Notes under the pieces: model-generated
Told to the model about the DNA's origin: nothing
Seen by the model: the letters and a program-made list of their open reading frames with translations, nothing else
The model's database searches: none
Translations under genes and position numbers: made by a program
NCBI GenBank assembly: GCA_035638855.1
Contig: DASQZD010000086.1
Location: 55,422-87,421 of the forward strand
Direction of reading: 5' to 3'
Source of the DNA: Nodularia sp. (in: cyanobacteria)
GTDB taxonomy: Bacteria > Cyanobacteriota > Cyanobacteriia > Cyanobacteriales > Nostocaceae
DNA: 32,000 bases
In this document: piece after piece, positions 1-32,000 of the stretch
Numbering within the stretch: position 1 is the first letter of the stretch
Layout: each line of letters opens with the position of its first letter

Positions 1-350
1 ATTCACATTTACCTCACGGTGATGTAACTTCCATGAAGTGGTCTAGCCTACTAGCGCTGGGGATTTCCGGCGGCTTATTACCTTGTCCTTCAGCCTTAGT
101 AGTTTTGCTGAGTGCGATCGCAATGGGACGAATTGGCTTTGGACTAGCCCTGGTATCTGCCTTTAGCTTAGGTCTAGCAGCCGTACTAACCGGAATCGGC
201 TTAATGCTAGTCTACGCCAAAAATCGGTTTGAGCATTTGCCACTCCAGATACCCAGAATCAAGATGTTACCCGTAGCAAGTGCCTTATGTATCACCCTAA
301 TAGGCTTAGGCATTACCTCACAGGCTTTACTCGCTCATCCCTGGAACTAG
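1..350 (+). CDS. Nickel/cobalt transporter-like membrane protein (NicO/RcnA family), C-terminal part; the 5' end lies outside the window
   Basis: The frame of ORF 33..350 stays open to the left edge (..HLPHGDVTSMKW..). Two or three hydrophobic helices are present. The motif GISGGLLPCPSA resembles the G-x-x-PCP-x-A signature of RcnA/NicO-type permeases. Confidence 0.55.
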   Translation, partial: SHLPHGDVTSMKWSSLLALGISGGLLPCPSALVVLLSAIAMGRIGFGLALVSAFSLGLAAVLTGIGLMLVYAKNRFEHLPLQIPRIKMLPVASALCITLIGLGITSQALLAHPWN

Positions 351-397
351 ATGAATCCAAAGCATTCAGTTTTGTAAAAATAACCTAAAACAACTAT

Positions 398-1132
398 ATG
401 TCACAAGCAATTAAACAATCCATCGTCTCAGAAAACAATCTATCTCATCCCTCCACCAAGTTGTCGCAAACAGCCTCCAAGAGTTTGAGTGAGCGTTCAT
501 TGAATTTTTGGCAAAAATCCCTAAGACGTTCAATCCCTATTGCCTCTGCTGCCATCGCTCTATCTGTAAGTGTTATCCTGCCATCTCAGGCATCCACTAT
601 TTCATATTCTGGTGACACAACAAACGCACCAAGTTTTAACCGTCCTGAAACCGAAGGCTTTGAAAGTGGTACAAACCCACCCACATCACTTTCTAGTAAT
701 GGCACAGCCGTTCCTTATTACAGCCAGCCTTTCTTAGTTGATACGACTGGACTCTATAATGTTGTAGGTTCTCAAAACTTCCTGGGTATCCAGTTCTTGT
801 ACCAAGACAGCTTCAACCCAACTACCCCATTAGTTAATTTACTTAATGGGAATGATCCTTTCCCAGATGAAGGCACATCTGGTTTTAGCGACTTGAGCTT
901 AACTGCCAATAATCAATATTTCTTAGTCACTACTGGATTTGACAATAGCAATAACAGTTTTGGTACTTTTACCAATACCATTACAGGCCCTGGCAATATT
1001 ACACTTGTCCCCGACCCTTCTTCAATCTCTGTCCCCGAACCTTCTTCAATCGCTAGCACAGTAATCTTTGGGATTTTTGGAAGCACCTTAATACTAAAGC
1101 GCAAACTGAAAAAGCTAAAATCTGTCAACTAA
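398..1132 (+). CDS. PEP-CTERM sorting-domain secreted protein
   Basis: The C-terminus VPEPSSIASTVIFGIFGSTLILKRKLKK has PEP, a hydrophobic helix and a basic cluster, which is a PEP-CTERM anchor. A signal-peptide-like RRSIPIASAAIALSVSVILPSQA|ST only begins near residue 43. An in-frame TTG at 500..502 may therefore be the true start. Confidence 0.75.
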   Translation: MSQAIKQSIVSENNLSHPSTKLSQTASKSLSERSLNFWQKSLRRSIPIASAAIALSVSVILPSQASTISYSGDTTNAPSFNRPETEGFESGTNPPTSLSSNGTAVPYYSQPFLVDTTGLYNVVGSQNFLGIQFLYQDSFNPTTPLVNLLNGNDPFPDEGTSGFSDLSLTANNQYFLVTTGFDNSNNSFGTFTNTITGPGNITLVPDPSSISVPEPSSIASTVIFGIFGSTLILKRKLKKLKSVN

Positions 1133-1163
1133 CCTCCCATTTGAAGTAAGAATCGCTATACTT

Positions 1164-1267
1164 ATACCAATTTTCTGTAAACTTGCACTTAATAACTAAT
1201 TTACTTCTTTACGTACTTGGTGGTAATTTTAATAAATATTAAGTGCATCTTAATGAATAATTGGTAT
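1164..1267. repeat. Imperfect inverted repeat (31-nt arms 1164..1194 and 1237..1267)
   Basis: The left arm is ataccaatt-N11-tgcacttaata and the right arm is tattaagtgca-N11-aattggtat. The outer 9 nt and inner 11 nt are perfectly complementary; the middle 11 nt match only partly. Confidence 0.5.
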
Positions 1268-1404
1268 TAATTTAACGGGCGATTGTCCTTTAAGGGCTGA
1301 ATCTAAGCTCCCAAAAATAGCAATGAATTAGATAAACTACGACTATTTAATTCATTGCTACTTATATCTGATAATTTTTCAGAAAATATTATTTTGAGGA
1401 AAAT

Positions 1405-1515
1405 ATGAAACGATTTATCTTCATTTCTTTAATAACTGCTTTGTGCATAATAGGCTACTTTGAAATTAGCTTGTCACAGGCTGAAAAACTTTTTTGGCTG
1501 AACTTGGGTCTTTGA
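1405..1515 (+). CDS. Possible 36-aa hydrophobic small protein (MKRFIFISLITALCIIGYFEISLSQAEKLFWLNLGL)
   Basis: An ATG is preceded by GAGGA at 1396..1400. The N-terminus looks like a signal peptide or TM helix. It is below the 60-aa cut-off of the ORF track and has no other support. Confidence 0.2.
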   Translation: MKRFIFISLITALCIIGYFEISLSQAEKLFWLNLGL

Positions 1516-1570
1516 AATACTCCCTCACGAAATTATTTCGCACTCCGCACTCGTAATTTTCGCTGATTAG

Positions 1571-1911
1571 CTAATTTCTTATCTTTACTTTGACATACTC
1601 ACCAACACGAAGCTGCGGTGATTCTTGACAGTTCACGAAGTAGTCTTACATTGACACTCCCTACCCGTTTAAGGTCGTGGCGATACCCCATTGGATGCGT
1701 TCTCATCTCTGTCTTTCTCAGTACCACAATGTAAACAAAGTATTGAACGAATAGAGAGGTCAATTTTCCCGCACCTAAACCCACAATCACAACATACTGG
1801 GCTTGTGGGTTTTCACTTATCTATGATGCGAAAATCACGGTTAAATTTTTTTGATTTAGCCGCACAAAGATTTCTAAATTCTTGCCATCCTTGCAAGCTG
1901 ACAACCATTTT
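1571..1911 (-). pseudogene. tnpB: 5'-truncated, frameshifted remnant of an IS200/IS605-family TnpB (OrfB) C-terminus
   Basis: The minus-strand translation reads GWQEFRNLCAAKSKKFNRDFRIIDK*KPTSPVCCDCGFRCGKIDLSIRSILCLHCGTEKDRDENASNG. A second frame then gives LKRVGSV.., and a third gives ESPQLRVGEYV..*. These fit the TnpB pattern GW-EF..ID..PTS..C..CG..L..R..C..CG..DRD.NA plus the ESP..GE tail. One in-frame TGA and at least two frameshifts are present, and no N-terminal portion remains. Confidence 0.65.
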
Positions 1912-1964
1912 CTAGCTTCAGTCTTTTTGGCTTGGGTAACCAGGGTTTTTAACCCAAATTTTCG

Positions 1965-1994
1965 ATAAGAAAGGGGGAAACCAAAAGTACCCCC
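1965..1994 (-). terminator. Possible intrinsic terminator of prk
   Basis: On the minus strand GGGGG-tacttttggttt-CCCCC is followed by TTTCTTAT, 28 nt downstream of the prk stop. The stem is short at 5 bp. Confidence 0.35.
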
Positions 1995-2021
1995 GAAAGC
2001 TGTGACACAAGCACTGCTTAC

Positions 2022-3026
2022 TTAAACTTCAACTGCTAGTTTGGCTTCTTTTGCTGTCAAGCGCTCGTAAGCGGCGCGCATTTTCAAACCTGTCAGCACT
2101 TGGAACAACCCAGTTCCGTTATTGGAACCTGGATACTCACGGTGTTGGAGTAGCAAGTGAGTCATCTCACCTTCATATTTGGTGGATGTCTTACTCAGAT
2201 GAGTTTCGATATAAATAACTTCATCTAGGTTGTCGAATTGACCATCTACTTCTAATACTGAAACGTAACGACCGTAGTAGACATCAGAACCATAGTATAC
2301 TTGCATTCCTGGGTATGAACAAGTTAGTTTGCGTCCGCAGGGAGTCCAGTTAATTGTTGACCCTTCATCAAACAAGTAACTTGGCTCGAAACCTTCTTTG
2401 CCTTCACGTTGGAGCATACGTACCCGCAGCACCTTGCGTTCGGTATCATTCTTAATCAGGTTCGTGGGTAGTACCTGTAGCACCACATCAGCATATTCTC
2501 TTTGTGGCTCAATGAATTTTTCAAAATCGGGTTTACGAGAATTGATTTGAGCTAAAACATCTTCATAACGATGTCCTCTTTCTGCCATATCTCGCTGGAT
2601 TTTCCAAGCAATTTTGACTTCATCACTAATATCAAAGTAGACGCTAAAATCAAGTAGCGATCGCACTCTTTCATCATATAAAGGATGAAGACCTTCCACA
2701 ACTACAATGTGATTTGGCTCCACACGCTCCGGTGGATCAATCATACCTGTTTCGTGGTTATAAATCGGCTTCTCAATCACTTGACCTTCTTTGAGCGCTT
2801 TGATTTGCTCATACATCAAGTCAAAATTATTAGCTCTGGGGTCAAGTGCAGTTATCCCAGTCTCTTTGCGCTGTTTGCGGTCTAGAGAATGATAGTCATC
2901 TAAACAGATAACCGTCATGAACTCTTCACCAAATAAATCTATTAAACGACGCAAAAAAGTAGATTTACCGCATCCAGAGTCTCCGGCTACTCCAATCAAT
3001 ACCACGCGTTCTGGCTTAGTTGTCAT
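2022..3026 (-). CDS. prk: Phosphoribulokinase
   Basis: The 334-aa product has a P-loop VVLIGVAGDSGCGKSTF followed by ICLDDYHSLDRKQRKE and EGLHPLYDERVR, as in cyanobacterial and plant PRK. Confidence 0.96.
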   Translation of the reverse strand: MTTKPERVVLIGVAGDSGCGKSTFLRRLIDLFGEEFMTVICLDDYHSLDRKQRKETGITALDPRANNFDLMYEQIKALKEGQVIEKPIYNHETGMIDPPERVEPNHIVVVEGLHPLYDERVRSLLDFSVYFDISDEVKIAWKIQRDMAERGHRYEDVLAQINSRKPDFEKFIEPQREYADVVLQVLPTNLIKNDTERKVLRVRMLQREGKEGFEPSYLFDEGSTINWTPCGRKLTCSYPGMQVYYGSDVYYGRYVSVLEVDGQFDNLDEVIYIETHLSKTSTKYEGEMTHLLLQHREYPGSNNGTGLFQVLTGLKMRAAYERLTAKEAKLAVEV

Positions 3027-4022
3027 AAATTTCCTCTAAATACTAAATGTGTCAATCAATATTTTTTCACACAGAAGATTTTTAAACCAGGAGTTTACCC
3101 CATTGGTTGATCCTGTGTTTTTGCTACTCAGCAGGGCTATGGAATATCTAGACGGGCATACAACCAAACTATAGTTGTCTCTCATCTAACTTATACTTAA
3201 TTCCTTGCTGGCTGGTAAGTATTTAATCCTAGTGGTGTATTTGATTTTAACAGAAGGGGGTATTCTATAACAAGATTTGCTCTTGTCAATAATCTCCTAC
3301 TTTCTCAATCATCACCAATAATTAAATTATCAATTTTCAGTCACCTGTGAACACCCCTAAAAGTGTTGTATCAAAGTCGTCTACTGAGTTTAGCCCTTGA
3401 TTCGTTAAATTTGTCAAGTATAATTTATTTTGATCAACCGGAAAATTTGCACGAGTGCTATGACAATGCTCGAAAGATTCCACCTCAGAATGATCAGGTT
3501 ACACAAGCCGCATCATCAGAGTTTGAGGCGAGAATTTGAGCAAGGTACTTCTAAAGGTTGACAGATGTTTCACATCAAGTGAAACTTATTGTAGGTGTCT
3601 CTCAGTTAGGACTAGAACCCCAAAACCCTGTTTTTTTCCAGCAGGGGTTACTCCTGATATAGGGCTTTCAGCAAGTGTTACCGAAAGGTAAGTCTATTTT
3701 AATAGTCGTATAACAGGAAACTGCCAAGCTATAGGTCATTGGGTCTTGCCCTTTGGGTGGTTGAAAGCTATCTCCTTGATAGGATTAGCAGTTCACGAAA
3801 AAAAGATTAAATTGACTCATTATTAACATTCTGCCAAAGGCTGATCCTTTACCTTAGAAGGTGAGCAGGTGTGTTTTTTGCTATCCTTGTATGTCTTTGG
3901 TGAGTGAACCTAGCACGGCATTAGCTGATGATGCCGCTTTCCCAGAGAGCCAGTCTTGGTATCCGAAAATTCGGTACACTAAAACTGGTAAAAGGAAAGA
4001 ATTTTTTTTGAGAAACGGTTAA

Positions 4023-5387
<1,365 letters not shown>

Positions 5388-5448
5388 GTTAGTCTATAGT
5401 CTTTAGTCATTGGACTGAGCCTAGCTAACAAAGGATCATAAGTAATAA

Positions 5449-5485
5449 GTAGGGTGGGTTGTTGACTCACCCTACAATTGTTTTA
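5449..5485 (+). terminator. Intrinsic terminator downstream of petH
   Basis: A perfect 8-bp stem gtagggtg (5449..5456) pairs with caccctac (5468..5475) around an 11-nt loop. It is followed by aattgtttta. Confidence 0.55.
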
Positions 5486-5645
5486 TATGGACAGCTGAGA
5501 ACAGAGTTCTAAGTGCTTGATTCACCCACGGGAATTAATTCCTGGGGCTTATACCAACTAATTGATGATTAGTTGGCTCATTAGTATAAATCAGGAAGCA
5601 CTCAGAATGTTGCACTCAGCACTCAAAAATTAGGGTGTAAAATTT

Positions 5646-6932
5646 GTGGGAGTGAAACTAGGAATATTAGGTTTAGGCACTGTCGGCACGGGTACGGTGC
5701 AGTTACTGCAAGATTTGGTGGGACGTAACCCGTTATTGCAGTCCGTGGAAATATATCGAGTGGGAGTGCGATCGCTTGATAAAATTCGGGATGTAGAATT
5801 ACCTGTAGATGTCTTAACGACAGATTTAGAAGCCATTGTCAATGATCCGGCGGTAGATATTGTCGTGGAGTTAATCGGTGGACTCGAACCGGCGCGATCG
5901 CTGATTCTCCAAGCTTTAAACAATGGTAAACACGTCGTTACCGCCAATAAAGCTGCGATCGCGCGTTTTGGGGCAGAAATCTTTACAACTGCTAACCAAG
6001 CCGGGGTATATGTGATGTTAGAAGCGGCTGTAGGCGGTGGTATCCCAGTGATTCAACCCCTGAAGCAGTCCTTAAGCGTTAACCGTATTAATACTATTAC
6101 TGGCATCGTTAACGGTACAACAAATTACATCCTTACCAGGATGCAAACCGAAGGTAGCAACTTCAGCGATGTCTTAGCTGATGCCCAAAAATTAGGTTAC
6201 GCCGAAGCTGACCCCACGGCTGATGTAGACGGTTTAGATGCAGCTGATAAAATTGCCATCCTGGCATCATTAGGCTTTGATGGACGCATCAACCTAGAAG
6301 ATGTCTATTGTGAAGGAATTAGACAAGTCAGCAAGACAGATATTACCTATGCCGAAAAATTGGGATTTGTGATTAAATTATTAGCGATCGCTAAACAATA
6401 CAGCGACTCATCTCCCCTCTCAGTCAGAGTGCATCCCACCTTAGTACCCAAAGCACATCCATTAGCTAGCGTTAACGGTGTATATAATGCCATTCTCATC
6501 GAAGGAGAACCCATCGGGCAGGTAATGTTTTTTGGACCCGGTGCAGGTGCGGGTGCAACAGCCAGCGCCGTCACCTCAGATATCTTAAATTTAGTTGCTG
6601 TCCTCAAAACCAGTACAACCAACCCAAATCCACTCTTAACTTGTGGACACCAAGATTACTGTCAAATTGCCCCAATCACAGAACTAGTAACGCGATTTTA
6701 TGCCCGATTCCTCACCAAAGACCAACCAGGAGTTATTGGTAAATTGGGTACTTGCTTTGGCAACTATGGCGTTAGCTTAGAGTCAGTAGTCCAAACAGGC
6801 TTTCACGAAGGACTAGCAGAAATTGTGGTTGTCACCCGCGATGTGCGAGAAGGAGATTTTCGGCAAGCCCTAACAGAAATTCGCAATTTAGAAGCTATAG
6901 ATAGTATTCCCAGTTTACTGCGAGTGCTGTAA
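5646..6932 (+). CDS. hom: Homoserine dehydrogenase
   Basis: A GTG start leads into the Rossmann motif LGILGLGTVGTG. The motifs TANKA, GGIPVI, NGTTNYILT and YAEADPT..D..G.DAA.K are present, followed by a C-terminal ACT-like domain. Confidence 0.93.
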   Translation: MGVKLGILGLGTVGTGTVQLLQDLVGRNPLLQSVEIYRVGVRSLDKIRDVELPVDVLTTDLEAIVNDPAVDIVVELIGGLEPARSLILQALNNGKHVVTANKAAIARFGAEIFTTANQAGVYVMLEAAVGGGIPVIQPLKQSLSVNRINTITGIVNGTTNYILTRMQTEGSNFSDVLADAQKLGYAEADPTADVDGLDAADKIAILASLGFDGRINLEDVYCEGIRQVSKTDITYAEKLGFVIKLLAIAKQYSDSSPLSVRVHPTLVPKAHPLASVNGVYNAILIEGEPIGQVMFFGPGAGAGATASAVTSDILNLVAVLKTSTTNPNPLLTCGHQDYCQIAPITELVTRFYARFLTKDQPGVIGKLGTCFGNYGVSLESVVQTGFHEGLAEIVVVTRDVREGDFRQALTEIRNLEAIDSIPSLLRVL

Positions 6933-7112
6933 ATAGGCTCAGAAATTAGCAGGAGACAAGGTAGAACAGCATAAAGAGCAGGGTTCAGGGGGAAGACTTT
7001 GGGCGAGTGCGACAATCTTCTCTCTCTTTTTCCCAACTTCCCCACATCCCTTTAATTGCGAAAATATACATAAAAGCTATGTATTATAAAGAATAGCCTC
7101 TACCTCAAGAAC

Positions 7113-7544
7113 ATGGAACCTTTAACTGCTGCGATCGCCATTGGCTCTGTAGTCGCCACCAAAGCCTTAGAAAAAACAGGCGAAAAGGTAGGCGAAGTTT
7201 TATGGGACAAAACTATTCAGTTTCTTGTCAAGCTGAGAAAACACTTTCCTCAAACTGTAGTTGCAATTGAGAAAGCACCAGAACAACCCCTAGATTATGG
7301 CAAGGCTTTAATTGAGGTGGAATCTGCGGCGCAGGCTGATCCGGAAGTGGCACAAGCTGCACAGGAATTGGCAGCAGCAGCAAAAGCAGAAACACCATCC
7401 AATTTGAATGAAATTCTTATAGAAATAGCAGAAACACTTAAATCTCAATCTTCAACAAATCAGACCAGGATTGAAAGCATCGAGAAGATTGTTAACTTTG
7501 CTCAGAGAGATATTAATATTCAAACCCAAACCATAAATCTTTGA
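7113..7544 (+). CDS. N-terminal helical domain ORF of an NLR-like STAND gene, ended by an in-frame TGA
   Basis: The 143-aa product starts with a small-residue hydrophobic helix (MEPLTAAIAIGSVVATKA). The rest is A/E/Q-rich and looks helical. It is in the same frame as 7647..9896, with only the TGA at 7542..7544 between them. Confidence 0.5.
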   Translation: MEPLTAAIAIGSVVATKALEKTGEKVGEVLWDKTIQFLVKLRKHFPQTVVAIEKAPEQPLDYGKALIEVESAAQADPEVAQAAQELAAAAKAETPSNLNEILIEIAETLKSQSSTNQTRIESIEKIVNFAQRDINIQTQTINL

Positions 7545-7646
7545 CTGAAGTCGTCCGCCGGCGAACGGACAAAGTTAACTCCCACAAAATATATTCCTTA
7601 TCGTGGTTCGGTTCATTTTGTCGGACGTGAACAGGAACTGACACGA

Positions 7647-9896
7647 GTGCATGAAGACTTGCAGCGTGGAAATTATGTGGCAATATCAGGGATGGGAGGC
7701 GTAGGCAAAACCGAATTAGCTACCCAATACGCCAAAAGATATCAAGAGAGTTATGGCGGTATTGCTTGGTTCAATGATCGCAACAGTAATCTTGCTGCTG
7801 AAATTTTGGAGTTTTTTATCAAGCTTGGTTTGGAGATTCCCCAAGAACTAGGGGGAAAACTGTTAAGCCTAAAAGAACAAGTTGCTTGGTGTTGGTCTAG
7901 ATATCCTGACTCTACCTCGCCTATATTAATTGTCTTCGATGATGTCACAGACTTAGCCAACCTCCGCCAAGTCTTACCCGAAGACCAACGCTTTTGCGTT
8001 TTGGTGACAACTACACCACGAATTTTAGACCCGAATTTTATTCAAGAGATTTCTTTAGATGTTCTTTCTCCAGAAAAAGCATTAGAACTGTTAAAACGAT
8101 TGTTGGGAAACACAGACAGGCGAGTTGATAACCAATTAGAAGCTGCAACTGCAATATGTGAATGTCTGGGATATTTGCCTTTGGGGATAGAGTTAGTCGG
8201 AGGTTATTTAGTCCGCGACCCAGGACTATCTCTGAATACAATGTTTGAGAGGTTAAAAACCCAAAAATTAGCTGAAATATCTTTACAGCGAGAGCCAGAT
8301 TCTACCATTGGTCAAGCGCAACTGGGAGTCAAAGCAGCGTTTACCTTAACTTGGGAAAAACTTGACCCCCTCACACAACAATTAGGAAAATTTTTGAGTT
8401 TATTTGCTCCCCAACAGATTCTTTGGGATTTGGTGAATTGGGTGGCGACAGATGGTGGGAAAGCAGAAGATGAAGCAGCAACACAGCTAACTTGGTCACA
8501 AGAGGAAATAAACTCAGCCAAAAAGCAACTTTACGCACGTAACTTGCTGCAACTGGTAGAAGCTACAGAAGGAGAATATTATAAAATTCATGCTTTGGTG
8601 CGGTGGTTCTTGCAAGAACAGTTAACTAATTCTGGGGAAATAAAATCAGTTTTAGAAACAACCTTTGCTTCTGCCATGATATCTGTAGCTCATTACCTTC
8701 CCCAATCACCCACTTCTGAGGATATCGAAAGCGTCAAGGATGTTGTTCCCCATATTGAAGACTTAGGAAATAGGATAATTGCTGATATTCAGCCAGCAGG
8801 AGAAGCACAGATAAATTCTCCAGCATCAGTTCCCAATGATCAAGTAATTTGGATATTTGTAGGAGTAAGCAGATTTTATGCAGGACAAGGACTATATAAA
8901 TTAGCAGAACCTTGGCATGAGCAATGTGTAAATGTTTGCCAAGCTTTGTTTGCTGGCGACCATCCTGATGTGGCTACTAGCTTGAACAATTTAGGCGAAC
9001 TCTATCGTAGTCAAGGGCGGTACAGTCAAGCCGAACCTCTTTTCATTCAAGCCTTGGAGATGAAAGAGCGCTTGTTTGTCGGCGACCATTCCAATGTGGC
9101 TACTAGCTTGAACAATTTAGCTTTTCTCTACAAAAGTCAAGGGCGGTACAGTCAAGCCGAACCTCTTTTCATTCAAGCCTTGGAAATGACACAGCGCTTG
9201 TTTGCCGGCGACCATCCCAATGTCGCTACTAGCTTGAATAATTTAGGCGAACTCTATCGTAGTCAAGGGCGGTACAGTCAAGTCGAACCCCTCTTGATTC
9301 AAGCTTTGGAGATGACACAGCGCTTGTTTGTTGGCGACCATGCCAATGTCGCTACTAGTTGGAACAATTTAGCTCTACTCTACCGTGGTCAAGGGAAGTA
9401 CAGTGAAGCCGAACCTCTTTTCATTCAAGCCTTGGAGATGACACAGCGCTTGTTTGCCGGCGACCATTCTGATGTCGCTACTAGCTTGAACAATTTAGCC
9501 GAACTTTATCGTAGTCAAGGGCGGTACAGTCAAGCCGAACCCCTCTACAAAAAAGCCTTGGAGATGAGGCAGCGCTTGTTTGCCGGAGACCATCTTGATG
9601 TCGCTACTAGTTGGAACAATTTAGCTCTACTCTACCGTGGTCAAGGGAAGTACAGTGAAGCCGAACCTCTTTTCATTCAAGCCTTGGAAATGACACAGCG
9701 CTTGTTTGCCGACGACCATCCCAATGTCGCTACTAGCTTGAACAATTTAGCCGGACTCTACGACAGTCAAGGGCGGTACAGTGAAGCCGAACCCCTCTAC
9801 AAAAAAGCCTTGGAGATGTGTCAACGGGTATTAGGGGTTAATCATCCCACTACAGCGACAATTAAAGAAAACTTGGCAATTCTGCGACAACGTTAA
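7647..9896 (+). CDS. NB-ARC (STAND) NTPase with C-terminal TPR array; coding-like sequence continues upstream in frame to 7545
   Basis: The P-loop GMGGVGKTELA lies at 7689..7712. Other motifs are the Walker B-like LIVFDDV, the GLPLGIELVGGYL helical motif, and 7 full plus 1 partial 42-aa TPR units. The conserved pre-P-loop peptide YIPYRGSVHFVGREQELTRV is encoded at 7590..7646, upstream of the first canonical start (GTG at 7647). Confidence 0.8.
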   Translation: MHEDLQRGNYVAISGMGGVGKTELATQYAKRYQESYGGIAWFNDRNSNLAAEILEFFIKLGLEIPQELGGKLLSLKEQVAWCWSRYPDSTSPILIVFDDVTDLANLRQVLPEDQRFCVLVTTTPRILDPNFIQEISLDVLSPEKALELLKRLLGNTDRRVDNQLEAATAICECLGYLPLGIELVGGYLVRDPGLSLNTMFERLKTQKLAEISLQREPDSTIGQAQLGVKAAFTLTWEKLDPLTQQLGKFLSLFAPQQILWDLVNWVATDGGKAEDEAATQLTWSQEEINSAKKQLYARNLLQLVEATEGEYYKIHALVRWFLQEQLTNSGEIKSVLETTFASAMISVAHYLPQSPTSEDIESVKDVVPHIEDLGNRIIADIQPAGEAQINSPASVPNDQVIWIFVGVSRFYAGQGLYKLAEPWHEQCVNVCQALFAGDHPDVATSLNNLGELYRSQGRYSQAEPLFIQALEMKERLFVGDHSNVATSLNNLAFLYKSQGRYSQAEPLFIQALEMTQRLFAGDHPNVATSLNNLGELYRSQGRYSQVEPLLIQALEMTQRLFVGDHANVATSWNNLALLYRGQGKYSEAEPLFIQALEMTQRLFAGDHSDVATSLNNLAELYRSQGRYSQAEPLYKKALEMRQRLFAGDHLDVATSWNNLALLYRGQGKYSEAEPLFIQALEMTQRLFADDHPNVATSLNNLAGLYDSQGRYSEAEPLYKKALEMCQRVLGVNHPTTATIKENLAILRQR
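8946..9827 (+). repeat. Seven tandem 126-nt (42-aa) TPR-coding repeats with very high nucleotide identity
   Basis: The unit consensus is LFAGDHPNVATSLNNLAELYRSQGRYSQAEPLFIQALEMTQR. The 89 nt at 9348..9436 are identical to 9600..9688, exactly two periods (252 nt) apart. Confidence 0.9.
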
Positions 9897-10019
9897 TTCC
9901 CATTGCTACTTGGAAACGACGGCTCAATCAGTTTCTACAAATCTTACTGGGTATTGTAACTTTACCGTTTGATTTACTTTGGCAATTCGCTAAGAAAATA
10001 ATTCGTAATTAAAGGATTG

Positions 10020-10217
10020 GATAGAGCGATCGCCTATATTCTACAAGTTCCTGAGCCAGTGCGATCGCAGCAGCGAGAGAGCGATCGCAATATATAGCCG
10101 TAGCCATATCTGTTAGAACAGTGTTGATATCTCAAAACTTTACAGAGACTAAGTTTATACTCATAATTCAGAACTTTGCTATATGACTGAATTACAAAAA
10201 AGCGAGAGAGCGATCGC
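10020..10217. repeat. Intergenic cluster of four HIP1 (GCGATCGC) sites, with a duplicated 17-mer agcgagagagcgatcgc
   Basis: The HIP1-containing stretches are agagcgatcgcct (~10025), gtgcgatcgcagcagcgagagagcgatcgc (~10051-10087) and agcgagagagcgatcgcct (~10201-10219). Confidence 0.7.
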
Positions 10218-10305
10218 CTGAATTTATCACTGATAAAAAAAGACGCTCAAAGAGCGCCTTAACATACATGAATTATAGCTTTTGTCAACGGCTACATTGA
10301 AGATA

Positions 10306-10749
10306 TTAAGCTTCTGGAATATTTTTGCCCACAACTTGCGATTTCAGAGTAGTGATTTCACTAGTTAACTCTTTCCGAGTCGAGGCTTTGAGCAAATAGC
10401 GGTAAACAAACCAAGCAGAGTAGCCAATACCAATCAATTCAAAGGTCGGTGCTACTAAAGGAATATCATTTAAAGAATCTAATACCGCCAAGAGTACCTT
10501 AACCGAAACAATTGCTCCGACAATTAAACCAACGCTAACCAGGGGCTGCTTATATTGGTTAAAGAAGCTTCCCAGGTATTCGGGCAGTGTTGCTAAAAAA
10601 CCAGAAATTTGTTCCCCGTATTTTTGCCATTGCTCTTGAGACTGCACAGGAGGCTGGAGTTTGGTAATGCTTCCTGTTTGGTTGTTGATATTTGGCACTG
10701 CTGCCTCTTTCGATTGGGTTTGTGTGAATTCCGGTTCTTGCATTTTCAC
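10306..10749 (-). CDS. curT: CAAD-domain thylakoid membrane protein (CurT / CURT1-like)
   Basis: An N-terminal polar region is followed by YKQPLVSVGLIVGAIVSVKVLLAVLDSLNDIPLVAPTFELIGIGYSAWFVYRYLL. This is a two-helix CAAD hairpin, followed by an amphipathic tail. Confidence 0.75.
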   Translation of the reverse strand: MKMQEPEFTQTQSKEAAVPNINNQTGSITKLQPPVQSQEQWQKYGEQISGFLATLPEYLGSFFNQYKQPLVSVGLIVGAIVSVKVLLAVLDSLNDIPLVAPTFELIGIGYSAWFVYRYLLKASTRKELTSEITTLKSQVVGKNIPEA

Positions 10750-11468
10750 TCCTATAAATTTAACAGTTGAGTTTATCTAATCTGTGACAATTACAACCTA
10801 AAGGCTGTTGATTAGGCAATGCACGAGGGCATCAGTACAACTTGTGTTTGATCCACAAAAGGTTTTAGTCTCCTATAACCATAATTGCCTCATCAGCTAT
10901 ACTGCATCAACTACAAGGTAGACAGTCAGCATGAGAAGAAAAGTCAGAAGGCGGCAACATATCTTAAAATCAGCTTTCTGAGTTCTGGATTTTGTGAATC
11001 AAGACAGAATCCTCAATTTGTGATTATCCCATGCCGTGTCAGGTCAGTTATCTAAAGGTGAGGCACTCAGCCCCGGATCTTGAGATCGGGTTTCTGACAA
11101 ACTTACTCATTCAAGCACAAATCATGCCAAAATCAGACTACCTCACATTTATACAAGTTTAAACGCCGATTTTATCTGATATTAAAGCTATCTTAAGCCC
11201 TGTTCGTCAATTAGCTCATTGATCATTCATATTAATGTGTCAGCAAAGATTTTATGTATTCAAATATACTTATTAGCTTGAGTAATTGATCATATGGGTT
11301 TCTAGCTGAGGACAAGCAGACAATATTTTTGCCCAATCAGGAAAGTTATGTTTTTGCCCGTTAAATATTCTACTAGGGCAGAGTGAGGGATAATGCTTGG
11401 CAATAGGAATTTCTTTTATCCCCACACTCAGTCCCATTTAGCTTTTTCTACACTTCTATACGGCGGTA

Positions 11469-11930
11469 CTACTTCCAATCGGGGAACATATCTCCTCCAT
11501 CTTCTCCACCAATACCGATTCCAGTGTGATAAATTTCGGCATCAGTGATGATCATCTGATCCATTGATGCTCCATATACATTAGAGTCATAAATTTGAGC
11601 GCGAGTCAGATTCGCTCCGTTGAGATTAGCTTGTTTAAAATTAACGTTCGTCAGCATAGCTGAAGTTAAATTTGCACCTTTCAAATTAGCATTAGTTAAG
11701 TCTGCGCCTTCGAGATTGACTCCTTCGAGGTTAGCTCCAGAGAGATTTGCTCCCCGTAAGTCAGCACCAATTAAATGCGCGCCTCTGAGGTTAACCCCGG
11801 ATAAATTGCACTGGACACAATGTCTGGTCAAATTTAGCTTTTGTAAGTCTTGGGAATTACCAGCGTTAACTGTGCTATTCAAAATTAGGGGAGTTGCCAA
11901 GGCTAGAGCCGCGAATAGCTGGAGTTTCAT
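11469..11930 (-). CDS. Pentapeptide-repeat protein with signal peptide (probably lumenal or periplasmic)
   Basis: The signal peptide is MKLQLFAALALATPLILNSTVNA. It is followed by consecutive A(D/N)LxG-type pentapeptides (ANLSGANLEGVNLEGADLTNANLKGANL..). Confidence 0.9.
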   Translation of the reverse strand: MKLQLFAALALATPLILNSTVNAGNSQDLQKLNLTRHCVQCNLSGVNLRGAHLIGADLRGANLSGANLEGVNLEGADLTNANLKGANLTSAMLTNVNFKQANLNGANLTRAQIYDSNVYGASMDQMIITDAEIYHTGIGIGGEDGGDMFPDWK

Positions 11931-12242
11931 ATTGTTTTCCCCTTCGTCATTAAACTACATCCGTTCTTTTCCTCACGATTTTATTATCTCACTAAATAGC
12001 TAAAAATTGTTATTTAAACACACAAGTCCACTGTGATCTACTGCCAATGCTTTCCTGATGCTAGAAGTATGATTAACTATGGTTTTCGGCTATTGGCGAT
12101 TAATAAATTCTACTAAATTTACATAATTAAACTAATGTTAAATATTTTGAAGAACTTGTGCCAGTTTGCATAGTTGCACATGAGATATTAATGATGACGT
12201 TCTTATTAGCAAATGAAGCTACATCCAAAAAGTTTTAGTAAT

Positions 12243-13106
12243 TTAAATTACCAAAAAATCCCGCATATACTGATTAACTAAATCAGGTTCTTCTTGCTGT
12301 ACCCAATGTCCGCAATGAGGAATATATTTAATTTTGAAGTCATTCACATAGGCGGCGGTGTCGTAGGTGAGTTCTTTGCCAAGTGCTGTATCGTTTTCGC
12401 CCCAAATCATCAGTGTGGGGACAGCCAAAACTCCCCAATGTTTCTGGGTGAATAAGTCTGGCAAAATATTACGATAATAGTTCAACATGGCTGTGGTAGC
12501 ACCACGTTTTGCAGCAGCGTTTTTATAAGCATCAATATCTGCTGGAGTGAAAGCGCTTTTATTAACGGCTGTACCTTGAATAGCTTTTTCAATTGCGTCA
12601 TAGTCTGACAATTGTAGGAGTAATTCAGGTAGCCAAGGAATCTGAAAGAAGAATACATACCAGCTGCGGAGCAATTGCTGATATGTGCGTAAACCTTGGG
12701 CAAATTTGGCAGGATGAGGTAAGTTAAGAATAATTAATCGCTCGACCATTTCGGGGTGAGCATAGGCAAAAGACCAGGCGATCGCACCACCCCAATCATG
12801 TCCAATTAAGATACACTTGTCGTAACCTAATCCTTGAATTACGCCCTCCACGTCTTTGAGCAATTCATCCATCACATAAGCTGATTGCTCTTTGGGTTTA
12901 TCACTATCGTTATAGCCACGTAAATCAAGGGCGACAACTTGAAAATCTTGGGCAAATTCTGGAATTTGATGCCGCCAAGAATACCAAAACTCAGGAAACC
13001 CATGTAACATCAGCATTAATGGCCCTGACCCTTGGGTGACGTAGTGGAGTTTCACGCCATTGGTGATGATATATTCATGTTGATAAAAATTCTCTGTTAC
13101 AGACAT
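12243..13106 (-). CDS. Alpha/beta-fold hydrolase (epoxide-hydrolase / haloalkane-dehalogenase-like)
   Basis: HGFPEFWYSWRHQ is the oxyanion HGxP motif, GHDWGG is the nucleophile elbow with Asp, and a C-terminal histidine (IPHCGHWVQQE) is present. Confidence 0.88.
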   Translation of the reverse strand: MSVTENFYQHEYIITNGVKLHYVTQGSGPLMLMLHGFPEFWYSWRHQIPEFAQDFQVVALDLRGYNDSDKPKEQSAYVMDELLKDVEGVIQGLGYDKCILIGHDWGGAIAWSFAYAHPEMVERLIILNLPHPAKFAQGLRTYQQLLRSWYVFFFQIPWLPELLLQLSDYDAIEKAIQGTAVNKSAFTPADIDAYKNAAAKRGATTAMLNYYRNILPDLFTQKHWGVLAVPTLMIWGENDTALGKELTYDTAAYVNDFKIKYIPHCGHWVQQEEPDLVNQYMRDFLVI

Positions 13107-13371
13107 AATCTTGTATTTGTGCAGATAGAACCTGTGGATATGAGAAATTATGTATCATTTTCATAGTCCAAGTATCTGTTAAAGGATAGTTTTGTGTTCT
13201 CATTCTCGGTGTATGTCTACGGTGTACACCACTAACTCTAACTGTCCCAACTTGGGATTACCCACATCTAGGAAACCTCGTGCTATGTTCCCATCCCGCC
13301 TGGAAATGAGGTAGGTATAATATGTCCAATATAGATAAGTGTTAAAAAATTTTTGATCAAGGACAAGACGC

Positions 13372-13806
13372 GTGGAAACTCAATTGCAGATAGAACAAGT
13401 AATTAAGACCCTTGAAGAGGATTTACCAACACTTTTTGAAAAAGATATTTCTTATGATATTTATACACAGGATATCTATTTTCGAGATCCTGTAAATAAA
13501 TTTAAATGGAAATTCAACTATCGGATTATCTTTTGGACGTTGCGATTTCACGCCCGGCTATTTTTTACGCAAATTTACTTTGACTTGCATGAAGTATCAC
13601 AGCCAGCAAAAGATACTATTTTAGCGAAGTGGACAGTCCGCGGAGTTTTGCGTGTTCCCTGGAAAGCAGGTCTATTTTTCAATGGTTATTCCACATATAA
13701 ACTTAACCAAGACACTTTGATCTACGAACATATCGATACTTGGGATCGTCAGCCAGGGGAAATTTTAAAGCAGTTTTGGCCAAAGGCAGAAACAGTTGAT
13801 CAATAG
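13372..13806 (+). CDS. Conserved hypothetical protein, DUF2358-like (NTF2-like fold)
   Basis: A GTG start gives a 144-aa product. The segment YDIYTQDIYFRDPVNKFKWKFNYRIIFWTLRF resembles the plant/cyanobacterial DUF2358 family, from memory only. Confidence 0.5.
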   Translation: METQLQIEQVIKTLEEDLPTLFEKDISYDIYTQDIYFRDPVNKFKWKFNYRIIFWTLRFHARLFFTQIYFDLHEVSQPAKDTILAKWTVRGVLRVPWKAGLFFNGYSTYKLNQDTLIYEHIDTWDRQPGEILKQFWPKAETVDQ

Positions 13807-13814
13807 AAAGCAAA

Positions 13815-13835
13815 AGAGGGAGTATAACTCCCTCT
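13815..13835. terminator. Hairpin between convergent genes (candidate terminator, better suited to the minus-strand peptidase gene)
   Basis: The stem agagggag / ctccctct is a perfect 8 bp with a 5-nt loop. On the minus strand it is followed by cttttgcttt. Confidence 0.5.
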
Positions 13836-13874
13836 AAAAATCAGATAATTATTAATTTCAACGTAGGTAAAGAA

Positions 13875-16475
13875 TTACAGACGTTCCTTTGGTAAGAAGG
13901 CAATAGGATCAATTGCTCCCTTACCTCCTGGGTGGATTTCAAAGTGAGTGTGTGGCCCTGTGCTGAAACCAGTGCTACCCATGTGAGCAATTTGTTGCCC
14001 TTGGGTCACCTGTTGACCTGCTCGCACTAAAGTCCGGCTATTGTGAGCATAGCGAGTTATAGTGCCATCTTGATGGCGAATCTCCACAAGGATGCCGTAA
14101 CCACCTCTGTTCCAGCCGGATTTTTCCACCACACCGTCGGCGGCTGCGAAAATTGGCGTACCAGTGGCGTTAGCAATGTCAATACCCCTGTGCATTCTTC
14201 CCCAGCGTCTACCATAGCCGGAGGTAAGTACACCTTTTGCCGGCCACATATAGGATGAGGATATTGAATCGTTGGAAGGGGGGAGTGTAGTCGCGTCAAT
14301 TGGTCTGGGCAAGTATTGTTCCACTGCTGCCAAAGGCGGTAACTGTGGCCGTAATTGTGGACTAACACTGCTTCCCCGCAAGTTTCCGAGAGTGTCAGAG
14401 ATGTCAGCACCTCTGGGAGATATTACTGTTCTATTGTCAGAATTGAGACTGGAGGAGAACTCTGGATTGATTGGCTCGTTGACCCGACGAGTACGGGCTT
14501 GGGAATTAGCCGATTGACCATAGCCAGGTAAATTCAGGCTGGGAACACGAATGGGAATCGACGCATTCTTTTGTCCGAAAGCAGGTTGAGAAGCCGTGGC
14601 ATTATTCGGTTTAACAACAGGAATTGCTATGGGAGCTTGTTCACGTTCAGTCGTGGCTGGCCTGATTGCATTCCCCGACTGTTGCTGGCGATATTCCTCG
14701 CGTAATCTTTGGATTTCCGCTTCTGGGCTGTTTCTTTGAGCAACGGTAGTCGCTATGGGAGCTTGTTTACGTTCAGTGGCGACTGTCGTGATTGCATTCC
14801 CGGACTCTTGGTTGCGGTATTTCTCCTGTAATCTCTGAATGTCCGCTTGTAGGCTGTTTGTTGGAGCAACGGGAATCTGTACAGCAGCTTTCTCTAGTTC
14901 AGTAGCGGCTGGCCTGGTTGCATTCCCCGACTGCTGGTTGCTGTGTTTGTCCCGTAATCTCTGAATGTCCGCACGTAAGACGCGCAGACCTTGTTGATCT
15001 TTTGTGCTTTCCGTTTGCTGAGTCGATTTTTGAGACTGCTGCATTTCGGCAAAGATTGTTGGTACTGGTGTATCACCACCTAGTCCCAGAGGATCAGGAG
15101 TAGTAGATTCGGTCTCTGTGGCTGTAACAGTATTTATCTGGCTCTGGTTATTCGCAGTTAGTGGTGTGGGGATAGTTAAACTGTTGTTATTCCCAGATGA
15201 TGGTAACTGTGATGAAGCAGAAGGGAGACTGGGGTAGTTATTAGCAGTGTTCAGGGGGTAGTTGACTAGCTGTGGCATACTCCTGGAATACCCGCTATTG
15301 GAGTTAACTACTATTGGTGTGGGAATAACTGTAGGGCGGTTAACCTGAGTAACAGGGATAATCAGCCTTTGGCTAATTTTAATTTGATCAGGATTGTTAA
15401 GATGATTTGCCTTAACTAGTTCTGATATAGAAATATTGTATCTACTCGCGATGGTAGCTAGTGTGTCTCCGGGTTTAACTTCGTAACCTGTATTAGCCGC
15501 TAAGGACACAATTTGTGGTGTAGCTGCTACGGGTGTGGTTAAGGCTTGCGGGTTCGACTCACTGGTGTTTTGTCTTTGTTTTAACCTCGATACTAAACCT
15601 TCTGTGTTGTCATTGTTGAAAGTTGATGACTCTTCTACTACCGTTTGACGAGCGCTGATTTCTGGCGCTGTTTGTGTCGTTTTCGGCTGTGTCAAAGCTA
15701 TATCATTGTTTGATAAAATTTGGGTCTCCTCAGACCGCAACTCCGCCAGACTGTTTCTTAAACGGTTCGATTTTTCTTGTAAGCGATTGAGTGCAAATTC
15801 CTGCTGCGCCTTTAGTTGAGCATTAATTTCACCACTGGGATCTGTGTTTTCCAGTGCCTGTGGTTGTGGTTCGCTTGTTAAGTACGCCGTTGATTCGTCC
15901 GTTTGATTAGTAACGTTATCAGCACTAGACAGTTTTTGTACTGTCTCATTTGATGGGATTTGGGTTGGCAATCCCTGTGATACTGGGGATTGTAAATAGG
16001 GGGAAGTTTTGTTAGCTGCTGTTCTGTTAGATTCTGATGTCGGAACAGGAGCTGGCACAGACATTCCACTCGCCGTAACTTGCCATTTAGCTTCAAGCCC
16101 GGATAACTGTGAAATTGCTGTTGGTTCCACGATGACAGGATTTTCTGGCAAGCTTGCTAATAAGACTGTTTGAGTCTCTAGCTTTGTGGAAGCAAATTTC
16201 ACTGTAGTGTCAGAAGCAGCTGGAATTGTTGTGGCTGCCTTTTGGCTACCAACAGGAGCTGCTGCTTGGGCTTGATCGCTTTGTCGAGTCACTAAAAGGC
16301 TGGTTGCTCCCATGGAGATAGCCAAACCAATCATGGCGGCTTGTGTCCGCGCCCGGCGGTTAACCTTGGGATTAACTACAATATTCAGGTGTTCTAGGTG
16401 TTCCACTAGGGCATCATCATTGCTGGGGGTATTTTTCAGCACAGCCTGTTCTCTTTTTTTCAATGCTCGTTTCAA
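13875..16475 (-). CDS. LysM-domain M23 (LytM-type) peptidoglycan endopeptidase with a long low-complexity linker
   Basis: The C-terminus carries HRGIDIA..GTPI.AAADGVV and GSTGFSTGPHTHFEIH, the M23 HxxxD and HxH motifs. The LysM segment is YEVKPGDTLATIASRYNISISELVKANHL. An N-terminal TM anchor is present. The start is TTG, with AGGAGG 6 nt upstream at 16483..16488. Confidence 0.9.
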   Translation of the reverse strand: MKRALKKREQAVLKNTPSNDDALVEHLEHLNIVVNPKVNRRARTQAAMIGLAISMGATSLLVTRQSDQAQAAAPVGSQKAATTIPAASDTTVKFASTKLETQTVLLASLPENPVIVEPTAISQLSGLEAKWQVTASGMSVPAPVPTSESNRTAANKTSPYLQSPVSQGLPTQIPSNETVQKLSSADNVTNQTDESTAYLTSEPQPQALENTDPSGEINAQLKAQQEFALNRLQEKSNRLRNSLAELRSEETQILSNNDIALTQPKTTQTAPEISARQTVVEESSTFNNDNTEGLVSRLKQRQNTSESNPQALTTPVAATPQIVSLAANTGYEVKPGDTLATIASRYNISISELVKANHLNNPDQIKISQRLIIPVTQVNRPTVIPTPIVVNSNSGYSRSMPQLVNYPLNTANNYPSLPSASSQLPSSGNNNSLTIPTPLTANNQSQINTVTATETESTTPDPLGLGGDTPVPTIFAEMQQSQKSTQQTESTKDQQGLRVLRADIQRLRDKHSNQQSGNATRPAATELEKAAVQIPVAPTNSLQADIQRLQEKYRNQESGNAITTVATERKQAPIATTVAQRNSPEAEIQRLREEYRQQQSGNAIRPATTEREQAPIAIPVVKPNNATASQPAFGQKNASIPIRVPSLNLPGYGQSANSQARTRRVNEPINPEFSSSLNSDNRTVISPRGADISDTLGNLRGSSVSPQLRPQLPPLAAVEQYLPRPIDATTLPPSNDSISSSYMWPAKGVLTSGYGRRWGRMHRGIDIANATGTPIFAAADGVVEKSGWNRGGYGILVEIRHQDGTITRYAHNSRTLVRAGQQVTQGQQIAHMGSTGFSTGPHTHFEIHPGGKGAIDPIAFLPKERL
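14601..14978 (-). repeat. Three tandem 126-nt (42-aa) repeats inside the M23 peptidase linker
   Basis: The three units are LRADIQRLRDKHSNQQSGNATRPAATELEKAAVQIPVAPTNS, LQADIQRLQEKYRNQESGNAITTVATERKQAPIATTVAQRNS and PEAEIQRLREEYRQQQSGNAIRPATTEREQAPIAIPVVKPNN. Confidence 0.85.
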
Positions 16476-17276
16476 AGACGACCTCCTATGATCACTAGCG
16501 TTTAACTGATCTCGATTTTTCAGTCGGATACTAGTCTATGATTTAGATCACATCGAATGATAGATCAAGATCATTTTCACCAGAGATACTTACGCAAGAT
16601 TAACTTGCTTCTCTGATTTAGACAAGTTTACACATGGAACGCAAAACTTAAAAATTGCTGTGCTTACTTGTCCCGTTCACTCCTACACACCACAGAACTT
16701 TTGCTTTTGACCTTTGTCTTCATCTCTTGTGCAACGCTTGCTAGGACTACTGAAGAATAATTATTATATATTCACCAAGTCCACTGTGGCTGTCAGCAAT
16801 ATAGTGAATTTGACTTCTGGAAAAGCTCTGCCCTCTGCTGTAGATATCTTCAAGGTTTTTCTAGTTGATCCGCCTTCTCAGAAGGAGACTTTACGTTGAT
16901 TTATCCCTAAAAATCAACCGTACAAACTTCTCACTACTTTTGTCCTCCAGGAAATTACCTATTCAACAAAAATAGCTCAAATAGCTGGCGGTCAAAGGTT
17001 GTACCATTTTTAGGGTCTTAGTCACGCCGACTTCAGTTCATCAAAATTTATCATGCAAATTCGGTATACTTCCGAATTTAATATACAAATTTCTTATATT
17101 AAGCCCCTGGTTGTGGTGACTACTGCACAGGAAAACTACGGTAAATATATTTTTACGTATAAATTATCATAATATTTTTTCTTACCCTGAGTGCCTTTTT
17201 TTGGCATAAATCTCACTCTAGGATTGATATTGGCGATTATTTTCAGTAATTTAACTTAGATAGGTTCTGCCGATAA

Positions 17277-17738
17277 TTACAGTAAATAACCCAACTGACG
17301 ACGGGCTTCAAATAAACTTACAGCTACACTGACTGAAAGATTCAAGCTGCGAACATGAGGCTGTGCCATGGGAATATAAAGGGTAGCATCACAATCTGAG
17401 AGAATTGTTGATGGTAAGCCTGTGGTTTCGCTACCAAAAAGCAACCAATCATCGGCTTGAAATTGAAAGTTGGTGTAATTAAAACTGCCCCTGACGGTGA
17501 AGCCTAAGCATCTACCTCCACGTTCTTGATGTGTGGCTTGAAAGGCTTCTAGGGATTCGTGATGATGCAGTTTGACATAAGGCCAGTAATCTAAACCGGC
17601 TCTTTTGAGGTAGCGATCGCTGATTTCAAAACCCAAAGGTGCTACTAAATGTAATTCTGTACCCGTTGCAGCACAAGTACGCGCAATATTGCCTGTGTTT
17701 GGGGGTATTTGCGGATAAACTAAAACGACCTGGGGCAT
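17277..17738 (-). CDS. trmL: tRNA (cytidine/uridine-2'-O)-methyltransferase TrmL (SpoU/TrmH family)
   Basis: The 153-aa product contains VVLVYPQIPPNTGNIARTCAATGTELHLV, LLFGSETTGLP and IPM...RSLNLS.SVAV, as in YibK/TrmL. Confidence 0.85.
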   Translation of the reverse strand: MPQVVLVYPQIPPNTGNIARTCAATGTELHLVAPLGFEISDRYLKRAGLDYWPYVKLHHHESLEAFQATHQERGGRCLGFTVRGSFNYTNFQFQADDWLLFGSETTGLPSTILSDCDATLYIPMAQPHVRSLNLSVSVAVSLFEARRQLGYLL

Positions 17739-18024
17739 TGTCTGTGATCAAACTTCATTGTATAAGTCTATACTATCATTACTTTGGCTCTATCTAATGA
17801 TAGATTCCATTGATAGGTTTTACTAATAAATATCAAATAACACCTAGATATTAAATTTTTTAAACAAAAGATAATTTTTCGGAAAACCTGTGACTTCAAA
17901 GTGGTTAATTTTTCGGATAAACCCAGTTGATTGAAGGACTTCAAGCTATCAGCATGGTTCTAACCGATCTGATTACGGCTAGATGGTGAACTATTTTGAC
18001 TGACATCAGCCACAAGGAATTTTG

Positions 18025-18056
18025 GGGAGAGAAAAGATTTTTTGGGTTTCTCTCCC
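18025..18056 (-). terminator. 10-bp inverted repeat downstream of gshA (possible terminator, no clear U-tract)
   Basis: gggagagaaa (18025..18034) and tttctctccc (18047..18056) are perfectly complementary around a 12-nt loop. The structure lies 32 nt past the gshA stop. Confidence 0.3.
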
Positions 18057-18087
18057 AAAATCTACCCCAGGGATGAAGACAGAAAAT

Positions 18088-19227
18088 TTAAGCTACTAGA
18101 GGCGAACACAATTTGTTTTCTAGTTCAACTTCCCGTTCTTGAGTGGACACAATCGCCTGAGTGATCACACGCTGGGAATCAAAACCGACTGAGTGCAGTT
18201 GTAACCACTGTTGGGCTTCGTTACCTGCGCGGAGAATTTTTTGCAATGGAGAAAGGAAACAGCTAAAACCATGTTGTTTAGCGATCGCCCAAACTTCTTC
18301 ATATAGTTCAGCAATCCAGTCTCTGGCGAGGATAGTTCTACCATCTTGCCAATGAGTCATTTCTGCATCAAGACTAGCTGTAGCTGCGGCTGCTTCGTTT
18401 CTGGCGGTGAGAGCAAGCAGTTGTTCAGGGTCAAAAATACTTTGAGTTAACGGATCGAGGTCAGGGTTGGCTATTAACTGCAACAAACGCGCTTCTAGGA
18501 AAGCGGCGATGGCTAGTAAAGCGATGGGATCGGTAACTAAGTCACAAATCCGTAATTCCAGGCGATTTAGGTCATGAGGACGGCGATCGCCATTTGGTCT
18601 CACCGATGTCCACAAATGGCGGACATTTTGCATCGTTCCAGCAGCTATTTGTGCTTCGACCCATTGAATATGATGGGCGTGGCTAGTAAATAAAGGCACA
18701 TGGACGGGAGTTTGGGGAAACACACCCCAACGAGTAGAATGATAACCGCTCGTATTGCCCTCAATGAAGGGAGATGAAGCACTCAAAGCCAGAAATAAAG
18801 GGGCTTCTAAACGAATCAGCCGACAAGCCCGCATTAATATTTCTGGGTCACTAATGCCGATATTAATATGAACACTGGCAGTAACTACTTTTGTCCCGTA
18901 GGTATTTTCAATGTAGTCATGATAGGGGTTCCTGGGGTCAGAACGAAAAAAGCGATCGCTTCCCCCCAACGACAAAGTACTACCAGGAATTAGAGTGTAA
19001 TTGCCTAAACTCTGGAGGTAGCTGCGTAACTCTCGCCTGGGACGTAGCAAAGCACACAATAATTGGTCATAATTATTCAATGGCTCGGTGATGTATTCCA
19101 CATTGCGGCTATCCGGTTCCCGCACAAACCCATCCAAAGAATCCACAATTTTGTCGGAGAGACCGACTATTTCACCTTGAGGTGTACCAGTATACATCTC
19201 AATCTCAAAGCCTTTCAATAGGACCAC
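18088..19227 (-). CDS. gshA: Glutamate--cysteine ligase (cyanobacterial GCS2-type)
   Basis: The 379-aa product begins MVLLKGFEIEMYTGTPQGEIVGL and contains VTASVHINIGI and LELRICD, matching my recollection of cyanobacterial GshA. The start is GTG, with GAGGAG about 6 nt upstream. Confidence 0.72.
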   Translation of the reverse strand: MVLLKGFEIEMYTGTPQGEIVGLSDKIVDSLDGFVREPDSRNVEYITEPLNNYDQLLCALLRPRRELRSYLQSLGNYTLIPGSTLSLGGSDRFFRSDPRNPYHDYIENTYGTKVVTASVHINIGISDPEILMRACRLIRLEAPLFLALSASSPFIEGNTSGYHSTRWGVFPQTPVHVPLFTSHAHHIQWVEAQIAAGTMQNVRHLWTSVRPNGDRRPHDLNRLELRICDLVTDPIALLAIAAFLEARLLQLIANPDLDPLTQSIFDPEQLLALTARNEAAAATASLDAEMTHWQDGRTILARDWIAELYEEVWAIAKQHGFSCFLSPLQKILRAGNEAQQWLQLHSVGFDSQRVITQAIVSTQEREVELENKLCSPLVA

Positions 19228-19332
19228 GTTGTTCTCCTCGCCTCTCCTAATCTAAGAATTGTATCGAATTAGACGAATTTCTGCATCTACATTTAAATTA
19301 ACTTAAGATTTACAATTATTTAAGAATTAACG

Positions 19333-19403
19333 AACCACAGAGGCACAGAGGACACAGAGCTTAATTCTTCCTTTGCGCCTCTGCGCCTGGTGCGTGACAC
19401 TAA
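19333..19403. repeat. Direct-repeat copy A flanking the helicase/PLD cassette
   Basis: aaccacaga...ttcttcctttgcgcctctgcgcctggtgcgtgacactaa matches copy B at 25477..25551. Over the ~39-nt core there is one mismatch and one 1-nt indel, in the same orientation. Confidence 0.85.
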
Positions 19404-19427
19404 TCCATATTTTCCCTCACCAACACC

Positions 19428-21206
19428 TTAACTTTTCCCTCTCCTCTTCCTTGGAGGCGGACTTTGTGAGAGGATAAAATGATCCGGTGAATCATTTTCC
19501 TGAGCAATGTTGAGACGCAGAAATTGCGCCCATACTTGATCACTAAGTAAGTTTAAAGCTGTTTCAGGTTGGTGAGATGCGATCGCATGGATAATTTTTC
19601 GCCATCCTTGCTGTAAGGCTTCCATAAAAATTTCCTCACCGGAAAGCTGACTCAGTAGAGAAAGTGCAGTTGCTAAACTTATTGAATTATCTAATATTTT
19701 TTGTGACGTTAAATCGTGAACTATGATATTTAACCACACTGGGAGAAGTTCCCACCAGTGGCTTGCTTGTATCTCCTGAAGTGCTAGATTTTGCATACCC
19801 AGCGCCCCCCAAATGCATAAAGCTTCTACAGCTAATTCAAAATCGTGTTTTTCTAAAGCAATATTCCATTGTTTTTGGGCATGATTTTGGCAACCATGAG
19901 CCAGAAATTGATATGCTTCTTCTACTTGCTTGGGAATAGTAACTTGATAAACAGACTCACCACATGGTAAATATTCGCCACCACAGTCAACCGAGTCATA
20001 AAAACCATAAAAATGAATTTCTTGATCAACTATAACTTCTTTAACATGGGAATTTCCCATACAGAAAAATTGTACAGATGGTAAACCCTCAGGAGTTTTG
20101 ATAGCGCGGAGTTTTTTTTCTACTTCTGCTTGTTCTGGCGAAATTCCATATCCAATTAAAATCCACACTCCGCTATTAGCTAATTTTTGTAAAAGCGTCA
20201 AAAATTCTTTATTGATAACAGCTTCACTCAAGGAAGGAGAATAGATAATAATTTGCCTTTTAGCAGAATTTAACACCTCTCGAAAAGCGGGAATAACTTC
20301 AGTATCGCCTAGTTTTAAAGCTCCTTGGCTAATTTTTTTTAGTCTAGATTCTATTTCGTCATTTTTATATTTCAGAGTGGCTTTACGCTCCAAATCAATG
20401 GATTCATTGGACAATTTACATAAAGATTGCCAAGGTATTTTACCTTTACCTTGCAGCACTTCCATTCGTTTTGATGCTGATTCTAAAATTTGCTTACCAT
20501 TTCTGATTTGGATACTCAATTTATCTTTCCCAGCATCCCAAATCACAAACAAAGATATGTTTTTCCAGATTATTTGCGCCGGGGCTAAAACCTTACATTT
20601 AGTAACAATTTTTCCTAATTCGGGGACATGAAAATCTAAACCTGACAACTGAATACATTTCTGTAACTTCTCAAGTGATAAAGCAGATATATCGTTAATC
20701 TTGCGAGCAATCTTGATAAATTCAGCTAAATCAGGTAAATTTAAAGGAGCATCATTGCATGGTTCAGCATGAAATATCAGCTTTCCGTCTAAAGCATCGG
20801 AAACTGCATATATTTGCATAGGATAAGTCGGCTGTGGTACAGAACCTTTAGCGTAAAAAGTCCGCCCTTCATCTGTAACTGTAATCGGCGATGTTGCGGA
20901 TAAAGTTTGTAATGTTTGCAAATTTGCAGTGGTACTGCGGACAAATATAGAATCAAGTCCTAATATAGATGCTAATTCATCTTCTGTGGGTGGAGGTGAA
21001 AATTCAATTCCAGCGCGGATAATAAATTCTTCAAGTAGATTAAATTCGCGCGGTTCCTGAATGGATAACTCTACAGGAGTTTGATGTAAACTATAACGAA
21101 ATTCCCTCGCAGCTAAAACTGATAAATCAGGATTTTGCGCTGTAATTTCCTCTACTAAATTTCTGAGTTTGTCGTCAATAGGTTTAGCCGCAGCAGCGAG
21201 AAACAT
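19428..21206 (-). CDS. wHTH + single-HKD phospholipase-D-family nuclease-like protein with C-terminal helical domain
   Basis: Residues 388-402 read H-V-K-E-V-I-V-D-QEIHFY-G, which fits HxK(x)4D(x)6G (nt 19995..20048). Upstream is the PLD-like strand/helix pattern RQIIIYSPSL...LQKLANSGVWILIGY. The N-terminus LEEFIIRAGIEFSPPPTEDELASILGLDSIFVRST looks winged-helix-like. The ATG at 21206 has AAGGAGG 8 nt upstream at 21215..21221. Confidence 0.7.
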   Translation of the reverse strand: MFLAAAAKPIDDKLRNLVEEITAQNPDLSVLAAREFRYSLHQTPVELSIQEPREFNLLEEFIIRAGIEFSPPPTEDELASILGLDSIFVRSTTANLQTLQTLSATSPITVTDEGRTFYAKGSVPQPTYPMQIYAVSDALDGKLIFHAEPCNDAPLNLPDLAEFIKIARKINDISALSLEKLQKCIQLSGLDFHVPELGKIVTKCKVLAPAQIIWKNISLFVIWDAGKDKLSIQIRNGKQILESASKRMEVLQGKGKIPWQSLCKLSNESIDLERKATLKYKNDEIESRLKKISQGALKLGDTEVIPAFREVLNSAKRQIIIYSPSLSEAVINKEFLTLLQKLANSGVWILIGYGISPEQAEVEKKLRAIKTPEGLPSVQFFCMGNSHVKEVIVDQEIHFYGFYDSVDCGGEYLPCGESVYQVTIPKQVEEAYQFLAHGCQNHAQKQWNIALEKHDFELAVEALCIWGALGMQNLALQEIQASHWWELLPVWLNIIVHDLTSQKILDNSISLATALSLLSQLSGEEIFMEALQQGWRKIIHAIASHQPETALNLLSDQVWAQFLRLNIAQENDSPDHFILSQSPPPRKRRGKS

Positions 21207-24200
21207 CAACGAAACCTCCTTGACTATCTACAGTATGAGAAATCTCTAAATACATACTTCCGACTTTTCCCCCTTGACGGGTAAATAAATCGTGACAACC
21301 CACAATTACGAGTAATTCTTGGGCGCGAGAAAAAGCCACATTCACCCGTTCTGGTTTCTTTGCAAAACCGACATCACCTTGATGATTATTCCGCACCATA
21401 CTTACTATTACCACAGCGCGTTCCATTCCCTGAAATCTATCAACTGTACCTGTGCGAATTTCCAGCGAAGGAAAAAGTTCAGATTGTAAACGTTCATCAA
21501 TTTTTTTCAATTGCGCGCCATAGAATGTAATTACTGCAATTTCCTTTTTTGGTTCCCCATTGGCAATTTTAGCAGCCCAAGTATGCTCGAATTGCTGACA
21601 CAGGCGTTCAATGACATCAATTTCACGAGTATTAAAATAAGAAGTATTTTCCCGTTCTTCTTCAAATTCCAGTTCTCTGGGAATTTTTACCCATACCAGA
21701 TGGTGATTTTTTTGGATAATTTCCCCTGTTAAATTATGGGCGCGTTGAGTGTCAGGTTCTAAAAGTCCACATTCTAGTTTACCCTGATAAAACTGATTAA
21801 TCGCCCCCATAATAAAGGGGTGCATTCTATATTGTGTATTCAGCATTTGTTTGATGCTTTTATCAGCAGCTTCAAACTGAATTTTAAATAATGATTCTTC
21901 TAAAAATTGCAGTTCGGATTTGCTACTGCCAAGTGATTGGGCAACTTCTTCAACTGTGCTAGTATCAAGCATGGGTGGTAATTGTCGATGGTCTCCTACC
22001 AAGACTAACTTTTTACCTTTTAAAGCTGGGATGAGTAACTCTGGTGGAGTACATTTACTAACTTCATCGATGATGACGACATCAAAGGCTTTAAATTCTT
22101 GGGAAAAGTTGTAATTTGCAGCTTGTACGCAAGTGATACCGACGACGTTAGCGTTATCTAAATAAATGCGTCTTAAATCGTTGCGATCGCGCTCTGATGG
22201 ATTTTTAACTTTTGCAATCCAATCTTTGGTAAAATCCTGGTATCGGCTGAGATAAGTTTCTTCTTGATTCAGTTGGTTTTCCCAAGCATCAAACTGAGTT
22301 TTGATATTGTGTAAAAATTCCAGATTAAATAAATCTGTAGGGATATTTTCTGGCTGAAATTTATCAGGTATGTTTTTACAGAAATTTTCCCACCAATTTC
22401 TTGATAAAATTAAATCTTCGGTTGGTTGTATCTGTAGTTGCTGATCTAATTTATTGAGTTGGGCTTGGATTTTTTTGAGTTGCTTTTGAGCAAGTGCGTT
22501 TTCTTGTTCTATAATTGTTATTTGCTCATCTAAAGACGTTTTGATGTTTTCTAAGACTTGGAAAGGTGCAATTGATGAAATTAAAGTTTCTAAATTGCTA
22601 AGATGAGTAACCGCAGCATTCACCTGAGTTGCAAATTCTGAAGAATCTTCCCAAATTTTTGATTGCGTAGTCAGATATTCTGTAACTAAAGCCCGCAATT
22701 TATCAGGGAGATTTTGCTGCTGGTTGAGTAATTGCAAAATCTCGATAACTTGTGTAAGCTTGATATTAGCTGCTTCGATTTGAGATGAAGTCGCAGATAT
22801 TTGTGCTTGAGTAGTTCTGTGTTTTTCAAGTTCAATTAATTGCTGTTGGAAAGACTCAAGCTGTTGTTCAGTTTCAGCCTTAACTCGTGCGATACATTGA
22901 CGCGCATTTGCGAGGATATTGGTGAGTAAGTCTTCACTAACTTGTTTAATAGTAGAGTCGAGATTATTTAATTCCCAGGCTTTACCATATACTGTTTGCA
23001 TTCTCAGCAAAAACAACTGCGTATGTTCCACCAGTAATTGGCGCTGATGTGGGTTGAGGAGTTGATAATTTTTGAACTCTTCATAGATTTTACGCCATTG
23101 AGTGCGATCGCTCGCACATAGCACAATGGGAATTTGACTAAAATTTTGCTCTAAAAAGTAACTAAAATTATATTGTTTACCGATTCTATCAGCGAAGCCG
23201 CCCTCAGTCTCATAAGTCAAGGCTTTTTGTAAAGCCTTCCAATCTGGGAAATTAAGCTGATATTTTTTTGCTACTATAGTTAATTTTAATTGATTAGCAA
23301 ACATCAACAAACCCAATGGTAATTGCAGCAAATCTTCTGTTAATACTTGTCCTGATTGCTGGCATTCCTTAACTATTTGATATAATATCACAGGTGCTGT
23401 AGACTTCCATTCCTTAATAGCTGCAATCACATAATCAATTTCGCGTTGGCGATTTTGCCAACCTTGAATTGTCTGCTGTAAAATTTGCCGCTTGGCGATA
23501 AATTGCTGTTCATCTATTTCTGGTGAATTCAGATTTTGAGAATTTTGGGGGATAGCCGATACCGCTTCTGCAACTTCCGACATTACTAAAATGGCATCCT
23601 CTGCGTAATCGAATGCTATTCTAAAGTCAGCAATTTTATCAGCTACACTGTCACGCAACCAAACAGCCAACCCAAAAGCACCATAAGCAGGACGCACTAA
23701 ACCAAGTTCATCAGTCCACTTGATAGCTTCACGAACATTGGTTAAAAATTCTTTAACTACAATATTATCTTCTGTATATGGCTGAAGATATGGTAAACAA
23801 TTTGTGACTTCTGAAGCTTCCCAATTTATATTCGCTGCATTTTCTAGGAGATAATCTAAACCTAAATTGATAGATTCCACCTGCTTTTTCTTATTTAAAC
23901 TTTCCTGATAAATTTTTTCTTGAATTTTACAGTCTGCTGCTAAACTTTCCTTTTCCTGATTTAATTGATTTTCTTGGTGATTTAGCTCTAATTCTAGGTT
24001 AAAATAATCTGTAAATCTTGGTATTGCTGCCAATAATTCACTCAATATTTTAACATTTTCCAGACGTTTATTAAGACTACTTTCACAGTCAGTCGCCGTA
24101 TTTTCCAGCCATGTTTCAATAACTTGGTCTTCTAAAAATGGCTGTCCTTCCTCCCCAACTCTCTCCGCGCGTCCTTTACGTACAGCCCGAATAACTGGGT

Positions 24201-25410
24201 TATGAACTAATCGACTCAAAGCATTATCCACAGCTAAATTAGCTTGAGAAGCGATGAGAGTACGTCCACCCCGCAGGGCTATTTGATAACAAATCTCGGC
24301 AATCACGGTAGTTTTACCAGTACCTGGCGGTCCTTGAATAAGAACCAAATCTTCAGATGCTAATACCTTTTCCACTGCTGCTTTTTGTCCAGCATTAGCA
24401 GAAGATAATAACAAATCATCCGCTTGAAGTTCCACAGTTTTTTTCATCCGTCTTGCTTGGGAAGCGTCGAATAAAAAGTTACCCAAGTAGGGATTTTGAG
24501 TTTGTCCGTGTTTTAGTTGTTCTAAAGCTTCTTTCTTGCGCCGAACTTGTTGAATATCCCCAGCAGCATCAAAAAATAAAAATCCCTTCACTGGTGGCTG
24601 ATAACGTTGTGTAGCGATATATTCAGCTAATTCTCGTTCTAATTTAACTTTAATTAAACAATTTTTCGGATCAACTTTTTCAATTGAACCAAATCTAGGA
24701 ATTTTATGAGTAAATTTTCCTGTAGGAACAGTTTCCGAAAGTTTCACTTCTTGGTTTTTTGAACGTTTCACCCGTTCCCAGAAACTAGCGACATTTAAAT
24801 AATTTTGTTCAGAACCATCAAGAGTAGCTGAATTCACATCTACTTCAAAAGTAATTTGTCTGGTATTATTTCCATAATCATTACCGATAAAAGCTACACA
24901 AAACTGACGGGCTTTCGCAATATTTTCCTCAACTTGCAAAAAAGCTTTCCAAGCTTGCAATTGGTCTTCCGTAGGTATATGATCACCACACACTGGCATC
25001 TTTTCCACACGTGACAATGCTGCTTTGGGAATACCTAAACGATGTTGCTCATGAGGTAAAAGACGTAAACGAAAAGGAACAGCATAACCATCAGTGTGTC
25101 CCCGTGAAACTTGTAATAAACGAGTAGATAAAATTTTTAAACCACCGCGCCCATCTTCTTGAATAGCTGCAATTAAACCTAAAGTTTTGCCTTGCTTTTC
25201 CAGCTTTACAGGTAAGGGAAAATCATCTCTATCAGTTGCAATTGTTAACTGCCAAATTTCCTCATTTGGATTTTTTCCCGCACCTTGACGACGCACATAA
25301 AACAAATAAACTTGATCAGCTAATAAGTCTATTATCTCATCTTTAGCCACTGCTCCGACGCACTTATAGCTCCAGCTTTCTGAATTGTGATTGTTAGAAA
25401 AAGTGGGCAT
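21184..25410 (-). CDS. Upf1/Dna2-like superfamily-1 helicase (AAA_11/AAA_12 type) with ~330-aa unknown N-domain and ~700-aa coiled-coil insertion
   Basis: - Motif I: LIQGPPGTGKTT (nt 24307..24333).
- Motif Ia: TLIASQANLAVDNA.
- Motif II: VVIIDEVSK (DE at 22063..22068, residue ~1115).
- Motif III: LVLVGDHRQLPP.
- Motif IV: YRMHP.
- Motif V: TVDRFQGMERAVVIVS.
- Motif VI: RVNVAFSRAQ. Confidence 0.85.
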   Translation of the reverse strand: MPTFSNNHNSESWSYKCVGAVAKDEIIDLLADQVYLFYVRRQGAGKNPNEEIWQLTIATDRDDFPLPVKLEKQGKTLGLIAAIQEDGRGGLKILSTRLLQVSRGHTDGYAVPFRLRLLPHEQHRLGIPKAALSRVEKMPVCGDHIPTEDQLQAWKAFLQVEENIAKARQFCVAFIGNDYGNNTRQITFEVDVNSATLDGSEQNYLNVASFWERVKRSKNQEVKLSETVPTGKFTHKIPRFGSIEKVDPKNCLIKVKLERELAEYIATQRYQPPVKGFLFFDAAGDIQQVRRKKEALEQLKHGQTQNPYLGNFLFDASQARRMKKTVELQADDLLLSSANAGQKAAVEKVLASEDLVLIQGPPGTGKTTVIAEICYQIALRGGRTLIASQANLAVDNALSRLVHNPVIRAVRKGRAERVGEEGQPFLEDQVIETWLENTATDCESSLNKRLENVKILSELLAAIPRFTDYFNLELELNHQENQLNQEKESLAADCKIQEKIYQESLNKKKQVESINLGLDYLLENAANINWEASEVTNCLPYLQPYTEDNIVVKEFLTNVREAIKWTDELGLVRPAYGAFGLAVWLRDSVADKIADFRIAFDYAEDAILVMSEVAEAVSAIPQNSQNLNSPEIDEQQFIAKRQILQQTIQGWQNRQREIDYVIAAIKEWKSTAPVILYQIVKECQQSGQVLTEDLLQLPLGLLMFANQLKLTIVAKKYQLNFPDWKALQKALTYETEGGFADRIGKQYNFSYFLEQNFSQIPIVLCASDRTQWRKIYEEFKNYQLLNPHQRQLLVEHTQLFLLRMQTVYGKAWELNNLDSTIKQVSEDLLTNILANARQCIARVKAETEQQLESFQQQLIELEKHRTTQAQISATSSQIEAANIKLTQVIEILQLLNQQQNLPDKLRALVTEYLTTQSKIWEDSSEFATQVNAAVTHLSNLETLISSIAPFQVLENIKTSLDEQITIIEQENALAQKQLKKIQAQLNKLDQQLQIQPTEDLILSRNWWENFCKNIPDKFQPENIPTDLFNLEFLHNIKTQFDAWENQLNQEETYLSRYQDFTKDWIAKVKNPSERDRNDLRRIYLDNANVVGITCVQAANYNFSQEFKAFDVVIIDEVSKCTPPELLIPALKGKKLVLVGDHRQLPPMLDTSTVEEVAQSLGSSKSELQFLEESLFKIQFEAADKSIKQMLNTQYRMHPFIMGAINQFYQGKLECGLLEPDTQRAHNLTGEIIQKNHHLVWVKIPRELEFEEERENTSYFNTREIDVIERLCQQFEHTWAAKIANGEPKKEIAVITFYGAQLKKIDERLQSELFPSLEIRTGTVDRFQGMERAVVIVSMVRNNHQGDVGFAKKPERVNVAFSRAQELLVIVGCHDLFTRQGGKVGSMYLEISHTVDSQGGFVDVSRCCG

Positions 25411-25476
25411 AAATACTTTTAAACTTCCTGAAATTAGGTGAAATAATAAACTTTAGCTGTTGATGAAGAAATGAAA

Positions 25477-25551
25477 AACCACAGAATAACACCGCGACAA
25501 ATTTCTTTCTTCCCTCTTCCTTTGCGCCTCTGCGCCTCTGCGTGACACTAA
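25477..25551. repeat. Direct-repeat copy B flanking the helicase/PLD cassette
   Basis: The sequence is aaccacaga...ctcttcctttgcgcctctgcgcctctgcgtgacactaa. It abuts the TGA stop (25553..25555) of the deacetylase gene. See copy A. Confidence 0.85.
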
Positions 25552-25552
25552 C

Positions 25553-26470
25553 TCATAACCTATATTGATGATAAACCTGACTAGCCGCCCGATGCAGCAA
25601 AGAATGTCGCCAAACCAGAGACTTCATATCATCAGCGTACCCCCCACCAATCACACAAGCCACGGGATAACCAGCACCCACACAGGTGCTTAAAACCTGC
25701 ATTTCCCGGCGAAAAAGACCACTATCACTCAAAGCTAACTTTCCCAAGCGATCGCCTATATGAGGATCTACCCCTGCATCGTATAATACTAAATCTGGCT
25801 GAATATGCGCTAATAAATCTGGTAAATAATTCGCCAAAGTTTGCAAATAAGCATCATCTTCCATTCCCACCGTCAAGGGAACATCCAAATCACTAATTTG
25901 TTTAGTACCGGGAAAATTAACCTCACAGTGCATTGAGAAAGTAAATACACTCTCGTCACCTTGGAAAATGAAAGCTGTACCATCTCCTTGATGCACATCT
26001 AAATCGACAATCAAAATTCTCTGCACAAGTCCCAATTTTTGCAAAACTCGACAAGCGATCGCTAAATCGTTGAAAATACAAAAACCAGAACCATAACTAG
26101 GAAAAGCATGATGAGTACCACCAGCCGTATTACAAGCCAAACCTTGACTTAGTGCCATCTGTGCCGTCAGTATTGTACCACCAACCGCTACACAGGTGCG
26201 ATTTACCAATTCTAGACTCCAAGGTAAGCCAATTCGACGCTGTGCTTTTGGTTCTAGTGTTCCCTCGCAGTAAGCTGTAACGTATTCTGGGGTATGCACC
26301 AACTCGATTAACTCCGGCGCTGGGCGCTTGGGTGTGTGAAATTGTTCGGTTTGCGCCACACCGTCAGCTAACAGCAATTCATAGAGTTTTGCGAACTTCG
26401 ACATGGGGAAGCGATGCCCTGCCGGCAGTGGTGCAATATAATCTGGGTGGTAAATAATTGGCAATTCCAT
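25553..26470 (-). CDS. Histone deacetylase-family protein (AcuC / acetylpolyamine amidohydrolase-like)
   Basis: The motifs GGTHHAFPSYGSGFCIFND, VDLDVHQGDGT and GGGY are present. I prefer the ATG at 26470 (MELPIIYHPDY..) to the track start at 26530, which adds an unlikely hydrophobic 20-aa leader. Confidence 0.88.
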   Translation of the reverse strand: MELPIIYHPDYIAPLPAGHRFPMSKFAKLYELLLADGVAQTEQFHTPKRPAPELIELVHTPEYVTAYCEGTLEPKAQRRIGLPWSLELVNRTCVAVGGTILTAQMALSQGLACNTAGGTHHAFPSYGSGFCIFNDLAIACRVLQKLGLVQRILIVDLDVHQGDGTAFIFQGDESVFTFSMHCEVNFPGTKQISDLDVPLTVGMEDDAYLQTLANYLPDLLAHIQPDLVLYDAGVDPHIGDRLGKLALSDSGLFRREMQVLSTCVGAGYPVACVIGGGYADDMKSLVWRHSLLHRAASQVYHQYRL

Positions 26471-26615
26471 AATATTTATTTTCAACCATAGTCGGAAACA
26501 AAATATACTTATTAATCGCTCATTCTCCAATTATCAGCAAACAAGGAAATTAAACAAGATAAAATTTACAAATGATGGCATCATTCAAACAAATTATCTG
26601 TAAATTTGCATTTAA

Positions 26616-26801
26616 ACAGATATTACTTGGCGAAATACAACTATTAAAAATGGATATTTTGACCACCGCATTGCTAGGCATTTATTGATCAAGAAATTGC
26701 ATAAACGCTACCACAAAGAAGGCATCCAAATTCCTTTTCCTGTCAGAGATGTTTATGTTCAGAATAATGGAACCGAAAGTTCAAATCTTGATTTAAATTA
26801 A
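26616..26801 (+). pseudogene. C-terminal remnant of a mechanosensitive-channel (MscS-family) gene
   Basis: The frame reads ..FDHRIARHLLIKKLHKRYHKEGIQIPFPVRDVYVQNNGTESSNLDLN*. The (K/E)EGI(E/Q)IPFP(Q/V)RDV(H/Y) stretch is the typical MscS C-terminal signature. There is no start codon and no channel body upstream (a stop lies at 26613). Confidence 0.55.
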
Positions 26802-26816
26802 AAGTGCTGAATATAT

Positions 26817-26841
26817 CCCCGACTTCTTCAAGAAATCGGGG
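26817..26841. terminator. Hairpin between the MscS remnant and the SEDS gene
   Basis: In ccccgacttcttcaagaaatcgggg, 6 bp pair, then one mismatch, then 4 bp around a 3-nt loop. It sits 8 nt from the stop of the minus-strand SEDS gene. Confidence 0.45.
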
Positions 26842-26848
26842 AGATGAA

Positions 26849-28165
26849 TCAATAATACTTCTGTCGTTGTCGAAAATTGGCTACCGATTCTACTAAGCCT
26901 AAAGCAATGAAATTGGTTAGCATGGCTGAACGTCCGTAGCTCATCCAAGGTAGGGGAATTCCGGCTACAGGCGCTAAACCAACGGTCATCCCGACGTTAA
27001 CAAGTAGCTGAAATACAATCATTGATAAAACACCAATAGCTAACAATGAACCAAAGTTATCTTTGGCAGTTTGAGCTATGTGCAGTAGGCGAAAGCAAAT
27101 CAAGCAGAATATAAACAATACAACTAAACAACCAACAAAACCAAATTCTTCACCCACGGCGGAGAAAATAAAGTCTGTATGTTGTTCGGGTACGAAATTC
27201 AGCTGTGTCATTGGCCCTTTGAACAAACCCCATCCCCAAACTTCACCAGCACCTATAGCAATGCGAGATTGGTGTTGGTGATACCCAACGCCGAGAATAT
27301 CGTATCCAGGTTTGAGAAATACAGTCAGGCGGTTTTTTTGATAATCCCTCAATATGTGGTTCCAGAAAAAGACTCCTAATTCACCACCTAAGAAATTGAG
27401 AGCTGATGCACCAATACCATTGAGGACAAAATGATTACGCCAGGGGAGAGTTAGGCAACCCAAAATGCCCATAGCGACTATCCAAACAAACCCTAAAAGT
27501 CCGAAAGATAATTCATTAAATAAAATTATCGGCTCTGAAAAAGGCCAACTTATACTAAAAAGAATGGCAGAAATGATCGGCGAAATCATGAGGATCAGCC
27601 AGCCAGGGTTAGCATTTGCCCAGTACAGCATTCCTAAGACGATGGCACCAAATACCAAGGATGTTGCTAAATCTGGCTGCAAAAAGATTAATGCCCAAGG
27701 AATCGCCGTGATTGCTAAAGCGCGGAAGACATTGTTTATACTAGCAGCTGTGCGCTTGTGTAACACAGCCGCTAAGGTGATAATCATCCCGATTTTGGCA
27801 AATTCTGAAGGCTGCACGTTGAAGTCACCAATAGTAATCCATCGCTGCGCCCCTTTCGCGCTAGTGCCAATAATCATCACGGCAATCAGGCTGATGTTCG
27901 TTAAAGCGTATGTTACCCAATGCCAGTGAATCAGATTTTCATACCGGGTACGAGCTAAACACAAGGCTATAAAAACGCCGATCCCAGCCACCATCCAGTG
28001 CCACCACCAGTCAGTCACTGCTTGCGTTAGTTCCGTACTCAGGATCATCAATCCACCAAACATACTGACACTAATAACCAGGGAAAATAGTAGCCAATCT
28101 ACTTGTTCCCAGGGCTTAACCCAAGATTTCCAGCGACTTTTGGGGCGCGAACGTTTTAACAACAT
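26849..28165 (-). CDS. SEDS-family peptidoglycan glycosyltransferase (RodA/FtsW)
   Basis: The 438-aa product is polytopic and contains QPSEFAKI, LQPDLATS, and NFVPEQHTDFIFSAVGEEFGFVG followed by GLAPVAGIPLPWMSYGRS. Confidence 0.88.
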   Translation of the reverse strand: MLLKRSRPKSRWKSWVKPWEQVDWLLFSLVISVSMFGGLMILSTELTQAVTDWWWHWMVAGIGVFIALCLARTRYENLIHWHWVTYALTNISLIAVMIIGTSAKGAQRWITIGDFNVQPSEFAKIGMIITLAAVLHKRTAASINNVFRALAITAIPWALIFLQPDLATSLVFGAIVLGMLYWANANPGWLILMISPIISAILFSISWPFSEPIILFNELSFGLLGFVWIVAMGILGCLTLPWRNHFVLNGIGASALNFLGGELGVFFWNHILRDYQKNRLTVFLKPGYDILGVGYHQHQSRIAIGAGEVWGWGLFKGPMTQLNFVPEQHTDFIFSAVGEEFGFVGCLVVLFIFCLICFRLLHIAQTAKDNFGSLLAIGVLSMIVFQLLVNVGMTVGLAPVAGIPLPWMSYGRSAMLTNFIALGLVESVANFRQRQKYY

Positions 28166-28254
28166 TGTGCGATTTTAAACTTTAAATTTATTGACTACTG
28201 TGGATTAGTATTCCTAGTCTATGGCCCAGGAATCAGGCAAAAACTAGAAATGGA

Positions 28255-29325
28255 TTATGTCAGAGCCGCAACTGATATTTTACCTGCAATATTCAGTGCG
28301 ATCGCTTTTAATGCTTTTGCCGAAGCTGAATCAGGATCAGCAACCACTATTGGCACACCGTTATCACCGCCAATTCTCGTGGAAATCTCTAGGGGAATGC
28401 ACCCCAGTAAAGGCACTCCCAACTCAGCTGCTGTCTTGGAACCACCACCAGAACCAAAGATGTCATACTGCTTATCTGGCATATCCGGCGGAATAAAGTA
28501 GCTCATATTTTCTACTATTCCCAAAACCGGGACATTCATCTGCTGGAACATCCGCAAACCTTTACGTGAATCCAACAGGGCGACATTTTGGGGTGTGGTA
28601 ACAATTACTGCCCCTGCCATCGGTACTGATTGAGTTAAAGTTAATTGAGCATCACCCGTTCCCGGCGGCATATCTACGATTAAATAATCCAGTTCTCCCC
28701 ATTCCACTTGATAGAGAAACTGACGAATTACACCATTGAGCATTGGACCCCGCCAAACCACTGGCTGATCTCGGTCAATCAAAAAGCCCATTGAAACTAA
28801 TTTGACACCGTGATTAAAAGCAGGTTCGAGAATGTCACCTTTGTCTGTGGAACGCACCACAATTTCCGCATCAGCTAGCCCCAGCATCGTCGGGTCGTTG
28901 GGGCCGTAAATATCGGCATCGAGTAATCCCACTTTTGCCCCTGTTTGTGCTAAAGCCACAGCTACATTCACCGCTACTGTGCTTTTACCAACACCGCCTT
29001 TACCACTGGAAACAGCCAGAATATTTTTTACCCCACTAATTCCAGTCCGGTCAGGCAAACTTTTTTGTTGGGGTGTTTCTGCTGTTACATCTACGTTGAC
29101 CTCTGTAACCCCTGGTAGCTTGTTAACAGCTTTTTTACAATCTTCAACAATAAATTCACGTAAGGGACAAGCGGGTGTAGTCAATACCAACGTGAAGCTA
29201 ACCTTACCAGCGTCAATTTTGACGTTGCGAATCATATTCAGTTCCACCAAACTCTTGCGGAGTTCTGGGTCTTCTACTGGTCGCAAAACTTCTAAGACAG
29301 AGATGGAATCGAGAACATCGTACAT
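28255..29325 (-). CDS. Mrp/NBP35-family Fe-S cluster carrier ATPase with N-terminal DUF59/MIP18 domain
   Basis: The DUF59 segment is VEDPELRKSLVELNMIRNV...TTPACP. The deviant Walker A is AVSSGKGGVGKST. DMPPGTGD and the C-terminal region follow. Confidence 0.9.
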   Translation of the reverse strand: MYDVLDSISVLEVLRPVEDPELRKSLVELNMIRNVKIDAGKVSFTLVLTTPACPLREFIVEDCKKAVNKLPGVTEVNVDVTAETPQQKSLPDRTGISGVKNILAVSSGKGGVGKSTVAVNVAVALAQTGAKVGLLDADIYGPNDPTMLGLADAEIVVRSTDKGDILEPAFNHGVKLVSMGFLIDRDQPVVWRGPMLNGVIRQFLYQVEWGELDYLIVDMPPGTGDAQLTLTQSVPMAGAVIVTTPQNVALLDSRKGLRMFQQMNVPVLGIVENMSYFIPPDMPDKQYDIFGSGGGSKTAAELGVPLLGCIPLEISTRIGGDNGVPIVVADPDSASAKALKAIALNIAGKISVAALT

Positions 29326-29704
29326 ACTATTTCTACTGTTAATGCTGTAACAAAATTTAAGAAAATTTTATGATCATCTACTATGATGTTAACTTTGTTT
29401 GGAACTTGGAGATGAGCAACTCCCCATTCCCCATTCAAACGGCCTATAGACTAATGGACGAGAGTCTGGTATCGGTACAAAAATGTTTACATCAAGAAGT
29501 ACAAATAAAATTCAGTCAATATACAAGCCTATACGCATTTGAGGGAAAATAGCTTTAGTCATGCCCATAAATGGCTTAAATGCTGATCAGTAAGAAAAAA
29601 GTATATTAGGCAATTCAGCTTGATTATTCGCTCTTATTGCCCACAAATGTTTAAATTAATTAATTTGTGGATTTTTGAAAATTGTAATTTAGGTTCGGGA
29701 ATCT

Positions 29705-30748
29705 ATGTTGACTAACTCGCAAACGCCAACTGTAGAAGCAACACCATCCAAGTTTTTACCTGGAACTGACTCTCAAGCTAGAGTAAGTCAGTTTATGAAA
29801 CAGCTACAAGATGAAATTACCGAAAAACTGGCAGAACTCGATGGTGGGGGTAAGTTTTACGAAGACAGTTGGGAACGTCCAGAAGGAGGTGGCGGGCGAT
29901 CGCGTGTGCTGCGTGATGGGGCAATATTTGAACAAGCTGGGGTAAATTTTTCGGAAGTTTGGGGTTCTCATCTCCCCCCCTCGATTTTAGCCCAACGTCC
30001 AGAAGCAGCAGGACATGGGTTTTATGCTACGGGTACTTCTTTGGTGTTACACCCAAAAAATCCTTACGTCCCTACAGTCCACCTGAATTATCGCTATTTT
30101 GAAGCGGGACCAGTTTGGTGGTTTGGTGGCGGTGCTGATTTGACTCCTTATTACCCCTTTGCTGAAGATGCAGCACATTTTCACCACACACTCAAGCAAG
30201 CTTGCGACCAACATCACCCAGAGTATTACCCAGTGTTTAAGCGCTGGTGTGATGAATATTTCTACCTGAAGCATCGGGACGAAAACCGGGGTGTGGGTGG
30301 TCTATTTTTGGATTACCAAGATGGTCAGGGTTTGTTATATCGCGGCCCTGACCAGAATGGACAGGCGGCTATTTATAGTAACGAAGTGGGCGCACCAGCC
30401 AGCCGCAGTTGGGAAGATTTATTTGCTTTGGTGCAAGATTGTGGCAGAGCATTTTTGCCTGCATACACGCCAATTGTGGAACGGCGACATGGGACCGAAT
30501 ATGGCGATCGCGAACGGAATTTCCAACTTTATCGTCGCGGCCGCTATGTAGAATTTAACTTGGTTTATGACCGAGGCACGATTTTTGGACTCCAAACCAA
30601 CGGACGGACAGAATCTATTTTGATGTCTTTACCCCCCTTGGTGCGTTGGGAATACGGTTATCAACCAGAACCCAATACTCCAGAAGCCGAGTTGTATGAA
30701 ACTTTCCTCAAACCTCAAGATTGGGTAAACTGGACACCCAGCGCTTAA
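29705..30748 (+). CDS. hemF: Oxygen-dependent coproporphyrinogen-III oxidase
   Basis: The motifs [61 protein letters not shown] and [20 protein letters not shown] are all present. Confidence 0.93.
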
Positions 30749-31026
30749 AAGCTACTAATCAGTGTTGTGGTGAGTTAAACTACTAAATGTCACCGATGGG
30801 GCATCACGGGGACGTAAAGCCAAAGCTCAGGAAATGTCCGATGCGATTGCAGGAGTCACTGAGAAACCTACATTGAATTGCTAACAATTTGTGTAGTATA
30901 TGTCACCTGTATCTTGTGAATTCAAGTAACAGTACTGGATAATTTTGCGGCTGGTGAGTCAATTAACTTACTTCACTGGAAATTTTTTTCGTGATGTGAA
31001 AGTAAAAATTCTCAAAACAAGTTTTT

Positions 31027-31446
31027 TTGGCTCACCAATCTCAAACTAAATTTAGACTAGTGCCACGGGGAGGCTTAGTGATTCAAATAGAACAAACCAC
31101 CTATACAACCCAAGACGACAATACCGTTATTGTTTTAACGCCAGCAGGACGCTTAGATATCACTACAGCTTGGCAATTTCGTCTGAAGTTACAGGAATGT
31201 ATTTCCAAACTCAGTCACCATATTGTCGTGAATCTCGGTCAGGTAAATTTTATTGATAGTTCTGGTCTCACGTCTTTGGTGGCGGGGATGCGTGATGCTG
31301 ATAAAGTCAAGGGTAGTTTCCGCATCTGCAATGTACATTCAGAAGCAAAACTCGTATTTGAAGTGACAATGATGGATACAGTATTTGAAATCTTTGAAAC
31401 TGAAGAAGAAGCTTTAGAAGGCGTACCTCGTAGCATCGCCAGTTAG
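31027..31446 (+). CDS. STAS-domain anti-sigma-factor antagonist (SpoIIAA-like)
   Basis: LTPAGRLDITTA...VVNLGQVNFIDSSGLTSLVAG carries the conserved phospho-Ser context DSSG. The start is uncertain: the track uses the TTG at 31027, and the GTG at 31078 (VIQIEQT..) is an alternative. Confidence 0.8.
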   Translation: MAHQSQTKFRLVPRGGLVIQIEQTTYTTQDDNTVIVLTPAGRLDITTAWQFRLKLQECISKLSHHIVVNLGQVNFIDSSGLTSLVAGMRDADKVKGSFRICNVHSEAKLVFEVTMMDTVFEIFETEEEALEGVPRSIAS

Positions 31447-31506
31447 CATCTGCCTACAGGCGCGATTAATCGCGTCTGTACAAGAAAATGCTAACTGTCC
31501 TGAATC

Positions 31507-32000
31507 TCAATACTGTTCTCGCTTGGTGTAGCGATAAGGGCCTAAAATTGCGCCCCAGGTTGCTTTTCCAGTATCCGTGTCAATTCCTTTGTCGTAGCTG
31601 TTAAATTCTACGGCTGTGGTATCAAATCCCAAAGAAACTTGGACAATCTGGTTGAGATAACTAAAGCAGCAACGAGTATTAGGCGGTTGAGTAGCAGTAA
31701 ACTTATAGCTGTTTGCAGCTAGTGTGTGTTTGGTAACTGTGAGGATGCAGCCTGGTAGTAAATCTAATTGATCCACCGTCAAAGTTTTGAGCAAAGCCGG
31801 ATTTTGACCTGCACCACTGAAGGCGCTGGGGTCTTTAAACATATAGTATTGTAGCTGCAAGGGTTCATCAGAGCCGCTCCCCGACATCAACCGCATAATT
31901 CGCTGGCGATAAGGATGGTCTAATTTAACTATATTAGCTTGCTCGGCAAACAAGGTGATGCTGTCTTCTGTAAATAAATCTACTGGTCTTTGCCAAAGAT
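31507..32000 (-). CDS. cpcT: CpcT/CpeT-family phycobiliprotein lyase (DUF1001); the 5' end lies outside the window
   Basis: The frame stays open to the right edge (..LWQRPVDLFTEDSITLFAEQA..). The segments HPYRQRIMRL, LPGC and WGAILGPYRY fit the CpcT beta-barrel lyase pattern. Confidence 0.7.
   Translation of the reverse strand, partial: LWQRPVDLFTEDSITLFAEQANIVKLDHPYRQRIMRLMSGSGSDEPLQLQYYMFKDPSAFSGAGQNPALLKTLTVDQLDLLPGCILTVTKHTLAANSYKFTATQPPNTRCCFSYLNQIVQVSLGFDTTAVEFNSYDKGIDTDTGKATWGAILGPYRYTKREQY

Follow-up and report, generated by a model that had tools for sequence, protein, structure and literature searches.

A conserved in-frame UGA and RNA hairpin point to probable stop-codon read-through in a cyanobacterial amyloid-signaling NLR gene

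Results

Comparative sequence analysis suggests that positions 7113-9896 of the 32-kb window (the whole stretch of Nodularia sp. DNA analyzed here) probably form a single translational unit, a Bell/BASS5 amyloid-signaling NLR recoded by UGA read-through. The split-ORF feature at these positions is real and far beyond chance.

Organization of the split gene

The N-terminal ORF of the Bell type (7113..7541, forward strand; 143 codons) starts with ATG and is terminated by the TGA at 7542-7544. This conserved in-frame UGA is the candidate recoding site (7542..7544, forward strand) and is followed by C at 7545. The post-TGA frame, the same as that of the N-terminal ORF, is open from 7545 to the TAA at 9894-9896 (783 codons), and the TGA is all that separates the 143-aa ORF from the NB-ARC/TPR frame. 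The earliest ATG, GTG or TTG after the TGA is the GTG at 7647 (codon 35), located 3' of the FVGRE strand (codons 25-29, 7617-7631). The intervening 34 codons (7545..7646, forward strand) lack any of these start codons, yet are coding and include LTPTKYIPYRGSVHFVGREQEL, the N-terminal strand/helix of NB-ARC. The initial annotation had regarded the two ORFs as one frame-continuous unit with an effector-like helical N-terminal domain, an NB-ARC domain and TPR repeats, and the ORF layout, an AF2 model and Pfam searches agree with this description.

The post-TGA frame encodes an NB-ARC NTPase domain (7632..8303, forward strand; Pfam PF00931, E=2.5e-13, residues 30-253 of the post-TGA translation), with the Walker A motif GMGGVGKT at 7689-7712, in frame and 144 nt 3' of the stop, and a TPR sensor array (8841..9893, forward strand; Pfam TPR_10, E=2.2e-98, and TPR_12, E=8e-93). 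The TPR-coding DNA is a tandem repeat at 8946-9818, with a period of 126 nt, 6.9 copies and 83% matches (TRF). Both hallmarks of an NLR-like STAND NTPase, the P-loop NB-ARC and the C-terminal repeat sensor, are therefore found in the window gene. Its earlier assignment to the Avs group is not supported: in the PADLOC search, there was no match to the Avs/AVAST models, only a generic TPR match and weak, sub-threshold ones, and no bNACHT or other specific defense system was found in the window gene; the Bell/BASS amyloid-signaling NLRs fit instead. The post-TGA frame has neither a second BASS motif at the receptor N-terminus nor a start codon there, so that read-through of the UGA would be required for the receptor to carry a motif.

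The N-terminal ORF

By sequence criteria, the N-terminal ORF is a Bell-type helical domain with a C-terminal BASS5-type amyloid motif. The protein starts with MEPLT (MEPLTAAIAIGSVVA), and the E at position 2 fits the acidic position 2-3 of the MEPIS-type Bell start; the 'MEPIS' N-terminal motif is described for Bell/Hell domains (Ibarlosa et al. 2024, bioRxiv 10.1101/2024.11.07.622273). Bell domains (Dyrka et al. 2020) are helical bundles of about 100-120 aa whose N-terminal helix is hydrophobic. AF2 models the ORF as entirely helical (pLDDT 75), with a predicted bundle spanning residues 1-~127 and a tail (residues 128-143) of pLDDT below 50 that is predicted to be disordered. Relatives of this ORF number 289 in cyanobacterial species genomes. 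Over residues 1-79, the ORF shares 93-96% identity with the Bell ORFs of three related loci (L044, L052 and L063; shared core, residues 1-~94), the tails and NLR partners of which match the BASS5 pair published for Nodularia sp. NIES-3585. The ORF had no family matches in Pfam, and a Foldseek search of its model against the PDB returned nothing at E<=0.001, the Bab fold 9H9V not being among the matches; we therefore call it 'Bell' on the grounds of its N-terminal motif and its homology to published Bell partners. The topology of the Bell fold is reported to be variable (Ibarlosa et al. 2024, bioRxiv 10.1101/2024.11.07.622273).

The putative amyloid motif, the N/Q/I-rich C-terminal segment IESIEKIVNFAQRDINIQTQTINL (7470..7541, forward strand), was identified by similarity to a published motif: Table S2 of Dyrka et al. 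lists IEKIVNFSQRDIN as the Bell-side BASS5 motif of Microcystis GBE95752.1, to which IEKIVNFAQRDINIQTQTINL is identical at 12 of 13 residues. The C-terminal motif expected of the effector in a BASS pair is thus present, in a region predicted by AF2 to be disordered, and it ends at the same residue as in the stand-alone homolog P0024.

Conservation of the in-frame UGA

All 51 distinct junctions from GTDB cyanobacterial species genomes contain TGA, as do all 47 junctions from cyanobacterial metagenomes, which were retrieved by a search pattern that left the stop codon unspecified. Likewise, TGA lies 5' of 56 of the 57 matches to the covariance model R1, which was built solely from the 48 nt 3' of the stop. 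Neither TAA nor TAG nor a functional sense codon was found at any of these 51 genome and 47 metagenome junctions, although a change from TGA to TAA would preserve termination. The sole sense-codon variant, TCA (Ser) in locus L136, belongs to a truncated copy with a broken hairpin and a missing P-loop. Ordinary long ORFs of the same loci end with TAA (53%), TAG (25%) or TGA (23%), and the separate-gene form uses TAA in 21 cases and TAG and TGA in 5 cases each. The base following the UGA (+4) is C in 44 of the 51 junctions (86%) and U in none, whereas C follows only 9% of the TGA codons that end ordinary long ORFs. UGA is the stop codon most prone to read-through, which is suppressed by +4U and, in yeast, increased by +4C (PMC5289835). 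Overall, a single type of stop codon occupies a fixed position ahead of an open downstream frame under purifying selection.

An in-frame stop in an otherwise intact multidomain ORF has the look of a young pseudogene, and some of the related loci are genuinely damaged, by an IS insertion (L001) or by extra stops (L018, L036 and L077). Nevertheless, the reading of the window gene as inactivated or artifactual, through recent nonsense mutation, faulty sequencing or decay, is already refuted by the comparative data and retains next to no probability. About 100 diverged loci, spread over many cyanobacterial genera, have the stop at exactly this position, with downstream frames that are open and subject to purifying selection, which is incompatible with the very recent nonsense mutation envisaged in the initial annotation. 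The suggested sequencing error fares no better, given those loci and an independent assembly of public reads (Logan SRR6048907, locus L140) that is 100% identical to positions 6350-9017 of the window, TGA included. The syntenic ortholog from Nodularia chucula (L005, ~91% nucleotide identity) has TGA CTG at the same site. Alignment of orthologs thus shows the TGA kept at the position of 7542 with no functional sense codon, so that the notion of an ancestral single ORF of 927 codons finds no functional relative to support it. Among the three explanations put forward in the initial annotation, the comparative evidence favors the third, read-through.

A conserved RNA element downstream of the UGA

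Immediately after the stop lies a conserved RNA element of 48 nt (7545..7592, forward strand), CUR NAG UCG YCC GAN NGG GAA CGG RNA AAG UUA AMU CCC, which scores 65.3 bits with covariance model R1 and is present in a single copy in the 32-kb window. The entropy of third codon positions is close to 0 at codons 2-15, compared to 1.0-1.6 at the invariant F-V-G codons 25-27; the freezing of synonymous sites is confined to these ~45 nt (codons 2-15). In one locus (L019), the RNA element is kept despite the peptide there being in a shifted frame.

The element includes a 5-bp hairpin, GUCCG/CGGAC, with an 8-nt loop (7553-7557/7566-7570, forward strand) that begins 8 nt after the UGA. The hairpin was already noted in the window sequence (gtccg-N8-cggac, 7553..7570), and covariation across the junctions shows that it is real. 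RNAalifold, applied to 49 junctions, recovers it independently; 98% of the alignment cells are paired, 24 of them compensatory. Compensatory double changes occur at three of the five pairs, and pair 2 is UA in 27 sequences, CG in 19 and UG in 3, with none broken. None of 500 shuffles reached the hairpin score, and slid controls pair at just 11-41%. Folding of the window sequence by itself was not significantly better than that of shuffled sequences (z = -0.56). The features expected of a stimulatory context are present, namely, +4C in 86% of the junctions, a covarying hairpin and frozen synonymous sites.

A conserved hairpin close behind a UGA is also the layout of a bacterial SECIS, which, when read by SelB, would direct insertion of selenocysteine. 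We consider selenocysteine highly improbable here. The Sec trait is reported in the literature as not detected in Cyanobacteria; no homolog has Cys at the UGA site, the lone sense variant being the Ser of the decayed copy; the site falls in a linker, not a redox center; and the hairpin loop begins 13 nt after the UGA. A search of positions 7300-7800 against Rfam produced no match to SECIS or to any other family.

Allelic exchange with a two-gene form

BLAST collinearity of the window with loci L044, L052 and L063 is lost at window position 7417 and regained at 7573, with flanks that are 90-94% identical, whereas the N. chucula ortholog is collinear with the window throughout. The swapped cassette (7400..7572, forward strand) comprises the motif, UGA and hairpin, in place of which the close relatives have motif-TAA-spacer-ATG-motif. 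Specifically, the layout in these three loci is Bell..KLADKIGQVVMPGGTGNIQNQSF-TAA, a spacer of 125-338 nt, and MFNDSGKLADKIGAFAAPGSQVNI..QKQLTPTKYIP-NLR, and their motif pair is the BASS5 pair of Nodularia sp. NIES-3585 (GAX34748.1/GAX34747.1; Dyrka et al.). The window and the N. chucula ortholog have a single motif and the UGA-hairpin, joined at the same LTPTK. Thus, the one-motif UGA cassette interchanges allelically with a two-motif cassette at the orthologous locus, and the nearest alternative state of this locus is the two-gene Bell-BASS5 / BASS5-NLR pair. The cassette is also found 5' of NB-ARC, NACHT, CHAT-like/TPR, CHASE2, FGE-sulfatase and PsbP-like modules; such modularity fits a portable N-terminal effector-plus-recoding unit.

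Its location at a boundary of module exchange raises the alternative that the 48 nt serve some DNA- or RNA-level function other than decoding: a joint at which recombination shuffles effector and sensor modules, an internal promoter, or a site where A-to-I editing converts UGA to UGG. A weak promoter-like match, CGGACA-18-TATATT, does occur at 7566-7595, but it agrees at only 9 of 12 positions, and the region contains 12 such matches against 5.6 expected. Neither a recombination site nor a promoter needs an invariant in-frame UGA, +4C, a strictly open frame 0 or base-pair covariation. The editing motif of TadA is U-A-C-G in a hairpin loop, which the UGAC outside the loop does not fit. Altogether, a role of this kind appears very unlikely.

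Translation of the downstream frame

In the stretch from the TGA to the first in-frame start (1726 codons across the loci), frame 0 has no stops, compared to 115 and 96 in the other two frames, and dN/dS over codons +15..+60 is 0.06-0.19. The 102 nt after the stop are therefore coding, as initially proposed. The post-UGA frames remain open for 200-1230 aa across the loci. An SD-like motif follows the UGA in none of the 51 loci, and the first start codon lies 3' of the FVGR strand in 28 of the 38 NB-ARC loci. These patterns indicate frame-0 translation of the sequence 3' of the UGA, with no independent start. The UGA junctions do not resolve into two genes with starts and SD motifs of their own, and the segment 7545..7646 is highly conserved, in keeping with the single unit originally suggested.

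Alternatively, ribosomes might always terminate at the UGA and produce a motif-free NLR by coupled re-initiation on or close to the codon that follows (CUG, CUA or GUG), with the hairpin holding the ribosome. The stop abuts the next ORF, as in coupled genes; gene callers annotate two genes; GUG, which gives a start at codon 1, directly follows the UGA in 3 of the 51 genome and 2 of the 47 metagenome junctions, where re-initiation is possible and which count against read-through; and CUG, the first codon in ~40% of the junctions, is a rare table-11 start. However, CUA accounts for another ~40%, and the rest includes CCA, CCG, CUC, CUU, GAA and AUC, none of which are start codons; nor does the lack of SD-like motifs fit. 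Because any stop codon would do for re-initiation, this alternative leaves the 100% UGA with +4C unexplained. Furthermore, a motif-free NLR could not substitute for the two-motif allele of the orthologous locus. We therefore regard re-initiation as unlikely.

Discussion

Proposed mechanism

Under the read-through model, a dedicated recoding cassette, consisting of the UGA, +4C and the 5-bp hairpin within the frozen 45 nt, would fuse the usual pair of Bell-BASS and BASS-NB-ARC-TPR genes. Most ribosomes would stop at the UGA and yield an abundant, free 143-aa Bell-BASS effector, whereas a minority would read through and yield a rare 927-aa Bell-BASS-NB-ARC-TPR receptor, most simply by means of near-cognate tRNA-Trp. 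The occurrence of read-through, its efficiency and the amino acid inserted are inferred. Because both products would derive from one ORF, the receptor motif would be exactly that of the free effector, and it would take the place of the separate copy found in canonical receptors. HET-S/NWD2, the published BASS pairs and Bab/Agp offer an analogy for the subsequent steps: the TPR array would sense a ligand, upon which NB-ARC would oligomerize; the clustered receptor motifs would nucleate the amyloid fold and template the motif of the abundant free effector; and templating would free the N-terminal helix of Bell for membrane attack, killing the infected cell. It is from this analogy that we infer amyloid templating, membrane attack and the immune role.

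Several observations sit less comfortably with this scheme. The hairpin is small, at 5 bp, and we know of no established bacterial precedent for hairpin-stimulated stop read-through without SelB. Formation of an amyloid nucleus by oligomerization is also less obvious where the cassette precedes non-NTPase modules (CHASE2, PsbP-like).

A variant of the scheme is a conditional switch, whereby the NLR fusion is made only when termination at UGA is perturbed by phage suppressor tRNAs, RF2 inhibition or depletion, or stress. The comparative evidence for read-through applies to it equally, UGA is decoded by RF2 alone, and Cyanobacteria reportedly show the pattern seen in species with RF1 > RF2 (PMC5289835), which is in its favor. 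Conversely, a ligand sensor is already supplied by TPR, NACHT or other modules, and the neighborhoods of 60 loci showed no suppressor tRNA. We deem such a switch improbable.

On balance, we lean toward a dedicated read-through element in filamentous and colonial cyanobacteria that allows one ORF to encode both prion-like immune partners, is portable among at least six kinds of sensor modules and is allelic with the two-gene form. If a single ORF indeed supplies the pair, the rate of read-through would set the stoichiometry of executioner to nucleator. The status of termination in infected cells might possibly also influence receptor synthesis.

Comparison with known systems

The closest relatives are the Bell/BASS5 NLR pairs (Dyrka et al. 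2020, bioRxiv 10.1101/2020.01.06.895854), with which the window gene has in common the Bell-type N-terminal domain, the motif family and the NB-ARC-TPR receptor clade. In the published pairs, effector and receptor are separate ORFs that have individual motifs (43-56% identical to one another), individual starts and any stop, whereas the window has one motif, no receptor start, an invariant in-frame UGA and a conserved RNA hairpin. The pair table of that work lacks the class-A motif strings, and neither stop codons nor read-through are mentioned there (Dyrka et al. 2020, bioRxiv 10.1101/2020.01.06.895854).

The effector of E. coli Bab/Agp is likewise small, helical and Bell-related, with a 'MEPIS'-type start and an amyloid motif at its C-terminus (Ibarlosa et al. 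2024, bioRxiv 10.1101/2024.11.07.622273). This effector is activated by an adjacent, motif-sharing sensor, and antiphage abortive infection was shown experimentally (bioRxiv 10.1101/2024.11.07.622273); however, the sensor is TPR-GreA/B-PIN, not an NLR, and the two genes involve no recoding. Avs and bNACHT STAND NTPases share the tripartite layout of effector, NTPase and repeat sensor, and Avs2 and bNACHT02/11/23 have a MEPIS-type N-terminal helix (Ibarlosa et al., bioRxiv 10.1101/2024.11.07.622273). The window differs from them in its NB-ARC and TPR_10/12 array, typical of cyanobacterial NLRs, and in the setting apart of the effector by the UGA cassette.

The fungal HET-S/NWD2 and 'all-in-one' HeLo-NLR systems follow the same logic, the effector being either fused to the NLR or separate with a shared prion-forming motif, although they belong to another kingdom and have other folds. 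The putative read-through product would be an all-in-one form that retains the motif. To our knowledge, there is no case of fused and separate effector forms produced from one ORF by recoding.

Programmed read-through is exemplified by phage Qbeta A1 (UGA), MuLV gag-pol (UAG, with a pseudoknot 8 nt downstream) and the UGA-CUA of alphaviruses and mammals. Such cases share with the window a leaky UGA, C or CUA next to it, RNA structure ~8 nt downstream and a minor, extended, distinct product, but are viral or eukaryotic. Bacterial selenoprotein genes, too, have an in-frame UGA and a conserved hairpin inside the coding sequence; the window differs in its lack of Cys homologs and of an Rfam match and in the linker position of the UGA. 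In the literature searched, we found no description of a conserved chromosomal read-through element across a bacterial immune-gene family.

If correct, the read-through model implies a widespread, sequence-defined, selenocysteine-independent recoding signal in bacterial chromosomal genes, programmed read-through in bacteria being otherwise nearly confined to phages. It would also represent a new encoding of an amyloid signaling pair, with a single motif for both partners and a built-in low ratio of receptor to effector; with the motif shared, effector and receptor motifs would not need to co-evolve, and there would be no cross-talk between paralogs. Hundreds of cyanobacterial annotations of a 'hypothetical protein' next to an N-terminally truncated NB-ARC/NACHT protein would become single recoded genes, and many 'orphan' Bell proteins would be assigned receptors. 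The element is compact, at 48 nt, and the one-motif UGA and two-motif forms make up a natural allelic series at one locus.

A reading frame interrupted by a single TGA

The N-terminal ORF (N-ORF) runs on the forward strand from an ATG at 7113 through 143 codons to a TGA at 7542-7544, and the same frame continues (7545-9896, forward strand) without a stop until the TAA at 9894-9896. Its post-TGA translation contains an NB-ARC domain (Pfam, E=2.5e-13), in which GMGGVGKT is the Walker A motif, and a long array of TPR_10/TPR_12 repeats. The hairpin GTCCG-N8-CGGAC (7553-7570, forward strand) lies 8 nt 3' of the TGA. The region 6350-9017 is 100% identical, TGA included, in the Logan assembly of read set SRR6048907. 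Thus, the ORF coordinates, the Pfam matches and the identical assembly bear out the initial annotation of one frame split only by a TGA with a hairpin behind it. The 102 nt after the stop indeed lack ATG, GTG and TTG, the first in-frame start being the GTG at 7647 (codon 35), 3' of the FVGRE strand. PADLOC assigned no specific defense system.

The TPR sensor (8946-9818) is a tandem array of 6.9 copies of a 126-nt unit (83% identity), and identity rises to 90% for a super-period of 252 nt; because nucleotide similarity between the repeats is unusually high, this suggests recombination-driven diversification of the sensor. Elsewhere in the window (19428-25410, reverse strand), a 593-aa ORF without a Pfam match overlaps the beginning of a 1408-aa ORF that resembles SF1 helicases (AAA_30 and AAA_11/AAA_12), and the two may constitute another defense-type gene pair.

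The N-ORF matched no Pfam family, and a Foldseek search of its AF2 model, a predicted helical bundle whose tail (about 16 residues) is disordered, against the PDB gave no significant match. The protein starts with MEPLT, and a 'MEPIS'-type start has been reported for the Bell/Hell membrane-targeting domains (Ibarlosa et al. 2024, bioRxiv 10.1101/2024.11.07.622273). Its tail, IEKIVNFAQRDINIQTQTINL, is identical in 12 of 13 positions to the Bell-side motif of Microcystis GBE95752.1 in the amyloid signaling family BASS5 (Dyrka et al. 2020, bioRxiv 10.1101/2020.01.06.895854, Table S2). By its sequence, the N-ORF is assigned to the family named Bell in the literature, which is abundant in Nostocaceae.

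Conservation of the stop codon among cyanobacteria

A protein search with the N-terminal 280 residues of the fused translation retrieved many N-ORF homologs that stand alone as proteins of 154-172 aa, and many NB-ARC proteins starting just past the junction. A scan of the N-domain alignment against one genome per GTDB species identified 289 relatives, every one cyanobacterial. The loci of 80 of these were fetched and sorted into class A, with the TGA, the hairpin and one motif, versus class B, the two-gene Bell-BASS5/BASS5-NLR form, and others. Class A comprises 51 distinct junctions, including that of the window, and the N-ORF ends with TGA in all of them. The next codon is mostly CTG or CTA (otherwise CCA, CCG, CTC, CTT, GTG, GTA, GAA or ATC), and nearly all junctions keep the frame past the TGA open over 200-1230 codons. 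An in-frame Walker A motif lies 144-180 nt past the TGA, with no stop between, in 32 distinct junctions. In the 31 loci of class B and others, by comparison, the N-ORF stops are TAA (21), TAG (5) and TGA (5), and in the 19 of these with a downstream Walker A motif found within 3 kb, this motif is about 240-725 nt from the stop (2832 nt in one), in any frame and with stops between. No fetched genome locus carries a sense codon in place of the junction stop.

Class A was detected in Nodularia, Nostoc, Anabaena, Calothrix, Tolypothrix, Aulosira, Brasilonema, Scytonema, Stigonema, Iningainema, Aetokthonos, Rhizonema, Moorena, Okeania and Dapis, as well as in MAGs of Microcystaceae, Merismopediaceae and Xenococcaceae. 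Judging from this distribution, the stop is not recent. The recent nonsense mutation or sequencing error considered in the initial annotation is at odds with both the conservation of the TGA across relatives and the identical SRR6048907 assembly; a pseudogene or artefact is refuted by the comparative data and has next to no probability.

Two further samples were obtained with probes that exclude the stop. JGI metagenomes were searched with a 26-nt pattern derived only from sequence 3' of the stop; of the 50 matches, 3 were GC-rich chance matches in unrelated DNA, and all 47 others have a TGA exactly 7 nt 5' of the pattern, the codon after it being CTG (22), CTA (22), GTG (2) or ATC (1). Upstream ORFs match the N-ORF family HMM in 34 of these 47, and most others also start with MEP. 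A covariance model built from the 48 nt after the stop was run over 629 kb of loci, none of which, except the window, had been used in building it. It gave 57 matches, 56 with a TGA directly 5', no match in class-B loci and a single one in the entire 32-kb window (7545-7592). The lone exception, which is also the weakest match, carries TCA, its stem is broken, and its downstream ORF is truncated and lacks the P-loop; the corresponding protein, P0100 (Ser at the junction), was rejected as a genuine sense variant and is a decayed remnant. Another apparent variant, the public metagenome protein P0063 with Trp at the junction (L135, 589-591), has TGA in the DNA, the gene caller having used a TGA=Trp code. 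The element was absent from the viral contigs searched. Three contigs carry two complete Bell-UGA-hairpin-NLR systems in tandem (L087 at 4007/9651, L094 at 6333/10411 and L132 at 5189/8116).

Stop codon context

Among 199 long ORFs of the same loci, the stops are TAA in 53%, TAG in 25% and TGA in 23%, and C follows TGA in only 9%. The class A stop is TGA in 100%, with C at position +4 in 44 of 51 junctions (G in 6, A in 1, U in none). According to PMC5289835, +4U reduces read-through, +4C increases it (as measured in yeast), and prfB makes use of UGA-C as its weak stop; the class A context is that of a weak stop. A TGA-to-TAA transition would preserve the stop yet is never seen; therefore, termination alone is not what is selected.

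The junction at 7539-7545, CUU UGA C, matches the heptamer at which prfB undergoes +1 frameshifting. Frameshifting here was rejected, since the +1 frame contains many stops and CUU is missing in most related loci, which have AUU, AAC or UUU before the UGA.

No suppressor tRNA or tRNA-Sec genes were found near 60 loci, and an Rfam search of 7300-7800 gave sub-threshold chance matches only, with no SECIS. Selenocysteine insertion at the UGA is highly improbable, given that the Sec trait is reported in the literature to be absent from Cyanobacteria and that there are no Cys homologs. One locus (L116, 773-2344) carries an array of 16 tRNA genes about 5 kb from its TGA-hairpin element, none with an opal-suppressor anticodon.

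The RNA element behind the UGA

The consensus is UGA CUR NAG UCG YCC GAN NGG GAA CGG RNA AAG UUA AMU CCC. Third-codon-position entropy is close to 0 for most of codons 2-15, where Ser is encoded only by UCG/CCG and 25 of 26 Arg codons are CGG, whereas it reaches 1.0-1.6 bits at codons 25-27, the invariant Phe-Val-Gly. Constraint therefore acts on the nucleotides in the first 45 nt and on the protein in the later codons. In one locus (L019), a 1-nt loop insertion alters the peptide and the nucleotide element is kept; in another (L083), the stem is kept and the loop is shorter.

The 5-bp hairpin of the initial annotation was recovered as the sole helix predicted by RNAalifold from 49 junctions. 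In this alignment, 98% of the hairpin cells are paired, and double compensatory changes occur at three of the five base pairs; at the second, 27 sequences have U-A, 19 have C-G and 3 have U-G, and none breaks the pair. Its score was reached by 0 of 500 shuffles, and pairing falls to 11-41% when the 3' arm is slid. Folding of the window sequence alone was not better than shuffles and points to a window-specific alternative fold; the case for the predicted hairpin is wholly comparative. A possible pseudoknot between the loop GGG and the downstream CCC (88% paired, almost invariant) shows no covariation, and a possible outer helix, in which UUGACU would pair with AGUUAA and bury the stop (84% paired), shows no compensatory change. 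The AGUUAA complementary to the stop-containing UUGACU is part of the segment AAAG UUA AMU CCC 3' of the hairpin (7575-7589; columns 45-57 of alignment A3), which is frozen at synonymous sites.

An internal promoter at 7566-7595 was rejected, since the sequence matches only weakly (9/12) and similar matches abound in this region. In locus L091 (7320-7410), ARAGORN reports a 'tRNA-???' (4-nt anticodon) that coincides with the element but lies on the other strand; the hairpin has probably given rise to a spurious call.

Translation of the post-UGA stretch

From the TGA to the first canonical start codon in the same frame (1726 codons), frame 0 contains no stops, against 115 and 96 for the two alternative frames. 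Codons +15 to +60 have a dN/dS of 0.06-0.19 in eight pairwise comparisons of gap-free stretches, the Bell core and codons +60 to +180 being left out because indels put them out of register. A start codon directly follows the stop in only 3 of 51 junctions, the first start is 3' of the invariant FVGR strand in 28 of 38 NB-ARC-type loci, and a Shine-Dalgarno-like motif 5' of the codon after the stop is absent at every class A junction. By these criteria, the post-UGA stretch appears to be translated from upstream and not from its own start.

Programmed UGA read-through, which would yield two products from one ORF, is the explanation we moderately favor; the mechanistic steps beyond conservation are those that we infer. 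Termination followed by re-initiation is unlikely, as it fails on the CUA and CCA next codons, the absent Shine-Dalgarno motif and the UGA specificity. Still less likely is read-through acting as an inducible switch. Other DNA- or RNA-level roles of the element do not jointly explain the frame, the stop type and the covariation, and are very unlikely.

Public annotations show two genes, the second starting at a GTG right after the stop or at an internal start 30-35 codons on. In the Tolypothrix sp. PCC 7601 plasmid NZ_CP064885 (L139, 3939-4028), the RefSeq 'PsbP-related protein' starts 90 nt past the TGA, the Bell ORF is a hypothetical protein and the conserved in-frame element is left intergenic; the cassette is also present on mobilizable plasmids.

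Allelic exchange with the two-gene form

The Nodularia chucula ortholog (L005) is collinear with window positions 3735 to 10929 at about 91% identity and keeps the TGA junction. Three other relatives (Nodularia sp. UHCC 0506, Anabaena sp. CCY 0017 and one MAG) are collinear on both sides (90-94%), with collinearity stopping at 7417 and restarting at 7573. In these three two-gene relatives (L044, L052 and L063), the swapped segment consists of a Bell tail ending in KLADKIGQVVMPGGTGNIQNQSF, a TAA, a 125-338 nt spacer and an ATG, after which the NLR N-terminus reads MFNDSGKLADKIGAFAAPGSQVNI..IQGQKQLTPTKYIP. The same motif pair is given as BASS5 for Nodularia sp. NIES-3585 (Dyrka et al.). Given the orthologous flanks around a swapped segment, motif-stop-spacer-start-motif and motif-UGA-hairpin are therefore interchangeable at one locus. 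Both alleles rejoin the receptor at the same LTPTK, and the class A receptor could carry a motif only through read-through of the UGA. The spacers of the two-gene form (L003, 3700-3990, and L044, L052 and L063) contain G/C-run palindromes of the cccccttaaaaaggggg type; because spacer length differs between orthologous loci from 125 to 338 nt, small repeat insertions are suggested.

Novelty and modules behind the cassette

Neither the Bell/BASS paper nor the Bab/Agp paper mentions stop codons or read-through, the class A motif strings are not in the published pair table (Dyrka et al.), and a full-text literature search on read-through or recoding with Bell, BASS, cyanobacteria, NLR or amyloid signaling returned nothing relevant. 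What seems to be new here is an amyloid-signaling NLR pair built with a conserved putative recoding cassette, which is of interest as sharply defined, widespread and directly testable.

The NB-ARC/TPR modules behind the cassette belong to several clades, and the other modules found there are NACHT with HEAT and NCC-H, CHAT-like plus TPR, CHASE2, FGE-sulfatase and PsbP-like membrane proteins. In Nostoc sp. FACHB-892 (L001, 5182-6242), the NLR is broken after 390 codons by an IS630-like HTH and DDE_3 transposase, and the TPR part resumes beyond the insertion.

Follow-up and report, generated by a model that had tools for sequence, protein, structure and literature searches.

Among described defence systems, Mokosh is the closest to the locus analyzed here. 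In Mokosh type I, adjacent co-directional genes encode a COG1112/Upf1-like SF1 helicase, MkoA, followed by a PLD-family nuclease, MkoB, whereas in type II (MkoC, e.g., YjhR of E. coli), the same families are joined in one fused polypeptide that lacks the N-terminal wHTH/middle module of MkoB. Type I MkoA has been described with a Ser/Thr-kinase (STK) domain, and phage protection that depends on both the helicase ATP site and the PLD active site has been demonstrated in no more than three systems, expressed in E. coli (Millman et al. 2022, bioRxiv 10.1101/2022.05.11.491447). The sole reported attempt at purifying a type I system failed. An analogy with MOV10L1/Zucchini (PLD6) of the piRNA pathway has been proposed for Mokosh (bioRxiv 10.1101/2022.12.12.520048).

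Here we examine a helicase-nuclease pair within a 32,000-nucleotide stretch of Nodularia sp. DNA (the window; GCA_035638855.1 DASQZD010000086.1:55422-87421). Judged by sequence, the locus belongs to a known system, Mokosh type I, in a domain architecture not described before, and is already captured by the existing profiles. It is probably a two-gene module homologous to Mokosh type I that represents a kinase-less subfamily, with a beta-rich N-domain and a long insertion in RecA1, and is vertically inherited at a fixed site in Nostocales.

The original prediction of co-directional, overlapping helicase and PLD genes was confirmed: the open reading frames of 1408 and 592 codons lie on the minus strand, are both intact over 6 kb and overlap by 23 nt (Table 1). 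They are read in different frames with a stop codon between them, so that, unlike type II, the Nodularia locus consists of two genes. Read from a TTG, MkoB has 593 aa (19428..21209); with the ATG at 21206 as its start, it has 592 aa, and this shorter form is the recorded one, with 100% identity to the Nodularia sp. MAG protein VE956_17000. An AAGGAGG stands 8 nt before this ATG, and an overlap of 17-23 nt between the two genes is kept in distant relatives. Because the genes overlap and an internal Shine-Dalgarno site is present, MkoA and MkoB are likely to be translationally coupled.

Table 1. Features of the Nodularia helicase-nuclease locus (positions in the window)
Feature	Position	Strand	Basis or remark
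MkoA-like gene	21184..25410	(-)	1408-aa Upf1/IGHMBP2/Dna2-type SF1B helicase
MkoB-like gene	19428..21206	(-)	592-aa wHTH - middle domain - single-HKD PLD - helical C-terminus; family alignment
Conserved N-domain of MkoA, residues ~22-335, two beta-rich subdomains	24406..25347	(-)	conserved in distant relatives
Walker A / motif I, GPPGTGK366T	24310..24333	(-)	read from sequence; invariant in 24 orthologues
All-helical (coiled-coil-like) insertion in RecA1, residues ~460-1000	22411..24033	(-)	PADLOC and AlphaFold
Predicted helical region, residues 426-1085	22156..24135	(-)	AlphaFold, long helices
Rest of RecA1 and RecA2 (motifs II, III, V, VI)	21187..22410	(-)	PADLOC MkoA profile 730-1081/1112, E=4.5e-83
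Motif II / Walker B, VIIDEV	22060..22077	(-)	752 residues beyond Walker A
Shine-Dalgarno AAGGAGG for MkoB	21215..21221	(-)	read from sequence, within MkoA 3' end
Putative winged-helix (MarR-like) region of MkoB, residues ~45-125	20832..21074	(-)	family profile vs PDB
PLD motif, H387-x-K389-x4-D394-x6-G401-F-Y-D404	19995..20048	(-)	family alignment and sequence reading
Intergenic repeat, copy 1	19366..19409	.	~20 nt 3' of MkoB stop codon
Intergenic repeat, copy 2	25515..25557	.	at stop codon of deacetylase-like gene, upstream of MkoA

The assignment to Mokosh, predicted as a type I-like pair, rests on per-protein hmmscan searches against the PADLOC models, in which the helicase matched MkoA with E=6.3e-112 and 1.4e-105 (profile coverage ~42-45%), far above its scores for any other helicase family, and the nuclease matched MkoB with E=4.4e-20 (profile positions 16-406/610, coverage 64%). 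All of the 39 diverse MkoB-like relatives (39/39) match PADLOC MkoB as well. The type II profile MkoC, which unites the same helicase and PLD families, is also matched, with E-values of 4.9e-36 and 5.8e-5.

The helicase contains a split AAA_11 and an AAA_12 domain (Pfam), and its core resembles Upf1, IGHMBP2, Dna2 and Senataxin (SETX) in both sequence and predicted fold: PDB matches to IGHMBP2, Upf1 and Dna2 have E-values from 1e-35 to 1e-32, with a Foldseek probability of 1.0 for the same proteins. The predicted Upf1/Dna2-type motifs I, Ia, II, III, V and VI were all located and are intact, including the ATP site. At the sequence level, these matches show that MkoA is an intact Upf1/Dna2-like SF1B ATPase. 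Unlike the eukaryotic helicases, MkoA lacks a CH domain or Dna2-type nuclease and is paired with a separate PLD protein.

The differences in helicase layout that had been noted (no kinase-like domain, an unassigned N-domain and an insertion) were borne out. In contrast to type I MkoA, the Nodularia helicase has no kinase domain: Pfam yields no Pkinase match at E<=1, and residues 1-335 show no match to positions 10-285 of the PADLOC MkoA profile PDLC03920, which constitute the kinase domain. Walker A comes after only ~335 residues, compared with 620-1030 profile positions in type I. These residues include the N-domain of ~330 aa that had been noted as unassigned, and this domain is genuine, being 28-45% identical in the helicases of distant relatives and modeled by AlphaFold with pLDDT of 70-89 over residues ~30-300. 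It gives no structural match in the PDB at E<=1e-3 and only a weak match to positions 863-1011 of PADLOC MkoA profile PDLC03921.

RecA1 is further split by a predicted helical insertion, so that the core is not contiguous as it is in the MkoA profiles: residues 336-480 and 961-1408 align to stretches of the profile that directly follow each other, and residues 481-960 match no PADLOC profile. A coiled-coil insertion of ~700 aa had been proposed; the insertion is real, but its length is ~540-650 aa, given these unmatched residues and the AlphaFold helices at ~426-1085, which are 35-61 residues long with pLDDT mostly 70-90. In Upf1, domains 1B and 1C are inserted in RecA1, and the MkoA insertion occupies the same topological place, although it is several times longer and all-helical. 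SMC/Rad50-type proteins, in which a P-loop ATPase domain is likewise split by hundreds of residues of long helices, offer another parallel, but their ATPase is of the ABC type, whereas that of MkoA is an SF1 helicase. Foldseek returned only generic SMC-arm-like matches for the insertion (MukB, JetC and cohesin arms), with TM-scores of ~0.07-0.10; scores this low reflect a generic coiled-coil likeness and do not indicate homology. The insertion has the highest dN/dS of any part of the MkoA gene and is 32-34% identical between tandem Nostoc paralogues, whose helicase cores are 80-91% identical.

The kinase-less layout with the N-domain and the RecA1 insertion is common to every relative sampled. 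In 9/9 of the more distant relatives examined (L086-L089, L090-L092, L093 and L094), the helicase gene is adjacent to an MkoB-type gene. In L086, L087, L088, L091, L092, L093 and L094, a helicase gene with split AAA_11 lies upstream of the MkoB-like gene and overlaps it; in L089, the helicase is split in two genes (418+822 aa) ending 12 nt upstream of MkoB, without overlap; and in L090, it overlaps a gene for a fusion of the MkoB N-terminal module with DarT. Association with defence genes was found in this wider family, which occurs on plasmids and next to BREX, restriction-modification and toxin-antitoxin genes. L090, a plasmid relative, lies within a BREX-1 operon, and its effector, swapped to DarT, is followed by an ADP-ribosylglycohydrolase. 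L086 has an MmeI/Eco57I-type methyltransferase on one side and NYN, DEAD-Helicase_C-MZB and UvrD genes on the other; L091 and L092 are also on plasmids, L091 on a conjugative one and L092 with hsdR and toxin-antitoxin/XerD genes to either side; L093 has IS and TnpB-like genes on its flanks; and L087 is wedged between purE and purK, with an adjoining HNH gene.

The Nodularia copy, unlike such island-borne systems, is syntenic and vertically inherited. As predicted, it sits between housekeeping genes, identified as those for a histone-deacetylase-like protein, a GCS2 glutamate-cysteine ligase, SpoU and RodA. The order deacetylase - MkoA - MkoB - glutamate-cysteine ligase is conserved in at least eight Nostocales genera among the fetched loci (Nodularia, Umezakia, Anabaenopsis, Cylindrospermum, Nostoc, Atlanticothrix, Scytonema and Halotia, the last with only the downstream MkoB-GCS2 half within the fetched stretch). 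Counting in part against the original prediction, the orthologues of this copy in the sampled Nostocales behave like core chromosomal genes without association with islands or mobile elements, an association that the more distant family members do show. The direct repeats noted on both sides of the pair are present, with 0.06 matches expected by chance, but they do not mark a mobile insertion: diverged copies of both occupy the orthologous sites in Nodularia NIES-3585, and neither is found in Umezakia. By this distribution, they are a Nodularia-specific intergenic repeat and not insertion scars.

A defence system would not usually occupy a fixed site between housekeeping genes and share their dS, and this pattern is compatible with a domesticated cellular role. 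Under this alternative, which we regard as unlikely although it is the strongest competitor, an ancestral Mokosh-like pair would have become fixed in the ancestor of the Nostocales and would now be cellular rather than immune, acting in RNA surveillance or turnover, R-loop removal, or the processing of replication/repair intermediates. Upf1, Senataxin, IGHMBP2 and Dna2, the nearest solved relatives of MkoA, have cellular roles in RNA/DNA metabolism in eukaryotes. Purifying selection (dN/dS 0.17-0.24 for MkoA and 0.26-0.33 for MkoB, and well below 1 in every segment) marks functional constraint on the module and also agrees with such a role, as does the retention of the syntenic pair in the 4.5-Mb genome of Anabaenopsis, which has a separate mobile copy as well, and of an intact helicase in Nostoc even where several kb of unrelated genes part MkoA from MkoB. 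However, turnover at the Nostoc locus is of the accessory type, with tandem paralogues bearing divergent insertion cassettes, many fragmented copies, cargo insertions and, at some loci, a helicase apparently absent within 10 kb. Moreover, dN/dS of MkoB amounts to ~2-3 times the value for the adjoining genes, some lineages show erosion of the nuclease active site, close members of the family are clearly cargo of defence islands or plasmids, and a search of the literature found no cellular phenotype for these genes.

The state of the active site bears on a second alternative. The predicted HxK(x)4D(x)6G signature of a PLD-family nuclease was found in MkoB (H387-V-K389-EVIV-D394-x6-G401); the catalytic residue that had been called H388 exists, but this number counts from the TTG and becomes H387 from the ATG. 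The full signature, HxK(x)4D(x)6G(S/T)xN, is altered in its last part (HVKEVIVDQEIHFYGFYD), where Phe replaces Ser and Asp replaces Asn: the family consensus and the Nostoc orthologues have GSHN, in contrast to GFYD in Nodularia, a difference from Mokosh type I. The Pfam PLDc_2 match of MkoB is below threshold (15 bits vs a cut-off of 27). Among the Nodularia/Umezakia-clade proteins P0001-P0016, the motif could be placed in 15, with no match for P0012; all 15 have both Ser and Asn replaced, and two have also lost the catalytic His. Given these changes in the PLD pocket, catalysis may be modified or weakened in this clade.

The pair could then be an eroding relic, with the nuclease of the Nodularia clade catalytically lost and the genes persisting by residual helicase-only or scaffolding activity; if nuclease competence is lost, the pair would no longer work as a helicase-nuclease system. 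The loss of H or K in four other family members (P0121, P0184, P0192 and P0204) and the dN/dS of the PLD and C-terminal segments, the highest in MkoB at 0.27-0.39, fit erosion. Yet H387, K389 and D394 are kept, selective constraint extends over all segments of the two uninterrupted genes, and the derived GF[YF]D state is conserved across the Nodularia/Umezakia clade, which suggests a stable alternative over random decay. We consider erosion improbable, and more so than domestication.

The possibility of a new system, raised by the original prediction and favored by the absence of STK, the extra insertion and an N-terminus without a structural match, is very improbable, because both proteins are full-length homologues of the Mokosh profiles, with the MkoB match spanning the N-terminal, middle and PLD regions, the MkoA scores exceed those for other helicase families, and gene order, pairing and effector type are those of type I.

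As in Mokosh type I, the layout of MkoB (N-terminal region plus PLD) falls within the MkoB profile, which covers residues 45-397 of the protein. Thus, of the wHTH and helical extensions that had been thought to set this nuclease apart, the wHTH is weakly suggested by a match of the MkoB family profile to MarR-family regulators in the PDB (E=8e-4), but these regions are not a deviation from the profile. Residues ~45-125 form the best-conserved N-terminal block of the family, with the lowest dN/dS in the gene.

For a kinase-less Mokosh module, comparison of the relatives suggests a division of labor. Given the domain swaps among them, the N-terminal ~290 residues of MkoB (wHTH and middle domain) would serve as an adaptor by which an effector docks onto the helicase; the effector itself, the C-terminal part, would be exchangeable, PLD in Nodularia and DarT in the plasmid relative. 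The latter resembles DarTG in combining DarT with an ADP-ribosylglycohydrolase; Nodularia MkoB has PLD instead, and the resemblance informs the modular logic only. The helical insertion may be a specificity or regulatory module, since it differs between otherwise near-identical tandem paralogues. Single-HKD PLD nucleases such as Nuc, BfiI and Zucchini dimerise to form one active site; MkoB would accordingly have to dimerise before cleaving nucleic acid loaded or unwound by the helicase. The parallel with MOV10L1/Zucchini, an Upf1-like helicase and a single-HKD PLD nuclease, holds at the domain level only. Foreign nucleic acid in single-stranded form is the probable target; the DarT variant points to ssDNA, with RNA, as proposed for Mokosh, a further possibility.

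More tentatively, the module could be a modular immune sensor built of three interchangeable parts, an Upf1-like motor, the long coiled-coil insertion as a swappable specificity cassette and the MkoB N-terminus as an adaptor for PLD or DarT. The Nostocales copy might then have been kept at one chromosomal site since before the genera diverged, as an innate immune locus, 'germline-encoded' and diversifying in situ via tandem helicase paralogues, or might have been co-opted for nucleic-acid surveillance like Upf1 or MOV10L1/Zucchini. Defining a kinase-less Mokosh subfamily yields hypotheses on which part senses, docks and kills, drawn from the conserved N-domain, the cassette-like insertion and the natural PLD-to-DarT swap. 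For a defence system, vertical inheritance at one fixed position, as in the Nostocales genera sampled, would be an uncommon way to evolve, and Nostoc and Anabaena are genetically tractable hosts in which to ask whether the module is immune or domesticated.

On their profile matches, both genes fall within Mokosh type I as this family is currently defined. MkoA matches both PADLOC MkoA profiles (PDLC03920, E=6.3e-112; PDLC03921, E=1.4e-105), and MkoB matches the MkoB profile PDLC03922 (E=4.4e-20, profile positions 16-406 of 610), as do all 39 diverse full-length MkoB-like proteins tested (best E-value, 4.5e-37). Given these matches, the genuinely new defense system put forward in the original prediction is highly improbable. 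Pfam models recognize only a split AAA_11 and an AAA_12 domain in MkoA and, below the threshold, PLDc_2 in MkoB; NCBIfam offers no specific model. Searched exhaustively, a set of 1.84 billion representative proteins yielded only 269 clusters related to MkoB, and a search for phage-borne homologs found none.

The pair is an undescribed Mokosh variant that combines the lack of a kinase with a beta-rich N-terminal domain and a coiled-coil insertion. The MkoA of type I systems has been described as containing a serine/threonine kinase (STK) domain (Millman et al., bioRxiv 10.1101/2022.05.11.491447), whereas the window MkoA lacks one, no kinase being detected by Pfam search. A cyanobacterial Ser/Thr kinase encoded at a related locus, a chance finding, aligns with PDLC03920 over positions 10-285 (E=4e-25), so this profile evidently begins with the STK domain. 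When MkoA was split into four pieces for comparison with the PADLOC profiles, residues 336-480 and 961-1408 aligned next to each other on both MkoA profiles (619-751 and 730-1081 in PDLC03920), residues 481-960 had no match, and residues 1-335 weakly matched (E=5.7e-4) the region of PDLC03921 just ahead of the helicase.

AlphaFold2 predicts two beta-rich subdomains in the N-domain (residues ~30-300, pLDDT 70-89), for which a PDB search gave no match at E<=1e-3 and only marginal matches to beta-barrels and SETX. Residues ~426-1085 are modeled almost entirely as long helices of 35-61 residues each (pLDDT mostly 70-90). Both models predict the RecA parts poorly, the underlying alignment being shallow (24 sequences of 64-91% identity), and these parts are used for none of the claims made here. 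In Foldseek comparisons, the helicase core matches Dna2, IGHMBP2, SETX, Upf1, Sen1 and ZNFX1 with a probability of 1.0; the insertion resembles SMC-type arms only generically, and SMC homology was rejected because the TM-scores were 0.07-0.10. Thus, the missing kinase, the N-domain and the helical insertion all stand as originally noted, but the extensions of MkoB, listed there as a further difference, are already included in the canonical MkoB profile. Literature searches found no paper on a kinase-less subtype, no paper linking Mokosh to Nostocales (Nostoc, Anabaena, Nodularia), and nothing relevant on the type I mechanism (kinase, condensate). An extra N-terminal segment of ~85 aa that matches Pfam IF2_N is carried by most of the Nostoc and Cylindrospermum helicases and by several distant ones (noted at loci L003, L004, L086 and L091), hence their NCBI name 'translation initiation factor IF-2 N-terminal domain-containing protein'. 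This segment is missing from the helicases of the Nodularia clade, including the window MkoA.

The window pair is real, intact and under purifying selection. Both predicted open reading frames are present on the minus strand and overlap by 23 nt, with a strong Shine-Dalgarno sequence (AAGGAGG, 21215-21221) 8 nt ahead of the MkoB start codon. The 592-aa ATG form of MkoB is publicly recorded, being 100% identical to 'hypothetical protein VE956_17000' from a Nodularia sp. MAG, and an exact sequence look-up of the 593-aa TTG-start form gave no match. MkoA displays motifs I (GPPGTGK366T), Ia, II (VIIDEV), III, V and VI. Scans for consensus promoters and terminators gave no useful signal, with counts near the shuffled expectation and no convincing promoter 5' of MkoA, and an Rfam search of the window detected no RNA family. 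The predicted housekeeping surroundings were borne out, with flanking genes for RodA/FtsW, a histone-deacetylase-like protein, the glutamate-cysteine ligase GCS2, a methylase of the SpoU type and a LysM/M23 peptidase. Elsewhere in the window there are two 126-bp tandem repeats (see the table); the translated unit of one resembles a TPR-type repeat, and the other coincides with locally high GC (0.51) and strong AT skew.

The order deacetylase-MkoA-MkoB-GCS2-SpoU-LysM/M23 recurs in Nodularia NIES-3585, Umezakia, Cylindrospermum, Nostoc, Anabaenopsis, Atlanticothrix and Scytonema, and its MkoB-GCS2-SpoU-M23 half was seen in Halotia. When one genome per species was scanned, at least 183 relatives were identified, a lower bound because the patterns used (GSHNWLSY and W[LI]G..H.K) cannot detect Nodularia-type sequences. 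The best 80 of these all come from Nostocales, apart from one MAG labeled Chroococcales (L035), and in nearly all of the 80 MkoB is followed by GCS2. In comparisons with Nodularia NIES-3585 and Umezakia, the dS values of MkoA and MkoB (0.33-0.58) equal those of the flanks, and dN/dS is 0.17-0.24 for MkoA, 0.26-0.33 for MkoB and 0.10-0.20 for the flanks. The Anabaenopsis elenkinii genome (CP063311.1, 4.5 Mb) contains, in addition to the syntenic pair at the deacetylase-GCS2 site, a second, IS-flanked pair, the MkoB of which is only ~36% identical. In Nostocales, the window copy is a vertically inherited locus at a fixed, syntenic position. A domesticated cellular role of the pair was weighed as an alternative to defense and is considered unlikely.

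The direct repeats reported around the pair do exist, as ~45-nt copies at 19366-19409 and 25515-25557 (0.06 matches expected by chance), but the orthologous sites rule them out as insertion boundaries. Diverged copies occupy both orthologous sites in Nodularia NIES-3585, Umezakia has no copy at either, and the gene order is older than the repeats; insertion scars or target duplications were accordingly rejected. In Nodularia, the repeat consists of GGATTAGTGTCACGCA, followed by two to three GAGGCGCA octamers, the tandem of which forms the core, and then AAGGA; on the coding strand, it directly follows the stop codons of both the deacetylase gene and MkoB. It is a lineage-specific intergenic repeat of Nodularia, possibly a 3'-end or terminator element or a dispersed STRR-like repeat.

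Coordinates and gene content of the features discussed
Feature	Locus	Position	Strand	Details
MkoA ORF	window	21184..25410	-	1408 aa
MkoB ORF	window	19428..21209	-	592 aa from ATG at 21206
Intergenic repeat, extended spans	window	19322-19409; 25466-25557
Intergenic repeat, extended spans	L002	~5620-5700; ~11790-11860
Tandem repeat, 126 bp (42 aa)	window	8946-9818		6.9 copies, 83-90% matching; within 749-aa ORF 7647..9896 (+)
Tandem repeat, 126 bp	window	14615-14972		2.8 copies; within LysM/M23 peptidase gene 13875..16475 (-)
Distant pair	L086			between MmeI/Eco57I-type methyltransferase gene and NYN, DEAD-Helicase_C-MZB and UvrD genes
Distant pair	L087	4186-13352		89-aa ORF, HNH gene, MkoA and MkoB wedged between purE (AIRC) and purK
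Distant pair	L088	1-13194		preceded by HSP70 - DnaJ/TPR - HSP70 trio; ParB_N-domain gene after pair
Plasmid copy	L090	5277-12025		Nostoc sp. C052 plasmid pC052_C; subfamily helicase, MkoB-N::DarT fusion, ADP-ribosylglycohydrolase
Plasmid copy	L091			Aulosira conjugative plasmid
Plasmid copy	L092			Cyanobacterium HL-69 plasmid; between hsdR and HicB, XerD and toxin-antitoxin genes
IS-flanked pair	L093			DDE transposase, RadC, transposase fragment, TnpB-like gene
Tandem MkoA paralogs upstream of one MkoB	L014, L016, L027, L028, L050, L051, L058, L074, L078, L082	~5.2-10.0 kb of each locus
Second helicase copy, fragmented	L017, L018, L021, L040, L056, L059

The pairing of the two genes also holds among the homologs that the original prediction proposed to collect. 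Nine distant relatives were analyzed, namely four loci with MkoB homologs of ~17-32% identity (L086-L089), three plasmid copies (L090-L092) and the two Anabaenopsis copies (L093 and L094). In all nine, a helicase with a split AAA_11 domain is encoded directly upstream of the MkoB-type gene and, except in L089, overlaps it; in L089, the helicase is physically broken into two genes at the insertion. The spacing between Walker A and motif II is 574-1047 residues where measured, and identity is 28-45% in the N-domain and 40-71% in the RecA parts, with the insertion barely alignable beyond Nostocales. The architecture, with the N-domain and insertion and no kinase, is a trait of the subfamily. The wider context of the family is defense-linked and mobile, and the L087 genes appear to have been inserted between two paired housekeeping genes. 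The chaperone genes next to L088 and a DnaJ gene near the L089 pair hint at a possible chaperone association.

The consensus PLD signature of the MkoB family is HxK(x)4D(x)6GSxN, with GSHN present in 89 of the 114 close Nostoc-type sequences. In the Nodularia/Umezakia clade, the motif could be placed in 15 of the 16 sequences; all 15 have G[FL]xD in place of GSxN, and two of them have also lost the His; H or K is lost in some distant members of the family as well. The window MkoB (H387-x-K389-x4-D394-x6-G401) keeps the H, K and D, and its clade has conserved the derived motif, for which reason we regard its PLD active site as an altered pocket that may be weakened rather than dead. That the pair is an eroding relic seems improbable.

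The most informative arrangement is that of the Nostoc plasmid locus L090, where all three genes lie within a BREX-1 operon, with pglX on one side and pglZ on the other. The first 282 residues of the fusion protein are MkoB-like (35% identity), and its C-terminus is DarT (Pfam, 9e-16). The effector has here been swapped naturally from PLD to DarT, and the locus looks like an undescribed helicase-DarTG hybrid; because of this swap, we read the N-terminus of MkoB as a putative adaptor and the C-terminus as the effector.

The insertion of MkoA behaves as an exchangeable cassette too. In about a dozen Nostoc loci, a second helicase copy, often fragmented, overlaps MkoB; two MkoA copies within one genome share 80-91% identity in the RecA parts against only 32-34% in the insertion, and the second insertion type is 74-86% conserved between genomes, which points to such exchange. 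Within MkoA, dN/dS is highest in the insertion. Many Nostoc genomes also have unrelated genes between MkoA and MkoB, including an SBF transporter, a Na/H exchanger, a hemolysin-type protein, a glycogen-debranching enzyme, sensor kinases and Uma2, and the site thus shows signs of accessory-gene dynamics. Only Uma2 (PADLOC PDC-S17) and a TPR-CHAT protein are defense-like, and the interpretation of this interval as a defense island was mostly rejected, its cargo otherwise consisting of the transporters, debranching enzyme, sensor kinases and hemolysin-type protein named above.

On balance, the pair is probably a defense module. The proposed mechanism is based on the intact Upf1/Dna2-type SF1B ATPase with its PLD-family partner, the gene overlap with an internal ribosome-binding site, and the modular exchange of effector and insertion. 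The helicase would load onto foreign single-stranded nucleic acid, perhaps ssDNA, as hinted at by the DarT variant, with specificity or regulation set by the N-domain and the insertion. Mokosh type II is reported to have given protection against an ssDNA phage only. Single-HKD PLD proteins, such as Nuc, BfiI and Zucchini, dimerize; the effector of MkoB, docked through its N-terminal module, would likewise dimerize and then cleave.

Follow-up and report, generated by a model that had tools for sequence, protein, structure and literature searches.

The window analysed here, a stretch of 32,000 nucleotides from Nodularia sp., raises two questions: what is the long insert that separates the motifs of a helicase encoded on its minus strand, and what could it do for that enzyme? 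According to the list of open reading frames, the insert (22140-24090, minus strand) corresponds to residues 441-1090 of the 1408-residue helicase. The gene and the motifs on either side of the insert are as follows:

21184..25410, minus strand: MkoA/CnuH-like Upf1-family SF1 helicase gene, 1408 aa, without a kinase domain (ORF, Pfam, PADLOC, PDB, Foldseek)
24223..24333, minus strand: Walker A GPPGTGKT (360-367) and motif Ia (387-396), the part of RecA1 preceding the insert (motif search)
22057..22068, minus strand: motif II DEVS, residues 1115-1118 (motif search)

The product of this open reading frame is a Upf1-like SF1 helicase with two RecA-like domains carrying motifs I, Ia, II, III and V/VI; further motifs were located at 1139 (GDHRQLPP), 1193 (QYRMH), 1326 (FQGME) and 1358 (VAFSRA) by the motif search. 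Pfam assigned AAA_11 (E 4e-44, split) and AAA_12 (E 5e-49). The PDB sequence search matched IGHMBP2, UPF1, Dna2 and Sen1 (IGHMBP2/UPF1 at E 1e-35), and Foldseek returned the same set for the helicase core (E 1e-16). Two MkoA profiles of PADLOC matched as well (PDLC03920, E 6e-112; PDLC03921, E 1e-105), each in two stretches, covering profile positions 866-1211 and 1094-1591. No kinase family was found in the helicase with Pfam or NCBIfam, and its N-terminal 340 residues matched no Pfam family. We concluded that the helicase is a long-armed member of the MkoA/CnuH family.

A first-pass annotation of this DNA had proposed that a long insert splits the helicase core between motifs Ia and II. The motif search confirmed this, with about 750 residues between Walker A/motif Ia and the DE pair at 1115-1116 (755 residues from Walker A to motif II), and the three sequence runs quoted in support were found at 479-512, 846-900 and 968-995; motif I was present, at residues 360-367 rather than G360-T368. 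The part of RecA1 containing Walker A and motif Ia is 96% identical among Nostocales. Against solved Upf1-family helicases, only the flanks (residues 283-430 and 1084-1370) could be aligned and IGHMBP2 has a gap of 58 residues at the equivalent site (chain 282-339), so the net insertion amounts to about 600-650 residues. The insert takes the place of IGHMBP2 residues 282-339, that is, the position of subdomain 1C. Both 1B and 1C had been suggested for this site; the assignment to 1C, between Ia and II, stood, but 1B precedes motif I, where the AF2 model contains two short strands and stalk-like helices (residues ~241-300). From its position and the predicted structure, we read the insert as the subdomain 1C of a MkoA/CnuH-type Upf1-like helicase, hugely enlarged at the 'prong' position.

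A fold search with the whole 1179-residue model returned matches to the helicase core only; therefore, the insert was folded on its own. Mean pLDDT was 81 for the whole core and 85 for the insert alone (pTM 0.51-0.54), and pLDDT exceeded 90 over most of the long helices in the insert-only model. According to the AF2 prediction, the insert is entirely alpha-helical, its helices being 62, 47, 53, 84, 41 and 40 residues long, and divides into the following parts:

23839..24132, minus strand: ascending proximal arm, helices 427-460 and 463-524 (AF2)
23680..23838, minus strand: ascending joint, short helices 533-546 and 550-569 (AF2)
23281..23679, minus strand: ascending distal arm, helices 578-624, 634-686 and 699-708 (AF2)
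22975..23280, minus strand: tip module, residues ~722-812, predicted four-helix bundle (NCBIfam, identity, fold match)
22711..22974, minus strand: descending distal arm, one 84-residue helix, 814-897 (AF2)
22567..22710, minus strand: descending joint, helices 903-914 and 918-944 (AF2)
22147..22566, minus strand: descending proximal arm and base, helices 949-989, 998-1012, 1030-1069 and 1073-1085 (AF2)

In this model, the chain would run outward for about 280 residues after motif Ia, pass through the four-helix tip and return antiparallel over about 270 residues to RecA1 before motif II; the RecA1 strand takes up again at residue 1089. The first-pass annotation had called for an AlphaFold model to see whether the two halves fold back on each other, and the all-helical prediction has them do so, with residues 463-523 of the ascending proximal arm packing antiparallel on 949-990. 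The arm is predicted to be interrupted by a joint and to end in a four-helix tip, rather than to form a pure coiled coil; besides the AF2 helices, VIA matches to four-helix bundles, spanning model positions 127..529, support the ascending joint. From helix lengths, alignment ranges and covariation, we infer that the distal segments pair as well, and helix lengths suggest an arm of about 25-35 nm if extended.

Three independent lines of evidence agree on a conserved, hairpin-shaped coiled-coil arm as the predicted form of the insert. Foldseek placed MukB, Smc5/6, condensin, JetC, Rad50 and the cohesin elbow at the top of its matches. With VIA-align, two-helix antiparallel hairpins superposed at 1.0-2.0 Å on 463-523 plus 949-990, segments that lie 460 residues apart, and the head-proximal coiled coils of SMC, cohesin and Rad50 as well as the dynein stalk superposed at an rmsd of 1.0-2.0 Å on model positions 61..567. 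Long matches were obtained with the condensin Smc arm (242 aa), the MukB elbow (326/352 aa), the Smc5/6 arm (237/255 aa) and a chemoreceptor hairpin (302/307 aa). The VIA Z-scores (8-12) are of a size that any long helical model attains; they indicate arrangement and not homology.

Across 33 relatives, the lengths of the ascending and descending halves rise and fall together (r = 0.97) and form matched classes of ~158/196, 268/280, 416/408 and 480/440 residues that rest on only about four or five independent lineages. One relative (P0124) carries a duplicated ascending strand (56% identity, E 2e-66) and a duplicated descending strand (47%, E 2e-28); these are clear by piecewise comparison, although self-BLAST showed no repeats. 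APC-corrected mutual information between the halves peaked at i+j = 1470-1510, where the hairpin register predicts ~1476-1500, in a test for which the effective number of sequences was 36 and the z-values were naive. The SMC/Rad50-like antiparallel arm proposed at first reading is thus supported as an architecture, by Foldseek, VIA, paired lengths, duplications and covariation, but not as a uniform coiled coil.

In the insert, L, Q and I are over-represented (Q 10.3 vs 6.6%) and G and P under-represented (G 1.7 vs 6.7%). Fourier analysis detected a hydrophobicity peak at a period of 3.44-3.72 in seven of the eight long helices, with 1-17% of shuffles per helix reaching the observed power; for helix 814-897, the period was 3.72 and 1.4% of shuffles matched it. 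For the two longest helices, no more than 50-59% of a/d positions agreed with a single register. The residue bias noted initially was therefore recovered for L, Q and I, and the heptads in part: from sequence alone the signal is moderate and the registers break. A crude heptad score failed to tell the insert apart from other regions of the helicase and was replaced by Fourier periodicity and structure. Structure and conservation support a coiled-coil arm better than the heptad signal does.

Conservation also separated the arm into two zones. The proximal hairpin (427-524 with 949-1088) is family-wide: its ascending part was kept in all MkoA-like relatives compared, and the descending part and base are common to all MkoA relatives and to the C-terminal half of Pfam AAA_11. 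The distal arm and tip (~525-948) appear to be a clade-specific extension, in which length is kept fixed while the sequence drifts; the ascending distal arm is variable or replaced in distant relatives, and no Pfam domains were found in the arm or tips of five of these. Among sampled Nostocales orthologues (63-90% identity), segment lengths were near-constant (80/190/125/170-174/109), and identity was 40-66% in the arm vs 81-96% in the core. The arm evolves like a spacer, its length held and its sequence drifting. Expansion by a mobile element or of low-complexity sequence was ruled out by the intact frame, the fixed lengths and the syntenic locus.

Sequence comparison shows the tip module to be a homologue of the extension that cyanobacterial RecG carries at its N-terminus. 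It matched positions 4-102 of the NCBIfam RecG model NF008170 (E 8e-13) and was 47% identical over 92 aa to one RecG N-terminus, 39% identical to the RecG of the same genome and 35-49% identical to RecG N-terminal extensions across the order. Used as a query, it matched RecG-sized frames (~820-870 aa) in most of 121 Cyanobacteriales genomes. In cyanobacterial RecG, the extension is terminal and precedes the wedge domain, whereas the helicase carries it internally, at the apex of the predicted coiled-coil hairpin. In fold, the tip matched a BRIL-type bundle over 85 aa (Z 8.3, rmsd 2.6); the PDB sequence search and ESM Atlas gave no usable lead for the tip, small RecG-N fragments matched no Pfam domain, and the sequence of residues 711-812 has no CxxC. 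The tip is better conserved than the proximal coil (62% vs 40-49% identity), and its domain also occurs as tandem copies in other proteins. Tips vary among clades, and the RecG-like tip is restricted to a Nostocales-type clade while the arm is far more widespread. The link with RecG marks an unannotated domain worth characterising.

Downstream of the helicase lies a partner gene, whose start overlaps the helicase stop by ~23-26 nt:

19428..21209, minus strand: MkoB/CnuE-like partner (P0002) with an N-terminal half, a single-HKD PLD domain and a helical tail (PADLOC, PLDc_2, colinearity)

The partner matched the PADLOC MkoB profile PDLC03922 (E 4e-20) and, weakly, Pfam PLDc_2 (E 0.023), and is colinear with the canonical MkoB of the same genome (E 2e-10). 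It has one HxK(x4)D motif, HVKEVIVD (window 20025-20048, residues 388-395). Pfam matched no wHTH in the partner; the homologous canonical MkoB gave a weak wHTH match (E 5e-4). The N-terminal half was retained in every orthologous locus examined, including loci without the PLD half, and orthologues whose partner lacks PLD still have the full arm. The gene pair is surrounded by genes for a deacetylase, FtsW/RodA, Mrp, HemF, GCS2, SpoU and an M23 peptidase. Within Nostocaceae, this chromosomal locus keeps its synteny and is passed on vertically; it lies among housekeeping genes and outside any defence island. The same genome encodes a second pair, a canonical kinase-bearing MkoA (Pkinase, E 1e-41) with its MkoB, in which Walker A and motif II are only 267 residues apart. 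This comparison indicates that the long arm is a clade elaboration and that the distal arm is not needed for helicase-PLD pairing. A homologue lacking the insertion in an unchanged gene context, which the first-pass annotation had named as evidence against its reading, was thus found in part.

What could such an arm do? The explanation that we favour overall, and consider probable though well short of certain, is an enlarged-1C arm whose proximal part docks and regulates the partner and whose distal part and tip tether or oligomerise the complex. The proximal arm would sit at the nucleic-acid entry of the helicase channel, the position of 1C (PMC5452015), and may be the surface on which the N-terminal, putatively winged-helix half of the translationally coupled partner docks and is regulated. 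Motion of RecA1 driven by ATP and RNA could then be passed via the arm to the PLD effector. The distal arm would hold the RecG-N-like tip far from the motor, where the tip might anchor the complex, either to some cellular partner or to another copy. The arm, the tip and the RecG-N module offer constructs to test communication between an SF1 motor and a nuclease.

An unlikely alternative is that the arm serves primarily for oligomerisation: the tip, like an SMC hinge or Rad50 hook, would join two helicases, so that single-HKD PLD partners meet only when assembled or activated. In single-HKD Nuc/Zucchini-type PLD nucleases, a dimer forms one active site, and the single HxK(x4)D motif of the partner therefore implies a dimeric active site. 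The architecture shared with SMC, MukB and Rad50, the separate and better conserved tip and the tandem copies of its domain elsewhere point the same way. However, the tip lacks a CxxC hook and is predicted to be a four-helix bundle rather than a hinge, tips differ among clades, orthologues without the PLD half retain arm and tip, and Mokosh type II has been described as monomeric (10.1101/2025.07.10.664194).

We hold it to be quite unlikely that the insert is mainly a targeting or obstacle-sensing device, that is, an extended Sen1-type prong at the leading edge of a 5'-3' translocase, devoted to recognition and not to effector control, whose tip would recruit the helicase to targets visited by RecG, such as stalled forks, R-loops, SSB or the replisome. 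The insertion site suits this role, since 1C lies at the nucleic-acid entry and is essential in Sen1 (PMC5452015), as do the homology of the tip to a cyanobacteria-specific RecG extension and the syntenic, vertically inherited locus among housekeeping genes of Nostocaceae. Set against this are the lack of a Pfam, PDB or Atlas lead for the RecG extension and the confinement of the RecG-like tip to the Nostocales-type clade when the arm is much broader. That the hairpin is a prediction artefact, the insert being a compact multi-helix domain or a partly disordered linker whose length has no mechanical meaning, is highly improbable: AlphaFold is prone to long hairpins on amphipathic helical sequence, pTM is ~0.5, the Z-scores are ordinary for helical models and the heptad registers are imperfect, but length changes and duplications are matched on both sides, covariation peaks at the predicted antiparallel register, length is strictly conserved despite sequence drift and pLDDT exceeds 90 across most long helices of the insert-only model.

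The enlarged-1C arm also has a bolder version, which we regard as quite unlikely. Here, the arm would be a working SMC/Rad50-like mechanical element on an SF1 RNA/DNA helicase, association of the RecG-N-like bundle with another tip or with a target would, together with nucleotide-driven arm movement, license the partner, and in Nostocaceae the machine might perform a host genome- or RNA-maintenance task, sharing a partner with RecG. Co-option for a host task is suggested by its fixation at one chromosomal locus, often without the PLD nuclease.

Mokosh is a common anti-phage system and has been proposed as a bacterial relative of the MOV10L1-PLD6 piRNA machinery. The coiled-coil arm is an already described trait of the MkoA/CnuH family, predicted but never solved, and is not peculiar to this gene. 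As in Mokosh type I (Millman et al., 2022, 10.1101/2022.05.11.491447), a Upf1-like COG1112 helicase is followed by a gene for a PLD-family nuclease, and kinase-bearing relatives also have a long arm (for example, Thermosporothrix P0164, with 786 aa between Walker A and motif II). MkoA as first described has a Ser/Thr kinase domain, however, whereas the arm-bearing helicase does not, matches the MkoA HMMs in two pieces only and has 755 aa between these motifs compared with the canonical 267. Mokosh type I is characterised by phage protection that depends on its ATPase and PLD sites. Phage protection by Mokosh was tested for E. coli systems only (10.1101/2022.05.11.491447), and one group reported that purification of Mokosh type I failed; our literature search found no structural or mechanistic study of type I.

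The helical insertion after Walker A and the downstream PLD-effector gene also resemble the CnuH-CnuE modules found in Type II/III CoCoNuT systems and in relatives that stand alone. In the portion of Bell et al. used here (eLife 2024, PMC11090510), CnuH is described as a UPF1-like SF1 helicase with 'a large helical insertion' past Walker A, partly coiled coil, and CnuE as an N-terminal wHTH plus a variable nuclease, PLD in type III-C; that portion makes no mention of a RecG-like tip or of matched length classes. A contact between partner and arm appears in its AF2-multimer model from another branch, which places the CnuE wHTH on the CnuH insertion and which its authors flag as uncertain (PMC11090510). 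Unlike in CoCoNuT proper, no McrB/McrC-like CnuB/CnuC, TerY-P, SmpB-like or RelE-like domains were found near the gene pair.

With the 1C 'prong' of Upf1, IGHMBP2 and Sen1, the insert shares its site in RecA1 between Ia and II, its all-helical nature and its projection at the nucleic-acid entry side; in Sen1, 1C lies at the entry to the channel and is essential for function (PMC5452015). Those prongs are short and rigid, with ~55-120 residues, whereas the insert has ~650 and is predicted to fold into a hairpin that has joints and a domain at its apex. SMC, MukB and Rad50 gave the best structural matches, and there, too, an NTPase is split by an intramolecular antiparallel coiled coil, as predicted here, with an elbow and an apical module, and the arms keep their length as their sequences diverge. 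At 9-13% identity and Z 8-12, the likeness is one of architecture and gives no hint of homology; the arm is shorter here (2 x ~280 residues) and has no hinge or zinc-hook fold. Membership of the SMC/Rad50 group was ruled out by the head, which is of the SF1 RecA type and not the ABC type. For this window alone, the arm is an instance of a trait already described for its family; more broadly, helicases of a large MkoA/CnuH branch share a jointed antiparallel arm whose length is constrained and whose tips are exchangeable.

Motif search located motif I (Walker A, GPPGTGKT) of the helicase at residues 360-367, motif Ia at 387-396 and motif II (DEVS) at 1115-1118. Motifs Ia and II are about 750 residues apart, and the remaining Upf1-type motifs follow in the usual order.

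Helicase gene in the window
21184-25410, minus strand: helicase ORF, 1408 aa

Pfam assigns AAA_11 (split) and AAA_12 to this protein, and solved Upf1-family helicases (IGHMBP2, UPF1, Dna2, Sen1, SETX, ZNFX1, Aquarius) cover only residues 283-430 and 1084-1370. The first-pass annotation described a split of the core by about 700 residues; the large insertion after motif Ia (the arm, residues ~425-1090) stands, but its net size is ~600-650 aa, since the gap of IGHMBP2 at this site is only 58 residues. The Upf1 accessory subdomains 1B/1C had been named for this position; the insertion point matches that of 1C, the 'prong', and not that of 1B (PMC5452015). The heptad-like runs quoted in that annotation were found at residues 479-512, 846-900 and 968-995. 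The DNA coding for the insert (22001-24000) has a G+C content of 0.36, below the 0.38-0.46 of its flanks, fitting a Q/N/K/I/L-rich composition. The N-terminal third (residues 1-355; 24340-25410, minus strand) obtained no family assignment; IF2_N (PF04760) opens most Nostoc orthologues, which are ~85 aa longer, and is absent from the Nodularia helicase.

To see whether the two halves fold back on each other, as the annotation had proposed, AlphaFold2 models were built of residues 230-1408 (mean pLDDT 81, pTM 0.54) and of the insert alone (425-1090; mean pLDDT 85, pTM 0.51). Both predicted an all-alpha insert, with ~282 residues leading up and ~272 leading down.

Predicted elements of the insert (AlphaFold2, helicase residues)
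427-460, 463-524, 533-546, 550-569, 578-624, 634-686, 699-708: ascending helices
724-808: tip, four short helices
814-897 (84 residues), 903-914, 918-944, 949-989, 998-1012, 1030-1069, 1073-1085: descending helices
1089: RecA1 strand resumes

The best Foldseek matches of the insert were MukB, Smc5/6, condensin, Wadjet JetC, Rad50, the cohesin and MukB elbows, PrgA and a chemoreceptor hairpin, with E-values from 1.8e-4 and low TM-scores, as bendable rods would give. In VIA-align, two-helix antiparallel hairpins superposed on positions ~61..567 of the insert model, so helix 463-523 is predicted to pack antiparallel against helix 949-990. Examples were 5h69_B, an SMC hinge-proximal coil (Z 11.8, rmsd 1.4 over 81 aa), cohesin 6yuf_A, Rad50 5da9_A, the seryl-tRNA synthetase arm, ROP and the dynein stalk; longer matches were the condensin arm (242 aa), the MukB elbow (326/352 aa), the Smc5/6 arm (237/255 aa) and the chemoreceptor (302/307 aa). 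The suggested SMC/Rad50-type arm is thus borne out as a predicted arrangement but not as kinship, Z-scores of 8-12 being usual for helical models. The tip (model 298-388, residues 722-812) matched four-helix bundles (Z 8.3, rmsd 2.6 over 85 aa).

The hairpin was also evaluated independently of the models. When 33 distant relatives were aligned, the numbers of residues matching the ascending and descending halves fell into paired classes of ~158/196, 268/280, 416/408 and 480/440 (r = 0.97), which stem from a handful of independent lineages only. In the relative P0124, where Walker A and motif II are 1159 aa apart, both strands contain a duplication of their own, a tandem one in the ascending strand (511-706 vs 287-482, 56 % identity, E 2e-66) and another in the descending strand (934-1084 vs 1102-1252, 47 % identity, E 2e-28), which would be what lengthening a paired arm requires. 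Computed from 141 sequences (effective number 36), APC-corrected mutual information between the halves showed only one positive peak that was sustained, at i+j = 1470-1510 with naive z-values of 5-6, in line with the ~1476-1500 predicted by the VIA-align register. Within Nostocales, identity is 40-66 % in the arm and 81-96 % in the RecA core, and segment lengths are fixed all the same; coiled-coil spacers typically evolve in this way, their sequence drifting at fixed length. Heptad periodicity from sequence alone was present but moderate. The arm is closer to a helical hairpin with joints and stretches of coiled coil than to a canonical coiled coil. The architecture of the arm is well supported as real.

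By sequence, the tip (residues ~720-810) is a homologue of the N-terminal extension that cyanobacterial RecG carries. The tip matched NCBIfam NF008170 (RecG; positions 4-102, E 8e-13) and shared 47 % identity over 92 aa with one RecG and 39 % with the RecG of the Nodularia genome itself; no Pfam, PDB or Atlas assignment was obtained. A representative search with the insert returned ~60 RecG N-terminal fragments, and a search of 121 Cyanobacteriales genomes placed a tip match in a RecG-sized frame (~820-870 aa) in most of them. The RecG-like tip is present in all 120 Nostocales-type orthologues and absent from every distant long-arm relative, and residues 705-830 are missing or replaced in several orthologues from other families. 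The RecG-N-like domain also occurs in multiple tandem copies in small proteins (P0169, P0219, P0233, P0237), once beside pentapeptide repeats, and therefore appears to behave as a mobile cyanobacterial module.

In PADLOC, the helicase scored as MkoA over two stretches (E 6e-112) and the downstream, overlapping partner ORF (19428-21209) as MkoB (E 4e-20). Because the partner is also colinear with canonical MkoB and contains a single HxK(x4)D motif, we assign the two as a putative kinase-less Mokosh type I-like pair. Three Nostocaceae genomes share the window's gene order of deacetylase, helicase, partner, GCS2, SpoU and M23; at a fourth locus, orthologous but belonging to another family, the deacetylase, GCS2, SpoU and M23 flanks were not found. 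The partner of each of these four genomes has just 287-302 aa: it retains the N-terminal half, lacks PLD and stands beside an intact long-armed helicase.

Short partner genes at orthologous loci in other cyanobacterial genomes
L015 91-954, genome G114: GCS2 directly after, as in the window
L016 14-922, genome G006: GCS2 directly after, as in the window
L017 ~113-937, genome G043: GCS2 directly after, as in the window
L018 83-964, genome G086: orthologous locus

The full partner is kept in two genomes of other families, and the arm is intact in the aligned Nostocales-type orthologues. An NB-ARC and TPR (STAND/NLR-like) gene lies ~10 kb from the pair (7647-9896, plus strand), otherwise among housekeeping genes.

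With the insert by itself as query, a full HMMER search returned 126 representatives, including kinase-fused proteins of Chloroflexota (Thermosporothrix); the long proteins scored as MkoA (E 1e-83 to 1e-144). Compared across homologues, Walker A-to-motif II distances cluster at 780-820, with a shorter class of 509-670 and a longer one of 1050-1160. BLAST showed that the proximal arm (to ~585, from ~945) is common to all relatives, the distal part being replaced or divergent. The plasmid of Nostoc sp. C052 encodes a short-arm relative (P0150 / P0255, 1246 aa) with residues 524-816 missing and a 125-aa replacement, vs a syntenic long-arm copy on the chromosome. The window's own contig also carries a type I Mokosh of textbook form, ~35 kb past the window end (contig 113255-118265; L011 712-5722), with an MkoA of 1182 aa (Pkinase and AAA_11/12; PDLC03920, E 9e-215) and an MkoB of 480 aa (PLDc_2, weak wHTH match); two predicted Mokosh-type systems with different arm lengths coexist in this genome. 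Walker A and motif II are only 267 aa apart in that MkoA, also helical, and ~140 residues apart in UPF1; a short helical hairpin is therefore the family baseline and the long arm a clade elaboration. A third MkoA-like RecA2 fragment (contig C92 144-1028, 35 % identity, 364-aa frame) lies at a contig end and may be another Mokosh-type gene cut by assembly.

On what is shown or predicted here, the insert is the 1C hairpin typical of the family, grown to an antiparallel arm that has joints and ends in a modular tip. The conserved proximal hairpin would be rooted at the nucleic-acid entry to the channel and may serve as a docking and regulatory surface for the N-terminal half of the partner. Three observations suggest this role: the two genes overlap, the N-terminal half of the partner is always retained, and a multimer model has been published for CnuH and CnuE, the CoCoNuT helicase and effector. 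The distal arm would hold the tip a set distance away, for tethering or self-association. Other explanations are not mutually exclusive with docking and tethering. Tip-mediated dimerisation assembling a single-HKD nuclease, which would suit the lone motif of the partner but has against it the intact arms at the four loci without PLD, is doubtful. A Sen1-like extended prong or targeting device, consistent with the 1C site, is more doubtful still. A prediction artefact is unlikely, with the P0124 duplications and the covariation register standing against it.

The insertion itself has already been published for this helicase family and is not new here. The published description nearest to the long insert is CnuH/CnuE of Bell et al. 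(PMC11090510): CnuH is a UPF1-like helicase with 'a large helical insertion' past Walker A, part coiled coil, and its gene lies upstream of one for a wHTH-effector protein, whose wHTH is seated on the insertion in an AF2-multimer model. Helicase neighbours in the window are housekeeping genes, with no McrBC-like genes among them, and a CoCoNuT proper is therefore ruled out. The present analysis adds the duplications matched on both strands, the discreteness of the length classes, the test of the register by covariation, the predicted four-helix fold of the tip with its restriction to one clade, and the side-by-side comparison with the canonical Mokosh of this genome.
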